Positions 1 through 64,000 of a DNA stretch of 64,000 nucleotides are shown here, in pieces. The first letter of the stretch is position 1. Each line of letters opens with the position of its first letter. Origin of the DNA: a virus. The DNA is taken from IMG/VR virus record IMGVR_UViG_3300035182_002586, positions 427,585 through 491,584 of that record; one strand, given 5' to 3'. The position numbers were made by a program, and so were the translations under genes. The notes under the pieces are model-generated. The model searched no databases. It saw nothing but the letters and a program-made list of their open reading frames with translations, and was not told the DNA's origin.

Positions 1-215
1 GCGTAGAACACGACCGTCTTGCCGCTGAGGCGGCCGTTCAGGAAGTAGAGAACGACCTGAACCTTGTGGCTGTAGTCGGCGCCGAGGGGCGTGATCGACT
101 TGATCTGCGCCGTCGTCCCCTTGACGACATCGCGGCCGTTGCAGCCCTTCTCGATGCGGACGCGGGCGCCAGCGGTGAGAGCGGGGAGGGCGGGGGTGGT
201 CGTCGTGGTGGTCAT
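1..215 (-). CDS. hypothetical protein (N-terminal part; gene continues beyond window edge)
   Basis: reverse-complement full start motif (GATGGATCG..GTTGTAGAGGGAAC) at ~216-252 ends on cat 213-215; N-term MTTTTTTPALPALTAGARVRIEKGC; absent from ORF track because no stop inside window. Confidence 0.5.
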   Translation of the reverse strand, partial: MTTTTTTPALPALTAGARVRIEKGCNGRDVVKGTTAQIKSITPLGADYSHKVQVVLYFLNGRLSGKTVVFY

Positions 216-269
216 GTTCCCTCTACAACGCGTGGGTGGGGACGATCCATCAGAGAAGAAGTACACCAA

Positions 270-677
270 TCAGATCCGGGACCACTTAGCCGAAGCCTCG
301 GGGCGGTCACCCTTGCGAAGCGCGTCACGGACGACTTCTGCGAACGCACGGGCCGAGGTACGCGACGAGAACCGACGCTTGCTGGACCAGCTACCGCCGA
401 GGAGGTCCTCGACCACGATGACGAACTCGTTCGAGATCGCCTGGACGTGGACGTAGTGGGTGGGGTAGCGACCCACGGTCGAGGCGCGCGCCATCTCGGC
501 GCCCACCGTCACGCGCTCCTGCTGCGCGGGAGTCATCGAGCGGTACTGGCTGCGGAGAGCCGCGAGGCGCTCGTTGTTCGCCTCGACCTCGCCGTCCGCC
601 GTCACGCCCTCGTAACCCTGGTGGTTCCAGATGAGGTCGTTGAGGTCCGCGTCCGAGAGCTTGGTGGAGGGGGCCAT
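270..677 (-). CDS. hypothetical protein 135 aa
   Basis: ORF track; reverse-complement full motif (GATGGATCG-N-GTTGTAGTAGGAGC-ATG) at ~678-715. Confidence 0.7.
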   Translation of the reverse strand: MAPSTKLSDADLNDLIWNHQGYEGVTADGEVEANNERLAALRSQYRSMTPAQQERVTVGAEMARASTVGRYPTHYVHVQAISNEFVIVVEDLLGGSWSSKRRFSSRTSARAFAEVVRDALRKGDRPEASAKWSRI

Positions 678-710
678 GCTCCTACTACAACGCGAGGCGC
701 GGCCGATCCA

Positions 711-1070
711 TCAGCCCTCGGGTGGATCTTCCTCCACCGAGCTGAAGTTCCCACTCAGGAGGGACGCCAGCTCTTTCATGGCGTCCAGCTTGTCTTCGAG
801 GCTACGGCGCGCGACCTGGAGCGCTTCGAGCTTCGCACTCTCCGCGTCCGCGATGTCCGCCTGGAGGCGAACCCGGTCGAGCCCGAGCTGAGGGCAGGAC
901 ACGAACCACACGTCTTTCTCGTGGATCCACCCGTGGATGCTGATGCGGAGACCCTTGTGCGCCACCTCCCACGCGTCCGCGCGGGCCTCACCCCGGCGCT
1001 GGCCGGGCATGTAGCTGTAGCTCGTCACGTCCTTCCACTCGGGCTTCGCCGGGGGTGGCGGGAGCGGCAC
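711..1070 (-). CDS. hypothetical protein, coiled-coil C-terminus
   Basis: ORF track; protein-like composition; start uncertain (no motif). Confidence 0.4.
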   Translation of the reverse strand: MPLPPPPAKPEWKDVTSYSYMPGQRRGEARADAWEVAHKGLRISIHGWIHEKDVWFVSCPQLGLDRVRLQADIADAESAKLEALQVARRSLEDKLDAMKELASLLSGNFSSVEEDPPEG

Positions 1071-1131
1071 GTTGATCGGGCGGGGGGGTCTTCTTGCGGG
1101 ACGCCAGGACTCAATCTCCAGAGGGGAAGAA

Positions 1132-1153
1132 GAGGGGGCGTTTCCGCCCCCTC
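1132..1153 (-). terminator. hairpin GAGGGGGCG-tttc-CGCCCCCTC between stop of 1161..1739 gene and next leftward gene
   Basis: perfect 9-bp GC stem, 4-nt loop, 8 nt past the stop codon on the minus strand. Confidence 0.45.
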
Positions 1154-1160
1154 GGGGATG

Positions 1161-1739
1161 TCAGGCGAGGACCGCCAGGGTGTCACCCACGCGGACGACG
1201 CTGCCGGCGCCGAAGACGGCGGCGAGAGCCTCCATGAGGGCCGGCTCGGACGAGACGGGCATCACGCGAGCCTTGCGCGCGCGGTCCCACGAGGCGCCCG
1301 CGATGCGGTAGCAGGCCGAGATGAACCGCTCGTTGTAGGGGGTCTTCACGACCAGGGTGTTGCCGTCGCGCTCGACCGAGAGGTCCGAGAGGCGCTTGGC
1401 CACGCGGTTCGCCAGCTTGGTGAAGCCGCAGGCAGCCACGGCGGCCGTCCAGCGGGCCACGTTCTCGCCCGTCTGCTTGAGCGCGATCCGGTGGACCAGG
1501 ACGTTCGCCGCGCGGCGGGCGTCACCCTCGACGATGGCCTTGGTGGCCTCGGGGACGTCGTACGCGAGAGCGAACGCTTCCTCAGGGTCCATGGCCGTCT
1601 GAGACTTGCTGAGGCCGTGACGCTTTGCACACTCAGGACCAACGCCACGTTCAACGGATTCTGCGTCAACAAGCTCTTTGCCGCAGCAGGCACAGTGAGT
1701 GGCCACGAGGATCGTCGCGGGAGCGTTTTCGTATGACAT
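1161..1739 (-). CDS. hypothetical zinc-ribbon protein 192 aa (HCACCG..GPEC)
   Basis: internal ATG of 1161..2060 ORF chosen because RC full motif (GATGGATC..GTTGTAGAGGGGGC-ATG) sits at ~1740-1785. Confidence 0.7.
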   Translation of the reverse strand: MSYENAPATILVATHCACCGKELVDAESVERGVGPECAKRHGLSKSQTAMDPEEAFALAYDVPEATKAIVEGDARRAANVLVHRIALKQTGENVARWTAAVAACGFTKLANRVAKRLSDLSVERDGNTLVVKTPYNERFISACYRIAGASWDRARKARVMPVSSEPALMEALAAVFGAGSVVRVGDTLAVLA

Positions 1740-1848
1740 GCCCCCTCTACAACAGGGGGAGCTAGAGATCCATCGGCATGGCGAACGATTTCCACGTGGG
1801 CCAAACACACGGGCGGCACGTACGCGGTCCAACACCAGTGTTGACGGG

Positions 1849-2151
1849 TCACCCCTTACAGAGGGTGTACCCCTTCTCCGGGGCCTTGGCCCTGAACTCC
1901 TCGTAGAAGCGGTCCGCCGCTTCCTTCCCGTCCCCATACGTGGGCCACGGGCGCCCCACGACACGCTGCGCCAGCACCTTCCCCATCGCCTCTCGGGTGC
2001 AGGTGTCCATCCCCCCAAGGAGGAGTTCCGACGCCACGGCCGGGTCCATGAGCAGCTCACGCGCCTGCTCGTCGGTGAGGTCGACCTCCATCCAGTCGTG
2101 GCACTCAGCGCGGGCAGCAGCGATGTCTTTGGGAGAGGGCTCGAAGGTCAT
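1849..2151 (-). CDS. hypothetical protein 100 aa
   Basis: ORF track; upstream GGTGTAGATCGAGGGC-ATG variant. Confidence 0.6.
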   Translation of the reverse strand: MTFEPSPKDIAAARAECHDWMEVDLTDEQARELLMDPAVASELLLGGMDTCTREAMGKVLAQRVVGRPWPTYGDGKEAADRFYEEFRAKAPEKGYTLCKG

Positions 2152-2171
2152 GCCCTCGATCTACACCGGGG

Positions 2172-2690
2172 TCACGACGCCGGAACGACGGTCGCGCGCA
2201 AGTCCAGGGTAGCTTCACGCAGCGCCCGGATGCGATCGAGCCCGGCTTCCTTTGACGCAGTGAGAGAGATCTGCGTCACGTTCGCCTTGCCCGCCTCGTA
2301 GTAGACGAAGCCCACGAGGCGTCGCATGGGATCGTCCGCTCGGTAGAGCTTCTTGCCTTCGAGGGCATCGAGGGCCTGAGCTACGTCGGAGGTTACTTCC
2401 GCGTCCGTCTTGCGCTCCATGAGCGTGTGGTTGCGGGTCGGGCGGTAGCAGCCCACCTCGACGACGTTCGGGACGACGAAGCCGAAGGGCATCCACTCGA
2501 AGGACGCGACCTCTTCCTGATCCCCCACCTGTCGGAAGCACATGTACCCGATCACGCCGTGTGTCGGGAGGTCCGCCGGGAGCTTCGTCCACCCCTCGGC
2601 GACGAGCTTGTCAGCGGCGGCCCTCATGGCTTCGTACGTTGGAAACGCCTTCTTGGCGGTCTCCGCGAGCGTCTGTTCGTAACTGTTCAT
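2172..2690 (-). CDS. hypothetical protein 172 aa
   Basis: ORF track; first gene of leftward block, divergent from 2826 gene. Confidence 0.6.
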   Translation of the reverse strand: MNSYEQTLAETAKKAFPTYEAMRAAADKLVAEGWTKLPADLPTHGVIGYMCFRQVGDQEEVASFEWMPFGFVVPNVVEVGCYRPTRNHTLMERKTDAEVTSDVAQALDALEGKKLYRADDPMRRLVGFVYYEAGKANVTQISLTASKEAGLDRIRALREATLDLRATVVPAS

Positions 2691-2788
2691 GTTGATGCGA
2701 TCCCCTTGTGATCAGGGGGTTCGCATCGAAAGAAATGTCTACCGCGCCCCGTTCCAACGCGGTTGGTGTATATCAAGCCGACCGAGCT

Positions 2789-2825
2789 GTGATGGATCAG
2801 AGCTACCCCCTGCGGTAGTAGGACC
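2789..2825 (+). promoter_or_regulatory. composite start-associated motif TGATGGATCA-N15-GGTAGTAGGACC immediately before ATG 2826
   Basis: seen directly; same architecture as ~22 other sites. Confidence 0.7.
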
Positions 2826-4745
2826 ATGAGCGACAAGATCGTCCGTGCCACCATCGACCCCGGCAGAGGGGAGGTCGTCGAGAACGATGACGGCCCGAAG
2901 GTTGGCCAGTGGTTCCACGTCAACGGCACGGACTGGCGGGGCAAGAAGACTCGCTGGCTGGCCTGCTGCATTCACATCGGCACGAACTACGCCCTGCTGG
3001 AGAGCGTGGGACGCGGGGAAACCCGCGTCCACTTGGACGAGTTCTGGAAGACCTGCGAGCCCGTCGAGAACCCGGACGAGATCATCGACGGGGCCGTCTT
3101 GAAGCACCGGAAGGAAATCGCGCGGCTCATGGGCCGCGTCCGGGAGATCACCGCGCGGTTGGGGGTGGGGGACACCCCCGCCCTGACCGGAGGGTCCGAA
3201 GAGACCAGCGCCCTCGCGCTCCGGACCGACGAGCCCGTCAAGGAGTACAAGACGGCCCTCGTCAAGGCGAAGGACGAAGACCTCCCGAAGCTCTTCGAGA
3301 AGATCAAGGACGAGAGCAAGTCGCTGTCGCACTGGATGTCGGCGAAGCTCATCCCGCTCGAAGCCGAGGCCAAGTCCCTGGAGGGGAGCCTCAACGCCAT
3401 CAAGCGCCGCATCTTCTCCGTCGAGCTGTACGCGGGCCTGACCGAGGATGTCGTCGAAGTCCTCGACGGGGAGCCGGCCCCGACCGACACGAAGATCCAC
3501 CTGATGCAGCGTCGCTGCTACATGGACGAGGAGTGCCTCGTTCAGTACGAGATCGGGGGGATGAGCTTCGACAGCATCGAGGAGTTCGATGCTTGGCTGG
3601 CACGCCCGGCCAACTTCCAGCGGATCTTGCCCTTCCCGCGAACGGTCGTGGCGTTCCGCGTCCGCCGCACGATGAAGGACCGTGAGGTTCTCACGCTCAG
3701 GGACTTCTTCGAGTTCGCTTTCGAGTCTTCGGCGAACAAGAAGACGTTCATCTACATCCGCAACGGCGGGCGCCTGTACCGCCTGTCGACGGGCATCGAG
3801 TTCGACGAGCAGCTCTTCCCGGACCTCGACGCGCAGATCCTCGCGACCGGTAAGGTCTACGCGAAGATGTTCGCGAACCGCGTGGACCGTCTCGCGTCCG
3901 AGGGAGAGTACCTCGAACTCCTCAAGCATGAGGCCGAGCAGAAGCGCCTGTACGAAGCAGCGGACGAGAAGGATAAGTGGCGGTACAGCCACAGCTTTCA
4001 CGACTCGGATCGCTACGTCGCGTACACGCCGGAGTCCGTCTACTACGACGACATCTCCAAGTACATCGCCGAAGAGATGGCGCGCCACAACCGCCTCGTC
4101 CTCGTGCTCCAGGGGCTCCTTGACCGGTCCCCGGTGATGCACCCCCACCCGCCGTGGCAGCTCTGGACGCACGAGGGCTTCACGTCCGCCCTCCAGCTCG
4201 TCTACGACAACGCCCGAGCCCTCGTGGCCGGGGACAAGCCCGACTTCGAGGCGTACCGCGCCCGGCTGAACGCCTCGTTGAAGGTGGGGTCGATCACGGT
4301 TGGCCAGGAAGTCATGTGGGAGATGGCCGAGGCCGAGAAGGAAACGGAGCGTCGGCGCCAGAGTTCTCGCGGACGCTCCTCCGACTACGAGTTGAAGCGC
4401 TACCGGCCCTACGGCAACCCGGGCCCCGGAACGCTCGCGAAGGTCACGAAGATCGCCCCCCGTGCGAAGACCTGCACGTACGAGTGGGATCGCCAGCGCC
4501 GCACCTACGACCGGTGGGATCGCAACCCGGCGCCCGTGCACGTGACCCATACGGCACCCTTCGACGCGATCCTGAACGTCGACGCGTACAAGCCGGGAGA
4601 CTTCAAGCAGTTCTACGACGATCCCCGGACGCGTGCGGAGTACCTGGAGTGGGCGCCCCTTCTGCTCGTGGCCGAGGAGTACCACGCGGGCTGCCGCGAT
4701 GTTGGACTGCCGCAGGGCAAGAGGAAGAAGGACGAGGATGAGTGA
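2826..4745 (+). CDS. hypothetical protein 639 aa
   Basis: ORF track; full motif upstream; antisense 2739..4685 ORF rejected. Confidence 0.8.
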   Translation: MSDKIVRATIDPGRGEVVENDDGPKVGQWFHVNGTDWRGKKTRWLACCIHIGTNYALLESVGRGETRVHLDEFWKTCEPVENPDEIIDGAVLKHRKEIARLMGRVREITARLGVGDTPALTGGSEETSALALRTDEPVKEYKTALVKAKDEDLPKLFEKIKDESKSLSHWMSAKLIPLEAEAKSLEGSLNAIKRRIFSVELYAGLTEDVVEVLDGEPAPTDTKIHLMQRRCYMDEECLVQYEIGGMSFDSIEEFDAWLARPANFQRILPFPRTVVAFRVRRTMKDREVLTLRDFFEFAFESSANKKTFIYIRNGGRLYRLSTGIEFDEQLFPDLDAQILATGKVYAKMFANRVDRLASEGEYLELLKHEAEQKRLYEAADEKDKWRYSHSFHDSDRYVAYTPESVYYDDISKYIAEEMARHNRLVLVLQGLLDRSPVMHPHPPWQLWTHEGFTSALQLVYDNARALVAGDKPDFEAYRARLNASLKVGSITVGQEVMWEMAEAEKETERRRQSSRGRSSDYELKRYRPYGNPGPGTLAKVTKIAPRAKTCTYEWDRQRRTYDRWDRNPAPVHVTHTAPFDAILNVDAYKPGDFKQFYDDPRTRAEYLEWAPLLLVAEEYHAGCRDVGLPQGKRKKDEDE

Positions 4746-5095
4746 TCCGCACGGGTTGTATCCTTACCCCTCGGGGCCCGAACGATGGGCTCCGGGTCTC
4801 GGTAATGAGCCGGCACACGCTCCAGGACGGTGTGACACCCGACCCACGCATCGTGGCGTTCGACGCGTGGTGGCAGGACCTCGCCCCGCCCCCGAAGCTT
4901 GTCGGCGCATATTACAAGCGCGGGCTCCCGTGGGCGGAGTTCGAGGCAGCCTACAAGGACCACCTGCGAGGGCTGGCGTTCGTGGAGAAGCTCCTGGAAG
5001 CCTCCCAGCGCCCCGTGGTCCCCCACCTGGAAGTACCCCCCAGCAGCGGCCGACACCGAACGGCCCGCCGTTGCATACCGAAGCGCCACACGTAG
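4742..5095 (+). CDS. DUF488-like protein (truncated or diverged)
   Basis: GTGA overlap with upstream stop; DAWWQDLAPPPKL..WAEFEAAYKDHL resembles DUF488/YeaO core; lacks usual C-terminal part. Confidence 0.4.
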   Translation: MIRTGCILTPRGPNDGLRVSVMSRHTLQDGVTPDPRIVAFDAWWQDLAPPPKLVGAYYKRGLPWAEFEAAYKDHLRGLAFVEKLLEASQRPVVPHLEVPPSSGRHRTARRCIPKRHT

Positions 5096-5204
5096 GACCT
5101 GTTCAGGGTCGTTCTTCACGTAGACCCCTACCGATAAGCAGACTTGCAAAGCCCCGGAGCCCGACGCACACTGGAAGTACAACCCCTGTCTCTTCGGGGT
5201 CAGG

Positions 5205-5247
5205 GTAAGGGTCGCGGCCGATACACGGTCGGGGCCCTTGGTTTTTC
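5205..5247 (+). terminator. GC-rich imperfect hairpin followed by TTGGTTTTT between convergent genes
   Basis: ggccgatacacggtcggggcc then T5 run overlapping stop of 5246 gene. Confidence 0.35.
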
Positions 5248-5608
5248 AGCACAACGCGTTGATCGCGTCGATGTGAGCTAGGATCTCCGTCAGGTGCACG
5301 GGCAAAGAGACTCGGCGGCGTCCGTAGAGGAACGCCGCCAAGCTCGCGTCGTTCGGAGCGTTGTCGAGGAACACGTAGCGCGCGGCCAGCGCCGGGTGTG
5401 CAAGGGGAACGGCTTGCATGAGAAGCTGCTCCGCGGTCATGTCCGGAAGGTGCACGCCACAGATGGCTGCGTTGAACCCTCCTGCCAGTAGGGTCGGGAT
5501 CGCTGCCGCGCCGGTGTCGAAGCTGTCGACCTCGTACCCCTCACCAGAGAAAACCTCTGCGAGGATCTTGAGTACAACTGTGTCGGGGTAGATCAGCGCG
5601 ACTCGCAC
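5246..5608 (-). CDS. CheY-like receiver (REC) domain protein, atypical acidic pocket
   Basis: GTG start after AGGAGG-5nt; VRVALIYPDT..AAICGVHLPDMTAEQL..YVFLDNAP follows the b1-a1-b2-b3(D)-b4 REC pattern; N-terminal extension of the ORF-track entry is off-gene. Confidence 0.45.
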   Translation of the reverse strand: MRVALIYPDTVVLKILAEVFSGEGYEVDSFDTGAAAIPTLLAGGFNAAICGVHLPDMTAEQLLMQAVPLAHPALAARYVFLDNAPNDASLAAFLYGRRRVSLPVHLTEILAHIDAINALC

Positions 5609-5659
5609 CCTCGCCTCCTGATGCTCTCGCGCCGTTCGCGTCGGTGTACTTCCTTGATC

Positions 5660-6262
5660 ATGACAACGAAGGAATCGCGGGACGACAGCTCCGCCGTACC
5701 GGGGTCCATCGAAGCTCGACTCTTGGATGCCGAAGCACGAGCCAAGGCCATCACCGAAGAGATCCGCGCACTTTACCGTGAGTCGCGAGCTGCGGCGGAG
5801 GCCGACAAGGCCAACGCAGACGACTACACAGCGGAGGTGCTGGAGAGGGGCTACCAGGTCGGCGCTCCTCAACCTCTCCCTACGCCGTGGGAGGTCCACC
5901 GCATTGAGGCGCCCGCTGGCCGACCCATCGAGGTCAACGAGCGTCGAGGCGGGAAGTTCGTCCGCGTTCGTCCGTGTGGACCCGAGTTCGCCGGCAAGAC
6001 GTACCTTGGGGTCTACCTTGGGGACATGGCCCTGTCCGTGGGGATCAACTTCCACACGGAGACCCGCACCGCCCACATCCGGTGGGGGTCGCACAACCCC
6101 GCCATCTTCGTGCCCGACCTCGGGCGCATCGTGCTAGGCGCCGAGTCGTGGTGGGGGCTGATCAAGTCGCCGGAGGACTTGCAGACGATCTCGGACCTCG
6201 ACATCCAGTCGGTCTGGTACGTCCGCGCACTTCAAGCACTCTCTCCGGACAAGAAAGAGTGA
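5660..6262 (+). CDS. hypothetical protein 200 aa
   Basis: ATG preceded by GGTGTACTTCCTTGATC variant; ORF-track frame. Confidence 0.6.
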   Translation: MTTKESRDDSSAVPGSIEARLLDAEARAKAITEEIRALYRESRAAAEADKANADDYTAEVLERGYQVGAPQPLPTPWEVHRIEAPAGRPIEVNERRGGKFVRVRPCGPEFAGKTYLGVYLGDMALSVGINFHTETRTAHIRWGSHNPAIFVPDLGRIVLGAESWWGLIKSPEDLQTISDLDIQSVWYVRALQALSPDKKE

Positions 6263-6435
6263 CGCGCAGGGTCATCATCGACAGCCGCATGCTCTGGACG
6301 GCCGGACGCCCAGCCCTGCTGAGGCTAGCGCGCTGGCTCAACGTTCCCTTCGACCCGTGCGAGTGCATGTGCTGCCACGCGTTGCTCGTAGAGAGCGTCC
6401 GAAAGCGGATGGACGAGAATGCAGCCAGTCTGTAG
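6259..6435 (+). CDS. hypothetical small Cys-containing protein 58 aa
   Basis: GTGA overlap with stop of previous gene; tail of 5974..6435 frame. Confidence 0.3.
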   Translation: MTRRVIIDSRMLWTAGRPALLRLARWLNVPFDPCECMCCHALLVESVRKRMDENAASL

Positions 6436-6911
6436 CGAGCAGGAAGAGGACGACTCGTTGGATGGGGTGTCCCTCTTCGAGGGGGAAACGCTCCGTATTT
6501 TGTGGCCCGACGGAACCCTAGAAGAACGGGACACCCACATCCGAGAAACCCCCACCAAGGGAAGGGGGGACCAGGTACAGGGCCTTCGTGGAGGAGGTTT
6601 TACGTGGCGTCACCGTCGAGGTCCCCTTGCATGGGGTCAAGGCGGAACGGGTTCACCCCCCGAAGTTCCGGGTTGGGGATGTGGTGCACACCATCAACAG
6701 CTCGGACCGCCTCGCTGGAAACACCCTCTGCATCACACAGATGGAGTGGGACGACCCGTGGAGGGTCGTTACCCGGCCCCTCTTCACCACGACGGGTTAC
6801 TTCGTGTCGCACTTCACGGAGGAGGAACTCCGCGAAGGGCCCGACCCTAGAGAGCCCACCCCCTTCGCGGTCATCGCGGAAGACGGGAAAGTTGCCTACC
6901 GGCAGCTCTAG
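6419..6911 (+). CDS. hypothetical protein with apparent +1 frame change (6419-~6570 in one frame, 6588-6911 in next); possibly pseudogene, slippage or sequencing error at G6 run
   Basis: both segments look coding; first frame becomes low-complexity after ~6570; G6 run at ~6564-6569. Confidence 0.35.
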
Positions 6912-6942
6912 CGTGTGACACCTACTTATGCGGGGGATTCAG

Positions 6943-7503
6943 ATGGAGGCTCCACCCATGTACAGGTACGACCACCGCACCGTCACCGCAGACCGCTCGA
7001 CGCAGGAAGGGCTAATGCGCCTGCACGACACGGTGCCGTACACGTATTTCCTGATGTCGAAGGACTTCACGGGGGTCCTGGACAAGCTCTCGCACCAGGC
7101 GCACTCGATCGCGGACCGCGCGGACGCCATCGCCGACGGGCGCAAGGGCGACACGGCGGACCTCTGCAACAAGATGCTGGACGTCCTCTCCAAGTCGATC
7201 GATCCCTTCCGCAAGTGGGGCCCGGCGCACGAACACGAGTGCGCAGCGATCCACGGGATCGACCGCATGAAGGACGTGTACCGCGAGATGATGAACCTCG
7301 GGCACGTCTACAAGAAGCTCGACCTGGTTCATCGCCAGGTCTACATGGCGGCCAAGGAGCCGCCCGCCAAGGCCGCAGAGGTGCTCGGCCAGGCGGCGAT
7401 CGAGGTCTCCACCGCGCACTCGATCCTCAAGCAGCTCCACCACGCCTGGAAGGCGTACCTGGCGATGCCCTTCGTCGACCCGGGCGGTTCCACGAACTTC
7501 TGA
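6943..7503 (+). CDS. hypothetical protein 186 aa
   Basis: ORF track; GGGGGA-6nt-ATG. Confidence 0.7.
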   Translation: MEAPPMYRYDHRTVTADRSTQEGLMRLHDTVPYTYFLMSKDFTGVLDKLSHQAHSIADRADAIADGRKGDTADLCNKMLDVLSKSIDPFRKWGPAHEHECAAIHGIDRMKDVYREMMNLGHVYKKLDLVHRQVYMAAKEPPAKAAEVLGQAAIEVSTAHSILKQLHHAWKAYLAMPFVDPGGSTNF

Positions 7504-7509
7504 GCAGAG

Positions 7510-7743
7510 CTAGACCGGATCCTCGTCAGCAATCCGCTCCCACAGCGTCTTGATCATCCCATCGGAGAGGTCGACGCGTGGGAGCAAGGGCTTCTCTCCG
7601 CCTTCGAGCTGCACGTAGTGGGCATCGAAGAGCCCGCCGACACGGCTCGTCACAACACCCGTCTGCCCTGCATGCTGGCCACCCGTGATGCGCACTCGCG
7701 TACCCACAGGAAAGCCCTCTGGTATCTCTCTGCCCGGCATCAT
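7510..7743 (-). CDS. small KOW-like protein 77 aa
   Basis: VGTRVRITGGQHAGQTGVV resembles KOW motif; GGTACACCGGAGG upstream. Confidence 0.5.
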   Translation of the reverse strand: MMPGREIPEGFPVGTRVRITGGQHAGQTGVVTSRVGGLFDAHYVQLEGGEKPLLPRVDLSDGMIKTLWERIADEDPV

Positions 7744-7798
7744 CGTCACTGCCTCCGGTGTACCCATACCACACACCAAGTAGATCCTCGGAGGCCAC

Positions 7799-8599
7799 GT
7801 GATCACGTCGTGTCTCGCTACTGCCGGGTATGCCGCCAAGTTGCCCGCGCTCAAGGACCGCACGTTCACGTTCGGTCCCGGCCTCATCATTCTCTTCGGG
7901 CAGAACGGCTCGGGGAAGTCGACGTTACTGTCCATTCTCGCGAGCTACTCGGGGTGCTGGGAAGCTGGATGGACAGCGTTCTCTTCCAACTATGTGGGCT
8001 TCAACGACGCCCCGTTCCCGCACAGGCTCGCTACCCGTGGGAACCAAGCAGAGGTCGCGTGGGACGGCACCCCGAGCTTCTACAGCACGGGGCCCGAGTC
8101 CGGGCAGTCGGGGTTCAACAACGCCCTCGAAGACGGTGGTGAGGACGCGGACAACTACCTCCGGAGCCTCCTGGCTCCTGGTTCGGCAGGCCAAGGCCAG
8201 ATCCAGTGGCTCAATCAGATGGAGAAGAAGCTCTCCGCGCCTCCGGATCTTCTCCGGGAAGACGGGACTCTACGCATACGTGGTCACGGTGAGGTCGAGA
8301 GGTCGAGCGTCAATAGCCTGTGGGGGGAGGCCATCGACGGCTTCCAGTCACACATCCGGTCGCTGCCCCACACGGGACCCGTGACGGTCCTTCTCGACGA
8401 ACCCGACGCACACATGTCGCTGCCGAACCAGCACACCCTCTGGACGAAGGCCATCCCGCGCCTCTCCGTTGGGCGACAGGTCATCGTCGCCACGCACAGC
8501 GCATTCGCCCTATGCGCCCCGGACGCGACCATCATCGACCTCCAGCCGGGGTACGAGGATCGGTGCCGGAAGGTTCTTCGGGCTCTTCGCGAAGTCTGA
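7799..8599 (+). CDS. SMC/ABC-type (AAA_21-like) ATPase 266 aa
   Basis: Walker A GQNGSGKST, signature-like SAGQGQ, Walker B VLLDEPDAHM, H-loop ATHS; GGAGG-5nt-GTG. Confidence 0.75.
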   Translation: MITSCLATAGYAAKLPALKDRTFTFGPGLIILFGQNGSGKSTLLSILASYSGCWEAGWTAFSSNYVGFNDAPFPHRLATRGNQAEVAWDGTPSFYSTGPESGQSGFNNALEDGGEDADNYLRSLLAPGSAGQGQIQWLNQMEKKLSAPPDLLREDGTLRIRGHGEVERSSVNSLWGEAIDGFQSHIRSLPHTGPVTVLLDEPDAHMSLPNQHTLWTKAIPRLSVGRQVIVATHSAFALCAPDATIIDLQPGYEDRCRKVLRALREV

Positions 8600-8633
8600 T
8601 GGATCGCTCCCCGCCTCGCATTGTAGGAGGGAC
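8597..8633 (+). promoter_or_regulatory. composite start motif; its TGA is the stop codon of the ATPase gene
   Basis: TGATGGATCG-N15-TTGTAGGAGGGAC-ATG. Confidence 0.7.
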
Positions 8634-8981
8634 ATGGACACCAACACCACCCCCGCCGCCCCCGCTCTCGTCCGCTACCCCACCGACGGCCACACGCGTC
8701 CGCTGACGGTCGAGGACATCACGGTCGGGCTCGTGACCCGTTACGTCATGTCCGACGGCGCGGTCGATCACTTCTCCGATTCCGTCATCACGAGCGTGGA
8801 GAAGAACGAGCACGGCCTGCTCTGCAAGATCGCTCGCCCCTACCTGCGGGTGACGCCGGACGGCACGCCGGTCGTGAGCTTCGAGAGTTACGAGGCGTAC
8901 GCGCACCGACTCATCGAGCGCCACGTCGTGGTGATGTACTCGACGGGCAAGCCCGTGATCAACCTCGCGACGGAGAGCTGA
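8634..8981 (+). CDS. hypothetical protein 115 aa
   Basis: full motif; ORF-track frame. Confidence 0.7.
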   Translation: MDTNTTPAAPALVRYPTDGHTRPLTVEDITVGLVTRYVMSDGAVDHFSDSVITSVEKNEHGLLCKIARPYLRVTPDGTPVVSFESYEAYAHRLIERHVVVMYSTGKPVINLATES

Positions 8982-8983
8982 AC

Positions 8984-9211
8984 ATGGCGAACACCCAAGT
9001 CGTTCGCGCACACCGCCTCGTCTTCGCGGTGCGTGACTGGAAGAACAACGGCGCCCTCGTCCCGCTTCGGACCCCGGGCCGCGAACCCTGGCCCGCTACG
9101 TGGGTCCGACGGGTCCCCGCCCTCTACGCGCTACACTCGGCCAACCAGTCGAGCCCCGGACGGTTCGCGCTGGTCACCCTGGACCTCGACAAACCCTACG
9201 CCGACGCATGA
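8984..9211 (+). CDS. hypothetical protein 75 aa
   Basis: ORF track; tight spacing. Confidence 0.5.
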   Translation: MANTQVVRAHRLVFAVRDWKNNGALVPLRTPGREPWPATWVRRVPALYALHSANQSSPGRFALVTLDLDKPYADA

Positions 9212-9212
9212 G

Positions 9213-9479
9213 ATGTCCTCTGCCCCTCCGCCCCCTCCAGTGTTCCACGCGATCTTCCCGGTCGCTGGAGCACTTCTCCAAGGGCATACCCTCCGTGTAA
9301 AGTCCCCTCCCTCCGAGGACGGGGGACCCTCAAAGGAAGTCGTGGCGGGGGAGGGCAAGGTCATCAACTGGTGCGGACAGATGATGCTCGAAGACGAAGA
9401 CGCCTTCGAAACAGCTTGGCTCTTCATCGCGCTCGTAGGAACCGACGCCGCACTCCAGTCCGTCGAGGATGCCACCTAG
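9213..9479 (+). CDS. hypothetical protein 88 aa
   Basis: ATG 2 nt after previous stop; C-terminal part of 9033..9479 frame. Confidence 0.5.
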   Translation: MSSAPPPPPVFHAIFPVAGALLQGHTLRVKSPPSEDGGPSKEVVAGEGKVINWCGQMMLEDEDAFETAWLFIALVGTDAALQSVEDAT

Positions 9480-9793
9480 TGAGGAGGCAGCGCGCGCCAA
9501 AGCACGACGACGCGCTTCATCACGTAGCCGGGGACAACACGGTCGGCCAGCACCACATCGGCCCCGTGCTCGAACAGATCGATCCAAGACTCGAACGCAA
9601 TCGCCATGCGCCCCAAGTCGTGGCGTATCTCGTCCGCGTTCGCCGCAGTCATGACTTCCATCAGCTTGGCGAACAGCTCGGCGCGCAACAACACCCCGTG
9701 CTCATACGCCTCGAAGAGCTGCTTGGGTGTTCGTGTTTCCGCCACGACTGGGGGTTCGTAGAAGATGATCCTTGACCCCTGCTGCTGAGCCAT
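9476..9793 (-). CDS. hypothetical protein 105 aa
   Basis: internal ATG with GGGGCGTAGG-ATG; upstream gene stop TAG lies inside this element. Confidence 0.55.
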   Translation of the reverse strand: MAQQQGSRIIFYEPPVVAETRTPKQLFEAYEHGVLLRAELFAKLMEVMTAANADEIRHDLGRMAIAFESWIDLFEHGADVVLADRVVPGYVMKRVVVLWRALPPH

Positions 9794-9794
9794 C

Positions 9795-10421
9795 CTACGC
9801 CCCGACCCTCTCAAACAGACGACCCCCAACTTGAGGGGCGCGCGCACGCAGCCGATCATCCGCAGTCAGCCACGTGTGGTTCGCCATCCGATAGAACTCG
9901 TTGGGGTTCGTTTCCAAGAGTAGCTTCTGCGCCAACATGTGATCTGGAGTCGGCACGTAGTCCCTAATGTGGACACAATAACGCGCCACGTCGATACCAT
10001 CTTCCACGAGTACGACGTTCATGGCAGAGCCACGCTCGATACGGAAGGTCCGTCCATCGGGGGCCCGAACGTGGAAGACGTTCTCCGCTGCGAGCTGCCG
10101 GCGGGCCTCTTCGTCAAGCAGGGCATCGAGGAGCCTCTCCGCCCGCGCCGTCGCTTGCCCCCACAGCTCTTCGCGGACTGCACGATCACGAGCCCGCAGT
10201 GCCTCGAAGTCCCGTCGTATGCCCTCGGGGAGCTGCCGGAAATGGAACAGGTCGATGGTCCACGCCCGCTCTTGGTCTCCACAGCCACAGGTGAACCCGA
10301 ACCGCCGAGCGAACGCGAAGTCTTCCGTCCGACACCCCTCGTGAACGTGGTGCTCTCGGATTGCCTCTACCCACTCCCGTAGCGCCGGACGGAGTGCAGC
10401 CACACCAGGATCGTCGAACAT
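9795..10421 (-). CDS. hypothetical protein 208 aa
   Basis: ORF track; divergent from 10457 gene across palindromic TACACCacGGTGTA. Confidence 0.6.
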   Translation of the reverse strand: MFDDPGVAALRPALREWVEAIREHHVHEGCRTEDFAFARRFGFTCGCGDQERAWTIDLFHFRQLPEGIRRDFEALRARDRAVREELWGQATARAERLLDALLDEEARRQLAAENVFHVRAPDGRTFRIERGSAMNVVLVEDGIDVARYCVHIRDYVPTPDHMLAQKLLLETNPNEFYRMANHTWLTADDRLRARAPQVGGRLFERVGA

Positions 10422-10456
10422 CGCGAGGAGATCTACACCACGGTGTAGGATGGAAC

Positions 10457-11302
10457 ATGACCCGTCTTGCTTGGGCCACCGACACGCATCTCGACCGCAT
10501 GAACATGAAGCGGTTCCCGAGAGAGTTCGGCGCCAAGATCGCTGCGGACACCTCGGCGGAAGTCCTGCTCATCACCGGGGACATTGCCGAAGCGTCCACC
10601 TTCTCGAAGGCGCTCATCGGCGTCTCGGAAGGGTTTGGGGGGCCCGTCTACTTCGTCCTCGGCAACCACGACGTGTGGGGGCAGAGCTTCGTGGACGCGC
10701 ACCACAAGGCCGCGCGTCTGACGAGGAAGTACGAACGACTCACCTGGCTCACGGATGCAGGGGTCACCCTCCTGTCCGAGACGACCGCCCTCGTGGGGTT
10801 CGACGGTTGGTACGACGCCAAGTGGGGTCCCACCAACCCCCCGAAGACACGCATGGGGGACTGGTCCAGGATCAAGGACTTCCAGCGCACTTGGAACCTG
10901 ATGGCCATGACCTTCGAGGCGAGGGTCGACTTGATCATCCATCAGTGCCAGGAGAGGTGCGGCCTCATCGTGCAGTGGATCGAGAGGGACCTCCGGGCCG
11001 CGCTTGCCGTGCGGCCAAAGGTGGTGGTCGCCACGCACGTGCCGCCCTACCCGCAGAACGCCATCGAGCACATCGAGGGCAGGTCCGAAGAGGAAGACCG
11101 GTCCTGGCTCCCCTGGTACACGAACAAGGCGCTCGGGGACATGCTCCTGCGGGTCGCGGACGAGCACCCGGACCGGGAGATCCTCGTGCTCTGCGGACAT
11201 GCACACGCCGAGCACAACCACGAGGTTCTACCCAACCTGCGCGTCCGAACGGGGAAGGCCACGTACGGCGCGCCCTCGCTCGCCGGGGTGCTCGATTTGT
11301 GA
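10457..11302 (+). CDS. calcineurin-like metallophosphoesterase
   Basis: motifs DTHLD, GDIAE, GNHD, ATHVPP, CGHAH; GGTGTAGGATGGAAC-ATG. Confidence 0.8.
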   Translation: MTRLAWATDTHLDRMNMKRFPREFGAKIAADTSAEVLLITGDIAEASTFSKALIGVSEGFGGPVYFVLGNHDVWGQSFVDAHHKAARLTRKYERLTWLTDAGVTLLSETTALVGFDGWYDAKWGPTNPPKTRMGDWSRIKDFQRTWNLMAMTFEARVDLIIHQCQERCGLIVQWIERDLRAALAVRPKVVVATHVPPYPQNAIEHIEGRSEEEDRSWLPWYTNKALGDMLLRVADEHPDREILVLCGHAHAEHNHEVLPNLRVRTGKATYGAPSLAGVLDL

Positions 11303-11336
11303 TGGATCGGAGAAGGGACCGCACGGTAGTAGGGAC

Positions 11337-11606
11337 ATGAGCCGCTCCCGCCTGATCCCGGTCACCGTCAACTTCGTCACCGACAACGGCTATTGGACCC
11401 CGAGCGAGTGGCGTACGCGTTCGACCCGTCAGGGTGGCTACAGCCACGGCAAGCCGACCCTGGAGAACCTCCAGAAGTACGTCGCAGATGCCGAAGCGGC
11501 GACGCAGCCCGGAGGCGTGAACGCCCACCTCGGTCCGACCAAGATCCTCAAGGCGTGGATCATCGACCAGCGCTCGGGCGAGAAGCTCGTGGAGTACACG
11601 GCATGA
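11337..11606 (+). CDS. hypothetical protein 89 aa
   Basis: full motif (TGATGGATCG-N16-GGTAGTAGGGAC-ATG). Confidence 0.7.
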   Translation: MSRSRLIPVTVNFVTDNGYWTPSEWRTRSTRQGGYSHGKPTLENLQKYVADAEAATQPGGVNAHLGPTKILKAWIIDQRSGEKLVEYTA

Positions 11607-11965
11607 CGCAGAACGTCGACAAGCGACAGCAGCGCGCAGAGGCTCTCGCCAAGGTGGTGCAGTACAGCTCCATCCCGCACCCCTACGAGTCCGACCGAGC
11701 GCGGAACTTCAAGGCGTACAGCGTGACGGTCCACGGAGTCGCCATCGGCGAGGTCTACCAGACGCACGAGGCCGTCCACAAGAAGGCCGGGCGTCTCATC
11801 TCCTCGACCCGTCACGTGAAGCGGTGGTCGAAGTCGTCCAAGGTGCCCTCCGCGCCCGAGTACGTCTTCTACTACGACACCCGCACCGAAGCCGTGTTCT
11901 CTTTGCTGAAGCGCATGCTCGCCTCCGGGCATGACGTTCAGGAAGGGATGCTGGTGAGGTCATGA
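11603..11965 (+). CDS. hypothetical protein 120 aa
   Basis: ATGA overlap; ORF-track frame. Confidence 0.6.
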   Translation: MTQNVDKRQQRAEALAKVVQYSSIPHPYESDRARNFKAYSVTVHGVAIGEVYQTHEAVHKKAGRLISSTRHVKRWSKSSKVPSAPEYVFYYDTRTEAVFSLLKRMLASGHDVQEGMLVRS

Positions 11966-12153
11966 GCGTGGCATCGTCCAAAGAGGAGTTCGCCAAAGCG
12001 GCCGCCGGCCTTCCGGTGTACGAAGGGGTGGACTTCGACGCCGAGGTCATCTGCATCGAGCCCATCGATGCAGCCTATTTCCGCAACAACAGCAAGCAGC
12101 GGTGCATCATCCGCCGAGCCAACGGCCGGCTGTACCTCGCTTCGTACGACTGA
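11962..12153 (+). CDS. hypothetical protein 63 aa
   Basis: ATGA overlap. Confidence 0.5.
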   Translation: MSVASSKEEFAKAAAGLPVYEGVDFDAEVICIEPIDAAYFRNNSKQRCIIRRANGRLYLASYD

Positions 12154-12160
12154 GGGATCC

Positions 12161-12370
12161 ATGGCGAAAGAAGCCCTGTACTTCCCCGAAGAGGGCACGC
12201 CCACGATGGTGGCCATCATCCGCGCCGGGCTGGAAGAGCTGGACGTACCGGATCAGGTACGTGAGCAGCTCACCCTCTGGTGTGACGAGACGATCGAGCA
12301 CTGGAAAGATGGGCTGACGATCCCCCTCGTGTCCCCGAAGCGCAAACGCCCCGCACCCAAGCAGACCTGA
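12161..12370 (+). CDS. hypothetical protein 69 aa
   Basis: ORF-track frame. Confidence 0.45.
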   Translation: MAKEALYFPEEGTPTMVAIIRAGLEELDVPDQVREQLTLWCDETIEHWKDGLTIPLVSPKRKRPAPKQT

Positions 12371-12378
12371 GGCACAAC

Positions 12379-14610
12379 GTGTTCAAACCTGGTGAAGTCG
12401 TCAGAATCCGACGGGGCGGGCAACAGCCTCAGCCCTCTGCCCAAGCGTCCGAGCGCACCATCACCGTCTTGAACGGCGCCCCCATACGGTCCAAGCACAA
12501 GTGGCCCGTCGTAACTAGCGAGGGCGTCTTCGACGAGAGTGAGCTGATCCCCGCCCACCCGAGCGTGATCGCTAACGCCAGCGGTCGAGACCTGTCTCAG
12601 GAGGCGTTCCTTGCGGGTACCGAGGAACGTGAGCAGACGAGGGTGAAACGGTACGAGGGGTTGCCCTTCGAACTCCGAGATGAGATCGAGAACGCCCTGA
12701 AAGAGACCACTTTCGAGTACAACGGCCACTGGAGGAACGGCGCCCTTCTCAAGGACTTCAAACCCTTGGAGCACCTCTTCGTCAGCGGCGACGCCATGAC
12801 CGCGGCCGATGCGAAGGACTTCCTCTGCGCCGCGAAGGCCAAGAAGCCCATGGACCATTGGGTCCCCGTGGACGTGTCCCTCGCCCTGTCGAGCATCCGA
12901 GCGTGCTCCTACTGCGGCGAAGAGGGGTTCGGCACGGAAACGAACGGCCTCGTCCTGCGCTTCACTGGAAAGCCGTGCCGGTTCCCAGAGGGTCTCCCGC
13001 CGACTGAGTGGGAGCTGAACGTACCGAGTGGCAAGCTCGTGGTGGCCAACGACCTTCGCCGCGTTTTCCCCCTACTGGAAGACGACTTCGACATCAACAC
13101 CACGAGGGGTTGCAGCCAGACCGCCCTCGCCTACGCCGCAATCGGCATGTCCCACGCGTTCGTCGGCAACACCTGCCCTGGCGTCTTCAAGTGCAAGGAC
13201 GGCAGTTACAAGATCGCCAACGAACCCTCGGGCGAACGGTGGAACGGCAAGAAGTACGTGAAGGTCAAGGTCCCGAAATTCGACGGAGAAAACGTCGCCG
13301 GCATCTGCACTGACCTCTGGTGGTACTCCATCTGCGATCAGGACGAGTTCGAGCGTCGCTGCAAGCACTTCAAGCAGAAGGCGAAGGACTTCCGCACCAC
13401 CGTCATCGACATCAAGCCCGGCGTGTACCGCTTCCGCCACGACGAGGATGCCCGGTCGCACAACGGGCCGGAAGAGTGCGTCTACACGAAGTTCGAGTGG
13501 ATCCGTGGGCCTGATCCGGTCAAGGACTACCTCGCGTCCTACGAGAGCGTCGATGTCAACCCGAACGCTTACGTACAGGCGCAAGTGGCGCGCTGGCCCA
13601 CCCTCTATGGGGTCGTCAAACGAGGCCCCGGCCGTCGCGAAACGGTCACCCCGTGGGCGAGCATGACTGAAGAGGAGCGCACCCACTCGTGGCAGAGGGT
13701 CGCCGACCAGACGATGTGCACCATCGGCGGGGGCATCGAATGGCACGAGAAGGGGTTCCCCAGGGCCAAGGTCGACCCCTCCGTCCCTGATGTGGAACCC
13801 CCGGCCTTCCGGGCCCAACACCACTGGTACCCGTTCTCCAAGCCCTACGGCGGTCTGTTCGAGCCCAAGGTCCTCTCCCCGGGTTTCGCCAAGCTCGCCT
13901 TCCGCGTCCTGGAGTCCGTCATCTCGTTCGGGCTGACGGTTCACGACAGTAACCATTCGCGAGAAGTCCACCCCACCAGGGAACGCATGCTCCTCGCCGT
14001 CAAGCGCTACCGCGAGCTGGCCAAGAAGTACCCGAACGAAGCCGACCCCGAGTACGTCGCCTGGCTCAACGATTCTGGACGCGCCGAGGCGTGGGTCGCG
14101 AGCTTCCCCCTCGGCCCGGAGTTCACCGAGAAGCACAGGAAGAACGCCGAGGCGCAGCGGTGGATGCCCAAGGACGCCTACGCGATCGCCTTTGACGCGC
14201 GCCTGCTCAAGGACGGCAGCTTCGCCTGGCACCCGAAAACGCCCTCCGTTGGTGGCTGCTGGGCCAACAAGAAGGACGCGCAGCGGTACGCCCTTCTGGA
14301 GCACGGCGACAACGGGCAACCCGGCGAGCACAACTGCTTCTGGACCTCCCACACCAGGAACACGAGCGTCCCTCTCTACTCCGTCGCCCGTATCGTCAAG
14401 GTCGGAAACGTCTCCCACATGGGCGAAACCCTCGTCGAGCTGGAGTTCGACTACGGGACCCCGTGGATGAGGGACGCGAAGAAGCGTAAGGCCGTCGCCG
14501 AGTCCAAGGAGAAGGCGGCGATCACGATCCTGTCCAAGGAAGACTACGAACGGCTCCTCCCGGAGGCCGTCAAGTTCTTCGAGGACGCCGAAGCGGCGAT
14601 CAAAGCGTAG
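12379..14610 (+). CDS. large hypothetical protein 743 aa
   Basis: long ORF with normal composition; antisense 13072..14625 ORF rejected. Confidence 0.75.
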   Translation: MFKPGEVVRIRRGGQQPQPSAQASERTITVLNGAPIRSKHKWPVVTSEGVFDESELIPAHPSVIANASGRDLSQEAFLAGTEEREQTRVKRYEGLPFELRDEIENALKETTFEYNGHWRNGALLKDFKPLEHLFVSGDAMTAADAKDFLCAAKAKKPMDHWVPVDVSLALSSIRACSYCGEEGFGTETNGLVLRFTGKPCRFPEGLPPTEWELNVPSGKLVVANDLRRVFPLLEDDFDINTTRGCSQTALAYAAIGMSHAFVGNTCPGVFKCKDGSYKIANEPSGERWNGKKYVKVKVPKFDGENVAGICTDLWWYSICDQDEFERRCKHFKQKAKDFRTTVIDIKPGVYRFRHDEDARSHNGPEECVYTKFEWIRGPDPVKDYLASYESVDVNPNAYVQAQVARWPTLYGVVKRGPGRRETVTPWASMTEEERTHSWQRVADQTMCTIGGGIEWHEKGFPRAKVDPSVPDVEPPAFRAQHHWYPFSKPYGGLFEPKVLSPGFAKLAFRVLESVISFGLTVHDSNHSREVHPTRERMLLAVKRYRELAKKYPNEADPEYVAWLNDSGRAEAWVASFPLGPEFTEKHRKNAEAQRWMPKDAYAIAFDARLLKDGSFAWHPKTPSVGGCWANKKDAQRYALLEHGDNGQPGEHNCFWTSHTRNTSVPLYSVARIVKVGNVSHMGETLVELEFDYGTPWMRDAKKRKAVAESKEKAAITILSKEDYERLLPEAVKFFEDAEAAIKA

Positions 14611-14656
14611 TCGCCCACAACGCAAACGTCACGGACAAGCCTGAGGAGTGACCTGT

Positions 14657-14866
14657 ATGCAGGACATCATCGAGCAGCTCGACGCCATGGAGAAGGTCGC
14701 CAAAGAGCAGCAAGAGGCCATCGCCCGCTGTCGTGAGCAGCTTCTCGCCCACGACTACAAGGGCGCGAAGCACTCCGGAAAGACCATCATCGACAGTGCC
14801 AAGGCGAGCTACGGCTACGGCTACCAGTTCGAGCGGGACATCCAGCGCGTCGGGGCCGACCGGTAG
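14657..14866 (+). CDS. hypothetical protein 69 aa
   Basis: GAGGAG-8nt-ATG. Confidence 0.5.
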   Translation: MQDIIEQLDAMEKVAKEQQEAIARCREQLLAHDYKGAKHSGKTIIDSAKASYGYGYQFERDIQRVGADR

Positions 14867-14869
14867 GCC

Positions 14870-14998
14870 ATGGAGCACTTCGTCCTGCTGATCGTCCCCT
14901 TCTCGCTCATCGGCGTGGTGGGGTGGGTCGTCGTCACGGCGCTCCGAGACAAGCCTCACCCGGCCGTCAACGACCTCCCCATGAAGCGCAGGTGAAGA
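14870..14998 (+). CDS. small membrane protein ~42 aa (missed by ORF track)
   Basis: gTAGgccATG context; hydrophobic LLIVPFSLIGVVGWVVV. Confidence 0.3.
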
Positions 14999-15038
14999 CG
15001 AGAATCCGTTTGTCGGAAAAGGGTGGGTGAGGCCCTTC

Positions 15039-15794
15039 ATGCGCAAAATTGCCAACACCCACGAGCTGACCGCTGAGCTGGCACGCATCTCTGCTTACGC
15101 GGGTACTCCGAACCCGTCACGGCAGGTGCTCGCAGCGGATCTCCGGGTGCTCGCGAGCCGCCTGGAAGAGCGGACCATCGAGGCTGCTCTTCCAGGGCAG
15201 GACCCCCTCAAGAACGCCGACATGCTGAAAAGGCTGTTGGGTTCGATGAAGGTCATGCAGATGTCCATCGAACACGTCGAGGGACAGGCCAAGCACATTC
15301 TCGCAGAAATGGCGAAGGCCATCCCCTTGATCGCGGACCCCGTGTTCAAGGGCGAGGCGGAAAAGCTGTTCACCAAGGGCGCACACGCTCCGCTGCTCAT
15401 GTTCGCGAACCACAGCGCGTCACCCCTCTACAAGCTCCTCTCGGACGCTGCAACCCTCGGCTTCAAAGCCAAGGACGACCCGGGCATCGGGGCGCTCCGG
15501 CAACTCCACTCCAAGCTCCTGGACGGGACCTCGCACCTGGGTAAGGCGGTAGGCTCCGTCGGGGCTGAGGCAATGGACGTACTCGGCCACATCTACAACT
15601 GGCCCGACACGCACCCCGAGGCGAAGGCCCACATGGCGCCCCTGTTCGCCGCCATCAACAAGATCTCGTCGCTGTCCCCGTACAAGGCCCCGAAGGGCTC
15701 GGGGCTGCTTGCACCCGCCCCCGTCATCCACGGCGCGATGCACGCGGTCGAAACCCTCATCGGGATGTTCGAACAGGCCGCCAAAGCGGTGTGA
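15039..15794 (+). CDS. hypothetical protein 251 aa
   Basis: ORF track. Confidence 0.65.
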   Translation: MRKIANTHELTAELARISAYAGTPNPSRQVLAADLRVLASRLEERTIEAALPGQDPLKNADMLKRLLGSMKVMQMSIEHVEGQAKHILAEMAKAIPLIADPVFKGEAEKLFTKGAHAPLLMFANHSASPLYKLLSDAATLGFKAKDDPGIGALRQLHSKLLDGTSHLGKAVGSVGAEAMDVLGHIYNWPDTHPEAKAHMAPLFAAINKISSLSPYKAPKGSGLLAPAPVIHGAMHAVETLIGMFEQAAKAV

Positions 15795-15829
15795 TGGATC
15801 GCCCGCGTGTCCCCGTTGTAGATAGGATC

Positions 15830-16372
15830 ATGCCCGCTCAAAGCATTCGCTACGAGATCCACGACTGCACGGTCCGCTTCCACGCCCTGGAGTACCAGGC
15901 GCAACGTCAAGCTGCGGCGCAACAGCGGTTCCACGGCGGCACGTGGCGGCCCGCGCAGGTCGAGGGCTACCAAGGGTGGCTCGCGGTGGACGACCAGGGA
16001 CACGCCTCCGACTGGTCGGGCAACGTTCCTTCCCACATCGTGGCGCAGCTCAAGATTCCTGCCCGCAAAGTAGACGGAGAAGACATGCTTCTGAGCCTCG
16101 GTTACGGCATGATCGCGGCCGGTACGACGGCCTACGCGATGAAGAACACGCTCGGCCCCATGGTCATCGGCCTCTGTCGAAGAGGCAACCTCACGCTTAG
16201 CAACGTCCTGGTGACGTCGGTGGCTGCCGTCCCCCTCAGCGCGCTCTGCGTACTTGCGGGCGCGCTCTGGCCCGTGTACCTGCCGTACATCGGCTACAAC
16301 GCGTGGAAGTACCCCAACTGGAAACCCTACGTCCCCGGCAATCCTCTACCCGACACTCAGGAGGGCTCGTGA
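15830..16372 (+). CDS. hypothetical membrane protein 180 aa
   Basis: full motif GTGATGGATCG-N15-GTTGTAGATAGGATC-ATG. Confidence 0.7.
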   Translation: MPAQSIRYEIHDCTVRFHALEYQAQRQAAAQQRFHGGTWRPAQVEGYQGWLAVDDQGHASDWSGNVPSHIVAQLKIPARKVDGEDMLLSLGYGMIAAGTTAYAMKNTLGPMVIGLCRRGNLTLSNVLVTSVAAVPLSALCVLAGALWPVYLPYIGYNAWKYPNWKPYVPGNPLPDTQEGS

Positions 16373-16572
16373 AACGCTGGCTGAACCAACTCCCCTGGCC
16401 TTTCAAGATCGCCCTCTACCTCGGCACGCTCGTCGTGCTGGCGGGGAGGATGGCTGCGACTCCGCTCCCGATCTTCATCGTGGTCATGCTCGGGTTCTGC
16501 CTTCTCTTCCACGCGATCTTCGACCCGCACCCGAGCCTCGTCCAGGAGGATCAGCGCGAAAAAACCCCCTAA
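16369..16572 (+). CDS. small membrane protein 67 aa
   Basis: AGGAGGG-GTGA overlap; two TM-like segments. Confidence 0.5.
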   Translation: MKRWLNQLPWPFKIALYLGTLVVLAGRMAATPLPIFIVVMLGFCLLFHAIFDPHPSLVQEDQREKTP

Positions 16573-16573
16573 T

Positions 16574-16612
16574 CACTTGCCACCGCTCTGCTCGTGCTAT
16601 GCTAGGCAAGTG
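16574..16612 (+). promoter_or_regulatory. 8-bp inverted repeat CACTTGCC..GGCAAGTG enclosing TTGCCA-15-TATGCT; GTG start of HNH gene 7 nt after -10 (possible leaderless promoter/operator)
   Basis: seen directly; no SD before GTG. Confidence 0.35.
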
Positions 16613-17335
16613 AACAAGAAGTTGGTCGAAGAGGCTGTGCAGGCGAGCACATCCTACCGTCAGGTCGCCAAGCGTCTGGGGCTGTACCCTAAAGCTGCCA
16701 AAGCAGCCGTCTTGGAGAGTGGTGCGTCCACCGCTCACTTCGACTTCGGGCGACGATCATATAGCTACGTAGGCAAAACGTACAACCGTCTCACCATACA
16801 AGAAGTCATCAAGGACCCAAACGGTCGGTGGTTGTGCCGGTGTGACTGTTCGTGCGGAACGAAGGACGTACTGAAACGCCTCGACGGAGTTCTAAACGGG
16901 CACGTCCTCTCGTGTGGGTGCGCCTACCGTCACCGTCCCTCTATGTTTGGAGACGGGAACCCTGCTTACACAGGGTGTGGGGAACTGTCTGGATCTCGTG
17001 TGTACTGGATCAAAACGGAAGCAGCTCGTCGAGGGGTCCCATTTTCTGTGTCAAAGGAGTACCTCTGGCGGCTGTTCGACAAGCAAAATGGTCTCTGTGC
17101 CTTGTCGGGGGTGAAGCTAATGTTCGGTAGAGGGAACTCCAGACAGGGGGACGCATCCCTTGACCGTATCGACTCCTCTCGTGGTTATGTCGAGGGGAAC
17201 GTCCAATGGGTCCACAAGGACGTGAATAGAATCAAGTGGGAGTTCGATCAGGAGTACTTTCTGTCGATGTGTGACAGGATCAGCGCCCATACTCGTACAC
17301 GTAAACAAGTCGCCCCTGAAACGCTTGCTGAATGA
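16610..17335 (+). CDS. HNH homing endonuclease with N-terminal HTH
   Basis: SLDRIDSSRGYVEGNVQWVHKDVN HNH motif; AT-richer codon usage than neighbours. Confidence 0.8.
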   Translation: MNKKLVEEAVQASTSYRQVAKRLGLYPKAAKAAVLESGASTAHFDFGRRSYSYVGKTYNRLTIQEVIKDPNGRWLCRCDCSCGTKDVLKRLDGVLNGHVLSCGCAYRHRPSMFGDGNPAYTGCGELSGSRVYWIKTEAARRGVPFSVSKEYLWRLFDKQNGLCALSGVKLMFGRGNSRQGDASLDRIDSSRGYVEGNVQWVHKDVNRIKWEFDQEYFLSMCDRISAHTRTRKQVAPETLAE

Positions 17336-17822
17336 GCGGTTCGATAACTCGCCAATCACCCTGTGCAAGTCCCGTCCCAATTTTGGGCATGTGAATGCTG
17401 GCCTGCGTCCCCCCGAGCGTGTCGGGGAGCACCGACGTGATGAACTCCACGCGCCGGAGACAGTCCGCGAGGGCTTCGTAGCGGATCGGCGGGCCCTTGC
17501 CCCCACCTCGAAGCCCCTGCTGCGCGATCATGTTCGCGACGTACGTGTCGGGCGTCACCTGTACGAGCTGCACCTGACCGAGGGCGAAGTCACCGGTCGT
17601 GGTGATGATCTTCCCCTTCGTGGGGTTCTGCAACCGCATGCCCTTCAAGATCCGGTGCTCGGACCACTCGCGGTAACACGCCTCGGGCTGGGGCCAGCGC
17701 TTCGAGAGGGCCAAGACGAAGCCTGCGCCCCATTTCCCATCCGTGTTGCAGATGTGCGGGATGACGTGCACCCCCTTCGTCTGTGGGTCGGTGGCGTCTC
17801 CGCGCAGGTACGTGATCGGCAT
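17280..17822 (-). CDS. macro domain (ADP-ribose binding/hydrolase) protein
   Basis: GDATDP, VIPHICNTDGKWGAGFVLAL, IHMPKIGTGLAQGDW; GGTGTACGCTCGCCCCC-ATG. Confidence 0.75.
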   Translation of the reverse strand: MPITYLRGDATDPQTKGVHVIPHICNTDGKWGAGFVLALSKRWPQPEACYREWSEHRILKGMRLQNPTKGKIITTTGDFALGQVQLVQVTPDTYVANMIAQQGLRGGGKGPPIRYEALADCLRRVEFITSVLPDTLGGTQASIHMPKIGTGLAQGDWRVIEPLIQQAFQGRLVYVYEYGR

Positions 17823-17843
17823 GGGGGGCGAGCGTACACCTGA

Positions 17844-18113
17844 TCAGGGGTCGGTCCACAGCGAGTGCGACATCGCATCGACCCCGCACTTCGAGCACGT
17901 GGCCGAGGAGCCGCTGCACCCCCGCCCGCTCCCCTTGCACAGGCGACACGTCTCGTCGGTGGCGTTGCCCTCGGCATCGAGCTTCTTCCCCTCGCCGTAA
18001 CAGGAAGCGCAGGAGTCGGTCCAGGTCTTCTCCGGGCCGTCCCACTGGTGTGCCCCGCCTTTCGGGCACACGTCCGTCACACCACAGGAGAAGAACGCGG
18101 CGACCTCGCTCAT
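17844..18113 (-). CDS. small Cys-rich protein 89 aa
   Basis: regular CxxC spacing; GGTGTAAGAGCTACGTC-ATG. Confidence 0.55.
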   Translation of the reverse strand: MSEVAAFFSCGVTDVCPKGGAHQWDGPEKTWTDSCASCYGEGKKLDAEGNATDETCRLCKGSGRGCSGSSATCSKCGVDAMSHSLWTDP

Positions 18114-18191
18114 GACGTAGCTCTTACACCGGGAGGACCCCCAGGCGCGAATAGCTCCACAACACGGATCCCCTTGTCATGTCGCGCAGTT

Positions 18192-18614
18192 ATGATCTTC
18201 GAGACGATTCAACGTCCGGCGACCCCCGTTCCCCCGGGGCCGATCGGACACTGGCCGAAGCCCACCTTCGGACAGAAGGCGGCCGAAGCCGTCGCCCGTC
18301 TCGTCGGATCGTGGACCTTCATCATCGGGCAGAGCGTCGTTCTTGTGGTGTGGGTAACACTGAACGTCCTCGCGTTCTTGCGTCACTGGGACCCGTACCC
18401 CTTCCTGCTACTCAACGTGATCCTGTCTCTTCAAGCTGCCTACACGGCGCCGATGATCTTGATGGCACAGAACCGTCAAGCGGAGTACGATCGCGCTGTT
18501 CTGCACTACAACTACCAGATGATGGCGGAGGTACTTCGCCAGGTGGCCCCCAACACACTCCAGAGGGTCACGGAACAACCACACGTGACCGATGGTCAAC
18601 GACAACGGCGCTAA
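18192..18614 (+). CDS. DUF1003 family membrane protein
   Basis: GSWTFIIGQ..DPYPFLLLN..MAQNRQ. Confidence 0.65.
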   Translation: MIFETIQRPATPVPPGPIGHWPKPTFGQKAAEAVARLVGSWTFIIGQSVVLVVWVTLNVLAFLRHWDPYPFLLLNVILSLQAAYTAPMILMAQNRQAEYDRAVLHYNYQMMAEVLRQVAPNTLQRVTEQPHVTDGQRQRR

Positions 18615-19128
18615 GTGCAACCAGCCTTTCCGAAAGCGCAAGAAGACCTCAAAGTACTGCTCCCCCGAGTGCTACTTTGCTGCGACCAGAGGAAAGACCA
18701 GACCCCCTCGACCTCCTGAGGTTAGAGCGAAGATCTCTGCCTCTCATATGGGGCGTCCCGTGTCAGAGGAGACCCGACGTAAGCTCTCGGAGTGGCGTCA
18801 AGGGCGTAAGGCAGGGCCTATGCCTCTGGAGGTGCGAGCTAAGATCTCTGCTGCTCATAAGGGACGCAAGAAAAGCCCTGAGCACATTGCGGCGATGGCA
18901 CGGGCGCATTGTAAAGGAAGGCCCCCTATGCCCGCTGCGGGACGATGGGCCGACCCCCGCTACTACACTTGGCAGGCAGCCGTGTTTGAGAGAGACAAGC
19001 ACACTTGCCAGTCTTGCGGGTACCCCCGTGGAGGCTCTCGACAGGGCCATCGCTCGGGGTGGGTGGCCGAGCATGATCTCCAGCCGGCGGTTCCGGATGT
19101 ACCAGGGGCGGCCGGGAGAGGTCATTGA
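18592..19128 (+). CDS. NUMOD3-repeat / degenerate HNH endonuclease-like protein
   Basis: two EVRAKISAxH NUMOD3 units, ERDKHTCQSCG HNH start then loss of HH motif/frame; lower GC. Confidence 0.6.
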   Translation: MVNDNGAKCNQPFRKRKKTSKYCSPECYFAATRGKTRPPRPPEVRAKISASHMGRPVSEETRRKLSEWRQGRKAGPMPLEVRAKISAAHKGRKKSPEHIAAMARAHCKGRPPMPAAGRWADPRYYTWQAAVFERDKHTCQSCGYPRGGSRQGHRSGWVAEHDLQPAVPDVPGAAGRGH

Positions 19129-19132
19129 GAAG

Positions 19133-19339
19133 ATGGACGAGGAGACGCGGGCCCTTCTCCGCGAACTACGGAGCGACGACCTCGCCCCTGAGAAGACCAG
19201 CCGATACGCAGCCTGGCTCGGCCAGAGCCACGAGGACGACCAGGCCAGGCAGTTCTCCGAGATGCTCCTCAAGCACGACCGGGAAGTTCTTCGCCTCCCC
19301 CCTCCGCGCGTACGCAAGGCGCAGGTCCCGTGGGAGTGA
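19133..19339 (+). CDS. hypothetical acidic helical protein 68 aa
   Basis: tail of 18179..19339 frame looks coding only from ~19097. Confidence 0.4.
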   Translation: MDEETRALLRELRSDDLAPEKTSRYAAWLGQSHEDDQARQFSEMLLKHDREVLRLPPPRVRKAQVPWE

Positions 19340-19367
19340 CCCTCTCGGTGTAGAGGCGGTCGTGAAC

Positions 19368-19610
19368 ATGACGATCAGAACCGCATTCGAGGAGATGCAG
19401 TCCCTCATCCGAGACCAGGGCGCCATCGGCACCGGAGCGGCGTTCGTCGCCAACACCTGCTTCCGACTCTCGGCCCTGTGCTTCCACACGGCTCTCGCGG
19501 ACGGGTTCCGTGGCACCCGGACCGGGCGCGGGCTGCGTCAGGTCGGGCGGAAGCTCGAAGGCGCGGCCGACTACCTTTGCGACCGGTACGACCCCGACAA
19601 GGGCAAGTAG
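19368..19610 (+). CDS. hypothetical protein 80 aa
   Basis: GGTGTAGAGGCGGTCGTGAAC-ATG. Confidence 0.55.
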   Translation: MTIRTAFEEMQSLIRDQGAIGTGAAFVANTCFRLSALCFHTALADGFRGTRTGRGLRQVGRKLEGAADYLCDRYDPDKGK

Positions 19611-19613
19611 GGC

Positions 19614-19790
19614 CTACGCTTGGTCCCGCGAAGCCTTGAAGGCTTCGAATCGAGCACGTGCGGCCTTCCGAGCACGTCGCAAGCGCATGTGCTCACGCCA
19701 TGCGTTCAGGGGGTTCTTGACCTGCCACCAGCGGAACGCGACTTCGGACCGTACGAGGTTCCACCACGAGGTGAGGGCTCTGTGTTCCAT
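19614..19790 (-). CDS. hypothetical protein 58 aa
   Basis: RC full motif (AATGGATCG-N-GGTGTAGTGAAGAC-ATG). Confidence 0.55.
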   Translation of the reverse strand: MEHRALTSWWNLVRSEVAFRWWQVKNPLNAWREHMRLRRARKAARARFEAFKASRDQA

Positions 19791-19874
19791 GTCTTCACTA
19801 CACCGCGATGAGAATTCGATCCATTCGCACCTCGGTCGGATGGATCGATCCGGGGGTCGCGCGGTAGTAGGGAC
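19791..19874. promoter_or_regulatory. 84-bp divergent intergenic region carrying two complete start-associated motifs back to back, one per strand
   Basis: seen directly. Confidence 0.7.
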
Positions 19875-20312
19875 ATGAACACCAACTACGCCGCCCCCGT
19901 CGACACTTTCCGCCAGGACGCCGGGGTTCCGGTCGCGGAGTGGGAGAAGCTCCTCATGGTGTGGACGCTCCGTAGCCTCAACCCGGCGGCGGACAAGTTC
20001 ACCACCCTCTCGTTCGCCATCCAGCAGGACGGGGAGACCTTCCGCGTGGTGGAGCGTGTCGACGGCATGTGCACGTCGACCGCCAACGGCGACTTCACGC
20101 TCTCGCAGACCTTCGAGGGGGCGGACGCCAAGAGCAAGGCGCTGTCCTACTTCATGGAGCAGATCCGCTGCGCGACCCCTCCGTGCCGCCAGGGCGCGCT
20201 GCCCGGGCTCGTCGAAGCTGCGGCGAACTTCGTGGAGACGTACGCCTACTTCGGCGGTTACGGCGGGTCGCCCTGCAACCAGAGCCACGTCCGGGTGGGC
20301 GGCTGGAACTGA
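19875..20312 (+). CDS. hypothetical protein 145 aa
   Basis: full motif GGATGGATCGATCC-N-GGTAGTAGGGAC-ATG. Confidence 0.75.
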   Translation: MNTNYAAPVDTFRQDAGVPVAEWEKLLMVWTLRSLNPAADKFTTLSFAIQQDGETFRVVERVDGMCTSTANGDFTLSQTFEGADAKSKALSYFMEQIRCATPPCRQGALPGLVEAAANFVETYAYFGGYGGSPCNQSHVRVGGWN

Positions 20313-20329
20313 CCGGTGTAGTAGAGGGC

Positions 20330-20695
20330 ATGACCCACTGGCGCACGACCCTGATCCTCGCTGCCTGCAACGTCCTGGCCTTCTCGGCCGGATGGGGAGT
20401 TCGCGCCGCACAAGGGTGGGCAGAGAAACCCACTCTGGAAATCCGCAGCGCACACGCAGCCGCGGTCGACGAGAACGCGTGGCTCAAGGCCAGCCCCCTC
20501 CAGGGAGGTCTAGCTCCGAACTTCACGGCGGTCCCCATGAAGCTCTGCCCGCAAGACGGGGGAACGTTCTGCCCGTACGAGTCGTGCGCGGCGAGCTACC
20601 CGCAGAAGACTGACTACGGCAAGCTATGGAATTCCTACGTGGTCCCGGGCAAAGACGGTCCCGTCGTCATCTGTGAGTGGCGCACGAAGTTCTGA
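20330..20695 (+). CDS. putative lipoprotein 121 aa
   Basis: GGTGTAGTAGAGGGC-ATG; N-term TLILAAC lipobox-like. Confidence 0.6.
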   Translation: MTHWRTTLILAACNVLAFSAGWGVRAAQGWAEKPTLEIRSAHAAAVDENAWLKASPLQGGLAPNFTAVPMKLCPQDGGTFCPYESCAASYPQKTDYGKLWNSYVVPGKDGPVVICEWRTKF

Positions 20696-20719
20696 TCTCC
20701 TTGTGATCGGGCGATAGGC

Positions 20720-20911
20720 ATGGACTCGGAGGCCATCAAGGGGGTCTACAGGCTGTGCCTGCTGATCTGGTGTCTCGGGGTCACGGTGCTTCCGGTCCTC
20801 ATCGGGCGAGGCATCATCGAGCCCGCCCCTGCAATGCTCGCGGTGCACCTGTATCTCCTGGTCCACTTCGGGAGCCTCGGCTACCTCCACCTTCGGGGCA
20901 TCGTGAAATGA
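20720..20911 (+). CDS. small membrane protein 63 aa
   Basis: two hydrophobic segments. Confidence 0.5.
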   Translation: MDSEAIKGVYRLCLLIWCLGVTVLPVLIGRGIIEPAPAMLAVHLYLLVHFGSLGYLHLRGIVK

Positions 20912-21195
20912 CCTCCCAACGTGTTCTCGCCCGCTACCTCGCCGCCTCCAAGATCCAACCCCTGGTCATGGACAAGGAGCGCTTCACGCGTTGGATCGAG
21001 GGCGTGACCCACCGGAAGATCAAGAACCTCACGGTGCGGATGGACGGCCCGAACACGGCCGTGCTCATCGTGGGGTTCGACGACACCAAGGGCCCAGTAC
21101 ACGTGCGCTACGAGATCGAGTTCGTCTTCTCGACCGTCTCCATCGATAGCGTGGCGATGACCCCGACCATCCGAAGCGTCAAACAGATCGACTAG
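20908..21195 (+). CDS. hypothetical protein 95 aa
   Basis: ATGA overlap. Confidence 0.55.
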   Translation: MTSQRVLARYLAASKIQPLVMDKERFTRWIEGVTHRKIKNLTVRMDGPNTAVLIVGFDDTKGPVHVRYEIEFVFSTVSIDSVAMTPTIRSVKQID

Positions 21196-21211
21196 CGGTG
21201 TACATGAGGAC

Positions 21212-21595
21212 ATGAAGGTCCCGGCCCGCGTCGTTCTGTCGAAGCCCCTCAGTCGCCACGCCTCCAAGGTGCCCGGCTGCTTCGAGATGAACGCCTACGT
21301 CATCGGCCAGGCCCCACAGCTCGAAGCCGCCACCGAAGCGTTCGAGCTGTGCGTCAAGGCGTTCCACGAGCAGCTCGAAGCTCTCGGTGTCGAGGTCATC
21401 ACGTCCAAGGCCGAGCTGCGTGCCCTACTCGGGGAGGAGGCCATCGCGATCCTCCCCCGGAAGGAACACTACGCCCCCCACGGCAAGCACATTTGCCCCA
21501 CGACCTTCGTGTCGGAGAAGCACCTGACGACGGACCCCGAAAAGGTGACCTGCCGCAACTGCCTCAAGCTGATGAAGGCGGGCAAGGTGCCGTGA
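21212..21595 (+). CDS. hypothetical protein 127 aa
   Basis: GGTGTACATGAGGAC-ATG. Confidence 0.65.
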   Translation: MKVPARVVLSKPLSRHASKVPGCFEMNAYVIGQAPQLEAATEAFELCVKAFHEQLEALGVEVITSKAELRALLGEEAIAILPRKEHYAPHGKHICPTTFVSEKHLTTDPEKVTCRNCLKLMKAGKVP

Positions 21596-21633
21596 TGGAT
21601 GGATCGGACCCACTGACACGATGTAGAGGGGGC

Positions 21634-21942
21634 ATGCACCCGATCGACGCCATGCTCATCCGGTCAGGCTTCGCGCCCGTTGGGGACGGCGACCGGTTCA
21701 TCCGCGTGACCGATGACGGTGTTCGCATCATCGTGGCGAGCGGAGTCGTGGCCGGCGAGCCCGTCCGAGACACCGCCGTCGTCCGCGTGGAGCGCGTGCG
21801 CCCGGGTTGGACGGAGACGTGCTTCCGCCGTACCGTCTCGGTCGGTTCGGCCAGCGACAACCAGATCACGTCACTCCTGAACCTGATGCGCTACGCCTGG
21901 CAGTTTGCCCGCGCGGTGGCGAAGAAGGACCACCATGTCTGA
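21634..21942 (+). CDS. hypothetical protein 102 aa
   Basis: full motif GTGATGGATGGATCGG-N-GATGTAGAGGGGGC-ATG. Confidence 0.65.
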   Translation: MHPIDAMLIRSGFAPVGDGDRFIRVTDDGVRIIVASGVVAGEPVRDTAVVRVERVRPGWTETCFRRTVSVGSASDNQITSLLNLMRYAWQFARAVAKKDHHV

Positions 21943-22207
21943 CCTTCGGTTCATGACCGACAAGAACGTCGGGTGGGAACGTGTGTGGAACCTCATCGCG
22001 CACACGTTTGGGTCCTTCGACTGTCTAGAGAACAACGAGGTCTGGCAGTACATGGGCACGACAGAGCGGGAGCACCAGTTCCGTCACCGCTCGTTCCGTG
22101 GCCAGCGCAAGTACCACAACATCGCGATCGACCCCCACGACTTCGACACGCCCCCCGAAGAGCCCGCCCCGACCCTGTGGGAACGCCTGGAGGAGCCCCT
22201 TTTCTGA
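21935..22207 (+). CDS. hypothetical protein 90 aa
   Basis: overlaps previous stop by 8 nt. Confidence 0.5.
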   Translation: MSDLRFMTDKNVGWERVWNLIAHTFGSFDCLENNEVWQYMGTTEREHQFRHRSFRGQRKYHNIAIDPHDFDTPPEEPAPTLWERLEEPLF

Positions 22208-22539
22208 TGGCTTCCCCCGACGAACGTGTGCTCTGGCTACTTCGCTGGATGACCAATCCGGTGAAGTGTTCTTCCGGGTTCCTGGTCGCGTGGAACGAGA
22301 ACATCGTGGACGCATTCGTCCAAGCTTTCCCCGAGGCGCAGAAAGCACTCCGCTACTACATGATTGGCCCCAACTCCTGCCCCATGTTGAACGCTGCGGC
22401 GAAGCGGGCCAAGGACGCAGGGTACATCACCCCCGGGGTCATCGGGAATGAGGGGGCGCGAGACTACAACCAACGCACGTGGTGCCGCACCTGGAACGTC
22501 ACTCCGGCGGGGCGCGCAGCCGCAGAGAAGACCCCATGA
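22207..22539 (+). CDS. hypothetical protein 110 aa
   Basis: TGATG overlap. Confidence 0.55.
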   Translation: MASPDERVLWLLRWMTNPVKCSSGFLVAWNENIVDAFVQAFPEAQKALRYYMIGPNSCPMLNAAAKRAKDAGYITPGVIGNEGARDYNQRTWCRTWNVTPAGRAAAEKTP

Positions 22540-22895
22540 TCGCCGTTGACCAGACCACGTTCGGCCATCCCGGCGGCAATTGCTTCTCCGCTTGTGTGGC
22601 GTCCCTGCTCCACCTGTCCGTCGAAGACGTGCCCTACTTCATGGGGCACGACGACTGGTACGAAGAATTCAGCAAGTGGCTCAAGCCACATGGGTTCGTC
22701 CCCCTGACATTCCGCCTCGACGGATGGACGCCCCCGGAAGGCGTCCTGTGCATCCTTGGGGGCAAGTCCCCTCGCGGGAGCCACGCCTGTGTGGGTCGAG
22801 GGAAGAAGATCGTCCACGACCCACACCCAAGCCGTGACGGCCTAACCGCGATCGAGGACATCACCTTCTTGATCCCCTACGAGCCCGTCCGCTAG
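22536..22895 (+). CDS. putative papain-like cysteine peptidase
   Basis: GGNCFSACVASLL Cys and GSHACVG His motifs; ATGA overlap. Confidence 0.45.
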   Translation: MIAVDQTTFGHPGGNCFSACVASLLHLSVEDVPYFMGHDDWYEEFSKWLKPHGFVPLTFRLDGWTPPEGVLCILGGKSPRGSHACVGRGKKIVHDPHPSRDGLTAIEDITFLIPYEPVR

Positions 22896-23470
22896 CTCTC
22901 ACGGGGCTTCCGTGCACCACCCGTGCGCCCGATGAGCCTTGCCTCCTCAGGCGTCCATACATGGGCCGTCCCCCGTGCGTGGCAGATCTTGCCCGCTGCC
23001 GCCCCCGTCTCGGAGGTGAACTTTGAGGCCGTCCCCTTCGCTTGCGCAGCTCGTCCGCCCTGACCCGCCCGCTCGCGTCGTTGCTCGGGCGTCAGGATCG
23101 AGAACCCGCTCGGCTTTGAGAGACCCACCCGGAACACTGCGAGAGGGGTGGCCCCTCGAAGAGCCGCGCACGGAGCGCAGTACCCCTCTTGCGAGATTGG
23201 GGCAGTGAAGGTGCGGCACGCCGCGCAGAGACGGTGGCCCGCAACGTCCACGAGGTAGCACTCGAAGCACCAGCCTGGGGTTACGACCTTGTGGCCACAC
23301 AACTTGAAGCACTTGCCGCACGGGGCCGGGACCCGTGGCACCGCCTTGTGCCCGTGTGCCGTGTGACACCCGCGGCAGCACGCCCACGGCTTGCCGAAAC
23401 GGCTCGGTGTGTACGCCTCTCTCGGGAGGTCGCGACGGCACCGGGGGCAATGTTGCGTATCAGCAGGCAC
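22892..23470 (-). CDS. Cys-rich multi-zinc-ribbon protein
   Basis: seven regularly spaced CxxC pairs; GGTGTACCGGCGCCCC-GTG. Confidence 0.45.
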   Translation of the reverse strand: MPADTQHCPRCRRDLPREAYTPSRFGKPWACCRGCHTAHGHKAVPRVPAPCGKCFKLCGHKVVTPGWCFECYLVDVAGHRLCAACRTFTAPISQEGYCAPCAALRGATPLAVFRVGLSKPSGFSILTPEQRRERAGQGGRAAQAKGTASKFTSETGAAAGKICHARGTAHVWTPEEARLIGRTGGARKPRES

Positions 23471-23675
23471 GGGGCGCCGGTACACCGAGTGGGGGACGCC
23501 GAGAGGCGCGGCTCACCTCCCAGTAATAGCGGCAGCCCTTCTCCGCGTTCAAGCGGTTGAGACGCTCGGTTTGTTGGTCGGCCTCATCGACCGACCCGAC
23601 GACCAACTTCACAACCACTCGGTCCCCGTCGGCCCGAAGAACCACGAAGCAGGGCTCAATTGTAGCGGGGTTCAT
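23460..23675 (-). CDS. hypothetical protein 71 aa
   Basis: GGTGTACCGGCAGCGCTGAG-ATG. Confidence 0.45.
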   Translation of the reverse strand: MNPATIEPCFVVLRADGDRVVVKLVVGSVDEADQQTERLNRLNAEKGCRYYWEVSRASRRPPLGVPAPRAC

Positions 23676-23717
23676 CTCAGCGCTGCCGGTACACCGCGTC
23701 TGGTGTACCCCAGAGGT
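23676..23717. promoter_or_regulatory. palindromic GGTACACC-6-GGTGTACC shared by divergent starts 23675(-) and 23718(+)
   Basis: seen directly. Confidence 0.55.
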
Positions 23718-24299
23718 ATGCCTCCGAAGAAGATCACGCTCCCCGAAGACGCGACGCTCCAGGCCGCACGAGATGCCGTCGAGTTCGGAAGAACTGGCCG
23801 CGAGGGGGTGATCTGCCCCTGCTGCGATCAGCAGGCTACGATGTACCGGCGCAAGGTCACCGCAGCCATGGCGAAGGTACTCCTGGCGCTCTACTGCCGG
23901 GATCTGACGGCACCCGGCGCTTGGGTTCGCATCCCGTCTCTTCTCAGCACGATGAAGGGGGCCGACGGCCAGGGAGGCGATTGGGGGAAACTCGCCCACT
24001 GGGACCTCGTAGAGAAGGGCACTGGGAAGCGTGAGGACGGCAGTAGCCGCACGGGCTACGCCCGAATCACGTCCTTCGGTCGGAAGTTCGCAGCACGGGG
24101 TGCCCGGATCCTACAGATCGCACACGTCTTCAACGACAAGTGCTTCGGTTACGACGGACCCCTCGTCACCATCGACGACTGCCTCGGGAAAGAAAACGCC
24201 TTCCTGTACAACGAGATCCTCTCGGGCGTCAGCATCCCAGAAGAGGACACCCGGGAGGAGCCGACCGAAGAGGCGAAGTTCTTCGAGTCCCTCATCTGA
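23718..24299 (+). CDS. hypothetical protein 193 aa
   Basis: GGTGTACCCCAGAGGT-ATG. Confidence 0.65.
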   Translation: MPPKKITLPEDATLQAARDAVEFGRTGREGVICPCCDQQATMYRRKVTAAMAKVLLALYCRDLTAPGAWVRIPSLLSTMKGADGQGGDWGKLAHWDLVEKGTGKREDGSSRTGYARITSFGRKFAARGARILQIAHVFNDKCFGYDGPLVTIDDCLGKENAFLYNEILSGVSIPEEDTREEPTEEAKFFESLI

Positions 24300-24667
24300 T
24301 GAGCCGCGAGAACCCCCAAGTCCAAGTGCTCCTGGCCCCCATCGACCAGGACTCCGCTGGAAGCTGCTTGCTTCTCGCACGCAACATCCGAGCGTGGGGG
24401 ATCTCGTGTCTCGTGGACGGGCGCGCCGTCCGCCTGAAAAAGAAGATCGAGTGGGCCGTGAAGATGGACGCGTTCTTCGTCCTCATCGTCGGGCCGGACG
24501 ACATCGCAGCCGGAGTGGTGCAGATCAAGGACCTCGACGAGAGCACCCAACAGACGGTCCCCCTCGCGAACACCCCCCGCTACCTCGCCGGCCAGCTCCT
24601 CGCCCCCGACGAGATGCGGCGGATCAAGCTGGACCGGGAAGTCGAAGACTTCAACAAGCAAGGCTGA
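24299..24667 (+). CDS. stand-alone class II aminoacyl-tRNA synthetase anticodon-binding (HGTP-like) domain protein
   Basis: VQVLLAPI..AGSCLLLARNIRAWGISCLVD..LKKKIEWAVKMDAFFVLIVGPDDIAAGVVQIKDL..QTVPL matches HisRS/ThrRS/ProRS C-terminal domain. Confidence 0.65.
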   Translation: MSRENPQVQVLLAPIDQDSAGSCLLLARNIRAWGISCLVDGRAVRLKKKIEWAVKMDAFFVLIVGPDDIAAGVVQIKDLDESTQQTVPLANTPRYLAGQLLAPDEMRRIKLDREVEDFNKQG

Positions 24668-24706
24668 GATCCGGTGTTACGCTTGGCCGAGGCCAGGAGG
24701 ATGAAC

Positions 24707-25258
24707 ATGGATCGAAGGACCGCCATCAGCACGCTTACCGGGATCGCTGCACTCACCGTCGCCGCACCCGCGCTCGCAGCCGCGCCGGGCACCCCTACCA
24801 CGACTCCGGGGTGCCCGAAGGATCACGAGTACATCGCCCTCGTCATCAGAACCCCCACGGCGCTCAAGACCAAGGAGGGCGTCGCCGAAGCCCTCCGGCA
24901 GAGGGTGCGGACCGAGCTGGCGAACCTTCCCGGGTGGGGCTACTGCGGGCTGATCCGGATCCGCGCCGAGGGCATCGACGAGAGCCTGACGGAAAAGGAC
25001 CGTCTGGCCCACCTCGCGATGGTCGAGGAGACGGTGAAGAACGATCCCGATTACGTGTTCGTCGCGAACTACGCCGCTAACGAGTGGCGGGTACGGGACG
25101 CAACGGTCGTGCTGGAAGAGGAAGCGGCCGACTTCACGTTCAAGCACCAGGAGTACGAGTGGCTCGTCGACGAGACGCTCAAGAACTGGACGCACGGGTT
25201 CGCGCCCTCCCACATCGAGTTCATCGCCTACGTGTCCGCTCCCAAGAAGAAGGCGTGA
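24707..25258 (+). CDS. Tat-signal secreted protein
   Basis: AGGAGG-6nt-ATG; MDRRTAISTLTGIAALTVAAPALAAAP. Confidence 0.6.
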   Translation: MDRRTAISTLTGIAALTVAAPALAAAPGTPTTTPGCPKDHEYIALVIRTPTALKTKEGVAEALRQRVRTELANLPGWGYCGLIRIRAEGIDESLTEKDRLAHLAMVEETVKNDPDYVFVANYAANEWRVRDATVVLEEEAADFTFKHQEYEWLVDETLKNWTHGFAPSHIEFIAYVSAPKKKA

Positions 25259-25289
25259 CGCTTCGGGCCCCGGTGTACGCGGACTGCCC

Positions 25290-25919
25290 ATGCAGTACGT
25301 GATCGAGACGCGAGACGGGGAGAAGCCGTGGGAGCCCTTCACCGAGCCCACCCTCGGCTTCGCGATTCTCGGCAAGGGGACGCAGCAGCTCAACCAGGTC
25401 CAGCGGATCTACCGGACCGAGAAAGAGGCTGAGGATCGCGTGGGGGAGCTAGAGCGGCGCCTCCCCCGAAAGTCCCCACTCGCGTACCGGGCCGTGGGCC
25501 TCCAACGACCGAACCTCGAAACCCCTGAGTTCGAGTGGGCCCGTGATGGCGCCCCCACGGCCGAGACTATCGCCGCCAAGAAGGCCGAGCTGGACGAGCG
25601 CCTCATCGCCCTGGAAGCGGAGAAGGCCAAGCTCACCGAGGAGTCCAACCAGCTTCTTGGGTACACCCTGGTCACATGTACCCGGAACTGTCATGGCCCC
25701 GGGTGCGGCAAGGCCACCCCCATCCGCGAGCTGGTCTACATCCAGACGCACTGGTACGTCGAGCCTCACGGCTGCACGGGTGGGGACTATTGGAGAGCAG
25801 GGGAGGGCAACTTCGACTGCCCTCACTGCGGGCACCGCAACCGGCTCTATGACCGCAAGCCCATCGAAGCGCTCAGGCACCTGTTCCGGGGCGTCACCAA
25901 CGAACACCGGGACAGGTAG
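25290..25919 (+). CDS. hypothetical protein 209 aa
   Basis: GGTGTACGCGGACTGCCC-ATG. Confidence 0.65.
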   Translation: MQYVIETRDGEKPWEPFTEPTLGFAILGKGTQQLNQVQRIYRTEKEAEDRVGELERRLPRKSPLAYRAVGLQRPNLETPEFEWARDGAPTAETIAAKKAELDERLIALEAEKAKLTEESNQLLGYTLVTCTRNCHGPGCGKATPIRELVYIQTHWYVEPHGCTGGDYWRAGEGNFDCPHCGHRNRLYDRKPIEALRHLFRGVTNEHRDR

Positions 25920-26399
25920 CTACCCGAGGGTGACCATCGAGGCGTAGGCAGCAGGCTTCGGAGGGTCGACCTTCATCGTGGTCAGGTGTCCCAACGAGTG
26001 GGCGAACGTGATGATCCACGCCTTCAAGTAGACCCCCGTGACACGGTGGACCGTGCGTCCGGGCCCCGCCAGTGCCTTGGCTGCCAGGACGACCTTCTCC
26101 TCAGGGGTCTTGGCCGGGACACGGACGATGCGGTCCGGTACGGGCAGAGAGCCCTCGACGGTGCATGTGACGACCAGGTAGGTGTCTGCCGGGGCGATGG
26201 AGCGGAACATCCCGTGATAGGGCTGCGGAACGTCGTCGAGGCTGGCGATTGGGGGTGCCATCGTCTCCACGGCTCCGACCGCTCCGTCCCGCATCAGGTC
26301 GAGAACCTCGGCCGGGTCTGTCACGCCCTCCTCCGCCAGCACAGCGAGGATCTTCCTGCCCACTCGTTCCTTCTTCGCAGTGTCCATCTCGCGAAGCAT
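25920..26399 (-). CDS. hypothetical protein ~159 aa
   Basis: convergent with previous gene, stops share TAGCTA. Confidence 0.5.
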   Translation of the reverse strand: MLREMDTAKKERVGRKILAVLAEEGVTDPAEVLDLMRDGAVGAVETMAPPIASLDDVPQPYHGMFRSIAPADTYLVVTCTVEGSLPVPDRIVRVPAKTPEEKVVLAAKALAGPGRTVHRVTGVYLKAWIITFAHSLGHLTTMKVDPPKPAAYASMVTLG

Positions 26400-26430
26400 A
26401 ACCACGCTGCATGAGGTGTAGAAGCGGATC

Positions 26431-26715
26431 ATGAGCACCGAACCCGCCCTCATGACCTTCGAGATGCTTCGCGACATCGCCACCCGGAAGGGCACGGTCC
26501 GCTGGACGGCCTCGGGCATCGTCGAGCACCTGCGGCTACACAAGAAGGGCTTCGTGATCGCCCGGAAGGTCAAGGACACCAAGGAGCACCGGATCAAGAC
26601 CCACGACGACGGCTACCGCTGCATCGAGGTCGCCAGGGACTCTCGGTTCCCGTCCGACCATCCGGAGGGCTTCGTCCCCACGATCCCCGCCGAGACACTC
26701 ACGGGCCTGGTGTAG
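26431..26715 (+). CDS. hypothetical protein 94 aa
   Basis: GGTGTAGAAGCGGATC-ATG. Confidence 0.6.
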   Translation: MSTEPALMTFEMLRDIATRKGTVRWTASGIVEHLRLHKKGFVIARKVKDTKEHRIKTHDDGYRCIEVARDSRFPSDHPEGFVPTIPAETLTGLV

Positions 26716-26723
26716 TCAGGACC

Positions 26724-27473
26724 ATGGAGACTGACACCGAGCGGCTGGTCCGAGAGGCAGAAGAGGCGGGGAAGAAATTGCTGGCCGACCTCCAGCAAGA
26801 GACCGACGCCCTACGCGAGAGGCTTCTCCCCATCGGAGAGACCCTTCGAGAAGCCGAGGTGTACCACGAGCGTGGGAGCACAGCCGGCTCGATGGTGTTC
26901 GTCCTGAGGGCGCTCCGCGAGTACGGAGCGGTCCTCACCGGCATCCTCGACCTCATGTGTGACTCGCCCGAGAAACGGGCCGAGAAGGCTGCGAACCTAC
27001 CGAAGGTGCACCACGCGCCGAAGGGGCCCCGAGCAACGTGCGGAGCCCTGCTCGTCGAATGGGACAAGTGGTCCGACACCTTCGAGGGGGTGACCTGCGA
27101 AGCGTGTCGGGCAAGGGTTAAGGAGATCCGTGCGGCGGCCAAGATGATCCCGTTCACGAGCTACCCGCGGATCCCCGTCGTCCACGTGCTTCGTGAGGGA
27201 CTCCCTGTCTGTGCCTTCTCTAGCCGGGTCCCGGGGGAGTGGCCGAGCGGTCACCAGTGGGTCTCGGAGGAGCACCTCTCCGATGTCACGTGCGGCGTCT
27301 GCAAGGGCGTGACGCAACACTACGAGATCATCGGTGGCCACACGAACGAGGTCATCGGCTGCACGACGGGTGAACACGGGAAGGAAGACGTGCTCGCCGA
27401 AGAACCTGGAGCCACCTTCCGGCCCATCACGCGAGCCGACTGTGCCTCCTGCAAAGAAGCCAGGAGCAAGTAG
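26724..27473 (+). CDS. hypothetical Cys-containing protein 249 aa
   Basis: ORF track. Confidence 0.65.
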   Translation: METDTERLVREAEEAGKKLLADLQQETDALRERLLPIGETLREAEVYHERGSTAGSMVFVLRALREYGAVLTGILDLMCDSPEKRAEKAANLPKVHHAPKGPRATCGALLVEWDKWSDTFEGVTCEACRARVKEIRAAAKMIPFTSYPRIPVVHVLREGLPVCAFSSRVPGEWPSGHQWVSEEHLSDVTCGVCKGVTQHYEIIGGHTNEVIGCTTGEHGKEDVLAEEPGATFRPITRADCASCKEARSK

Positions 27474-27476
27474 CCC

Positions 27477-27782
27477 GTGACGAAGACCGCAGCGGAAGCG
27501 GAGGAGCGGCGCGCGTGGGAGTGGATCCACGCGCAGTGCGAAGCGCACGGGGTTACGTGGAAGACTCTCAGCCTGGCAGAGCAGCGAGACCTTACGCGAG
27601 CGATCCCCTGCAACCTCCGATGCTGGAGGGTCGGAGGTGCGGTCGACACGACCCCCGGGCAACCCTGCCCCGAGTGCGGCCGCCCGGTTCCACACCTCTC
27701 GCTGTGGGAGCGTCTGGTGGATGACGAGCACGGACCGATGGATCCCCACGTTCTACGCACGGTAGATGGACGGGAGATCTAA
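27477..27782 (+). CDS. hypothetical protein 101 aa
   Basis: ORF track. Confidence 0.5.
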   Translation: MTKTAAEAEERRAWEWIHAQCEAHGVTWKTLSLAEQRDLTRAIPCNLRCWRVGGAVDTTPGQPCPECGRPVPHLSLWERLVDDEHGPMDPHVLRTVDGREI

Positions 27783-27784
27783 CC

Positions 27785-27985
27785 ATGTCCGCACGCAAGT
27801 ACTCCGAACCCCTTCGCGCCTGTGCCGCCGAGATCGCCGAAGAAGTCGTCTTCACCGGCCGAAGCACCGGATGGTCCGGCACCCTCGAACAGTGCGAGGA
27901 GGTCCAGGACATCCTCCGCCCCTTCAACATCGCGTACGTCGACGACATGCTCGGCGAGTATGCGGCCCGCCCCCCGAAGCCGTAG
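27785..27985 (+). CDS. hypothetical protein 66 aa
   Basis: ORF track. Confidence 0.5.
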   Translation: MSARKYSEPLRACAAEIAEEVVFTGRSTGWSGTLEQCEEVQDILRPFNIAYVDDMLGEYAARPPKP

Positions 27986-27991
27986 GCGAGC

Positions 27992-28213
27992 ATGGACGAC
28001 GAGCCCTTCCTCTTCGCCTTCACGGCCGTAGTCGACTCGCGAGGCTATCTGGTCGGGCGTGCAGATGTCGGCACGAAGGGCTACACACCCGTTCTCCGTG
28101 AGGGGTTCTTCCCCACATACCACGCCGCGAAGGCGAGGGCCGAAGAGTTGAACAAACTCATGGGGATACCCAACGACGAGGCCGATCGCATCGTCACCAG
28201 CACGATGCGCTAG
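27992..28213 (+). CDS. hypothetical protein 73 aa
   Basis: ORF track. Confidence 0.55.
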   Translation: MDDEPFLFAFTAVVDSRGYLVGRADVGTKGYTPVLREGFFPTYHAAKARAEELNKLMGIPNDEADRIVTSTMR

Positions 28214-28242
28214 CTGTAAAGCACAGACGAGGCGCACCACAG

Positions 28243-28277
28243 AGGGTAAATCGATCGAACCCCGGTCGATTTACCCT
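28243..28277. terminator. bidirectional hairpin AGGGTAAATCGA-loop11-TCGATTTACCCT between convergent genes
   Basis: perfect 12-bp stem, AT-richer than surroundings. Confidence 0.5.
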
Positions 28278-28489
28278 TCAAGTGCTTCCTGAGAGGTGTA
28301 CGCAGACCATGCGTCATGGCTGTGGAAAACACGTGCACGGAGGGCAAGCAGTCCGAATTTTAACGTGACTTCGCGCAACGGACCCGTACTTCGGGCACCT
28401 AGAGTCAACCTCCACTCAATGAGCGGGGCGTAGACCTGCACGATGAAGCCGTAACCCCCACACTTCCAGCACGGCGGGTCTTTGGTCAC
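28271..28489 (-). CDS. small zinc-finger protein 72 aa
   Basis: GGTGTAGAGGGTCAAC-GTG; CWKCGG. Confidence 0.5.
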   Translation of the reverse strand: MTKDPPCWKCGGYGFIVQVYAPLIEWRLTLGARSTGPLREVTLKFGLLALRARVFHSHDAWSAYTSQEALEG

Positions 28490-28528
28490 GTTGACCCTCT
28501 ACACCGCGCTGTGGTGTAGGGTAGAAGC

Positions 28529-29011
28529 ATGATGCCCCGGCTGACGGAGAACGTCGCCCACCCCCTCTCCACGTTCAAGCGCTGCCAGCTCTGTGGCTTC
28601 GAGGGTCACCGGGACATCTGCGAGTTCCGCATGTGGGTCGAGTGCGACGAACAGGACAAGCCCGAGCCGGGCAACGTTCTGGTCGTCTGCCGTGGGGAAG
28701 CGTGCCGGAAGGCCATCAGCGACCACCCACGGCTCTACATCGAGGTACCGTGGGGCGAGGGCCTCCCCGGGCACTTCATGCTCCTGTGCGGCGACTGTGC
28801 CTTCCGGAAAGGGGTTGGCTGCACGCACCCCGACCTCAAGTCGAACGGGGGCGCCGGGTTGAAGGTCAGCATCGGCGGGCCCTTCTCAAACGTCCGGGTG
28901 TGCTTCTCGGACGGGACCTCCAGCACGGGGCCGCACCCGGCTGTCGAATGCATCGGGCAGACGGCGATCCCGCCGCCCTCCGTGTGGGAGCGCCTCGGGG
29001 AAGACCTCTAA
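28529..29011 (+). CDS. Cys/His-rich protein 160 aa
   Basis: GGTGTAGGGTAGAAGC-ATG; divergent partner of 28489 via CTACACC-7-GGTGTAG. Confidence 0.65.
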   Translation: MMPRLTENVAHPLSTFKRCQLCGFEGHRDICEFRMWVECDEQDKPEPGNVLVVCRGEACRKAISDHPRLYIEVPWGEGLPGHFMLLCGDCAFRKGVGCTHPDLKSNGGAGLKVSIGGPFSNVRVCFSDGTSSTGPHPAVECIGQTAIPPPSVWERLGEDL

Positions 29012-29013
29012 AA

Positions 29014-29436
29014 CTACGGAAGAAACTCGAACGGAAGAGAGTCCAGGAACAGGACTGTCCCTCGTGAGGCTTCGTGTCGAACGAAGGTATCGACCCCGAA
29101 GAAGGCTCCCACATAACCTCTTGGCCCCGGGCTGAGTCCCTGACCGAGGGCTGCGAACTGAGCCACCCCGTTAAGCGCGTGGAGGATGTCGGCGAAGTCG
29201 GCCGGGTGGATGACCATGGCCCGCACCGTGCGGTTCTGCCTCTGCGTCTCTGCGAGAAGCTCCCGGACGCGTTCGGCGGTTAGAGGGCCGAACCTCCGGT
29301 CCAGGTGGCCTGGGAGCGTCTGCTCTTCGAGCACGGGGACCGGAGGCTTCGGTGGTGGCGGAAGCTCTGGCTCTTCTTCCCCCGGCTCAAGGGGATCGTC
29401 GAGGAGGAGCCTCTCGTACGAGTTGAGTCGAGCCAT
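29014..29436 (-). CDS. hypothetical protein 140 aa
   Basis: GGTGTACCGGGGGAACCGCG-ATG. Confidence 0.65.
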   Translation of the reverse strand: MARLNSYERLLLDDPLEPGEEEPELPPPPKPPVPVLEEQTLPGHLDRRFGPLTAERVRELLAETQRQNRTVRAMVIHPADFADILHALNGVAQFAALGQGLSPGPRGYVGAFFGVDTFVRHEASRGTVLFLDSLPFEFLP

Positions 29437-29493
29437 CGCGGTTCCCCCGGTACACCGATGGATCGATCCCGGTCACGTGCGGTAGTAGAGACA

Positions 29494-29637
29494 TGGACAA
29501 CCACTCGTACCGACGGGCTTTCAAGGCATACCGCCGCGCAAACTTCATCGTCGAGGGACCGTTTGAGAAACGCCAGGCCAACCGGGCTTCCCGTAGGCTC
29601 TCGCGGGTTCTGGTGCGCCTGTGAGCGTCTTCATCAA
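29494..29637 (+). CDS. small basic protein ~47 aa
   Basis: full motif CGATGGATCGATCC-N-GGTAGTAGAGAC-ATG. Confidence 0.35.
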
Positions 29638-29969
29638 CAGCGTGTGGGTCAAAGAGGGCGAGTGCGTGGACTGGCCCTTGAACGTGCCCGTGAAGCTCGT
29701 CGACGGCTCGACCGCTACGGCGCGGGAGCACCGGAAGACCAAGCAGGCACAGATCGCGGGTACAGTGGGACGGCCGCAACCGCAAGGTCACGAAGGTCCC
29801 GGACTTCGGAACGAGCTTCACGGGCACCGCGATGGCCTCGAAGGGGTGGGAGCCCCGCTGGTACATGGTCGGCAAAGCGGCATTCGCGCGCTCGACGGTC
29901 GACGGTAAGTTCTTCCCGTGTACGCACCGCCCCAAGGTCGCCCCCGGTTTCGTGATGGATCCCGCCTGA
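29621..29969 (+). CDS. hypothetical protein with apparent +1 frame change near ~29755 (or two overlapping small genes)
   Basis: 5' part MSVFINSVWVKEGEC.. coding-like; 3' part ..KVTKVPDFGTSF..FFPCTHRPKVAPGFVMDPA coding-like in next frame and ends just after the downstream TGATGGATC element. Confidence 0.3.
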
Positions 29970-29988
29970 CCCACGTTGTAGAGGAAAC

Positions 29989-30288
29989 ATGACCACCACC
30001 AAGACCCTCCGCAAACCGACCGTCCACCTGAACGGCACGAGCCCCGACGCCCTCTTCGAGCAGCTCGCCAACGTGAACGGCGCGATCCGCAAGGCGATCA
30101 GCACCCTGCAAGAAGCTGCCCCCCACGGACGGGACTACTACCCGCAAGGGGACAACGCGATCAACGAGGCCACGAAGGAACACCTGGACCGCATCGCGCG
30201 TCTTCGGTCCGTGATGTCCGAGATCGAGGAGCTGGCCGAGCACGTGGCCGACGCGCGTGACGCGCGAGCGGCTCGGAAAGCCCGCTGA
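29989..30288 (+). CDS. hypothetical protein 99 aa
   Basis: full motif GTGATGGATCC-N-GTTGTAGAGGAAAC-ATG. Confidence 0.7.
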   Translation: MTTTKTLRKPTVHLNGTSPDALFEQLANVNGAIRKAISTLQEAAPHGRDYYPQGDNAINEATKEHLDRIARLRSVMSEIEELAEHVADARDARAARKAR

Positions 30289-30306
30289 CGCACAGCGTAA
30301 GAACGT

Positions 30307-30345
30307 GGCCACAGGTTCTCCCGAACCTGTGGCCTTTCGGCTATT
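30307..30345 (+). terminator. rho-independent terminator GGCCACAGGTT-ctcccg-AACCTGTGGCC + TTTCGGCTATTT
   Basis: perfect 11-bp stem, 6-nt loop, T-rich tail, 19 nt after stop. Confidence 0.65.
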
Positions 30346-30472
30346 TACCGCATCCTTTTCGCGGTCGAAATCAGGCTTCGGCTCCGTGACCTGGTGTACG
30401 GGATAGGGACAACCTACCTCTGGAACTCGGTGTTGGCCGAGACCCCCAAGACACGAAAGGAGTCGGACAGGC

Positions 30473-30775
30473 ATGGCAGCCGAAACGATGTCAATGAAGG
30501 TCCTCGCGGCGCTGAACGAGGGGGCCAAGACCCTCGCAGACGTCACAGAGAAGACGGGGATCCCTCGGCCCAAGACCTACGCAACGCTCCACCAGCTCCT
30601 CAAGGAAGGCAAGGCCACCAGAACCGGGCCGCGCGGATGGGAACGAGGCCGATGGGCACCCTCCGCAGCGGCGACCTCAGAAGAAGCGACCCCCTCAGAG
30701 GAGACGATCGAGGAACCGAAGTCAGGGATTCGCACTCGAAGCACGATGCGCTCCGCCACCCGCCTCGCCGGCTGA
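30473..30775 (+). CDS. winged-helix DNA-binding regulator 100 aa
   Basis: conventional SD AAAGGAG; MKVLAALNEGAKTLADVTEKTGIPRPKTYATLHQLLKEGKA wHTH pattern. Confidence 0.7.
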   Translation: MAAETMSMKVLAALNEGAKTLADVTEKTGIPRPKTYATLHQLLKEGKATRTGPRGWERGRWAPSAAATSEEATPSEETIEEPKSGIRTRSTMRSATRLAG

Positions 30776-30790
30776 CACCGCAGAACGACG

Positions 30791-30826
30791 AAAGGCTCCC
30801 GACCCCGCGATGGGGTGGGAGCCTTT
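30791..30826. terminator. bidirectional nested hairpin AAAGGCTCCC-loop16-GGGAGCCTTT between convergent regulator and flotillin genes
   Basis: perfect 10-bp stem; loop has inner ACCCC/GGGGT stem. Confidence 0.6.
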
Positions 30827-30844
30827 CGCACGTCCGGGGGTCGA

Positions 30845-32899
30845 CTACGAGGCGCCGTTGGTCGGCGTCGCCGGGGTCTTCTTGCCGACCTCGGCGCGGA
30901 TCTGGTTCCGCAGTGCCTCGGTCTCCGGGCTCCGCTTGGGGGCCGCCGAGAGCACCGTGTCAGCCGCGAACTTGTCCGACATCACCATCGTCAGCAGAGT
31001 CTCCAGGATGCCCGAGCCCTGGCCGTTCTGACTCCCGACGACGATGCGAGGCACCACATCGACCTTCGACTCACGGATGGCGTTCGAGAAGCCCTCCATG
31101 ACCTGCTGAGTGAGCTGGAACTTCGGACCACCGTAGGCAGCCACCTGCTCCTCGATCGCCACGGCCTGCGCGATACCGACGCGTGCAGCCCGGTCCGCCT
31201 CGGCTTCGGCGAGGTAGCGAACCTTGTCCGCTTCGGCGCGCGCCATCGCGCGAACCTTGTCGGCCTCCGCTTCTGCCATCGCACGGATCTGCGAGGCCGT
31301 CTGAATCGACCGCTGGTACTGCGCCTTGCCCTCGTTCTCCTGCGTCCGGATGGAGATCTCGGACTCGGTGAGCTGCTGCTGAGCCCTCGAAACCGCCTCG
31401 GCCTCGCGAAGCGCGCGTTCCTTCTCCGCAGCCTTCTGCTGGCGGTCGTAGGTGCCGATCTGCTCTTCGGCGATCTGACGCGAGCGGAGCTGCGTCAGGA
31501 TGGTGCCGATCTGCTTGTCGTTGTCGTCCGGCGACGGCGTGCCGATGAGGACCTCTTCCAGCTCCAGGTTGTACTGCGCGAACTTGGCCTTCATCCCCAC
31601 GGCCGACTCGCTCTGGATCTCGCTGCGCTCCTGAATGAGCTGGATCAGCGTCCGGGTCTGCGCCACGTTCTTGAAGTACGCGCTGACCATCGGGTCGAGC
31701 GTCTGGTTCACGAGGCGCTGGATGTCACCGAAGCGCTGGACAACGAGCGGCGCCTTGCGGTAGTCGATGTGCACGACAACCGAGAGCGGCAGCCAGGGCT
31801 CGAACGCGTCCTTGGTGATGAGCCCGACCTCGCAGAGGTTCTCGTCGAACTTGTGAGCAGACACTTCCGTCTCTTCCCACTTGAGGATGAAGTTCGTGGT
31901 CGGGACCGTGACGATCTTCCCGGCGTACGTGTTGAACGCGTACTTGCCCGGCATCAGAGCCTCGTCCCACACGCCGCGCTGACCCTTGCGAACCAGCTCC
32001 CCGTGCGAGTAGTCCGACCCCGAGAGGTCCGCGCCCGCCTCGCCCGTGTAGGAGACTACGACGCCGACCGTGCCGACCTCGATGACCGTCTTGGGGATCA
32101 GCTCGACCGTCGCGAAGAGCCGGTTGATGTAGTAGGTCCCGTCGACGAGCACCTGCATCTGGCGCCCACGACGGCCGCCCGCAGCCAGGAAGAGCAGAGG
32201 GTCCTGGAAGTTGTTGTGGTAGGAGGGCTTCTCCGGATCCTCTCCGACGAGCGGGGCGATCACGTCCCCGTGGGAGAGACCCGGGCCGTCGTGCACGGTC
32301 ACGACCCCGATCTTGTCGTCCGTGCCCCGGATCACGATCGGCTTGAAGCCATCACGCTCCCGGATGATGGTCGACATCTTCTCCAGCTCGTGCTTGTCAT
32401 TCGACAGGCTCAGCCCATACACCTCGTCCTCGGTGAAGACCGCGAAGAGGGCCGGGTTGATGGCGTACGTCCCCTCACGGAGGATCGTCATCTGCGGGCC
32501 CCGCTGACCTCCCCCTGCGAGGAACGCCCGAGCATCCCCGTAATTGGCGCACCCCACCACGCATCCTGCGAGGGTCTGCGTCGCTTCGAGCTGCTTGCCG
32601 TCGCGCGCGAAGACGTAGCCGATCTTGCCCTGCGGCACGGTGACCAGCGGCGCCTTGTGGACGCGGTACTGAATCGGCGTGAGCCAGTGGATGCCGCCAC
32701 GGAGCATGTCGGGCTGGTAGCCCGCCTCGCCCCCGAGGGCCATGAAGCCGCTCTTGACGGAGCCCTTGCGTGACCACCGTTTCTCAACGACGGCCACGCG
32801 ATTGTTCGGGATGACTCGTACCCCTGAGAGGAGCACAAAGAAGACGAGGAGGCCCAAGGCCACCTCGATGAGGAATGCCGGTTCGGGCAGGTGGTGCAT
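30845..32899 (-). CDS. flotillin / SPFH (band 7) family membrane protein 684 aa
   Basis: N-terminal TM, SPFH core (RVIPNNRVAVVEKRWS..PIQYRVHKAPL), long EA-repeat coiled coil (AEAEADKVRAMARAEADKVRYLAEAEADRAA); GGTGTACCACCGCGCC-ATG. Confidence 0.85.
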   Translation of the reverse strand: MHHLPEPAFLIEVALGLLVFFVLLSGVRVIPNNRVAVVEKRWSRKGSVKSGFMALGGEAGYQPDMLRGGIHWLTPIQYRVHKAPLVTVPQGKIGYVFARDGKQLEATQTLAGCVVGCANYGDARAFLAGGGQRGPQMTILREGTYAINPALFAVFTEDEVYGLSLSNDKHELEKMSTIIRERDGFKPIVIRGTDDKIGVVTVHDGPGLSHGDVIAPLVGEDPEKPSYHNNFQDPLLFLAAGGRRGRQMQVLVDGTYYINRLFATVELIPKTVIEVGTVGVVVSYTGEAGADLSGSDYSHGELVRKGQRGVWDEALMPGKYAFNTYAGKIVTVPTTNFILKWEETEVSAHKFDENLCEVGLITKDAFEPWLPLSVVVHIDYRKAPLVVQRFGDIQRLVNQTLDPMVSAYFKNVAQTRTLIQLIQERSEIQSESAVGMKAKFAQYNLELEEVLIGTPSPDDNDKQIGTILTQLRSRQIAEEQIGTYDRQQKAAEKERALREAEAVSRAQQQLTESEISIRTQENEGKAQYQRSIQTASQIRAMAEAEADKVRAMARAEADKVRYLAEAEADRAARVGIAQAVAIEEQVAAYGGPKFQLTQQVMEGFSNAIRESKVDVVPRIVVGSQNGQGSGILETLLTMVMSDKFAADTVLSAAPKRSPETEALRNQIRAEVGKKTPATPTNGAS

Positions 32900-32937
32900 G
32901 GGCGCGGTGGTACACCGAGTCCACCCCGAACGAGGCC

Positions 32938-34047
32938 CTACTTTCCCTTGCCGAGGAACTCCTTGATCGAGGGGAGGATCGCATCGCGGTCTGCGATCTG
33001 GCTCAGGGTCACCCGATCGTCGTCGGGGAATGCCGTTCGGAGGTCCTTGTAGAACTGCCCCGACCCGTACGGAGAATCGACCTGTCCGTACGAGAACACG
33101 TTCACGACGGGCAGGAGGCGATCGCGCAGGACCTTGATGCAATCCTCCGTGTCCTCAGTCGACCAGTTGTCCCCGTCGGAGAAGTGGAAAGGGTAGATGT
33201 TCCACGAAGATGAGGGGTAGTCCTTGTCGATGATCTTCATGCACAGGTCCAGAGCCGACGAGATCCTCGTCCCTCCAGACTCGCGCGTGTGGAAGAACGT
33301 GTGCCGGTCGACCTCGCGCGCCTCTGCGTCGTGGGTGATGAACCGGGTCTCGATGCCCTTGTACTGACGTCGGAGCCAGAGGTCGATCCAGAAGGACTCC
33401 AGGCGGACGATCTCTTTCTGGTCGTCGCCCATCGAGCCCGACACGTCCATCATGTAGATGACGACGGCCTGCGCCTGCGGCTTGAGGGTGATGTCCGGCG
33501 CGCGGTAGCGCCAGTCGTCTCGCACGGGCATGAGCACGGGCTGGTCGGGGTTGTAGTCCCCCGACGAGATGGCGCGCTTGAGCGTCTCCTTGTAGCTGCG
33601 CTTCATGTGGCGCAGCGACCCGGGCCCCACTCTGGAGATCCCCGTGTACTTGTTCGAGTCCTGGATGATGTTCTCTTTGCCCTTGTTCTCGATCTTCGGG
33701 AGTTGGAGTTCGTCTCCGAGCATGTCGGCGAGTTCATCCATGGAGATGTCCGCCTCGATCCCGTGCTTGTCCGTGTCCTTGCCGGCCTTCTTGCCCTTGC
33801 CCTTCTGGTCCGGGTCGCCGCCCACGGGATCGCCTACGTCCCCATCCCCCTGTCCTGCGCCCCCCGCCTGCTTGTCACCGTAGACGAAGCGCGGCATGTC
33901 GATCTGAGGGATCGGCACGGACACGACATCCTTGCCGACGCGGCCGAGAAGCTCCCCCGAAGAGATGTACTTCGAGAGGTTCCCGCGCACCTTCTTGCGG
34001 ATGATGTCCTTGAACCTCGAATGGTCTGCGCCGATGCGATTCGACAT
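32938..34047 (-). CDS. DUF444 / YeaH-YhbH family protein with VWA domain 369 aa
   Basis: VVIYMMDVSGSMGDDQK..GGTRISSALDL..IYPFHFSDGDNWS; GGTGTACCGGGAGGCTCC-ATG. Confidence 0.8.
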   Translation of the reverse strand: MSNRIGADHSRFKDIIRKKVRGNLSKYISSGELLGRVGKDVVSVPIPQIDMPRFVYGDKQAGGAGQGDGDVGDPVGGDPDQKGKGKKAGKDTDKHGIEADISMDELADMLGDELQLPKIENKGKENIIQDSNKYTGISRVGPGSLRHMKRSYKETLKRAISSGDYNPDQPVLMPVRDDWRYRAPDITLKPQAQAVVIYMMDVSGSMGDDQKEIVRLESFWIDLWLRRQYKGIETRFITHDAEAREVDRHTFFHTRESGGTRISSALDLCMKIIDKDYPSSSWNIYPFHFSDGDNWSTEDTEDCIKVLRDRLLPVVNVFSYGQVDSPYGSGQFYKDLRTAFPDDDRVTLSQIADRDAILPSIKEFLGKGK

Positions 34048-34085
34048 GGAGCCTCCCGGTACACCGGACGGTGTAGCTTAGCGCA

Positions 34086-34502
34086 ATGGCCGACGAAGAA
34101 GCCAAGGTCGACGTCGTGATCGCCACGCGCCTGTGGAAGCTCTATAACCTCGTGTGGACGGGCAATCTCTACGAGAAGGCCCGAGCGAACACGCTCCAGA
34201 AGTACCCCGCAGTCCACGAGTTCGTCCCCGAAGACAAGCGCACGAACCTCCCGGACGCCTGGGACCTCGGACGGGTCCGGCACTTCTACGAGCTGCTGCG
34301 CGCGGGCAAGTCCATCGACCCCATCGACGTGGACAACGAGTGCCACAACGGGTTCATCTACCCCGTCCCCATCGTCCTCGATGGCCACCACCGGCTCGTT
34401 GCGGCCGCCCTCGCAAGGGCCCGCATCCCCGTGCACTACGGTGGCCGGATTGACCTTCTCGACTACCTCACGGGCAAGCGACGGACGGCCCCGACGGCCT
34501 AG
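34086..34502 (+). CDS. ParB/Srx-like nuclease domain protein
   Basis: IDPIDVDNE..PIVLDGHHRLVAAALA. Confidence 0.55.
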   Translation: MADEEAKVDVVIATRLWKLYNLVWTGNLYEKARANTLQKYPAVHEFVPEDKRTNLPDAWDLGRVRHFYELLRAGKSIDPIDVDNECHNGFIYPVPIVLDGHHRLVAAALARARIPVHYGGRIDLLDYLTGKRRTAPTA

Positions 34503-34505
34503 CCG

Positions 34506-34838
34506 TCAGCTCGCTCCGCGCTGCTGCATGTACCCAAGCCCGTAGCTTGGGGTGGAGAGCGCAGCCTCGCCACGCTCCTCGAAGGGTCGGGGGTCGATCG
34601 CCAGACCCTTCGAGGTCAGAAGCTCGCAGTACGTCCGGATCTGCTCCCACGAGACGTGGATCCCCATCTCCCTGAAGTCCCTCGACCGAGCCACAATCAG
34701 GCCGTGGTTCCAGTCCGTGGTGACGAAGAAGACCTCGCCTGGTCGGAGCCACGTACGTCCCGTGTCGAAGGACCGGAGCACGCGCAGGGTGTCGATGGGT
34801 TGGAGGCGCTCGATCCCGTGGCCACGTCGTTTGGACAT
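34506..34838 (-). CDS. hypothetical protein 110 aa
   Basis: GGTGTACATGTGGAC-ATG. Confidence 0.55.
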   Translation of the reverse strand: MSKRRGHGIERLQPIDTLRVLRSFDTGRTWLRPGEVFFVTTDWNHGLIVARSRDFREMGIHVSWEQIRTYCELLTSKGLAIDPRPFEERGEAALSTPSYGLGYMQQRGAS

Positions 34839-34855
34839 GTCCACATGTACACCGG

Positions 34856-35515
34856 TCAACGCTTGGAGCGGTCGTACTCCCCGGCCAGGTGCTTCTTGAG
34901 GGTCTCCCCCAGAGCGCGCTCCAAGAGCCCTACGAGGTCCAGCTCCCGTTCGTAGGTGACCTCCCATGCGTAGGTCGCGCCCCCACCGAAACCCTCCACG
35001 ATCCGAGACTTGTGGGCTCGACACCCCGTACCAAGACCTTTCGCCAACAGCTCGTTGGCGTCCGGAGCCTCGTGCCACTCCGACTCGGCCTCCTCGTGGG
35101 ACTGCGCCCATCCGTAGCAGAGGCGAAAGCGCATCTCCAGCTTGTTCCCCTTCGCCGAAGCCTGCACGTACTCGACCGAGGGGCTCGTGGACTCGTGGTT
35201 CACAGCCGTCAGAGCGGCCTCGATGGCCTCGTCCAGCTTCGGAGAGTACAGCACCGGGTGCAGAGCCTCCCCCGTTGCCTCGTGCATGGTCTTGACGATC
35301 TCGTGGTACGCATGCGCCACGTAGGCTTCACGCGTCATCGCCTCCGGGGCGTCGGTGGCGTCGAGGTAGGTGGTACACCGGAGTACCTCCGTGACCATCC
35401 GGGTCGTCTCGTGCGGCTGGATCGCCTTGAAGGCGTTCAGGAAGAACTTGGGGTAGGTGGCCGCCACGATTGCCCGTTGGTTGTACTGGTAGGACATCTC
35501 ACACCAGGGTTTCAT
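34856..35515 (-). CDS. hypothetical protein 219 aa
   Basis: GGTGTACTTCTTCT-ATG. Confidence 0.6.
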   Translation of the reverse strand: MKPWCEMSYQYNQRAIVAATYPKFFLNAFKAIQPHETTRMVTEVLRCTTYLDATDAPEAMTREAYVAHAYHEIVKTMHEATGEALHPVLYSPKLDEAIEAALTAVNHESTSPSVEYVQASAKGNKLEMRFRLCYGWAQSHEEAESEWHEAPDANELLAKGLGTGCRAHKSRIVEGFGGGATYAWEVTYERELDLVGLLERALGETLKKHLAGEYDRSKR

Positions 35516-35561
35516 AGAAGAAGTACACCAGCGCGCTTTTTCCTTCTAGGCTTCCAAGGGT

Positions 35562-35969
35562 ATGGCCCTCCGCACGGTCGGAGATCCCCGGTCCGAAGTC
35601 GTGGTCCTTGGACCCCAAGGACGCATCGTGGGCCATATTTTCGTCGACCTCAGCCTCTACGGCATCGACGACCCCGTTCTCGATGACCAGGACCTACGAC
35701 CCTTCATCATCAACTGCCTCGACGGGATCATCCTCGTCGCCCACCGGCAGGTCGACCGCAAGTCGCGGTTCCTCGAACTCGGGCCCATGGATCTAGAGCA
35801 CGAGCCGGTTCTGCGCGAAGCCTTCGAGATGCCCGCCGCGCACATGTACACGAGCGACTACATCAGGCACACGCAAGCGGTGAACAACACCGAAGTCTTG
35901 CGGATCAAGGGGTTGGCCGGAGCCCATTTCGGACGACGGGCCCGTGCATCCAGTGGTCTCCCGAACTGA
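35562..35969 (+). CDS. hypothetical protein 135 aa
   Basis: ORF track; 3' end overlaps convergent RNA ligase gene. Confidence 0.4.
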   Translation: MALRTVGDPRSEVVVLGPQGRIVGHIFVDLSLYGIDDPVLDDQDLRPFIINCLDGIILVAHRQVDRKSRFLELGPMDLEHEPVLREAFEMPAAHMYTSDYIRHTQAVNNTEVLRIKGLAGAHFGRRARASSGLPN

Positions 35970-36567
35970 CGTGATCCTTTCGGACCCACTTTCCAACCGC
36001 GCGTGAGAACTCGCCCTCTCCGAAGCCGCAGGCCCACCGAACGACGACGCCCTCCCTCTCCCCACCGCAGGCTGACGGCTGCACCGCGAAGCGCTCAACG
36101 ATGGCCTGGAGGTCCTGCGCTCGGGGTGCTGGAGCGGGCTGTGCGAGAACCGGGACTGTCGGTAGCCCGAGGGACGCCGCACACTCCTCGACCTCGGCCC
36201 ACGAGTGCCAACGGAGTGTCTGCGCGTTGCGTACTCCGAAGACGGTCAGGTAGGCGGGCAGCGCCGTGTAGGCGATCGAGTGCTTCGCCCAGAGCCACTC
36301 CCCGAACACCTGGAGGTTGTCGGGGATGCTGTCGCGCAACGACGCCCACAGAGCCTTGAAGGCGTCGAAGCTCGGGTGCGACGGCGGCTTCCCGTGGCTG
36401 CGCGCAAAACACCCCTCCCGTTCGAGGCTCACGTTGCTGCCGTCGAGCTTCTCGGTGAAGACGAGGGGCACCTTGAGGAGCGAACCGACGCTCTTCATGC
36501 GCTTGTCGTCGCTCTCGCCTCCAGGGGAGAACGGGAAGTGGGAGGTGCGGGGGTACTTGAGGCTCAT
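35905..36567 (-). CDS. ATP-dependent RNA ligase (Rnl/RNA_ligase family)
   Basis: N-term KYPRTSHFPFS and nucleotidyltransferase motif I TEKLDGSN. Confidence 0.7.
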   Translation of the reverse strand: MSLKYPRTSHFPFSPGGESDDKRMKSVGSLLKVPLVFTEKLDGSNVSLEREGCFARSHGKPPSHPSFDAFKALWASLRDSIPDNLQVFGEWLWAKHSIAYTALPAYLTVFGVRNAQTLRWHSWAEVEECAASLGLPTVPVLAQPAPAPRAQDLQAIVERFAVQPSACGGEREGVVVRWACGFGEGEFSRAVGKWVRKDHVSSGDHWMHGPVVRNGLRPTP

Positions 36568-36570
36568 GGC

Positions 36571-37443
36571 TCAACTCCGGGGCTTCCGTAGTCGGACCCA
36601 CTCCTCCGTCGTTCCCTCGAACCCCGACGGCTTCGGCCCGCACCCTACCGGCACGTCCTCGAACTCCCCAGGCCCCGTCTGAACCAGATACGTCTCAGGT
36701 TCGGGCACAGGCTCGAAGGCCGCAGCGGGGGGCAGGCAAAGACAGTCTCGCGAACGTCCACAGGTGTCGCAGTAGTACCCGCCGTCCGTGATGACACAGA
36801 GAGGGGCGGGGGGCGGGTTCTTCCGGCGCATCTTCGGGACGGGCTTGCCACAGAACGGGCAGAACCGACCCTCAGGATCCGTGTCGTAGTGACCATCCGG
36901 CGCGAGGTCCGTGTGGTAGCTCGTGCGCCACCACGCCTTACCTGTGATGGAGTCTGGGTCGACCCTGACCGTAAAGACGATCGCCGGGTGCACCCGCGCC
37001 TCTTCGCAGCATTCGAGACGCGGAATCGCGTTCTTCTGGAATCGCTGGTACTCGTCGAAGAGGTCGCTAAGCTCCCACCGCTCCTGTTCGGACAGTGCCT
37101 CCCCGTCCTCGTGACGCGCCGCGCCTTCCTTTGCACTGAGAACGCGGAACCGTTCGATACGGGTCAAGTCCATGCGAAGGGAGGTACACCATCGGAGTGC
37201 GTCGCGAAGCTCCCCCGTCGGAGCCAGCTCCCGGTTCCCATCCTCGGGGGTAATGAGCACCAGCGCGGACCCGACGACGTTCGTGTTCGCCGTGTTGCAC
37301 ACGTGGAACCGGCGCTCTGCCCGATCGACCACGGTGGTGCCCGCATTCGGCCGCGCGAAGAGCTTCGTCTCTGCCGACCGGAGCATCACTGCCCATGCGT
37401 CCATCGAGGGCGAGAAGCGGCTGTCGAGGATCTCGTAGACCAT
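36571..37443 (-). CDS. hypothetical zinc-ribbon protein 290 aa
   Basis: internal ATG (TGATG overlap with upstream stop); CPFCGKP..CDTCG. Confidence 0.6.
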   Translation of the reverse strand: MVYEILDSRFSPSMDAWAVMLRSAETKLFARPNAGTTVVDRAERRFHVCNTANTNVVGSALVLITPEDGNRELAPTGELRDALRWCTSLRMDLTRIERFRVLSAKEGAARHEDGEALSEQERWELSDLFDEYQRFQKNAIPRLECCEEARVHPAIVFTVRVDPDSITGKAWWRTSYHTDLAPDGHYDTDPEGRFCPFCGKPVPKMRRKNPPPAPLCVITDGGYYCDTCGRSRDCLCLPPAAAFEPVPEPETYLVQTGPGEFEDVPVGCGPKPSGFEGTTEEWVRLRKPRS

Positions 37444-37919
37444 CAGAACACCGCCAGTGCCCCAGCCACGAAGCCCTCGGAGTAGACGACGAGGGCTTCG
37501 CGCTTCTTTTTGGTGAACGAGTCCCACTCGTTCACGGCGATCCCGAGCTTCCCGGTGGGGCCACCGTGGACCTTGATGTCCCAGATGTGATCGTCCCGGT
37601 CCAGAGACCAGAGGACTTCCTTGAGGTTCGCGGCCAGAGCTTCGAGAACCTTGACCTCGCTGCACGTCACCAGGCGAACGTAGCGGCCGCTGTACTCCTC
37701 CTGCCAGACGGGGCACTCGGGCCGCCCGTCGATGCCGCCCCAGCAGTAGTCGCTGAACGGGTCTCCGAGTCCCTTCCGAGAGCAGTCGATGTCCTCTGCG
37801 CTCGGCTTGTAGTCCCCACAGCCGGGGCAGACCTCGCCGCTCCCGACCCTAGGGGCACTCTCGCCTTCGCCTTCCGCCTTGGTGGCGTCCTCCCCGGGGA
37901 GCACTTCGTCGTCTTCCAT
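37443..37919 (-). CDS. hypothetical Cys-rich protein 158 aa
   Basis: GGTGTACTTTGGGGGC-ATG. Confidence 0.55.
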   Translation of the reverse strand: MEDDEVLPGEDATKAEGEGESAPRVGSGEVCPGCGDYKPSAEDIDCSRKGLGDPFSDYCWGGIDGRPECPVWQEEYSGRYVRLVTCSEVKVLEALAANLKEVLWSLDRDDHIWDIKVHGGPTGKLGIAVNEWDSFTKKKREALVVYSEGFVAGALAVF

Positions 37920-38004
37920 GCCCCCAAAGTACACCGGGAACCGGCACCCGAAAGAAAGTTGAGGGAGCCGATGGATCAGCACCCCCTCGCACGGTAGTAG
38001 GAGC

Positions 38005-38652
38005 ATGGCCCGCTACCTCCCCAAGAAGACCGGCGCACACACCTACGACAACAACGTCCTCGTCGCGAGCGAGATCGGCCTCACGGTCAAGGTCTACTCC
38101 GAGAGCGTCCAGGTCATGTCGGACATCTTCGAGTACCAGACCTTCGCGGTTTGCTACAACCAGGCGACGGACTCGTTCGAGTCGCGGTACGTGAACTCGG
38201 ACTACGGCTCCACGACGGCGTACGCCGAGGTCGACGCCGAGCCCGAGCTGATGGTCCGCTACGCGGCGTGGCAGGTCGAGCAGGCGGCGGAGAACGCCGG
38301 CTTCCACCACTCGCGCGAGCTGGACGAAGCGCGGAACGAGCTGCGTCACGTCAAGTACGGCCGCAACGTCAAGGTTGTCCGTGGCCGCAAGGTCCCGGTG
38401 GGCACGACCGGTCGCGTGTTCTGGACCGGCGACAGCAAGTACGGCGCCCGCGTGGGCATCGAGCTGGCCTCCGGCGAACGCGTGTTCACGGCGACCCACA
38501 ACGTCGAGGTCGAGGTCGACCCGGCCGAGGTCGCGAAGGTCGAGACGGTGTTCGCCAAGAGCGCCGTCCGCCAGGCGGCCAAGTTCGCCGCCGAGCGTGC
38601 CGCTGCGGTGGCGGCTGCCGAAGCGAAATACGCGGCCGCCCTGGCCGCGTGA
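38005..38652 (+). CDS. hypothetical protein 215 aa
   Basis: full motif CGATGGATCAGC-N-GGTAGTAGGAGC-ATG. Confidence 0.75.
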   Translation: MARYLPKKTGAHTYDNNVLVASEIGLTVKVYSESVQVMSDIFEYQTFAVCYNQATDSFESRYVNSDYGSTTAYAEVDAEPELMVRYAAWQVEQAAENAGFHHSRELDEARNELRHVKYGRNVKVVRGRKVPVGTTGRVFWTGDSKYGARVGIELASGERVFTATHNVEVEVDPAEVAKVETVFAKSAVRQAAKFAAERAAAVAAAEAKYAAALAA

Positions 38653-38678
38653 CCCCAACGAGACGAAAAGAGGCACCC

Positions 38679-39035
38679 GTGGGAATCATCGCAGACATCT
38701 ACCGAAGTGGCATGGGCGACTGCTCCAACGGGGGCCTCTCGTCGAAGCACCAGAAGGTCTTGATCGTGAACGCCGAAGGGCCATTCGATCCGACCCCGAC
38801 GTGCCCGGCCGTCCTGCTCCGCAAGGGGCCGATCAACACCATCCACGCGGTCCCCGCCAAGCTCGACGTGTACGGCAAGTGGGTCCCCGAAGACGAGACG
38901 TTCAGCTTCGGGGGCACCTACGTCGCGTGCTGCGACAGCCGCTTCGGCGCCGCGGTCCGCCGGGTCGGCGGGCAGGACATCTACGGCGCGATCGCGTTCC
39001 ACGACCGTCCCTGGTCCGACCTTGGGCCGGGCTGA
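38679..39035 (+). CDS. hypothetical protein ~118 aa
   Basis: AAAAGAGG-5nt-GTG. Confidence 0.45.
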   Translation: MGIIADIYRSGMGDCSNGGLSSKHQKVLIVNAEGPFDPTPTCPAVLLRKGPINTIHAVPAKLDVYGKWVPEDETFSFGGTYVACCDSRFGAAVRRVGGQDIYGAIAFHDRPWSDLGPG

Positions 39036-39121
39036 GAGGCCGCCCGATTCCCGATGGGTCACCCCGGAGGGCGCGTTGTAGTCCCGAACGCGCTCCCAAC
39101 CCCAACCCTCAGGAGTGTGCC

Positions 39122-39331
39122 CTCATGGCTCGTTTCGACCTCAAAGAGATCCTGGACATCTGCGTCACCAAGCACGGCTGCCGTATCGAGTACTATGGAT
39201 CACACGTCCGCGTGCTGCCGCCCGACCCGAAGATGGGCATGGTCGGGATCTCGCAGCACCCGAGCGATCACCGGGCGATCCGGAACTTCATCGCGCAGCT
39301 CCGGCGCGCGGGCATCGACGTGAAGGTGTAA
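39122..39331 (+). CDS. HicA/YcfA-like small protein 69 aa
   Basis: AGGAG SD; KEILDICVTKHGCRIEYYGSHVRVLPPD..HRAIRNFIAQLRRAGI. Confidence 0.45.
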   Translation, partial: LMARFDLKEILDICVTKHGCRIEYYGSHVRVLPPDPKMGMVGISQHPSDHRAIRNFIAQLRRAGIDVKV

Positions 39332-39340
39332 GAGGATCCC

Positions 39341-39751
39341 ATGACCTGCGAGCACCTGACCGGCTGCCACAAGAACTCGAAGGGCGATCGCGTCTGCAAC
39401 GGCTGTGGTCTTGTGAATCCCCGCCGGCACTCGTGGCGGGGCCGCAAGCACGACGTGAAGTGCCGCCACTGCGGGATGGTCCGCAAGCACCTCGGGGGCG
39501 GCGTGTGGGCCTGCCAGACCAAGGACGGCAAAGCCCTCGTCGGAAGCGTGCACGAGTGCCCGCCAGAGCCCGAGGTGTGCGGGGACAAGGTGATCGTCGC
39601 CGACGGTGAGCAGGTCACGTGCTCCCTGGAGAAGGATCACCCGGTCGTGGGCATCGACAACGGCAAGACCCGCAAGTACCAGTTCCACCAAGGTGGCGAG
39701 TGGGTGTGGGACGAGAAGTGCGCCTGGAAGAAAGGCGAGGAACCACGATGA
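39341..39751 (+). CDS. Cys-rich protein 136 aa
   Basis: ORF track. Confidence 0.6.
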   Translation: MTCEHLTGCHKNSKGDRVCNGCGLVNPRRHSWRGRKHDVKCRHCGMVRKHLGGGVWACQTKDGKALVGSVHECPPEPEVCGDKVIVADGEQVTCSLEKDHPVVGIDNGKTRKYQFHQGGEWVWDEKCAWKKGEEPR

Positions 39752-40488
39752 ACGCCGTGTTCCGCATCGTCCGTTGGGTGCTCGGCCAGTTGTGGGAGAA
39801 GATCAACCTCCCGGCCATCTACCGGGAGCTGCGCGCCCTCGGCAAGAAGCACGGCAAGCGGTTCTTCTGGGCGGCGCTCATCTGGGAGCTGATCGAAGAT
39901 GTGCTCTTCCCGTACCTCTCGTGGCTCGCCGGGATGCCCGAGCTGATCCCCCTCTTCCTCGTGCTCCACTTCGAGCCCATCGTCTACCCCGTCTTCTTCT
40001 GGGCCTTCCGCACGTACGACCGCTACAAGGACCGCGAGCCATGGGAGCCGGACCGCAGCGCGCAGTCGAGCCACTGGCGCTCGGCCGTGAAGGTCGGTGT
40101 ATACAAGGTCGCCTCGCTCGGGTGGTTCACCGCCGTCTTCCTCGCGTGGCACGCGACGCCGAAGATGCTCGTCCTGTACGCCGTCCTGATGGCCCTCTTC
40201 GGGTTCATCCACGAGCGCATCTGGCACGACTCGAACTACGGGATCCTCCCGAACGATGTGGTTGAGGTCCGCCGAATCACCATGAAGGCCCTCACGTACC
40301 GCATCGTGTCGACGATGATCTTCTACCCCTTCCTTCGCGCCACCCTCGGGACGGTGCCCTGGAAGCTCCTCCTGCTCTGCCAGGGAGTCGGGCTCGTCCT
40401 CTACATCGTCCTCGAATCCGTGTGGGCGCGCTCCATGTGGGGCTGCTCCCCCGTCTCGCAACCCAAGACTGAGGAAGTGCCATGCTGA
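39748..40488 (+). CDS. polytopic membrane protein 246 aa
   Basis: ATGA overlap; multiple hydrophobic helices. Confidence 0.7.
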   Translation: MNAVFRIVRWVLGQLWEKINLPAIYRELRALGKKHGKRFFWAALIWELIEDVLFPYLSWLAGMPELIPLFLVLHFEPIVYPVFFWAFRTYDRYKDREPWEPDRSAQSSHWRSAVKVGVYKVASLGWFTAVFLAWHATPKMLVLYAVLMALFGFIHERIWHDSNYGILPNDVVEVRRITMKALTYRIVSTMIFYPFLRATLGTVPWKLLLLCQGVGLVLYIVLESVWARSMWGCSPVSQPKTEEVPC

Positions 40489-40667
40489 CCGACGCCATGA
40501 AGCGTGAAATCGTGGAGTACACCCTGGCCTTCTCGAAGGGCCTCATCGAAGACGACCAGTCGTGCCCCGAGGTCTGCAAGGCCGTCGACGACAAGGCCGT
40601 CACGTGGGGCGAGCTGGAAGAGTACGTGGAGAAGTGCAAGGAGGCCCTCCTCAAGAATCTCCCCTGA
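40482..40667 (+). CDS. hypothetical protein 61 aa
   Basis: ORF track. Confidence 0.5.
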   Translation: MLTDAMKREIVEYTLAFSKGLIEDDQSCPEVCKAVDDKAVTWGELEEYVEKCKEALLKNLP

Positions 40668-40706
40668 CCCGGATGGATCGTCGCCCCCTCGCACGGTAGT
40701 GGAGTC

Positions 40707-40943
40707 ATGGCCCTCGTCGTCCACGTCACCAAGTCGAAGTCGGTTGCCGTTGCCTCGTTCGCTGAGGCGGCCAAGCTCGTGGTCGCGCAGTGGGGCTCCA
40801 AGAGCTACCACGCGATGTACCGCGACCCCAAGGCGGGCATCATCGAGCAGGACGGCGTGCCCTACGCGCACGTCTCCTACAACGGCCGCGTGTGGGCGAC
40901 CCCGAACCGCCTCGCGAACAACGCCCCCGAGATCGCGATCTGA
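40707..40943 (+). CDS. hypothetical protein 78 aa
   Basis: full motif GGATGGATCG-N-GGTAGTGGAGTC-ATG. Confidence 0.65.
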   Translation: MALVVHVTKSKSVAVASFAEAAKLVVAQWGSKSYHAMYRDPKAGIIEQDGVPYAHVSYNGRVWATPNRLANNAPEIAI

Positions 40944-40965
40944 TGTCCCTAGTGTCGTAAGCACG

Positions 40966-41517
40966 TCACTTCCTGGAGTCGTGTGCGGCCACAACTTTGC
41001 GGCATAGAGCCACGAACTCCTCGTCAGACATGTCGTGCTTCGCAGTGTTGACCTCCAACAGAACCCATCGGAGGTTACCCCTTACGGAAAGGCCGCCTTT
41101 AGACCGCGGTACTATGTGATCCAGGCTAGCGTTGACCCCTGGAATAAGCGGCTCACCTGTCACCGCACACAGCCCACACTGTTCATCCCAGATAGACTGT
41201 AGAAGGGCCGTACCACCGTTCTTAGTTTGGAGCCCATATGGATTCCCGATGCCCTGGAACCAGTGGTACAGACAGAGAATGTTCGTCACCGCCTTCTGCT
41301 TACAGCGAATGCACCACCCGTTCGCCAGTCGCGCCCCTTTCCAAGACTTGATGTACGTCCTGTACTGTTCTCGTTGTTCACTGGTCAGAGGTTTTCGAGT
41401 GGTGCGGCGGCACTCCTTACAGGGCATTCTCGGCCGCCCACTCGTCATCGAGTAGAAGTCTTTTCGAGGTTTGGGGAGCGAGCAGTCCCGGCACCGGATC
41501 AGTTCTACGTCTGACAT
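40966..41517 (-). CDS. HNH endonuclease
   Basis: CGLCAVTG..ASLDHIVPRSKGG..NLRWVLLEVNTAKHD; markedly lower GC. Confidence 0.8.
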   Translation of the reverse strand: MSDVELIRCRDCSLPKPRKDFYSMTSGRPRMPCKECRRTTRKPLTSEQREQYRTYIKSWKGARLANGWCIRCKQKAVTNILCLYHWFQGIGNPYGLQTKNGGTALLQSIWDEQCGLCAVTGEPLIPGVNASLDHIVPRSKGGLSVRGNLRWVLLEVNTAKHDMSDEEFVALCRKVVAAHDSRK

Positions 41518-41533
41518 TTGCTACCTAAGAGCT

Positions 41534-42544
41534 ATGACACACCTCGACAAGATCGGCTTCTACACCCTGCAAGACGAACGCGCCCGCACGTGTAGCACCA
41601 CGTCCCCCATGACACGGGCGTGCTTCATGATCACCGGGCGTTGTAACTTCCGTTGCGTTTATTGCAACGGCTCGGTGTGCGACCGGGACTTCACCGTCGA
41701 GCAGGTTGGCGCGCTGCTCACGGACCTAGCCAACCACCAGATCCAGGCGGTCCGCTTCACGGGCGGGGAGCCGACCTTGCACCGTGACCTGCTCACGATG
41801 GTTCGGACCGCGCGCGACCTCGGGATCCCGAAGATCGCCGTCTCGACGAACGGGGCCGCACGCCCCGAGCTGTACCGCGAGCTGGTCGAGGCCGGGGTCA
41901 ACGACTTCTCGATCTCGGCCGACTGCCAAGACCTGGAGCTGGCCGCGAAGCTCTCGGGCCGCCCGGGGACGTGGGACCGGGTGAAAGAGAACATCCGGAT
42001 GCTCTCGAAGCTCACCTACGTGATCATCGGGACCACCATCACGGAAGAGAACCTCGCGCAGATCCCGGAGACACTGGCGTTTCTCGGAGCCCTTGGGGTG
42101 GCCGACATCAAGCTGGCGACGGCGACACAGCTCAGGAGGGATATCCCCCTCGACATTCTCGACAAGATCTCGCCCGAGCTGCTCGAACGGATGCCCGTCC
42201 TACGCTACCGGATCGAGCACTACAAGGCCGGGAGACCGGTTCGGGGGCTCGTCGAGGGTCGGGACAGCCACCACTGCTGGTGGGTCCAGGACGACATCGT
42301 GCTGACCCCCGATGGCCACTACCCGTGCATCGTGTACCCCCGGGAGAAGGGGACGCCGATCGGACCCCTCGCGTCCGTGGCGGAGATGCGGGAAGCCCGC
42401 CTCGCGTGGGCGCGCAGCCGGGACACCCACGAGGATCCCATCTGCGTGCCCTACTGCATGGACATCTTCGCCGACTGCAACAAGCGGATCGAGGACCTCC
42501 AGGGGCTCGTCCCGGCTTCCAGGCTGAGGCGAACCACGGCCTGA
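41534..42544 (+). CDS. radical SAM protein, MoaA-like with C-terminal twitch-like Cys region
   Basis: CNFRCVYC, GGEPTL, VSTNGA; C-term HHCWW..DGHYPCIV..ICVPYC..DC; start 17 nt from divergent HNH start. Confidence 0.8.
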   Translation: MTHLDKIGFYTLQDERARTCSTTSPMTRACFMITGRCNFRCVYCNGSVCDRDFTVEQVGALLTDLANHQIQAVRFTGGEPTLHRDLLTMVRTARDLGIPKIAVSTNGAARPELYRELVEAGVNDFSISADCQDLELAAKLSGRPGTWDRVKENIRMLSKLTYVIIGTTITEENLAQIPETLAFLGALGVADIKLATATQLRRDIPLDILDKISPELLERMPVLRYRIEHYKAGRPVRGLVEGRDSHHCWWVQDDIVLTPDGHYPCIVYPREKGTPIGPLASVAEMREARLAWARSRDTHEDPICVPYCMDIFADCNKRIEDLQGLVPASRLRRTTA

Positions 42545-42588
42545 ACTTTCCCCGATGGATCGATCCCGGGTCGCGTTGTAGAGGGTAC

Positions 42589-43248
42589 ATGGCCCTCATT
42601 CACACCATCCAGGTCGTCGACGAGAAGCGCAACCACTCAACCGTCAGCTCGACCCGCAAGAGCGAGACGCGCCGCTACCTGGCGTGCATCGTCGCGACGA
42701 CGACCGAGGCGAGCCTCAAGATCGACGCCGGCAAGAAGGCGGCCGTCGAGGCCGAGCTGGTGACCGCCAAGGCCCGGCTGGCCGAGCTGACGGCCAAGTT
42801 CGGGATGACCCCGGAAGAGGCCGAGGCCAAGCACGAGGTCGAGAGCGACCGTTGGTACAACCGTGAAGACGGGATCTTCGAGACGGGCCAACGCATCCGT
42901 CTGGCGAAGAGTGGGAGCACGTACGGCCACGTCCACAACCTGGACAGCATCGTCAAGGCCGACCTCCTCGCGCGCGGCTTCGTTGACCCCTATGACAAGA
43001 GCGGGACGTACGGCATCTGCGACGTGTACTCCACCGTCCGGCGTTGCGAAGCCACCCTCAAGGGCTGGTTCAAGCTCACCCTTGGCTCGGAAGGCGTCAT
43101 CTCGTGGCACGGGACGACGGACCTGGCGCAGAAGGCGATGGGCAGCCTCGACTACATCCGCGAGCGGGGCGACACGCTGGCCATCCGTACGGACATCACC
43201 ATCACCGAGACCAAGAAGCGCGCCAAGAAGAACGAAGCGGCGGAGTGA
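42589..43248 (+). CDS. hypothetical protein 219 aa
   Basis: full motif CGATGGATCGATCC-N-GTTGTAGAGGGTAC-ATG. Confidence 0.7.
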   Translation: MALIHTIQVVDEKRNHSTVSSTRKSETRRYLACIVATTTEASLKIDAGKKAAVEAELVTAKARLAELTAKFGMTPEEAEAKHEVESDRWYNREDGIFETGQRIRLAKSGSTYGHVHNLDSIVKADLLARGFVDPYDKSGTYGICDVYSTVRRCEATLKGWFKLTLGSEGVISWHGTTDLAQKAMGSLDYIRERGDTLAIRTDITITETKKRAKKNEAAE

Positions 43249-43266
43249 CCCTCGGGCACCACCAGC

Positions 43267-43322
43267 TCTCAGATCTGATAGATCAGCGCCTCAAAGTGGC
43301 GACAATATACCAGATCTGAGAG
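43267..43322. promoter_or_regulatory. 12-bp perfect inverted repeat CTCTCAGATCTG..CAGATCTGAGAG flanking a 32-bp AT-richer spacer with inner GCGCC/GGCGA stem
   Basis: seen directly in intergenic region. Confidence 0.4.
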
Positions 43323-43353
43323 TCCACGGGGTGTATGGACGGAGGACTGAACC

Positions 43354-43632
43354 ATGAGCTACGACCCCGACGAGGACTACGACGACGAGGACTACGACGA
43401 CGAGGACTACGACGACGAGGATGCGGGCGACTTCGACCTCGACGACGAGGACGACCGCTCGATGTTCGCCGACCCCGGTGGCAAGAGCGCCCTGCGCGCG
43501 GCGACCCCGGACAACCCCCGGGACCTCCCGTGCCCGACCTGCCACCAGCCGGACAAGCTCACGCCCGCCGACAAGGCGCTCGGCTACCAGTGCGACGACT
43601 GCGCCGACCGGGCCGAGGGCGGGGGCTATTGA
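43354..43632 (+). CDS. highly acidic DEDYD-repeat protein with C-terminal zinc finger
   Basis: GGAGGA SD; three 15-nt coding repeats; CPTC..CDDC. Confidence 0.65.
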   Translation: MSYDPDEDYDDEDYDDEDYDDEDAGDFDLDDEDDRSMFADPGGKSALRAATPDNPRDLPCPTCHQPDKLTPADKALGYQCDDCADRAEGGGY

Positions 43633-43841
43633 TGCCCAAGCCGAAGAAGCCGAGCCGCAAGGACCTCCACAAGGCCGCGCAGAAGCTCCTCTTCGCGCTC
43701 GCGATCTACCCGAACTACCGCGTCGACAGCCGGGGCCCGAGGGGGTGCCTCCTCGACGCGCTCGATGTTCTCGACCCCAAGGCAGCGGCTAAGCTCCGAG
43801 ACGGACAAGACGCCCACGACCTGCTCGATGAGGAAGGCTGA
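43632..43841 (+). CDS. hypothetical protein 69 aa
   Basis: overlapping start/stop. Confidence 0.5.
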   Translation: MPKPKKPSRKDLHKAAQKLLFALAIYPNYRVDSRGPRGCLLDALDVLDPKAAAKLRDGQDAHDLLDEEG

Positions 43842-43843
43842 CC

Positions 43844-44011
43844 ATGCACGTCTGCAAGGAAGAGACGAAGGAAGTCGTGCTCCCGGTCCTTGGCCGCTGC
43901 ACCGTGGCCGAGGTCAAGAACGAACCCGGCCACTACCTGTGGCTGGACCTCATGGGTTGGCACGACTGCACGCGGGGCGAAGACGCCATCATCCGGAGCC
44001 AGAAGTCGTGA
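43844..44011 (+). CDS. small Cys-containing protein ~55 aa (missed by ORF track)
   Basis: GAGGAAGG-6nt-ATG; GTGA coupling to next gene. Confidence 0.3.
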   Translation: MHVCKEETKEVVLPVLGRCTVAEVKNEPGHYLWLDLMGWHDCTRGEDAIIRSQKS

Positions 44012-44388
44012 ACCAGCGCGATGTCGTGTACCCCGGCCACCCGATCACCGTGGCCCTCATCATCACGCAGGTGTTCCCCAACTTCGAGGGGGCCAACTAC
44101 AACGCGCTCGGTTCCAGCGCCATTCCCGGTGCGGGCGGCAACGTCCACCAGGCGCTCGACCTCCTCCGGGACGCGAAAGACGGCAAACCCCTCGACGAGG
44201 TGTTCGCGGAAGCCGACAAGGCTTGGGCCGAGTGTGATGCACAGGCGAAGGGAGGCTACGCCGGCAACGAGGAGCACCGCAACCACTTCGTCGAACGCTG
44301 GATGGAAGGTCAGGAGCAGGCGGACAAGGTGAAGGACGAGCTGCGCGCCCGCCTCACCCCCTGGCTACTCGCTGTCCCGGGCCGCTAG
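44008..44388 (+). CDS. hypothetical protein 126 aa
   Basis: GTG overlapping upstream stop. Confidence 0.55.
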   Translation: MNQRDVVYPGHPITVALIITQVFPNFEGANYNALGSSAIPGAGGNVHQALDLLRDAKDGKPLDEVFAEADKAWAECDAQAKGGYAGNEEHRNHFVERWMEGQEQADKVKDELRARLTPWLLAVPGR

Positions 44389-44565
44389 GCGGAGCGCCTC
44401 TTCACGCGCGCCACGCTTGGCAGCGCGCTTCATCCGCTTCTCGACCGCCCGATCCGCCTTGGTCTTCGGGTTGCTGGAAGTCCCGTGCGGCCGCCCATCG
44501 ATGTAGGCTTGCACGGTCCCGGATCCGTAGACCTCACGTCCGAGACGCTTTTCCATCGTCGCCAT
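44365..44565 (-). CDS. small basic protein 66 aa
   Basis: ORF track. Confidence 0.4.
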   Translation of the reverse strand: MATMEKRLGREVYGSGTVQAYIDGRPHGTSSNPKTKADRAVEKRMKRAAKRGAREEALRLAARDSE

Positions 44566-44568
44566 GAC

Positions 44569-45204
44569 TCACCTCAGAGAGGCCAGCTCTTCGAGCGTCG
44601 TGATCGGCCGCGCACTCAGGACGACCGCTCGACTCCAGCCCATGGAACGAAACTCGCTCTGCCCCGGCGTTCCCGCCACGGGGATCTCGAACATCCCCCA
44701 CGAGGGGTCCCCGCCGTCCGCGTGCGCTACGAACGAGAGGTCCGCCGTCACCACGAAGTGCGTCGGCTGCCGGATCCAAGGGCGGTCCGAGTCCACGTAG
44801 CGGCCGGCAGCGTACGCCGCAGCGTAGGCACCCGTCAGATGTGGGACGAGCAGCGCCGCCGACTGCGGCGTGTGCGTCACCAGGAAGACCTTTGCCTGCT
44901 TCCCCTTCGGCCAGCCGATGGGCACGTACGTGTACCCCGTGACTGCCGGAAACCCCGCCCACTCACCCTTGATCAGCATCTTGGCCATACTGCCCGACTG
45001 TAACACAGGATCATCGGGGGTTGTCGAGGGTAGGACACGATGGGCTGCCCTGCGAACCGCCTCCTCCGACACCTCGTGCCCCTCGACCTGGAGCGACTGT
45101 CGAACGCTCCGTATCAGGGCGTCGCTGACCAGAACACCAGGCGGGGCCCGGCGCCGGGGACGCGCCAGAAGCTCGCTCAGCTTCGTGTCCGGGGTGACCT
45201 TCAC
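44569..45204 (-). CDS. hypothetical protein 211 aa
   Basis: GTGA overlap with upstream stop. Confidence 0.5.
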   Translation of the reverse strand: MKVTPDTKLSELLARPRRRAPPGVLVSDALIRSVRQSLQVEGHEVSEEAVRRAAHRVLPSTTPDDPVLQSGSMAKMLIKGEWAGFPAVTGYTYVPIGWPKGKQAKVFLVTHTPQSAALLVPHLTGAYAAAYAAGRYVDSDRPWIRQPTHFVVTADLSFVAHADGGDPSWGMFEIPVAGTPGQSEFRSMGWSRAVVLSARPITTLEELASLR

Positions 45205-45509
45205 AACGAGGTTGTGCCCGTCCACCCACAGCCGGGACACCCGATCCGCCGCTGCGGTGGGTAGGACGTGAGCACGACGCCCCCGCTGATGTCGTACAAC
45301 TCCGTCTTGCAGTGGTCGCAAGCGAAGCCACAGGGGCTTGCACCCCCTCCAACGATCACCGCATGGATCCGGTCCCGCATCTGCTCCGTAACCCCCTCGC
45401 GGAGCGGGATCTGCTGGCTCTGGATCGCGAGGACCCTATCTGCACGCTCCTGCGCCTTCCGGGCACGCGACTCTTCTCGCCACGCCTTCTCTTCGTTGAG
45501 CGTCCTCAT
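45201..45509 (-). CDS. zinc-finger/coiled-coil protein 102 aa
   Basis: GGTGTACTAGGAGCGC-ATG. Confidence 0.55.
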   Translation of the reverse strand: MRTLNEEKAWREESRARKAQERADRVLAIQSQQIPLREGVTEQMRDRIHAVIVGGGASPCGFACDHCKTELYDISGGVVLTSYPPQRRIGCPGCGWTGTTSL

Positions 45510-45548
45510 GCGCTCCTAGTACACCACGGTCCGGTGTAAGCCCCTCAC
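45510..45548. promoter_or_regulatory. palindromic TACACC-7-GGTGTA element serving both divergent starts
   Basis: seen directly; same arrangement at 10422-10456, 23676-23717, 28490-28528, 34048-34085. Confidence 0.55.
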
Positions 45549-45917
45549 ATGGGTGCGACCCGGACCGTTCGCGTTGACGCGCTTCTCGTCGAGTACATGC
45601 AGGCCACCGCCTCGGTCAGAAAACTCCGAGATCGCACGAAGGTTCTGCAACGCCAGATCCTCTTGAAGGCGGGCTGGAAGGTCCACGCTCCGGGTTCCAC
45701 GGGATGGCTGAAAGGGATCGAGCGGCACGTCGCCTCGAACCCCAAGTCCAAGGTGACCGCCGGGTTCTACCAACGCTACTACGCGAACAAGGAGGTCTGG
45801 GTCGATCCCGTCATGAAGGATCTCCTCTTCATGGTGTCCTACGCCTGGACCCGGCATTTCGGGCGAATCAGCCGCTCCTGCGATCTCATCGCCAACGGTG
45901 TAGAGGCACGAGCATGA
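45549..45917 (+). CDS. hypothetical protein 122 aa
   Basis: GGTGTAAGCCCCTCAC-ATG. Confidence 0.6.
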   Translation: MGATRTVRVDALLVEYMQATASVRKLRDRTKVLQRQILLKAGWKVHAPGSTGWLKGIERHVASNPKSKVTAGFYQRYYANKEVWVDPVMKDLLFMVSYAWTRHFGRISRSCDLIANGVEARA

Positions 45918-46258
45918 AGAAGTGGACACCGTGGACGCGTGACCTCGCGTTCGACTTCATCGCGAGAGCCATCCCCGTGATGAAAGACGCCGGGTACGCG
46001 TGCGCCCTCGCGGGAAGTCTCCTGATCAAGAACGAGAGTCAGAAGGATCTGGATCTGGATCTCGTTCTCTTCCCCTACGACAACACCAAGTCACGCGTGG
46101 ACGATGCTCTCGAAGCCCTCCGGTCCCTCGGGATGGCCTGCGTGTTCGACGTGGCGTTCGTACACGAGAAGTGGGCGAACCAGGGGAGCACGGATCGAAA
46201 GCACGTCGAGGTGTGGGAGTACGACGGCCACCGCATCGATGTCTTCTGGCTGGAGTGA
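45914..46258 (+). CDS. minimal nucleotidyltransferase (Pol-beta superfamily)
   Basis: GSLLIKNESQKDLDLDLVLFP = hG[GS]x9-13DxD. Confidence 0.6.
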   Translation: MKKWTPWTRDLAFDFIARAIPVMKDAGYACALAGSLLIKNESQKDLDLDLVLFPYDNTKSRVDDALEALRSLGMACVFDVAFVHEKWANQGSTDRKHVEVWEYDGHRIDVFWLE

Positions 46259-46260
46259 AC

Positions 46261-46521
46261 ATGTCGAGTTACGGCGAACGAGTCCGCACTCTGCTCGAAC
46301 ACGGGACGGTCATCTGCGAGTGCCACACGTGCATGGGGTCGGACGGCACCGCTGTCCTCCGCATCCTGTGGGACGATGGACACATCAGCGAGATGCCTTA
46401 CTACAAGGTCGTCCCGTCGGACAAACCCGGACGCCCGCTCTTCAACGGGCAGCCCGCAACGGACGGCCGAACGCCGCGAGTACCGCAGCATCCCGTTCAA
46501 GCACCTGCACGGGAGGTATGA
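46261..46521 (+). CDS. hypothetical protein 86 aa
   Basis: ORF-track frame; stop lies in loop of CGGGAGGTA-10-TACCTCCCG hairpin (~46510-46537). Confidence 0.5.
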   Translation: MSSYGERVRTLLEHGTVICECHTCMGSDGTAVLRILWDDGHISEMPYYKVVPSDKPGRPLFNGQPATDGRTPRVPQHPVQAPAREV

Positions 46522-46586
46522 CGCGACGTACCTCCCGGACCCCCTTCCTCGACACACGAGCCCTCTCACCCTTCCCTGAGGCCACG

Positions 46587-47105
46587 ATGATGCCCCGCAA
46601 GAACATGACGATCCGTGGGAACTACGCTCTCTTCTGGGGCCAGTGGCCGTCCAACTGGGAGGCGTCCCCCTTCACCATCGACGGCAAGAGCTACACGTGC
46701 GTCGAGCAGTGGATGATGGCGGAGAAGGCTCGCCTCTTCGGCGACACCGTGGCGGAGGCCCGCATCATGGCGACTGCGGACCCCGCGGATCAGAAGCGCT
46801 ACGGCCGTGGCGTGAAGGGGTACGTCGAGGACCAGTGGGCGGCTGTCCGCTACCAGATCGTGCTTCGAGGCGTCGTCGAGAAGTACAGGCAGAACGAGCA
46901 CTTGCGGGAGAAGCTCCTCGCGACGGGAGACCTCCAGTTCGTCGAGGCGTCCCCCGAAGACCGGGTGTGGGGCATCGGCATGCGCGCGACGGATCCCGGT
47001 GCCGACAACCCCCGCCAGTGGCGGGGCCAGAACCTCCTCGGCAAGGCCACGACGGAAGCGCGGGAGACCATCCGCGCGGAGATGGCCCTCGCAGGCATCC
47101 CGTGA
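46587..47105 (+). CDS. NADAR (YbiA/DUF1768) domain protein
   Basis: NYALFWGQWPSNWE..YTCVEQWMMAEKARLFGD..RYGRGV..RVWGIGM..GQNLLGKA. Confidence 0.8.
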   Translation: MMPRKNMTIRGNYALFWGQWPSNWEASPFTIDGKSYTCVEQWMMAEKARLFGDTVAEARIMATADPADQKRYGRGVKGYVEDQWAAVRYQIVLRGVVEKYRQNEHLREKLLATGDLQFVEASPEDRVWGIGMRATDPGADNPRQWRGQNLLGKATTEARETIRAEMALAGIP

Positions 47106-47113
47106 GAACCCCG

Positions 47114-47392
47114 ATGACCAAGGACACCCCCAAGCTCACCTACACCAAAGCGCGGGCGAAAGCCGCAGCGCTCGACGAGAAGCTCCTCGCGACGGACAAG
47201 CGACTCGACGGCAGCGTGATCGTCGTGCACCAGGACGGCTCGATCTTCTACTTCAACCGAGCCTTCGTGCTCCAGTACCAGGACTTCGCCATTATCCTGA
47301 CGGAGCACCACGGTCCGCACGTCTACGCGACGTACGACCTCAAAGACATGCGCGCCTTGGGCCCGCGCATGTCCATCAAGAAGACCCGATGA
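47114..47392 (+). CDS. hypothetical protein 92 aa
   Basis: ORF-track frame. Confidence 0.55.
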   Translation: MTKDTPKLTYTKARAKAAALDEKLLATDKRLDGSVIVVHQDGSIFYFNRAFVLQYQDFAIILTEHHGPHVYATYDLKDMRALGPRMSIKKTR

Positions 47393-47577
47393 CCGAACCC
47401 AAGCCCACCGACCTGCACTATTGGGGTTACGCAGGGAAGCCTACGTTCGGGATCCCCTGCGGCGCGCCATCGAACAACCACTCCAAGGTCACGGGCTACG
47501 CGAACGACGTCACGTGCCCGGGCTGCCGGGCTGCACTAGACGCCTCGTTCGCTTCCACCGTCACCCGACCCCGATGA
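47389..47577 (+). CDS. hypothetical protein 62 aa
   Basis: ATGA overlap. Confidence 0.45.
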   Translation: MTEPKPTDLHYWGYAGKPTFGIPCGAPSNNHSKVTGYANDVTCPGCRAALDASFASTVTRPR

Positions 47578-47753
47578 GCATCAAGAACAAGAGCGGCTTC
47601 CTGCCCCCTGAGGACGACCTTCCGCCTTACGCGAAGGACACGCCGTGCTGGGGCTGCGGCAACCTCTTCGACTTCACCGAGCTACTCGCCAAAGACGAAG
47701 GACTCTGCACCAAGTGTGCGAAAACCGTAAGGAAGACTGAGGGCTCGACATGA
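47574..47753 (+). CDS. hypothetical protein 59 aa
   Basis: ATGA overlap. Confidence 0.45.
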   Translation: MSIKNKSGFLPPEDDLPPYAKDTPCWGCGNLFDFTELLAKDEGLCTKCAKTVRKTEGST

Positions 47754-48274
47754 CGACTCAGAGCTACAAGCGATGCGGCAAATGTGGGGCTCAGTACATC
47801 TACACGGGGAGCGGACACGGCTGTCTGAAGCCCCTGAACAACTCGACCTGGTGCCCCGACTGCACGAGAGTCGTCAACGCGGCCCTCGCGAACATCCCGA
47901 GGAAGTTCGAGGGGCGTTGGACCCCCATCGCCGAAGTGCCACACCTCGCGGGCGTCACCCCGGAGCACATTCGGGCCTGGGAGGAAGCGGCGCACCGTGA
48001 AGCTGAAGAGAGGCAGGCCGCAGGGCAGATCGTGGCCCGTCGCGTCTTCTCGCCCCTCTTCAACCTCCAGACCGGCGACTCTCAGAACGTGCGAGAGGTC
48101 CGTGGCCGCGACGAGTTCCAAGGGCACACGTTCAAGGTCGCCTCTTGGCGTCAAGCGGGAGGAATCGAGATCGAGGTCAACATGGAGTACGACCTCCAGA
48201 ACAACCGCTACACCGGACACGAATGGCCCCGCGCGGTCCCAAAGCGCGGATCGGTGTACCCCCGAGAGAGCTGA
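47750..48274 (+). CDS. zinc-ribbon protein 174 aa
   Basis: CGKCG..CPDC. Confidence 0.65.
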   Translation: MTTQSYKRCGKCGAQYIYTGSGHGCLKPLNNSTWCPDCTRVVNAALANIPRKFEGRWTPIAEVPHLAGVTPEHIRAWEEAAHREAEERQAAGQIVARRVFSPLFNLQTGDSQNVREVRGRDEFQGHTFKVASWRQAGGIEIEVNMEYDLQNNRYTGHEWPRAVPKRGSVYPRES

Positions 48275-48275
48275 C

Positions 48276-48527
48276 ATGAAACTCGACATCCCGATCGTCG
48301 TCATCCACCGACCGACCCCGGAGTATTCCAACATCCCGGGCCCCCGTCTCGACTGGACTGCTCGAAGCCTACTGCCCCTTCCGAGCTTCATGATGGGCGA
48401 CCCCTTCTGGCAACCGGCAGCCGCAGGGGAGACTCGCGAAGAAGCCGTCAAGCACCTCAGGACCACGATCGAACGATGGTCCAAGGAACACCGGGCCGAG
48501 CTGGCAACCTTCACGGTGGAGACATGA
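48276..48527 (+). CDS. hypothetical protein 83 aa
   Basis: ORF-track frame. Confidence 0.5.
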   Translation: MKLDIPIVVIHRPTPEYSNIPGPRLDWTARSLLPLPSFMMGDPFWQPAAAGETREEAVKHLRTTIERWSKEHRAELATFTVET

Positions 48528-48898
48528 TCGTCAACGTCTCCGCCGGCTCCGTCGAGGGTGAGGTCGTCCCCTTCCCGATGACGAAAGAACAACGGCATGT
48601 CGCCTGTGAGAAGCTGGCCGGAGGCCCTTCCCGTCAAACGGCGGAGTACGACGGAGTGCAGCTCTTCCGGGCTAACAAGCCTGTCCTGACCCTCGACGGA
48701 CTGCCAGTCCTACCCGAACCCAAGACTCGCAAGTGTCACGCCTGTGGTTCAACCGTGCCGTCCAAACGAGCCCCGAAGGTGAAGGCCCGTCGCGCACGCA
48801 AGCAGAAGTGGTGGCTCTACTACGGACCCAACCGCCTCTCGGGCGGCTTCCCGACGAAGCAAGAGGCGATGAACTGGTACCTCAAGGGCGGGAGGTAG
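48524..48898 (+). CDS. hypothetical protein 124 aa
   Basis: ATGA overlap. Confidence 0.55.
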   Translation: MIVNVSAGSVEGEVVPFPMTKEQRHVACEKLAGGPSRQTAEYDGVQLFRANKPVLTLDGLPVLPEPKTRKCHACGSTVPSKRAPKVKARRARKQKWWLYYGPNRLSGGFPTKQEAMNWYLKGGR

Positions 48899-48900
48899 CC

Positions 48901-49158
48901 GTGATCACCCAAGGAAATTACAGACATTTCAAAGGGTCGCTCTACAGAGTCGTCATCATCGGCAAGGACTCTGAGACCCAAGAACCGACGGTCGTGTACC
49001 ACAAGTACCCTTACCCCGAGCGACGCGACGAGCGTGGGCTCGTGATGTCCTTCCTCAAGTCACCCGACTGGTGGATCCGGCCCGCCCGGATGTTCGAGGA
49101 AGAAGTCGTCTGGCCTGACGGGATCAAGCGGCCCCGCTTCGTTCGCGAGGGGGACTAG
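48901..49158 (+). CDS. DUF1653 family protein
   Basis: YRHFKGSLYRVV..SETQEPTVVYH. Confidence 0.6.
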   Translation: MITQGNYRHFKGSLYRVVIIGKDSETQEPTVVYHKYPYPERRDERGLVMSFLKSPDWWIRPARMFEEEVVWPDGIKRPRFVREGD

Positions 49159-49529
49159 TGCGCCACATGTGGGGTGATACCGAGCTGTGGGGTCGCAAGG
49201 CGCTCGCCTGCGAAGCCTGTGGGCTCCACATCGTAGATGCGGACCTCGGAGTCGCCTGGAAGTCGGAGGGTATGCTGCACCTTCTTGCTGAGGGCCCCAT
49301 CCCCGAGGGTGTGCAGCTCGTCCGTTGGCAGGTGAGTAACGTCCTGAACTACGGCTTCAAGGACCGTACGCGCGAAGAGATCATCGCCTACGCCGAAGAC
49401 GAGTTCAACCGCGAGTGCTCCGGGGACAAGTCCGCCAGGTGGGAGCCCTACGAGCGCATCGTGATCCCCGTGACCGGGCCCACCCGACGCAAGAAGGCAG
49501 CGTTCAAGGGACGGGCTACGAAGCGCTGA
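49158..49529 (+). CDS. hypothetical protein 123 aa
   Basis: ORF track. Confidence 0.55.
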   Translation: MRHMWGDTELWGRKALACEACGLHIVDADLGVAWKSEGMLHLLAEGPIPEGVQLVRWQVSNVLNYGFKDRTREEIIAYAEDEFNRECSGDKSARWEPYERIVIPVTGPTRRKKAAFKGRATKR

Positions 49530-49546
49530 CGGTGTAGATCGTGGGC

Positions 49547-50233
49547 ATGGACCCGCGAGACATCCGAGCCTGGCTCCGAGACCCCGAGACCAACGGGGGC
49601 GACCTCTGGCTCAAAGCCAACGGAGAGGAAGCGATCCGTCTCCTGCTTGGGCGTCTCGACGCCTTCGAGGATCGAGACGAGACGATCGCGCGCGACTCGG
49701 CGGAGCGGAGGGCACGCATGGACGCCTTCATCGCGAAGCTCGAAGAGAACGCGCCGCCCCCTCCGACCCCGGAGGAGATGGAGAAGACTGCGGAGAGCTT
49801 CGCCGAAATGTTCAAGCCGTGCGAGCACTGCGGCAAGTCCGGCATGTCCTGCATCGAGGACGAAAGCTGCCACTGCTGCTACGGCTGCATCCGCCTGCGG
49901 GACATCCTGCACGCCGTCCTGACCAACCCGAAGAGCGAGACCCTCGCGGCTGCGCGGGCAGCCTACGAGGAGAGTGACCCCCGCCAGTGGATCGGGTCCG
50001 AGATCGCCTACCGGCTCAAGGACCTTGGCGTGGAGGTGGTCCGGAGCCCGTTCCCCGACTTCATCCAGGGCAGCAAGGGGGACAAGACCTTCGCGGCGCG
50101 AGCGGACGGGATCAAGGTCTTCTACTGGATCAACCACGGGGAGGAGAAGCAGGCGGAGTACCTGGTCGACCTGATCGACACTCTCGTGGCCGAATTCCAA
50201 ACCCCTCTGGATGGATCGGCCCCGCCCCCCTGA
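49547..50233 (+). CDS. hypothetical Cys-containing protein 228 aa
   Basis: GGTGTAGATCGTGGGC-ATG. Confidence 0.65.
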   Translation: MDPRDIRAWLRDPETNGGDLWLKANGEEAIRLLLGRLDAFEDRDETIARDSAERRARMDAFIAKLEENAPPPPTPEEMEKTAESFAEMFKPCEHCGKSGMSCIEDESCHCCYGCIRLRDILHAVLTNPKSETLAAARAAYEESDPRQWIGSEIAYRLKDLGVEVVRSPFPDFIQGSKGDKTFAARADGIKVFYWINHGEEKQAEYLVDLIDTLVAEFQTPLDGSAPPP

Positions 50234-50245
50234 GGTAGTAGGGGC

Positions 50246-50494
50246 ATGAGCAGCACGCCCCTCCCCGAAGTCGGCCAGAAGATCGCCTACTGCATCGGCA
50301 GCGATCGCTACGCGGTCACGATCAAGGACGTTCAGCGCGGGGGCCAGACGGTCATCGTCGAGCTGCGTCAGGGCCGCAACGTCCACGAGTACGAGTGCAC
50401 CAAGGGCCGCGACGGCGTGTACCGGGAGAAGGGTCACCGTATCGGGATGCTCGACTTCACGCGCAGCGACGGCCACCTGTCGCGGGAGTTCTGA
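50246..50494 (+). CDS. hypothetical protein 82 aa
   Basis: full motif CTGGATGGATCGG-N-GAGGTAGTAGGGGC-ATG. Confidence 0.7.
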   Translation: MSSTPLPEVGQKIAYCIGSDRYAVTIKDVQRGGQTVIVELRQGRNVHEYECTKGRDGVYREKGHRIGMLDFTRSDGHLSREF

Positions 50495-50495
50495 G

Positions 50496-50711
50496 ATGGG
50501 GGCCAAGCGCGAGAAGCTGAAAGAAGACCTGCGGGAGGCCATCCGCCTCATCCGCATGTTCGTCGACGGGGAGTACTGCACCTTCCACTACGACCGCAAG
50601 GACGGCGAGACGTGCAAGGAAGCACAGTCGCGTAAGCAGGGTGTCCCCATGCCCGGGTGCGACCAATGCCAGGCCCGCGACTTCCTCAAGAAAATGAAGG
50701 ACTTCCGATGA
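50496..50711 (+). CDS. hypothetical protein 71 aa
   Basis: ORF track. Confidence 0.5.
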   Translation: MGAKREKLKEDLREAIRLIRMFVDGEYCTFHYDRKDGETCKEAQSRKQGVPMPGCDQCQARDFLKKMKDFR

Positions 50712-51028
50712 AGACGACGATCACCGAGTGGTACGCGCGGGGTGGTGGCATCGCGAAGTCTGGCCCCCACGCGTCGCAGGCGATGGCTGCGGCCGCGATC
50801 ATGGGCGTCAACGGCTTCCCCGTGGAAGACGCCTTCATCTGGCCCGTCGAGGTCGAGCGCGAGGTGCTGAGCACCTCCGACGAGTACGTCGTGTGGGCCG
50901 CCCTCTCCGCCATGGTCGACGACGTGCACTGCGCGCAGGACCAGCTCACCGAAGAGCAGTGGGCGCACGCCAGCAACCTCTTCCAGCGCCTCACCAAGAA
51001 GCTGAACGCCAAGTCGGAGTCGAAGTAG
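50708..51028 (+). CDS. hypothetical protein 106 aa
   Basis: ATGA overlap. Confidence 0.55.
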   Translation: MKTTITEWYARGGGIAKSGPHASQAMAAAAIMGVNGFPVEDAFIWPVEVEREVLSTSDEYVVWAALSAMVDDVHCAQDQLTEEQWAHASNLFQRLTKKLNAKSESK

Positions 51029-51029
51029 C

Positions 51030-51851
51030 ATGTTCCACACCCTCGCCGCCCACGACGACCTCGAAGCGAAGCGCGAAGCCCTCGCGGCGAAGCTGCTGCG
51101 TCCGGTCTACATCGTCAGCGCGACCTGCAAGAGCAACGGGACGCACTTCAAGCGCCCGCGCAGCATGAAGTACGCTCCGATGGGCGCCCTGGAGCTATAC
51201 CTCTCGACGCTCACCGACGACAACCGCTGCGTCAAGCGCGTGAAGGTCAACGACGACTCGGCCAACGACCACTACTACTTTGACCTCCGCGAAGCGGACT
51301 TCCTCCACGTCGTCTACCCGATGACGGACCAAGAGAGCACGCTGCCGGGGATTCGCGACGCGTTCAAGTCCGTGGACCTGACGAGTGGCCTCAGCCCGTG
51401 CGAGAACGTCTACCCCTCGTCGGGCGAGCCGATCCCGCCGGAGCTGGAGAAGTATCTCCGCTCGAAGAAGGTCCGCAGCGGGGTGACGCGCATGGGAATT
51501 CTCTTCGCGCGCAGCGAGGCGATCGCCACCCCGAACAAGCTCCACGAGCGCTGGCACCGGGGTCTGAGGGTCGAGGGGAAGTACGCCCCGCCGTTCGTGA
51601 CCCTCCAGGCGCCGGGCTGGTACCACGGCAAGCCGATCACCACGGTCGAGAACATCAACCGCTTCGGCCTCCTCGACACCGACCCGGGCCCCTGCACCGT
51701 CTGCCACGGAAAGAGCGGAGATCGCCGTCACATCGCCCCGGTGCAGTCGGCGGGCCCGGACGCCTACCTCGCGGGTCACCTGTGTCGCACCTGCGCGAAG
51801 GACGCCTTCGCGCAGTGGGCCAACCTACTCGACGACGCTACGCCGATCTAG
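51030..51851 (+). CDS. hypothetical protein 273 aa
   Basis: ORF track. Confidence 0.65.
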   Translation: MFHTLAAHDDLEAKREALAAKLLRPVYIVSATCKSNGTHFKRPRSMKYAPMGALELYLSTLTDDNRCVKRVKVNDDSANDHYYFDLREADFLHVVYPMTDQESTLPGIRDAFKSVDLTSGLSPCENVYPSSGEPIPPELEKYLRSKKVRSGVTRMGILFARSEAIATPNKLHERWHRGLRVEGKYAPPFVTLQAPGWYHGKPITTVENINRFGLLDTDPGPCTVCHGKSGDRRHIAPVQSAGPDAYLAGHLCRTCAKDAFAQWANLLDDATPI

Positions 51852-51852
51852 G

Positions 51853-52206
51853 GTGTCGTTCGAGGATACCCTCACGGACGACAACCCACTGGCCGACGAG
51901 ACCATCAGCGAGGGTGAGCTGGAGGTCTACCTGTCCGTGTTCCTCGGCGATCTGTTGACCAAGCTGGACCCCCGCGAGCGAAACGTCGTCGACCGTAGGT
52001 TCACGGACAACCCCGAAACACTCGAAGAGATCGCCAACAGCTTCGGCCTGTCGCGGGAGCGCGTCCGTCAGATCGAGGAGCGCTGCCTGAACAAGATCAG
52101 GGACGCCATGGCGAAAGGCGGCCACTTGGGCGTCCCGGGGACCTGGCGCATCGGCCTCGACGACTGGCCCGTGGTCATGGACAAGATGACACTGGTGGGG
52201 GAGTGA
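51853..52206 (+). CDS. sigma-70 region 4-like HTH protein (sigma-like factor fragment)
   Basis: LDPRERNVVDRRF..ETLEEIANSFGLSRERVRQIEERCLNKIR. Confidence 0.65.
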   Translation: MSFEDTLTDDNPLADETISEGELEVYLSVFLGDLLTKLDPRERNVVDRRFTDNPETLEEIANSFGLSRERVRQIEERCLNKIRDAMAKGGHLGVPGTWRIGLDDWPVVMDKMTLVGE

Positions 52207-52239
52207 TGGATCGAGCCATCACCGCCTTGTAGTAGACTC

Positions 52240-52539
52240 ATGACGAAGAAATACGTTGGATACTTCGCGCACCTCTCCGACCTGCCGGTCAAGCGCGGTC
52301 AGACGGTGACGATCCCCAAGGGGACTGTGATCCACACGACCGGACCCACGAAGAAGCGGATCGCGAAGCGCACCTACAAGATCAAGGTGCACAGCGTCGG
52401 CTGTGGCCAGAACCACCCCGAAGGTCACCCCGACCACATCGGTGGCTACTCCGTGCGCAACCCCGACGTCACGTGGGTCGGCGAGGGCGGCTACTGGTTC
52501 TCGGTGGACATCAACGACGTCCCCGAGGCGAACGCCTGA
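52240..52539 (+). CDS. hypothetical protein 99 aa
   Basis: full motif GTGATGGATCGAGC-N-TTGTAGTAGACTC-ATG. Confidence 0.7.
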   Translation: MTKKYVGYFAHLSDLPVKRGQTVTIPKGTVIHTTGPTKKRIAKRTYKIKVHSVGCGQNHPEGHPDHIGGYSVRNPDVTWVGEGGYWFSVDINDVPEANA

Positions 52540-52583
52540 CGATTCCGGATGGATCGGACTCTCCCTCGCGAGGTAGTAGGGTC

Positions 52584-52940
52584 ATGAGCCGCCAATACGT
52601 CCTCGAAATCCGCCGCACGGTGTGGGTCCTTTGGGGCTACGGTCCGAGCGGCGTCGTCGAGCATGTGGAGCCCGCCTGTACCCTCATCGACGTCGGCGTC
52701 GGCGAGCCCCTGGACTTCCCCTTCGAGCTTCCCGAGACCACCGGTACGCTCCCGGCCCCGGTCGAGTACGAGCGCCGTGAGGGCCTGGCCTGGCGGTTCA
52801 CGAACCGCGCGGGCAACGACACCGGCTGGAAGCTCGTCGAGAGCGATGAAGCCGCCCTGACGGCCGCACAGGCGAAGATCGACCAGATGCCTGTCCACGC
52901 CCGCACCCACTTCCAGAACGCCCCCGTCGTTCACTCGTGA
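52584..52940 (+). CDS. hypothetical protein 118 aa
   Basis: full motif CCGGATGGATCGGAC-N-GAGGTAGTAGGGTC-ATG. Confidence 0.65.
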   Translation: MSRQYVLEIRRTVWVLWGYGPSGVVEHVEPACTLIDVGVGEPLDFPFELPETTGTLPAPVEYERREGLAWRFTNRAGNDTGWKLVESDEAALTAAQAKIDQMPVHARTHFQNAPVVHS

Positions 52941-52947
52941 GGATCCC

Positions 52948-53358
52948 ATGGCACGGAAAGCCCCCGAACAGTCCTTCGCTGCTGCCGCCGCTCCGCCGGC
53001 CACGCCACCCGCCCCAACCCTGATGGACAAGCTCCGCGCCAAGGAAGCGGAGTTCAACGCTGCCCGGCAGCGCGCCGTCGAGGCTGCCAAGGTGGAAGAG
53101 GCTGCCAAGCGCGAGCTGGCGACCCTCCAGGCAGAGCAGAAGCGTCAGCGCAACATGGCGTTCGCGAAGATGCTGGAGAAGGACGACGACCTGATCGACG
53201 TTCTGGCTCCCGAGCACTCGCGTACCTCGTGTTCGGACACCGAGTTCGACAACTACTCGCGCGGCTGCACCCGGTGCGCCCTGCTGCACCTGCATACGCT
53301 TTCGGACTACGACGACTTCGAGTTCGAGTTCACCGCCAAGGTCCCGAGGGACTACTGA
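52948..53358 (+). CDS. hypothetical protein 136 aa
   Basis: ORF track. Confidence 0.55.
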   Translation: MARKAPEQSFAAAAAPPATPPAPTLMDKLRAKEAEFNAARQRAVEAAKVEEAAKRELATLQAEQKRQRNMAFAKMLEKDDDLIDVLAPEHSRTSCSDTEFDNYSRGCTRCALLHLHTLSDYDDFEFEFTAKVPRDY

Positions 53359-53360
53359 CC

Positions 53361-53567
53361 ATGACCCTCCTCGAAGAACTTGAAGAGATCCGCAAGAGGC
53401 TCCGCGCCATCGAGCCCAAGGACTGCTGCAAGAAGCAGCCGATGGTGGCGGCGGGCAAGACCGAGATGCTCTGTGGGCCCGACTGCTCCTGGATGCAGCT
53501 CGAAACCGCGCTGATGTACGTCATCCTCGACGCTGAGCAGAGAGAGAAGCAGTCGCGCGGTGTATGA
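53361..53567 (+). CDS. hypothetical protein 68 aa
   Basis: ORF-track frame. Confidence 0.5.
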   Translation: MTLLEELEEIRKRLRAIEPKDCCKKQPMVAAGKTEMLCGPDCSWMQLETALMYVILDAEQREKQSRGV

Positions 53568-53711
53568 ACGAGGGGTGCCGTACCCTCCCCGCAAGTGGAT
53601 CGAGAAGTGGTCCTACGATCACCCGTGGCAGGCGGCCGTCCTGTTGGTCGTCTGGCTCGGGATCGTCGCCACCTTCCTCTGGATGCTGATCACCGGACCC
53701 TGAGGTCCCCC

Positions 53712-53999
53712 ATGTTCGAGATGCGAAAAGTCCGCGAGCGGGTGATGGCGAAGGCTCGGGTTCTCCGGGAGCCTGGCGAGGACTTCCTGCACGAGCAGTA
53801 CTCCACCGAGGTCTACCGAGAGCTGGAAGAGGTGCACAAGAAGGTGACCGTGGCGGGCGAAGCCCTGCGCTCGACCCTTCGGTCCATCGTCACCGCCAAC
53901 ATCCCCGGGAAGGGGGTCACCGTCGTCGATGCGGAACGCGTCAACGAGGCCCTGCGCGGCGTCGAAGCCCTCCTGGCCGAGGTCCGGGGGCTCCGATGA
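53712..53999 (+). CDS. hypothetical protein 95 aa
   Basis: ORF-track frame. Confidence 0.55.
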   Translation: MFEMRKVRERVMAKARVLREPGEDFLHEQYSTEVYRELEEVHKKVTVAGEALRSTLRSIVTANIPGKGVTVVDAERVNEALRGVEALLAEVRGLR

Positions 54000-54148
54000 G
54001 GGTCCGCCTCTACGTCCGGCTGTACAGCATGTGGTGGCACACGGCGCCATCGAACCCACGCGCCGACAACCTGTGCCTCTGCATGAACAACCGGTGGTCC
54101 CGGATGACCCCCGAGGAGCGAGCCCTCGCTCGGTCGCTGGAGACCCGA
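53996..54148 (+). CDS. small protein ~50 aa (missed by ORF track)
   Basis: ATGA overlaps on both ends. Confidence 0.3.
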
Positions 54149-54378
54149 TGAACAGCGGCAAACACCCCGACGACTGTGGATGCTCGACCGGCATCCACGA
54201 GGGGATCACCTTCGGGCGGGGTCGCCTCGACTTCAACGGGTTCTGGGAGTTCCCCTGCCGCCCCTGCGCCGTCGCGTGGGACAAGGCCCACCCGGACGAC
54301 TCCCACGGGCCAGCATGGCCCTACGACGACGGCCCCTACGAGCCGGTCGACGAAGCTCGATTCCCGTTCTCGCGCTGA
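54145..54378 (+). CDS. hypothetical protein 77 aa
   Basis: ATGA overlap. Confidence 0.5.
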   Translation, partial: PMNSGKHPDDCGCSTGIHEGITFGRGRLDFNGFWEFPCRPCAVAWDKAHPDDSHGPAWPYDDGPYEPVDEARFPFSR

Positions 54379-54386
54379 GGAGCCTC

Positions 54387-54779
54387 ATGACCCCGTACCC
54401 GAAGGCCGACATATCGTTCGACGAACTCCCCATCACGCGCACGCACCTGCGCATGAAGCTGACGTGGGGGCTACCGGTCACGCCGACAACGACGTGCCAG
54501 GAGATCATCGCGCAGCACGCTGCCGCGTTCACGCACGCGGATACAATCGCGGACGGCTACGGCAACGCCATCATCAGGTCGCAGAAGGAACGGTGCCCCG
54601 ACGTGACCAGCTCGTTCCGCGAGGAGAGCGCGAGCGTCTCGATGCAGGCAACCAATGGAGAGCTTCTCTTCACCGCGACCGTGATCCTCAAGTTCGAGGA
54701 GCGTGTGACGATGAAGGACCGTGTTCCCGCGCGGGACTACCTGAAAACGGTCGCCAGCCGCATTATCGAGAGCATGTGA
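54387..54779 (+). CDS. hypothetical protein 130 aa
   Basis: ORF-track frame. Confidence 0.55.
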   Translation: MTPYPKADISFDELPITRTHLRMKLTWGLPVTPTTTCQEIIAQHAAAFTHADTIADGYGNAIIRSQKERCPDVTSSFREESASVSMQATNGELLFTATVILKFEERVTMKDRVPARDYLKTVASRIIESM

Positions 54780-54823
54780 GGGTCGGGTGATGGATCGGGG
54801 CCGGGTCGCGTTGTACTAGGACC

Positions 54824-55015
54824 ATGACCCCGACCCTCGTTCCGGTTCCCTCGTGCGGCATGTTCGTGACGCTCGCCGACGACGGCAAGACCATCCTCTG
54901 CGCCCCGGAGAACCTCGACGGCACCCCGGACATGGACTCGCTCTGCGAGATGGACATGATCTCGGCCGAAGACAGCACGATCGCCGCCGCCAAGGCCGCC
55001 CTCGGTCTGGTGTGA
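54824..55015 (+). CDS. hypothetical protein 63 aa
   Basis: full motif GGTGATGGATCGGGG-N-GTTGTACTAGGACC-ATG. Confidence 0.65.
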   Translation: MTPTLVPVPSCGMFVTLADDGKTILCAPENLDGTPDMDSLCEMDMISAEDSTIAAAKAALGLV

Positions 55016-55029
55016 CCGTGGATCGCATG

Positions 55030-55179
55030 GACCGTCTCGGGTTCTGCCTCTTCTGCGGGGTCCTCGCGGGTGCACTGGCCGTCGTGCTGCCCCAAATGGC
55101 CGCGTTCGCCGTGATCGCCCTGCTGGTCACCAAGCTCGTGTGGGAAGGGCTCAAAGCCCACGATCAGATCAAGCCGTGA
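55030..55179 (+). CDS. small membrane protein ~49 aa
   Basis: hydrophobic LGFCLFCGVLAGALAVVL. Confidence 0.3.
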   Translation, partial: DRLGFCLFCGVLAGALAVVLPQMAAFAVIALLVTKLVWEGLKAHDQIKP

Positions 55180-55185
55180 GGGAAC

Positions 55186-56043
55186 ATGCCCGCCAAGAAG
55201 TCTGAACTCAAGCCGTGGCCCGCTGATGGGTCGTACGTCCCCGCCGAGCAACTCGTCGAGGGCGTCCTCAAGCTCCTCAGGGACACGTACAAGCTCCAGC
55301 GCAAGGGCCGGACGGTCCCTCCCTACGTAGGCTACGGCCTCGGGACGAAGGACCTCGCCGGTCAGCCAAACGTCGACGAGCAGTTCCAACCGGACATGCT
55401 CGCCTACCACCGGGCGCGCGGCCGCGACATCCTGGACATCGCCGCCTACATGCTGCTGAACCTCGGCATCGAGCAAGGGCGACGGCTTGCCGCCGAAGAC
55501 AGCCGAAGTGACCTCCGAGATCAAGAGCTGATCGGCTACTGCCGTGGGCTTCTCCAGGGGCTCGACACCTCCGAGTCGAAGAAGGCCAAGCTCCGCGCGG
55601 AGACCGCCAGCACCCTCGACTTCTACAAGACGCGCCGGCCGTCCCTCATGGCCGAAGATCCGACGAAGCTCAAGCCCTTCCCCGCAGGCGATGTGGTCTT
55701 GAACGCCAAGGCTCGACAGAAGATCAAGGTCATCCGGAAGCTCTGGCAGGACCTCAGCGGCGCCAAGACGGCCGCTCTCCAGGCCGCCAAGGGTGACGAC
55801 GGAGGCTCCTGCAACTTCGACGCGTGCGCTCTCAAGGGCGGTGCGGATGTCGGCCGCGCCCTCCGACTGGCGGGCCTCACGAGCCGCTCCGGCTCGGGCC
55901 GTCTGTGGCGTGGCTACTGGCTGATCGATCCCCCCCCCCCCGTCAACGGCCAAGCCGCCGTTCGCACGCGGCAGGCCGAAGCCATGGAGAAGCACCTCAA
56001 GGCGCTCAAGTACGAGGTCACCGTCTACTACCAGGCGGACTGA
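55186..56043 (+). CDS. hypothetical protein 285 aa containing a C12 homopolymer (PPPP)
   Basis: ORF track. Confidence 0.7.
   Translation: MPAKKSELKPWPADGSYVPAEQLVEGVLKLLRDTYKLQRKGRTVPPYVGYGLGTKDLAGQPNVDEQFQPDMLAYHRARGRDILDIAAYMLLNLGIEQGRRLAAEDSRSDLRDQELIGYCRGLLQGLDTSESKKAKLRAETASTLDFYKTRRPSLMAEDPTKLKPFPAGDVVLNAKARQKIKVIRKLWQDLSGAKTAALQAAKGDDGGSCNFDACALKGGADVGRALRLAGLTSRSGSGRLWRGYWLIDPPPPVNGQAAVRTRQAEAMEKHLKALKYEVTVYYQAD
55930..55941 (+). repeat. poly-C tract (12 C) inside coding sequence
   Basis: seen directly: gatcCCCCCCCCCCCCgtc. Confidence 0.8.
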
Positions 56044-56077
56044 TGGATCGCCGCCACCCTCACACTGTAGAGGGAGC

Positions 56078-56314
56078 ATGACCACGACCGACGAGAACCC
56101 CGACTTCGTGTGCTTCGGTGACGTGTGCCGCAAGCGTATCGGCATCCAGTGCCAGTACAGCCGCCACTACCTCCGAGAGCCCGGGATCGGCGAAGGCATC
56201 CGCTGGCAGGGCCGGTTCGAGGATTACCACGGGCTCACGATCCACAAGGACGACGTGGAGCTGTTCGTCGAACGCGCAATCGCGTGGCGCAGGAAGATGG
56301 GGATCATCGCATGA
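56078..56314 (+). CDS. hypothetical protein 78 aa
   Basis: full motif CTGATGGATCGCC-N-CTGTAGAGGGAGC-ATG. Confidence 0.65.
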   Translation: MTTTDENPDFVCFGDVCRKRIGIQCQYSRHYLREPGIGEGIRWQGRFEDYHGLTIHKDDVELFVERAIAWRRKMGIIA

Positions 56315-56514
56315 GCAAGCACTTCGACCACTGCAACGCCAACGGCCTGGTGGACGGGAGGATCCCGGTGGGCAAGCCCTGCCCCTTCCTCGCCAAGTGC
56401 CCGATGGCAAGCGAACGTTGCCCCGGCTTCGAGGGGCAGCTCAAGCCCGTCGCCTACTCGTGCGCCGCCGCGCGAGGCTTCTCCATCTGCATGGAACCCA
56501 AGGATCCGGTGTAA
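56311..56514 (+). CDS. Cys-rich small protein 67 aa
   Basis: ATGA overlap. Confidence 0.5.
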   Translation: MSKHFDHCNANGLVDGRIPVGKPCPFLAKCPMASERCPGFEGQLKPVAYSCAAARGFSICMEPKDPV

Positions 56515-56522
56515 AAAGAACC

Positions 56523-56960
56523 ATGACCCTCCAGACCAGCATCGACCGCCTCACGGCGATGTTCACGGCCGCCCTCCTGAACGCCATCCGAGAGACCGTC
56601 TCCAACACCTCCCTCATCGGCCTCGCGGCCATGACCGAGCCGCGACGACCCGGCCGCCCGCCCCGGTGGAAGACTGAGGCCCTGCGCACCTTCGAGAAGA
56701 CCACGGCGGTCGCCGCCGCCCCCAAGATCAAGAGGGCTCCCAAGGCCAAGCCCGTGAAGACGGAGACGGTCGAGGCGTTCACCCCGCCACCGGCTCCCAA
56801 GGCCAAGCCCGTGCCCATCGTCGGGATCGTCAAGGGCAGCCTTGTCATCACCGAGAAGGACGGCCGATTCTCCATGAAGCTGAACGGCAAGCAGTACGGC
56901 GCGTCCCGCCGTCGCGACCTCGTGCGCCAGGCGCGCCGGATCGGCGTCGCCCTGGTGTAG
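56523..56960 (+). CDS. hypothetical protein with KAKP repeats 145 aa
   Basis: ORF-track frame. Confidence 0.55.
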   Translation: MTLQTSIDRLTAMFTAALLNAIRETVSNTSLIGLAAMTEPRRPGRPPRWKTEALRTFEKTTAVAAAPKIKRAPKAKPVKTETVEAFTPPPAPKAKPVPIVGIVKGSLVITEKDGRFSMKLNGKQYGASRRRDLVRQARRIGVALV

Positions 56961-56970
56961 AAGACGGGGC

Positions 56971-57192
56971 ATGAACCACTCGAAGTTCTCCCTCGCCCTG
57001 GAAGCATTCGCCATTCGGGGCGACAGGAAGCCCGTGCTCTCCCTCACCCCGAGCGAGATCCCCCCGAAGTTCTACCCGACCGTCATCAGACTGCGCGCGT
57101 GGCCTCTCATCGAACCGAGTGTCCGGTTCACCGAGACCCGGCGCATCATGGAGCACCTCGCAACCGTAGGCGCGTGCCGCCAGGCCGCCTGA
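56971..57192 (+). CDS. hypothetical protein 73 aa
   Basis: GTAGAAGACGGGGC-ATG. Confidence 0.55.
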   Translation: MNHSKFSLALEAFAIRGDRKPVLSLTPSEIPPKFYPTVIRLRAWPLIEPSVRFTETRRIMEHLATVGACRQAA

Positions 57193-57443
57193 TGTCCCTG
57201 GAAGTTCTCCGCGAGGAGAACCCTGAGGCTCTCCTCGCGGACGGGTTTGAGGATGCGTTCCTCGGCATCTGCCGGCGTTATGGGCAGCCCGCTCTGGCTG
57301 CCTATGACCGCGCCAAGTGCATCAACATCCTCATGGTCCGCGACGGCATGACCGAAGATGCCGCTGAGGAGTTCTTCGAGTACAACGTCATCGGTGCGTG
57401 GGTGGGAGAAGGAACTCCCGTCTTCATCGAGGTCGCCCCATGA
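57192..57443 (+). CDS. hypothetical protein 83 aa
   Basis: TGATG overlap. Confidence 0.5.
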   Translation: MSLEVLREENPEALLADGFEDAFLGICRRYGQPALAAYDRAKCINILMVRDGMTEDAAEEFFEYNVIGAWVGEGTPVFIEVAP

Positions 57444-57844
57444 GCCACTGGGATACGTGCGAACACTGCCGAGCGAACTTCCAAGAACCGCCCGGCGTCG
57501 TGCACATCTACGGGCAGCATAGCTGGCACGGGGAAGCGTATATCGTCGCGGACGAGAAGGGTCTCACCCTTGTCCGCGACGCCATCAACCGGGCCCTCGC
57601 CGAAGGCCAGGCCCACGTGGGGCTCTCCCCCGCCGATGGGGAGGGCTTCCTCCTCTACGTCGTCAAGCACGACACCGAGCGGATGGACAAGCTCACGCTG
57701 CCGTACCCCGAGCACCCGGGGTCGGAGAAGACCCACCGCCCCCCGTACAGCATCGTCAAGGAACCCACGGACGGGGTAGAGGACGAGATCCTCGGGGACG
57801 ACGAGTGGTTCGAGTTCATGCGCAGAACGGGGATGATCGAATGA
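57440..57844 (+). CDS. hypothetical protein 134 aa
   Basis: ATGA overlap. Confidence 0.55.
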   Translation: MSHWDTCEHCRANFQEPPGVVHIYGQHSWHGEAYIVADEKGLTLVRDAINRALAEGQAHVGLSPADGEGFLLYVVKHDTERMDKLTLPYPEHPGSEKTHRPPYSIVKEPTDGVEDEILGDDEWFEFMRRTGMIE

Positions 57845-58140
57845 GCACCGAAGACACCAAGGCCCTGATCGCCCGCCTGCGGGAGCTGCGGGCGAAGACG
57901 CCACAGGGCACGTGGATGACGTACTCCGAGGAAGGCCCCTACCAGGGCACGACCCGACAGACGCACTCCGTCTGCATCTACGACCCGACCTTCAATCACG
58001 ACGAAGACCACGTGTGCGTCACCACGGGCGTCGGAGACGACGAAGAGCAGGCACGCAACGTCGCGATCTTCATCGCCGAAGCCCACACCGCGCTCCCCCG
58101 CCTCCTCGACGAGCTGGAAGCGGCACTGGCGGGCAAGTGA
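57841..58140 (+). CDS. hypothetical protein 99 aa
   Basis: ATGA overlap. Confidence 0.5.
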   Translation: MSTEDTKALIARLRELRAKTPQGTWMTYSEEGPYQGTTRQTHSVCIYDPTFNHDEDHVCVTTGVGDDEEQARNVAIFIAEAHTALPRLLDELEAALAGK

Positions 58141-58388
58141 CGAGGAACAGCTTCGACGTGCTATCCCGTCCCATGGGCGGGCTCAAGGTGCTGTTCGCCA
58201 AGTGCAGTGATGGGGTCGTCCACGCCTTCGGCCTGAACGGGGACAAGGTGGAGGCCACGCCTGCGTGCAACGCCGAGGTCGGGAGCAAGCGCGTCCCCGC
58301 CACCGATGCTGACCCCGCCTGCGAGAGCTGCGGGGCTGCTGCCGAAGCGTGGGCTCAAGGCGCGCCCCTCCGGATGATCCAAACCTGA
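58137..58388 (+). CDS. hypothetical protein ~83 aa
   Basis: GTGA overlap. Confidence 0.45.
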   Translation: MTRNSFDVLSRPMGGLKVLFAKCSDGVVHAFGLNGDKVEATPACNAEVGSKRVPATDADPACESCGAAAEAWAQGAPLRMIQT

Positions 58389-58422
58389 TGGATCGCCCCT
58401 AACCACACGAGGTAGAGGGATC

Positions 58423-58638
58423 ATGCCGACTGCCACCGTGTGCGCGAATGACCGTGGGGAACGGTACGTCGAGGCCGAGTGCAGCGGCTACACCTTCCAG
58501 TACAGGTCCGACGAGCTTCCCTCCGAAGGCACGGAGGTCGAGGTCGAGACCTACATGGGCATCGGGGACGTGTACTGCGCCGACATCACCTGGACCGACT
58601 TCGAGAGCCGCTACCACATCACCGCGACCGGCTGGTGA
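58423..58638 (+). CDS. hypothetical protein 71 aa
   Basis: full motif CCTGATGGATCGCCC-N-GAGGTAGAGGGATC-ATG. Confidence 0.65.
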   Translation: MPTATVCANDRGERYVEAECSGYTFQYRSDELPSEGTEVEVETYMGIGDVYCADITWTDFESRYHITATGW

Positions 58639-58888
58639 GCGGCTTCGCGCAGAACGCGCACGCCCCGTCCTTGACGTAGCTCCCGTGCCCGTCCAGACGC
58701 CCGTTAGGCGTGATGCAGGATACGAGGTCCCACTCCCCACGGGCCACGAGGTTCGCAGCAGCGATCACCGCCGTCATGCTCCCCTCGGCCACCACCTGGA
58801 GTTCCCTCAAAGGCTGGTGTTTGGGCTCCGGCGCGCGGCACAGACTCGCTCGACCACCACCCAAGTCGATCACCACGTACGGCTTCAT
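58619..58888 (-). CDS. hypothetical protein 89 aa
   Basis: ORF track. Confidence 0.5.
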   Translation of the reverse strand: MKPYVVIDLGGGRASLCRAPEPKHQPLRELQVVAEGSMTAVIAAANLVARGEWDLVSCITPNGRLDGHGSYVKDGACAFCAKPLTSRSR

Positions 58889-58889
58889 C

Positions 58890-59843
58890 CTAGGACCCCT
58901 TCACCCGAAGACGGCGAATCTCCTCGATGAGCACGGGTAGATCGTCGAGAGCTTGATAGGCCGTCGCGATGTCCGCGTCGTTGTCCAGGGCGAAGCCAGG
59001 GACCCGGGCGCTGACTGCCCGCTCCGTGATGGCAGCCAGCGCTTCCTCCGAGAGCGGGACCTCCCTCGCCTTGAACCGCTCGACCTGGTAGCGACCACGA
59101 AGCTCCAGGAGGCACATCACGAGCATCTGGCAGCGAGACCCTGTGTAGTGCTCCAGCTCGTGGATGGCATCGTCCAGCGTCTCCCACCGCTTGGGGTCCG
59201 TGATGGCTTCCGCTAGCGGACGGGGCTCCCCCTCCATCGCTCTCACGATGCGCTGCGTGCGCTCCACGACGGCCGCTGCACTCGCAGGGTCGACGACCAA
59301 GGGGTGACGAATCACCACGGCGTCGAGGTTGGACGCACCCCCTTCGATGTCTTCGTCCCCGCACCCCGCCTCGCGCGCACGTGCGAGATCTTCCGAATCC
59401 GGCTCATAGTCGTCGGTGTCCGGATAGTCGGGGTAGTCGTAGTCGTCCCGGTCGTCCATGGGTCGAGAGTCCCCCTGACACTCTTCACATGCCGTCGCCT
59501 CCCACAGGTGCTTGGAGTAGACGCGACGCCCGGGCTTCCCGCACTGCTCGCACGTCTCGCCGCTCCGGTCGATGGCCTCCTTGACGATGGCCTGGACCTC
59601 GGGCGTGCCGCCGAAAGGTTCATCGGAGATCCTCGTGGGAACCATGTTGAGGGTGGCGTACTTCTCCTTGATGTACGTGAACGACGCCCCGAGCTTCTCC
59701 GCCTTCGCCCCGAGGTCCATCAGGATGGCTTCCCACCCCTCGTCGTGGGCGAAGTGGCAGTTGCCGTAGACCGTCGGGTACGCCGCGCGCAACCGCGCCG
59801 TCATCGTTGCAAGCTGCTTCGCGGACTCTTCGTGCGTCTTCAT
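58890..59843 (-). CDS. hypothetical protein 317 aa
   Basis: GGTGTAGCCCTCTACGCG-ATG. Confidence 0.65.
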   Translation of the reverse strand: MKTHEESAKQLATMTARLRAAYPTVYGNCHFAHDEGWEAILMDLGAKAEKLGASFTYIKEKYATLNMVPTRISDEPFGGTPEVQAIVKEAIDRSGETCEQCGKPGRRVYSKHLWEATACEECQGDSRPMDDRDDYDYPDYPDTDDYEPDSEDLARAREAGCGDEDIEGGASNLDAVVIRHPLVVDPASAAAVVERTQRIVRAMEGEPRPLAEAITDPKRWETLDDAIHELEHYTGSRCQMLVMCLLELRGRYQVERFKAREVPLSEEALAAITERAVSARVPGFALDNDADIATAYQALDDLPVLIEEIRRLRVKGS

Positions 59844-59864
59844 CGCGTAGAGGGCTACACCGGA

Positions 59865-60116
59865 TCAGCAGTGGAGCATTGAGGAAAGGAACACCCCGAG
59901 GACGATCCCCCACGAGAAGATGAGCAACGCCTGCTTCGTCGTGTACCCGGGAGGCTTCGGGGGGTCCGGCCACTTCAAATCGTCGGGCGTCGGCGCGGGC
60001 GGCGGAAGCGTGTACATCGGCTTCCGTGAGGTCGGTCGAGGGTCGTATCGATCCTGGCAACGCGGACACGGGATCACTCTCCCGCACGTGTTGCAACGGC
60101 CCTCGTCCCAGGCCAT
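59865..60116 (-). CDS. small zinc-finger protein with C-terminal membrane anchor
   Basis: CNTCG..CPRC; hydrophobic C-terminus. Confidence 0.45.
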   Translation of the reverse strand: MAWDEGRCNTCGRVIPCPRCQDRYDPRPTSRKPMYTLPPPAPTPDDLKWPDPPKPPGYTTKQALLIFSWGIVLGVFLSSMLHC

Positions 60117-60382
60117 CAGCCGGGCCCACACGACTGGATGTACACGCTCACCGGGATCGCGCGACTCACCACCCACGAAGGCTCGAAGAAAAGGCTCCCC
60201 TTGGGGTCGAAGGTGTTAGGGTTCGGCCACCCCCACACGCGCGCAAGTCGTGTCGCCGCCTTCCCCATGAGCGTCCGCTCGATGTACTCGGCCAGGGTCT
60301 CCCCCGGCTGATAGCACCCGTAGAAGTCCAAGTGGCTCTCCACCACAGGCTTCAGATCGAGAGAGCGGGAAGCGTTTGACAT
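60116..60382 (-). CDS. hypothetical protein 88 aa
   Basis: GGTGTAGGATCCTCTGTG-ATG. Confidence 0.5.
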   Translation of the reverse strand: MSNASRSLDLKPVVESHLDFYGCYQPGETLAEYIERTLMGKAATRLARVWGWPNPNTFDPKGSLFFEPSWVVSRAIPVSVYIQSCGPG

Positions 60383-60393
60383 CACAGAGGATC

Positions 60394-61341
60394 CTACACC
60401 GCAGGAGCCGGGAATGATGCGATCAGAGCACGCATAGCATCTTCCGCGACCTTGATCCCGTCCGCGTATACCCCACCCATGACGCGTCCGCGCACGGATT
60501 GTGTGTCGTACTTGCTGCTCCCGATGTTCCGGGTCACGTCCCAATAGGCCCACCGAACCCCGGAACCGTCGTTCAACCCCTCGCAGTTCTCGGACACCCC
60601 GATCGCCGTGAGGCTCCAACCCTGGAGGACAGTCCAGCACCCACAGAGGAACCGGCTCTCGTCCGCCATGGGGATCCCGTAGCCTGCGGCCGCAGCACGT
60701 GCCTGTGTCTCCGCCTCTTCCCACGTCCCCGCGCTGCCTGTCAGACGGTCCCGGGGCGGGCCGTCAGGTGGGTTCACGACGTGCGGCTTCACGCTCCACT
60801 CGAAGGTCTGCCGGACGGGCACACGGCAAAGAAGCTCCTCCCACCCTCCAACCGGGAACTCCCCCATCTGCACCCTATCGTCGTAGAGCTTCCGGAGCCA
60901 GGCGGTGTCCCGCATCGTGTGCTTGACCTCCACCTTCCCCGCCTCGTTGCGCCACGTCGTGGAGGCGTGCGTCTGCACACCCCCGGCGAGGAACGACCAA
61001 GGCTTGTCCCGACGAAGTTCCTCGGAGAGCCCGTGGATCAGCAGGCCGGCACGCGCGATGGGATGCGCGCCCCGCTCGATCCTGTCGAGATCCTGCGTCA
61101 GCTCAGTTCTATCGTGGAGACGCCAGTAGCTCACGATCCACTGGAGGAAGGATTCCCCCACCAGCATGGCCCCGTCCCGCACCGAGGTCCCACGGTAGAT
61201 CGCATCTCGCACCTCGGGCGGAGCCCGGCGACGCAGCTCCAAGACCGCATCACGGTACGTCGCCGGGATGTTCTCCGTCCCGTCCGCTGTCCGGTCCATC
61301 AGCGGAGCGAGAGAGTCCTCTAGCAGCAAACGCTCGTACAT
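60394..61341 (-). CDS. hypothetical protein 315 aa
   Basis: internal ATG with GGTACACCCGGAGAAGCG-ATG. Confidence 0.6.
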   Translation of the reverse strand: MYERLLLEDSLAPLMDRTADGTENIPATYRDAVLELRRRAPPEVRDAIYRGTSVRDGAMLVGESFLQWIVSYWRLHDRTELTQDLDRIERGAHPIARAGLLIHGLSEELRRDKPWSFLAGGVQTHASTTWRNEAGKVEVKHTMRDTAWLRKLYDDRVQMGEFPVGGWEELLCRVPVRQTFEWSVKPHVVNPPDGPPRDRLTGSAGTWEEAETQARAAAAGYGIPMADESRFLCGCWTVLQGWSLTAIGVSENCEGLNDGSGVRWAYWDVTRNIGSSKYDTQSVRGRVMGGVYADGIKVAEDAMRALIASFPAPAV

Positions 61342-61359
61342 CGCTTCTCCGGGTGTACC

Positions 61360-61596
61360 ATGAGGCACATGATGCCCCCTCCGCCCAACCCCGCACGCGT
61401 CCCCGTCTTCCTCGTTCTTGAGGGACTCGACGACAAGGGGGCCACGTACACCGTGGTGGAAGCATCCGGCTTCAAGCTCGATGGTGGCACCTGGAGCATC
61501 CGCAAGGGCTGCATGATCAACGTCGTGCAAGCCGAGAAGGTCTACCTGTCCAGGGGCGCCGCCGAAGCGCGCATCGAGGAGCTGCGTAAGAGATGA
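61360..61596 (+). CDS. hypothetical protein 78 aa
   Basis: GGTGTACCATGAGGCAC-ATG shares GGTGTACC palindrome with divergent 61341 start. Confidence 0.55.
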   Translation: MRHMMPPPPNPARVPVFLVLEGLDDKGATYTVVEASGFKLDGGTWSIRKGCMINVVQAEKVYLSRGAAEARIEELRKR

Positions 61597-61739
61597 CCAC
61601 CAGGGTCCAGGTCACCGTCTTCGGCGCGGCGCTCCTCGGAGCCCTGTGGTTCGGCTTCGCTGGACACCCGGTCCCCACTGCCGTCTGCATCGCCATCGCG
61701 TACTACACGAAGGAAGCACCCGTCGAGGATGAGGAGTGA
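61593..61739 (+). CDS. small membrane protein ~48 aa (missed by ORF track)
   Basis: ATGA overlaps; hydrophobic core. Confidence 0.3.
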   Translation: MTTRVQVTVFGAALLGALWFGFAGHPVPTAVCIAIAYYTKEAPVEDEE

Positions 61740-62128
61740 TGCGCCACTCATTCTCCTACCGCTTCACCCACCTCGTGACCGGGCCCTTCCCGTTCGAGTA
61801 CTGGACCTGGACAGGCAAGTCCGGCGCTCACGCGTGGAGCCGACCCAACGCCCTGTCCGCCACGATGAAGATCGCCTTCCCGAGGCACACCATCACCGGA
61901 AGCCCCACCGACGTTCGCGCCCGCTACGATGACGCGATCGCACACCTCCCCCGAGGCGTACGGACAACGATCACCGGGATCAGGGACAACGATAACGGCT
62001 CGATCGACCTCGGCACCATCGCCTGCGTGCAGGACGTTGATCTCACCGAGGACGAGTGCCCCTTCTGGTTCGAGCCACCGGAGCCTCAACCCCTGTGGGA
62101 GAAGCTCCTCGTGGACGACCCGTTCTAG
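61736..62128 (+). CDS. hypothetical protein 130 aa
   Basis: ORF track. Confidence 0.55.
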   Translation: MMRHSFSYRFTHLVTGPFPFEYWTWTGKSGAHAWSRPNALSATMKIAFPRHTITGSPTDVRARYDDAIAHLPRGVRTTITGIRDNDNGSIDLGTIACVQDVDLTEDECPFWFEPPEPQPLWEKLLVDDPF

Positions 62129-62634
62129 CCGACCGCGAACTGCCCCACGTGCTCGAACTCGGGCGGGGTCTCGATCGCCACGTACTTGCCGTCGTGGAAG
62201 CGACCGTCCTCGTGGCGCTCGCCCTTGTCGTATCGGAACCAGTACTGGTCCCGATGGAAGCCGCCGTACGCGTAGCCCATCGCGAACGACTCGATCACGG
62301 CGAAGCCGTAGCTGTACTCCCACCAGAACTCGCCGCGATCACCACTGATCGCCTCGACGGCCTCGTCGAATGTCTCCAGGATCATCACGGTCCGCGTCCC
62401 ACCGTAGCGCACGCTCGACGCGATCGTCGTCAGCGTGTACGCCCGCTTGCCCTTGAAGTCCGGGCTGAGCGGCTTCTCCGTGTGCCCCTCGGGCTTCAAG
62501 ACCGAGTTCTCGAACGCCTTGTCGTACTCCTGCTCCGCCTCGGTCCGGACCCTCGGGTCCTGCGACAGAGCGGCCGCCACGCTCGCCAGTGCGTTGTTGC
62601 TCACAACCAGCGTCGGCTCTTCCTTCTCGCTCAT
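62125..62634 (-). CDS. hypothetical protein 169 aa
   Basis: GGTGTACAAGGACCCCC-ATG. Confidence 0.65.
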   Translation of the reverse strand: MSEKEEPTLVVSNNALASVAAALSQDPRVRTEAEQEYDKAFENSVLKPEGHTEKPLSPDFKGKRAYTLTTIASSVRYGGTRTVMILETFDEAVEAISGDRGEFWWEYSYGFAVIESFAMGYAYGGFHRDQYWFRYDKGERHEDGRFHDGKYVAIETPPEFEHVGQFAVG

Positions 62635-62691
62635 GGGGGTCCTTGTACACCGCTGGATGGATCACCCCACCCCCCGCGCTGTAGAGAGGAC

Positions 62692-62880
62692 ATGGGAAAC
62701 GAAATCGTCTACATCAAGCTCCCCCCGCCCGAGAGCCCTCTCGGGGGGCTCACCGGCTTCACGTCCAAGGTCCTCGAACGCAAGAAGGGCCACGTCCTCG
62801 TGGACTACCCCCTCTCGTTCGGACACTGCACCCACCAGTGGGTCCCCGAAGCGTGGGTCGCCTGGACGCTCCCGAGCTGA
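62692..62880 (+). CDS. hypothetical protein 62 aa
   Basis: full motif CTGGATGGATCACC-N-CTGTAGAGAGGAC-ATG. Confidence 0.6.
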   Translation: MGNEIVYIKLPPPESPLGGLTGFTSKVLERKKGHVLVDYPLSFGHCTHQWVPEAWVAWTLPS

Positions 62881-62883
62881 CAT

Positions 62884-63132
62884 ATGGAAACCCCGCAACG
62901 CCCCGCTCTCCTGGTCACCGTCGACGAAGCCTCCCACACGATGCGCCGCGTCGAGAAGTCGTCGTTCCTCCGGGATCAAGGGGTCACGGTCTACACCGTC
63001 CCCTCGGAGACCCCCATCTACGTGGACGAGCGCAAGGTCCCGGCCGTGGTGCTCATGGTCCGCGCAGAGACGGACTACCTCGTCGGCGTGGGCGTCGGGT
63101 TCGTGACGCTCCTCGTTGAGGGCCTCCGCTGA
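62884..63132 (+). CDS. hypothetical protein 82 aa
   Basis: ORF track. Confidence 0.5.
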   Translation: METPQRPALLVTVDEASHTMRRVEKSSFLRDQGVTVYTVPSETPIYVDERKVPAVVLMVRAETDYLVGVGVGFVTLLVEGLR

Positions 63133-63172
63133 TTTCGGATGGATCGGTTCCCCCTCGCGCTGTAGAGGGGAC

Positions 63173-63409
63173 ATGACCACGACGACCGCCCCCGCCATCG
63201 ACGCGATGCTCGAAGTTCTCCTGACCGCGTGGGCGCTGTCGCAGGTCAAGGGCCCGGCCCCGAAGCTGAACGTGGCCTTCCCGCCCCGCCTCCAGTCGGC
63301 CCTCCGCAAGGCCCGCAAGCTCGAATACGTAACCGTCGACGATGCCGGCGTCTACCTCGACGAACTCGGCTGCCTCTACCTCGCCGAACACGGCAACCCC
63401 CAGATCTGA
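63173..63409 (+). CDS. hypothetical protein 78 aa
   Basis: full motif TCGGATGGATCGG-N-CTGTAGAGGGGAC-ATG. Confidence 0.65.
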   Translation: MTTTTAPAIDAMLEVLLTAWALSQVKGPAPKLNVAFPPRLQSALRKARKLEYVTVDDAGVYLDELGCLYLAEHGNPQI

Positions 63410-63419
63410 GGAAGTCACC

Positions 63420-63716
63420 ATGGAACGCACCACCGACCTCGACGTCATCCGCAAGCACCGCGCCCGCTTCACGTGGGGCAGCGTCCAGGAAATCCACGAC
63501 ATCGGCCCCTACACGATCGTCGAGTACATCTCCCGCAACCGAGACAAGGAAGACGAGACCTGCTTCCACGTCTACGTCGACGGCAAGAACACCAGCTCGT
63601 CGACCTCGACGCTCGAAGGCGCCATGATCCTCGCCATCGCCCACAAGCACCTGGAGGTCAACGAGGCTCGCTACATGGCGATGGCCGCCTGCAAGATCCT
63701 CGGCGTCAAGGAGTAG
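63420..63716 (+). CDS. hypothetical protein 98 aa
   Basis: ORF-track frame. Confidence 0.55.
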   Translation: MERTTDLDVIRKHRARFTWGSVQEIHDIGPYTIVEYISRNRDKEDETCFHVYVDGKNTSSSTSTLEGAMILAIAHKHLEVNEARYMAMAACKILGVKE

Positions 63717-63724
63717 GTGACCCC

Positions 63725-63874
63725 ATGCCCGACAGGTCCCTGATCCGCGCGCTGCTCCTGGTCGCGTACCACCTCACCCGCTGCTTGCTGGTTGCGGTGG
63801 CCCTGCTGCCGCTCGTCGGCTTCATCTGGTTCCTCGGGCTGTTCTTCGAGTGGGCGCCACAGGAAGGGGCGTAG
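63725..63874 (+). CDS. small membrane protein 49 aa
   Basis: hydrophobic. Confidence 0.35.
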   Translation: MPDRSLIRALLLVAYHLTRCLLVAVALLPLVGFIWFLGLFFEWAPQEGA

Positions 63875-63876
63875 CG

Positions 63877-64000
63877 ATGTCCACGAACACGTTCCCCAAC
63901 TGGCTGGCCCTCATGGAGACCTGGTTGTGGGTCCACCACAAGGGTCAGCCCGCCGTCATCTTCTCCTACCCCATCGCCGGTCCTGATCCTGGCTTCGCCG
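63877..64000 (+). CDS. hypothetical protein, 5' part (continues beyond window)
   Basis: ATG 2 nt after previous stop. Confidence 0.3.
   Translation, partial: MSTNTFPNWLALMETWLWVHHKGQPAVIFSYPIAGPDPGFA

Follow-up and report, generated by a model that had tools for sequence, protein, structure and literature searches.

The gene at 46587..47105 of the window, as we call the whole 64-kb stretch of DNA analyzed here, encodes a real NADAR enzyme whose match to the family lies far beyond chance and which, judged by its sequence, is of the Glu-type stand-alone class. We favor, with moderate confidence, the reading that its product is a catalytically competent, core-only NADAR N-glycohydrolase of a very large phage with a role in counter-defense. 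The enzyme is apparently competent for catalysis, a judgment that we draw from homologues assayed by others, and the counter-defense role, like the identity of the toxin that it would oppose, is suggested by context and precedent only.

Family membership, fold and functional residues

The open reading frame (ORF) specifies 172 amino acids followed by a stop codon and had been named a NADAR-domain protein in the initial annotation, which proposed a search against the corresponding Pfam profile as a check. That search (PF08719; NADAR, DUF1768) gave 161.7 bits against a gathering score of 35.1 (E=2.3e-47) and aligned profile positions 13-163 of 163. The ORF also matched PHROG 1017 (E=1.5e-47) and the solved NADAR structure 8BAU, the latter at E=6e-17 as a single sequence and at 2e-35 as a profile, and all four motifs quoted in the initial annotation were found, namely GNYALFWGQW (residues 11-20), YTCVEQWMMAEKARLFGD (36-53), RVWGIGM (126-132) and GQNLLGKA (147-154). 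The AlphaFold2 (AF2) model (pLDDT 96.5) has a YbiA-like alpha+beta fold, in which small beta hairpins flank the helical core, and its only significant Foldseek matches were 8BAU (TM 0.83) and YbiA (2B3W, TM 0.72); neither the profile nor the model matched any other PDB entry, DarG1-type structures included. Together these results bear out the original naming and establish both the family membership of the protein and its fold. The features discussed here are collected in Table 1.

Table 1. Coordinates of the features discussed in the text (window numbering)
Feature	Position	Strand	Description and basis
NADAR-domain protein	46587..47105	+	172 aa; assigned to the Glu-type stand-alone NADAR family; Pfam, PHROG, PDB, AF2/Foldseek
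Codons of NADAR key residues W17, S22, W24	46635-7; 46650-2; 46656-8	+	
Codons of NADAR key residues E40, K47, K70	46704-6; 46725-7; 46794-6	+	
Codons of NADAR key residues E120, D125, W128	46944-6; 46959-61; 46968-70	+	
Shine-Dalgarno-like TGAGG	46577..46581	+	Sequence; 5-nt spacing from GAGG to ATG 46587
RNA hairpin	46510..46537	+	11-bp stem, 6-nt loop; centroid structure from folding
Minimal nucleotidyltransferase	45914..46258	+	114 aa, unnamed family; alignment, AF2, Foldseek
SCO6735-type (ALC1/TARG1-like) macrodomain	17280..17822	-	180 aa; PDB 5E3B, PHROG 335

Conservation of all the functional residues is likewise established. The loss of a catalytic Glu or Asp, raised in the initial annotation as grounds for doubt, is not seen: E40, K47 and E120 are all present and invariant in an alignment of 59 homologues, and S22, W24, K70, D125 and W128 are either invariant or at least 90% conserved. 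W17, too, is invariant or almost invariant within the clade. E40 and K47 align with E88 and K95 of the E. coli C7 NADAR and with E43 and K50 of Pn-NADAR, while E120, which lies within VEASPEDRVWGIG, aligns with E125 of 8BAU. The catalytic position is thus Glu (equivalent to E167 of SCO5665 and E125 of Pn-NADAR), not Asp or His. W17, S22, W24, K70, D125 and W128 are the equivalents of W53, S69, W71, K117, D172 and W175, respectively, the W53 position of the class being taken by an aromatic residue (Trp/Tyr). The key residues map onto those of SCO5665 and the E. coli C7 NADAR at a constant offset, taken relative to the Streptomyces homologue P0101, which is probably SCO5665-like.

Published mutagenesis speaks to the importance of these positions. 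Activity depends on the lysine as well as on the catalytic acid and is abolished by K95A, D171A/N and E167D/Q (PMC11543638; PMC12945103), the two E167 substitutions having been made in SCO5665 (PMC12945103). The first glutamate is required in cells, where E88Q is inactive, and E88A has a minor effect in vitro yet gives no rescue in cells (PMC11543638; PMC12945103). Roles in NADARs have been described for a ribose-positioning Glu and a diphosphate-binding Lys (PMC11543638), and the remaining key residues have been implicated by docking, not mutagenesis (PMC11543638; PMC12945103). In the mechanism that we propose for the window protein, the ADP-ribose moiety would be held in the helical cleft, with its diphosphate gripped by K47 together with K70 and W128 and its distal ribose positioned by E40 and D125. 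E120 would then catalyze hydrolysis of the N-glycosidic bond that joins C1'' of the ribose to the exocyclic amine of the nucleobase, yielding the unmodified base and free ADP-ribose. The predicted substrate is guanine modified at N2, and probably cytosine too given the Glu-type class, in single-stranded DNA or RNA.

Class assignment and likeness to characterized NADARs

Among known systems the ORF is closest to the stand-alone Glu class, represented by SCO5665, the P. nicotianae NADAR of 8BAU and the E. coli sigma70-linked NADAR. With this class it has in common the fold, the catalytic Glu and the Ser/Trp/Glu/Lys/Lys/Asp/Trp set at constant spacing, and members of the class strip guanine- and cytosine-linked ADP-ribose (G-ADPr and C-ADPr) from DNA and RNA. 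Identity to the ORF was 50-55% for stand-alone bacterial NADARs such as those of Streptomyces and Nocardia, 38-43% for the Vequintavirinae coliphage NADAR, 34% for Pn-NADAR and 29% for YbiA. Compared with the Streptomyces and Nocardia homologues, the ORF and its relatives in the phage clade are shorter and have neither the N-terminal region nor the insert of 11 residues that follows FWG; other bacterial homologues are intermediate in length. The two groups also differ in location, since the stand-alone bacterial NADARs reside on bacterial chromosomes whereas the ORF and its clade are found on viral-type contigs. The conserved core of the ORF starts near residue 8 of its 172, with no extra N-terminal element in the model. 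In the Glu class an electropositive tunnel around the core is built from N-terminal loops and short helices; the ORF, whose pI is 8.7, is without the actinobacterial N-terminal region and the insert. Because it lacks these as well as the basic extension of DarG1, its affinity for nucleic acids may be lower.

The initial annotation had linked the gene to DarT1. The NADAR family was correctly recognized, but the ORF is apparently of the Glu-type stand-alone kind and not of the DarT1-associated (DarG1) kind. DarG1 proteins (E. coli C7, G. lovleyi) belong to the same superfamily and have E88 and K95 where the ORF has E40 and K47. They differ, however, in having Asp (D171) at the catalytic position and a basic beta1-beta2-alpha1 N-terminal extension, in adjoining DarT1 and in acting on G-ADPr only. 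Glu at position 120, the missing N-terminal extension and the lack of a DarT1 neighbor rule out a DarG1-type identity.

Comparison with phage NADARs was similarly informative. AdfN (T4 gp30.3) is, like the ORF, a core-only NADAR, and it is an orphan antitoxin-like enzyme of a lytic phage that removes guanine ADP-ribose. The T4 type nonetheless has His where the ORF has E120 and is specific for G-ADPr; this residue, together with a BLASTP E value for T4 gp30.3 that was not significant (0.05), excludes an AdfN-type identity. NADAR-Bas60 and NADAR-Bas32 are stand-alone, non-AdfN phage enzymes that group with bacterial NADARs of neither the YbiA nor the DarG1 type, and the ORF likewise stands alone, though in a separate, metagenome-only clade. 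We used the NADAR of phage A73 as a proxy for that of Bas60, which belongs to the same subfamily (Vequintavirinae) and whose own sequence was left out. The A73 protein has the VEASPxDRxWGIG motif in common with the ORF, and as annotated it is 214 aa long, with about 50 additional N-terminal residues.

One alternative that the class comparison bears upon is metabolic damage control, in which the protein would act as a YbiA/COG3236-type N-glycosidase on reactive early intermediates of riboflavin biosynthesis. The NCBI curated model TIGR02464 scored 147.8 bits on the ORF against a cut-off of 73.7, and under NCBI naming by this model the protein would be called a riboflavin-intermediate N-glycosidase. 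Homologues, among them many GenBank phage proteins, are named 'GTP cyclohydrolase II' or 'ribA/ribD-fused', and the chemistry is analogous in that it concerns a ribosyl N-glycoside on an exocyclic amine. The model, however, takes in the NADAR superfamily at large without telling its classes apart, and the rib names reflect annotation transfer from fusion proteins. E. coli YbiA (COG3236) does have a common fold with the ORF, a Glu-type active site and a TIGR02464-based name. It differs in having no loop to connect the WGxG motif with NLLG and in its place within a LexA-controlled chromosomal operon, and it failed to rescue DarT1 toxicity. The NADAR profile gave 125 bits on 8BAU and about half of that, 67, on YbiA, and the ORF did not group with YbiA in a small neighbor-joining (NJ) tree built with proxies and leaving out DarG1 and E. 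coli sigma70-linked references. The low identity to YbiA, the NJ placement and the lack of a riboflavin gene nearby speak against a YbiA-type grouping. With no riboflavin gene in the window or in the loci of its relatives, no evident need for such a function in a phage, and YbiA itself removing both G-ADPr and C-ADPr, we regard damage control as highly improbable.

Viral setting and neighboring genes

The closest relatives of the NADAR protein, at 66-75% identity, were found only on phage-like metagenomic contigs of 43-439 kb, and relatives in IMG/VR lie on viral contigs of 125-465 kb. No relative above 51% identity was found in cellular genomes, where the nearest homologues (at most 51%) are scattered across Actinomycetota, Planctomycetota, Myxococcota and Bacillota. 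A megablast search of 50,697 phage records returned no close DNA relative. The carrier looks like a very large phage, an origin that we infer rather than observe; neither a structural gene nor a tRNA is present in the 64 kb.

The NADAR gene stands alone inside an extended run of small genes that all read in one direction, and its neighbors are unrelated small ORFs. When all the window proteins were compared by tblastn with the 20-kb loci of three relatives, NADAR alone was matched; being the sole gene common to these loci, it has the behavior of an accessory gene that is mobile. The minimal nucleotidyltransferase that the initial annotation placed upstream is borne out by its Pol-beta fold (AF2 pLDDT 94.7; Foldseek match to the Pol lambda/beta palm, prob 1.00) and by the G-S...DxD...D pattern, here G34-S35...D47xD49...D94xK96...D109; an exhaustive phmmer search retrieved 453 clusters. 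Neither the nucleotidyltransferase family nor the macrodomain was found near NADAR by HMM searches of the loci of six relatives. A nucleotidyltransferase-NADAR module was therefore rejected, no partner being conserved in the three loci searched by tblastn or the six searched by HMM.

Domain searches of the window (Pfam on ~130 ORFs; PHROGs and PADLOC on subsets) detected no ADP-ribosyltransferase (ART), NAD-salvage, SLOG or Nudix domain. The pooled Pfam sweep of the window ORFs also contained a DUF488-N3a match. These searches bear on the idea that NADAR is the antitoxin-like partner of an ART made by the phage itself, shielding phage nucleic acid or limiting the action of the ART in time. ARTs are frequent in large phages, with T4 Alt located 3 kb from gp30.3, and ART-YbiA (YarT) pairs are known in bacteria (PMC11125620); moreover, the inspected region represents 64 kb of a contig with a listed length of 620 kb. 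No ART was detected in the window, however, and the annotation of six relatives shows none within 10 kb of NADAR, leading us to consider this arrangement very unlikely.

An RNA ligase gene (35905..36567) is located 10 kb upstream of NADAR, and genes for an RNA ligase (in relative L096) or for Tpt1/KptA (PTS_2-RNA; in L097) lie 2-6 kb from NADAR. NADAR could accordingly be an accessory to phage tRNA/RNA repair by RNA ligase and Tpt1/KptA, clearing ADP-ribose by-products or RNA carrying ADP-ribosylated bases. NADARs remove G-ADPr from RNA, and Iyer et al. mention the association. The linkage is nonetheless loose and not conserved, the 64-kb window yielded no Tpt1 gene, and NADARs are inactive on ADP-ribose linked to the 5'- or 3'-phosphate of nucleic-acid ends, which includes the 5'-phosphate product of Tpt1/KptA. 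The repair reading thus strikes us as improbable.

At the start of the NADAR gene, the ATG at 46587 agrees with the equivalent start position of the proteins of relatives and is preceded by a Shine-Dalgarno-like element (Table 1). An alternative in-frame ATG (46518-20) would give a 195-aa form and overlaps the upstream stop codon as ATGA. The predicted hairpin covers both this ATG and the TGA (46519-21) with which the upstream gene ends. Attenuation or translational coupling may be its function, the significance of the fold being weak (z = -1.8 for the 106-nt stretch that contains it; 6 of 200 shuffles folded equally well).

Predicted counter-defense role and a second hydrolase candidate

We think it most likely that the NADAR protein is an orphan antitoxin-like counter-defense enzyme, which would clean phage nucleic acid that has been modified by base-ADP-ribosylating toxins of the host. 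DarT1 is the established example of such a toxin, and pierisin/ScARP-like or YarT-like enzymes would be alternatives. Removal of G-ADPr in vitro is common to all four NADAR families; Glu-type NADAR and YbiA take off C-ADPr too. YbiA and T4 gp30.3, active in vitro, fail to protect uninfected cells against DarT1 (PMC11125620), whereas NADAR-Bas32 and NADAR-Bas60 rescue both DarT1 toxicity and DarTG1-restricted phages (Johannesman, Carlson and LeRoux 2024; PMC11257639); rescue from DarT1 in cells therefore depends on the NADAR subtype.

The initial annotation further proposed that the genome carries tools against both thymine- and guanine-directed ADP-ribosylation, pointing to a macrodomain gene. 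That gene is real and lies on the minus strand: its product matched the SCO6735 macrodomain structure 5E3B at E=2e-43, with ~55% identity over the aligned blocks, as well as PHROG 335, while Pfam gave no match. SCO6735-type macrodomains are characterized by Val/Ile25, Asn27, Gln85 in place of the Lys of DarG/TARG1, a long basic mobile loop and Gly128 (PMC9411070). In the 5E3B alignment the corresponding features of the window protein are I24 (=V25), N26 (=N27), Q101 (=Q85), R105 (=K89) with K109, and G151 (=G128). SCO6735 cuts thymidine-linked ADP-ribose off DNA and rescues cells from DarT (PMC9411070). AdfM, the phage macrodomain that counters DarTG2, is of the DarG2-like Lys type, in contrast to the Gln-type SCO6735 subclass seen here. 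The best phage matches to the window macrodomain, from Streptomyces phages, reach only 36-40% identity. The macrodomain is thus a candidate second ADP-ribose hydrolase of the window. With both hydrolase families present, the two-hydrolase proposal is supported as a candidate at the level of sequence; the two genes, however, are on opposite strands with 29 kb between them and do not form a module, and the idea had already been published. AdfN and AdfM as counter-defenses, and the co-occurrence of NADAR and Macro domains in large DNA viruses, have been described (PMC11257639, PMC13309987, PMC9503650): among medium and jumbo phages >48% have a NADAR, and the two domains occur together more often than chance.

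The same co-occurrence underlies a different reading, in which NADAR would scavenge signals or toxins by cleaving low-molecular-weight NAD+/ADP-ribose derivatives (cADPR-type; from TIR, sirtuin or ART effectors) and so blunt NAD-based defense instead of repairing DNA. Iyer et al. (2022) proposed that the NADAR, Macro, SLOG and Nudix domains of phages act predominantly on such ADP-ribose derivatives, on the basis of domain abundance in large phages and of co-occurrence, and the window indeed has NADAR and Macro without an ART or DarT-like partner. All the NADARs assayed since 2023, including three from phages, nonetheless work on base-linked ADP-ribose of nucleic acids, in the literature that we examined no NADAR is shown to act on cyclic ADPR signals, and the window sweep revealed neither a SLOG nor a Nudix partner. 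We therefore consider scavenging unlikely.

Returning to base-linked ADP-ribose as the substrate, a variant of the counter-defense reading, which we rate as unlikely, is that the compact Glu-type clade is a dual guanine/cytosine de-ADP-ribosylase directed not against DarT1 but against an undescribed host defense that ADP-ribosylates exocyclic amines in the DNA or RNA of the phage. Pierisin/ScARP-like enzymes, YarT-like enzymes and the NADAR-containing candidate system PDC-M42 could be such defenses. In two relatives (L004 and L096), NADAR lies close to PurZ/PurA-like adenylosuccinate synthetases, on which grounds we speculate that a NADAR might be needed in particular by phages whose DNA contains 2-aminoadenine and thus offers a second N2-amino target.

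If active, the NADAR would add a divergent, metagenome-only clade of very large phages to the orphan-antitoxin-like counter-defenses, extending these beyond coliphages, and one phage with both NADAR and a Gln-type, SCO6735-type macrodomain would possess a two-enzyme kit against base ADP-ribosylation. Since Glu-type NADARs remove cytidine ADP-ribosylation too, the clade could help test whether the recently described C-ADPr matters in phage-host conflict. As the concept and its enzymology have already been published, along with the co-occurrence statistics, this is a confirmatory example and not a discovery, and its practical value is modest.

NADAR family membership, active site and start codon

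Against the Pfam NADAR model (PF08719), the search proposed by the initial annotation, the protein scored 161.7 bits (gathering score 35.1) with nearly the entire profile covered, and the four NADAR motifs claimed for it were all present (residues 11–20, 36–53, 126–132 and 147–154). A further match was to PHROG 1017, whose function is unknown. The only solved structures matched by its sequence were Pn-NADAR, the P. nicotianae enzyme (PDB 8BAU), and E. coli YbiA (2B3W), with clade profile scores of 124.9 bits for 8BAU versus 67.3 for YbiA. An AlphaFold2 model with 59 homologues as input (mean pLDDT 96.5) matched the same two structures in a Foldseek search of the PDB (8BAU, TM 0.83; YbiA, TM 0.72) and gave no other significant match.

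Using sequence alignments together with published data (PMC11543638, PMC12945103), we mapped E40 and K47 to E88/K95 of the E. coli C7 NADAR and E43/K50 of Pn-NADAR, and E120 to E125 of Pn-NADAR and E167 of Streptomyces SCO5665, where substitution by Asp or Gln abolishes activity (PMC12945103). W17 corresponds to SCO5665 W53 and, at a constant offset, S22, W24, K70, D125 and W128 correspond to S69, W71, K117, D172 and W175. Among the 59 homologues E40, K47, E120, D125 and W128 are invariant, and the remaining functional residues are at least 90% conserved. Loss of the catalytic Glu/Asp, which the initial annotation had named as grounds for abandoning its assignment, can thus be set aside because all functionally defined residues are present and conserved.

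The ORF, preceded by a GAGG 5 nt upstream of its start codon at 46587, encodes 172 residues, and the proteins of close relatives start at the equivalent position. A 195-aa form is conceivable because an in-frame ATG (46518..46520) runs into the stop codon TGA of the preceding gene as ATGA; starting there would add 23 Arg-rich residues that have no counterpart among the relatives. The hairpin around this ATG has a GGGAGG-rich 5' arm and a stability just marginally above that of shuffled sequences. The NADAR starts of relatives likewise overlap the stop codon of the preceding gene, though at the site equivalent to 46587.

Coordinates of features in the window
Feature	Position	Strand	Evidence or remarks
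ABC/AAA_21-type ATPase	7799..8599	+	P-loop and signature regions like those of defence ATPases AriA, PtuA and GajA (PADLOC)
Macrodomain	17280..17822	-	5E3B (S. coelicolor SCO6735), E=2e-43
Stand-alone class-II aaRS anticodon-binding domain (HisRS/ThrRS type), 122 aa	24299..24667	+	No other domain
Full-length DUF444/YeaH-YhbH protein and adjoining ~700-aa SPFH/Band-7 protein	30845..34047	-	NCBIfam NF003711, 587 bits (DUF444)
RNA ligase	35905..36567	-	PF09414, E=1.4e-29
Radical SAM enzyme	41534..42544	+	Partial core match, far below cut-offs, to models of MoaA-like enzymes and prokaryotic viperin
Minimal nucleotidyltransferase, 114 aa	45914..46258	+	Predicted fold (Pol beta/lambda palm)
Hairpin	46510..46537	+	11-bp stem; contains alternative ATG 46518
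NADAR ORF	46587..47105	+	Pfam PF08719, 8BAU match, AlphaFold2 model
Sigma-70 region 4 only, 117 aa	51853..52206	+	E=5.6e-18; PHROG 'RNA polymerase sigma factor'

Placement within the NADAR superfamily

The superfamily comprises four classes distinguished by catalytic residue and accessory elements: NADAR proper, YbiA-type, T4-type phage NADAR and DarG1, the NADAR antitoxin of the toxin DarT1 (PMC11543638, PMC12945103). Because the catalytic residue here is Glu, we excluded both the DarG1 type, whose members have Asp and a basic N-terminal extension and are encoded beside DarT1, and the type of T4 AdfN (gp30.3), which has His in the column of E120. Identity is highest to stand-alone bacterial NADARs of Streptomyces, Nocardia, Planctomycetota and Burkholderia (50–55%), followed by the NADAR of coliphage A73 (38–43%; Vequintavirinae, the subfamily of the tested NADAR-Bas60), Pn-NADAR (34%) and E. 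coli YbiA (29%); the match to T4 gp30.3 is not significant (E=0.05). Unlike the Streptomyces and Nocardia homologues, the clade is compact, lacking their N-terminal region and the 11-residue insert that follows the FWG motif. Such a compact N-terminus might weaken binding to nucleic acids.

A strong match to the PADLOC candidate-defence component PDC-M42C (E=2.9e-42) implies that a candidate defence system of several genes includes bacterial homologues; we found no literature on PDC-M42. The protein falls below the NCBI 'NADAR family anti-phage protein' model (41.9 of the 240 bits needed). A further NCBI model, TIGR02464, would make it a riboflavin-intermediate N-glycosidase, a name that we regard as annotation transfer across the superfamily. 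Phage NADARs in GenBank are often named 'GTP cyclohydrolase II', 'YbiA' or 'COG3236' (KU574722/NC_041878, LT960551, LT960552), and the cyclohydrolase name looks like a transfer from RibA-NADAR fusion proteins.

Proposed function, neighbourhood and companion genes

By analogy with characterized homologues, the protein would cleave the N-glycosidic bond that joins the distal ribose of ADP-ribose to an exocyclic amine of a nucleobase. In vitro, all four NADAR classes remove ADP-ribose from guanosine in single-stranded DNA and RNA, and cytidine is a further target of the Glu-type NADAR and YbiA enzymes; thymidine-linked and phosphate-end ADP-ribose are not substrates of NADARs, and rescue in cells is subtype-specific. 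Among phage proteins, T4 AdfN neutralises DarTG1, as do NADAR-Bas32 and NADAR-Bas60, which are unrelated to it (PMC11257639). Since homologous enzymes de-ADP-ribosylate bases and phage NADARs neutralise DarTG1, we lean towards an orphan, antitoxin-like counter-defence against base-ADP-ribosylating host toxins, with the enzymatic part of this reading more secure than the biological part.

NADAR was the sole gene common to the window and the 20-kb loci of three relatives, and its neighbourhood differed in every relative, the neighbours including methyltransferase and CTP_transf_like; PurA/PurZ-like adenylosuccinate synthetase with ThyX; RNA ligase and protein kinase; Tpt1/KptA and AcrVA2-like; and DnaB, PolA and AlkB-like. 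HMM searches of six relatives placed neither the nucleotidyltransferase family nor the macrodomain of the window within 10 kb of NADAR. With neighbours unshared and no ADP-ribosyltransferase domain found anywhere in the window, the gene behaves as a stand-alone, mobile accessory gene. Its partner could instead be a phage-encoded ADP-ribosyltransferase elsewhere in the genome, beyond the window. RNA ligase and Tpt1 are loosely associated with NADAR, which suggests, as a further alternative, a role in RNA repair; in the window, the RNA ligase and the two unannotated genes that follow (36571..37904, minus strand) may form an RNA-repair cassette ~10 kb from NADAR.

Among individual relatives, PurA/PurZ-like genes lie 1–9 kb from NADAR in loci L004–L006 (8025..9248) and L096 (1..1081), and L004 also carries ThyX and a dNMP-kinase-like gene; the L004 and L096 relatives may be 2-aminoadenine (Z-genome) phages. 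In locus L097 a Tpt1/KptA (PTS_2-RNA) gene (7609..8214) lies 2 kb upstream of NADAR and an AcrVA2-like gene (1..536) at the locus edge, which suggests an anti-defence/RNA-repair island.

Of the companion genes named by the initial annotation, the macrodomain is real and SCO6735-like, and it lies on the minus strand. Pfam models did not detect it; identity to SCO6735 is ~55% over aligned blocks, and it keeps I24 (V25), N26 (N27), Q101 (Q85), R105 (K89) and G151 (G128; SCO6735 numbering in brackets). On DNA, SCO6735 itself cleaves ADP-ribose linked to thymidine, and it rescues DarT-intoxicated cells (PMC9411070). The 114-aa protein is, by its confidently modelled fold, a minimal nucleotidyltransferase, as had been claimed. 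Its unnamed but widespread family (at least 453 clusters at E<=1e-3) has invariant G34, D47, D49, D94, K96 and D109 (D47xD49 and D94xK96 patterns), with G34/S35 also listed as invariant, and has no entry in Pfam, PHROGs, NCBIfam or PADLOC and no member in any cultured phage record.

More than 48% of phages of medium or jumbo size have a NADAR domain, and across DNA viruses NADAR and Macro domains are found together above chance (PMC9503650); in the same study, Iyer et al. 2022 offered a rival to the counter-defence reading, arguing that both domains mainly process low-molecular-weight ADPr signals in phages. Homologues of this NADAR are present in 737 records of the phage collection and homologues of the macrodomain in 124; the two lie ~14 kb apart in jumbo phages, for example Pectobacterium phage CBB and the Yersinia phages fHe-Yen9-03 and -04. 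The initial finding is thus correct and well supported as a candidate, and its concept is already known because such co-occurrence and the experimentally shown counter-defences AdfN (PMC11257639) and AdfM, a phage macrodomain (PMC13309987), are published. Only three aspects are mildly new: a compact clade known only from metagenomes, its confinement to large phage-like contigs, and the pairing of NADAR with a Gln-type SCO6735-like macrodomain.

Source and other contents of the window

The window is likely from a very large phage, because relatives lie on large phage-like or viral contigs and representative cellular genomes hold none above 51% identity. Two metagenomes contain an identical NADAR protein (longest listed contig, 620,031 bp); relatives with 66–75% identity occupy phage-like contigs of 43 to 439 kb, those with 57–62% identity contigs listed at up to 448 kb, and IMG/VR relatives viral contigs of 125–465 kb. 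The 595-kb 'uncultured phage' LR756511 is among the best phage matches of both the NADAR and the DUF444 protein, which also has homologues in phages of Thermus and Bacillus and in huge uncultured phages. Bacterial YeaH pairs with PrkA and SpoVR.

The window has a G+C content of 64–65% and dense small ORFs, most lacking a family assignment; no tRNA or structural genes were detected in its 64 kb. Recognisable genes include a metallophosphoesterase, and the sigma-70 region-4 protein may serve in host takeover or as an anti-sigma-like factor. Among 98 small ORFs, one has Pfam matches to DUF488-N3a (E=3.8e-07) and DUF488-N3i, and a DUF488 protein lies 6 kb from NADAR in the relative at locus L098.
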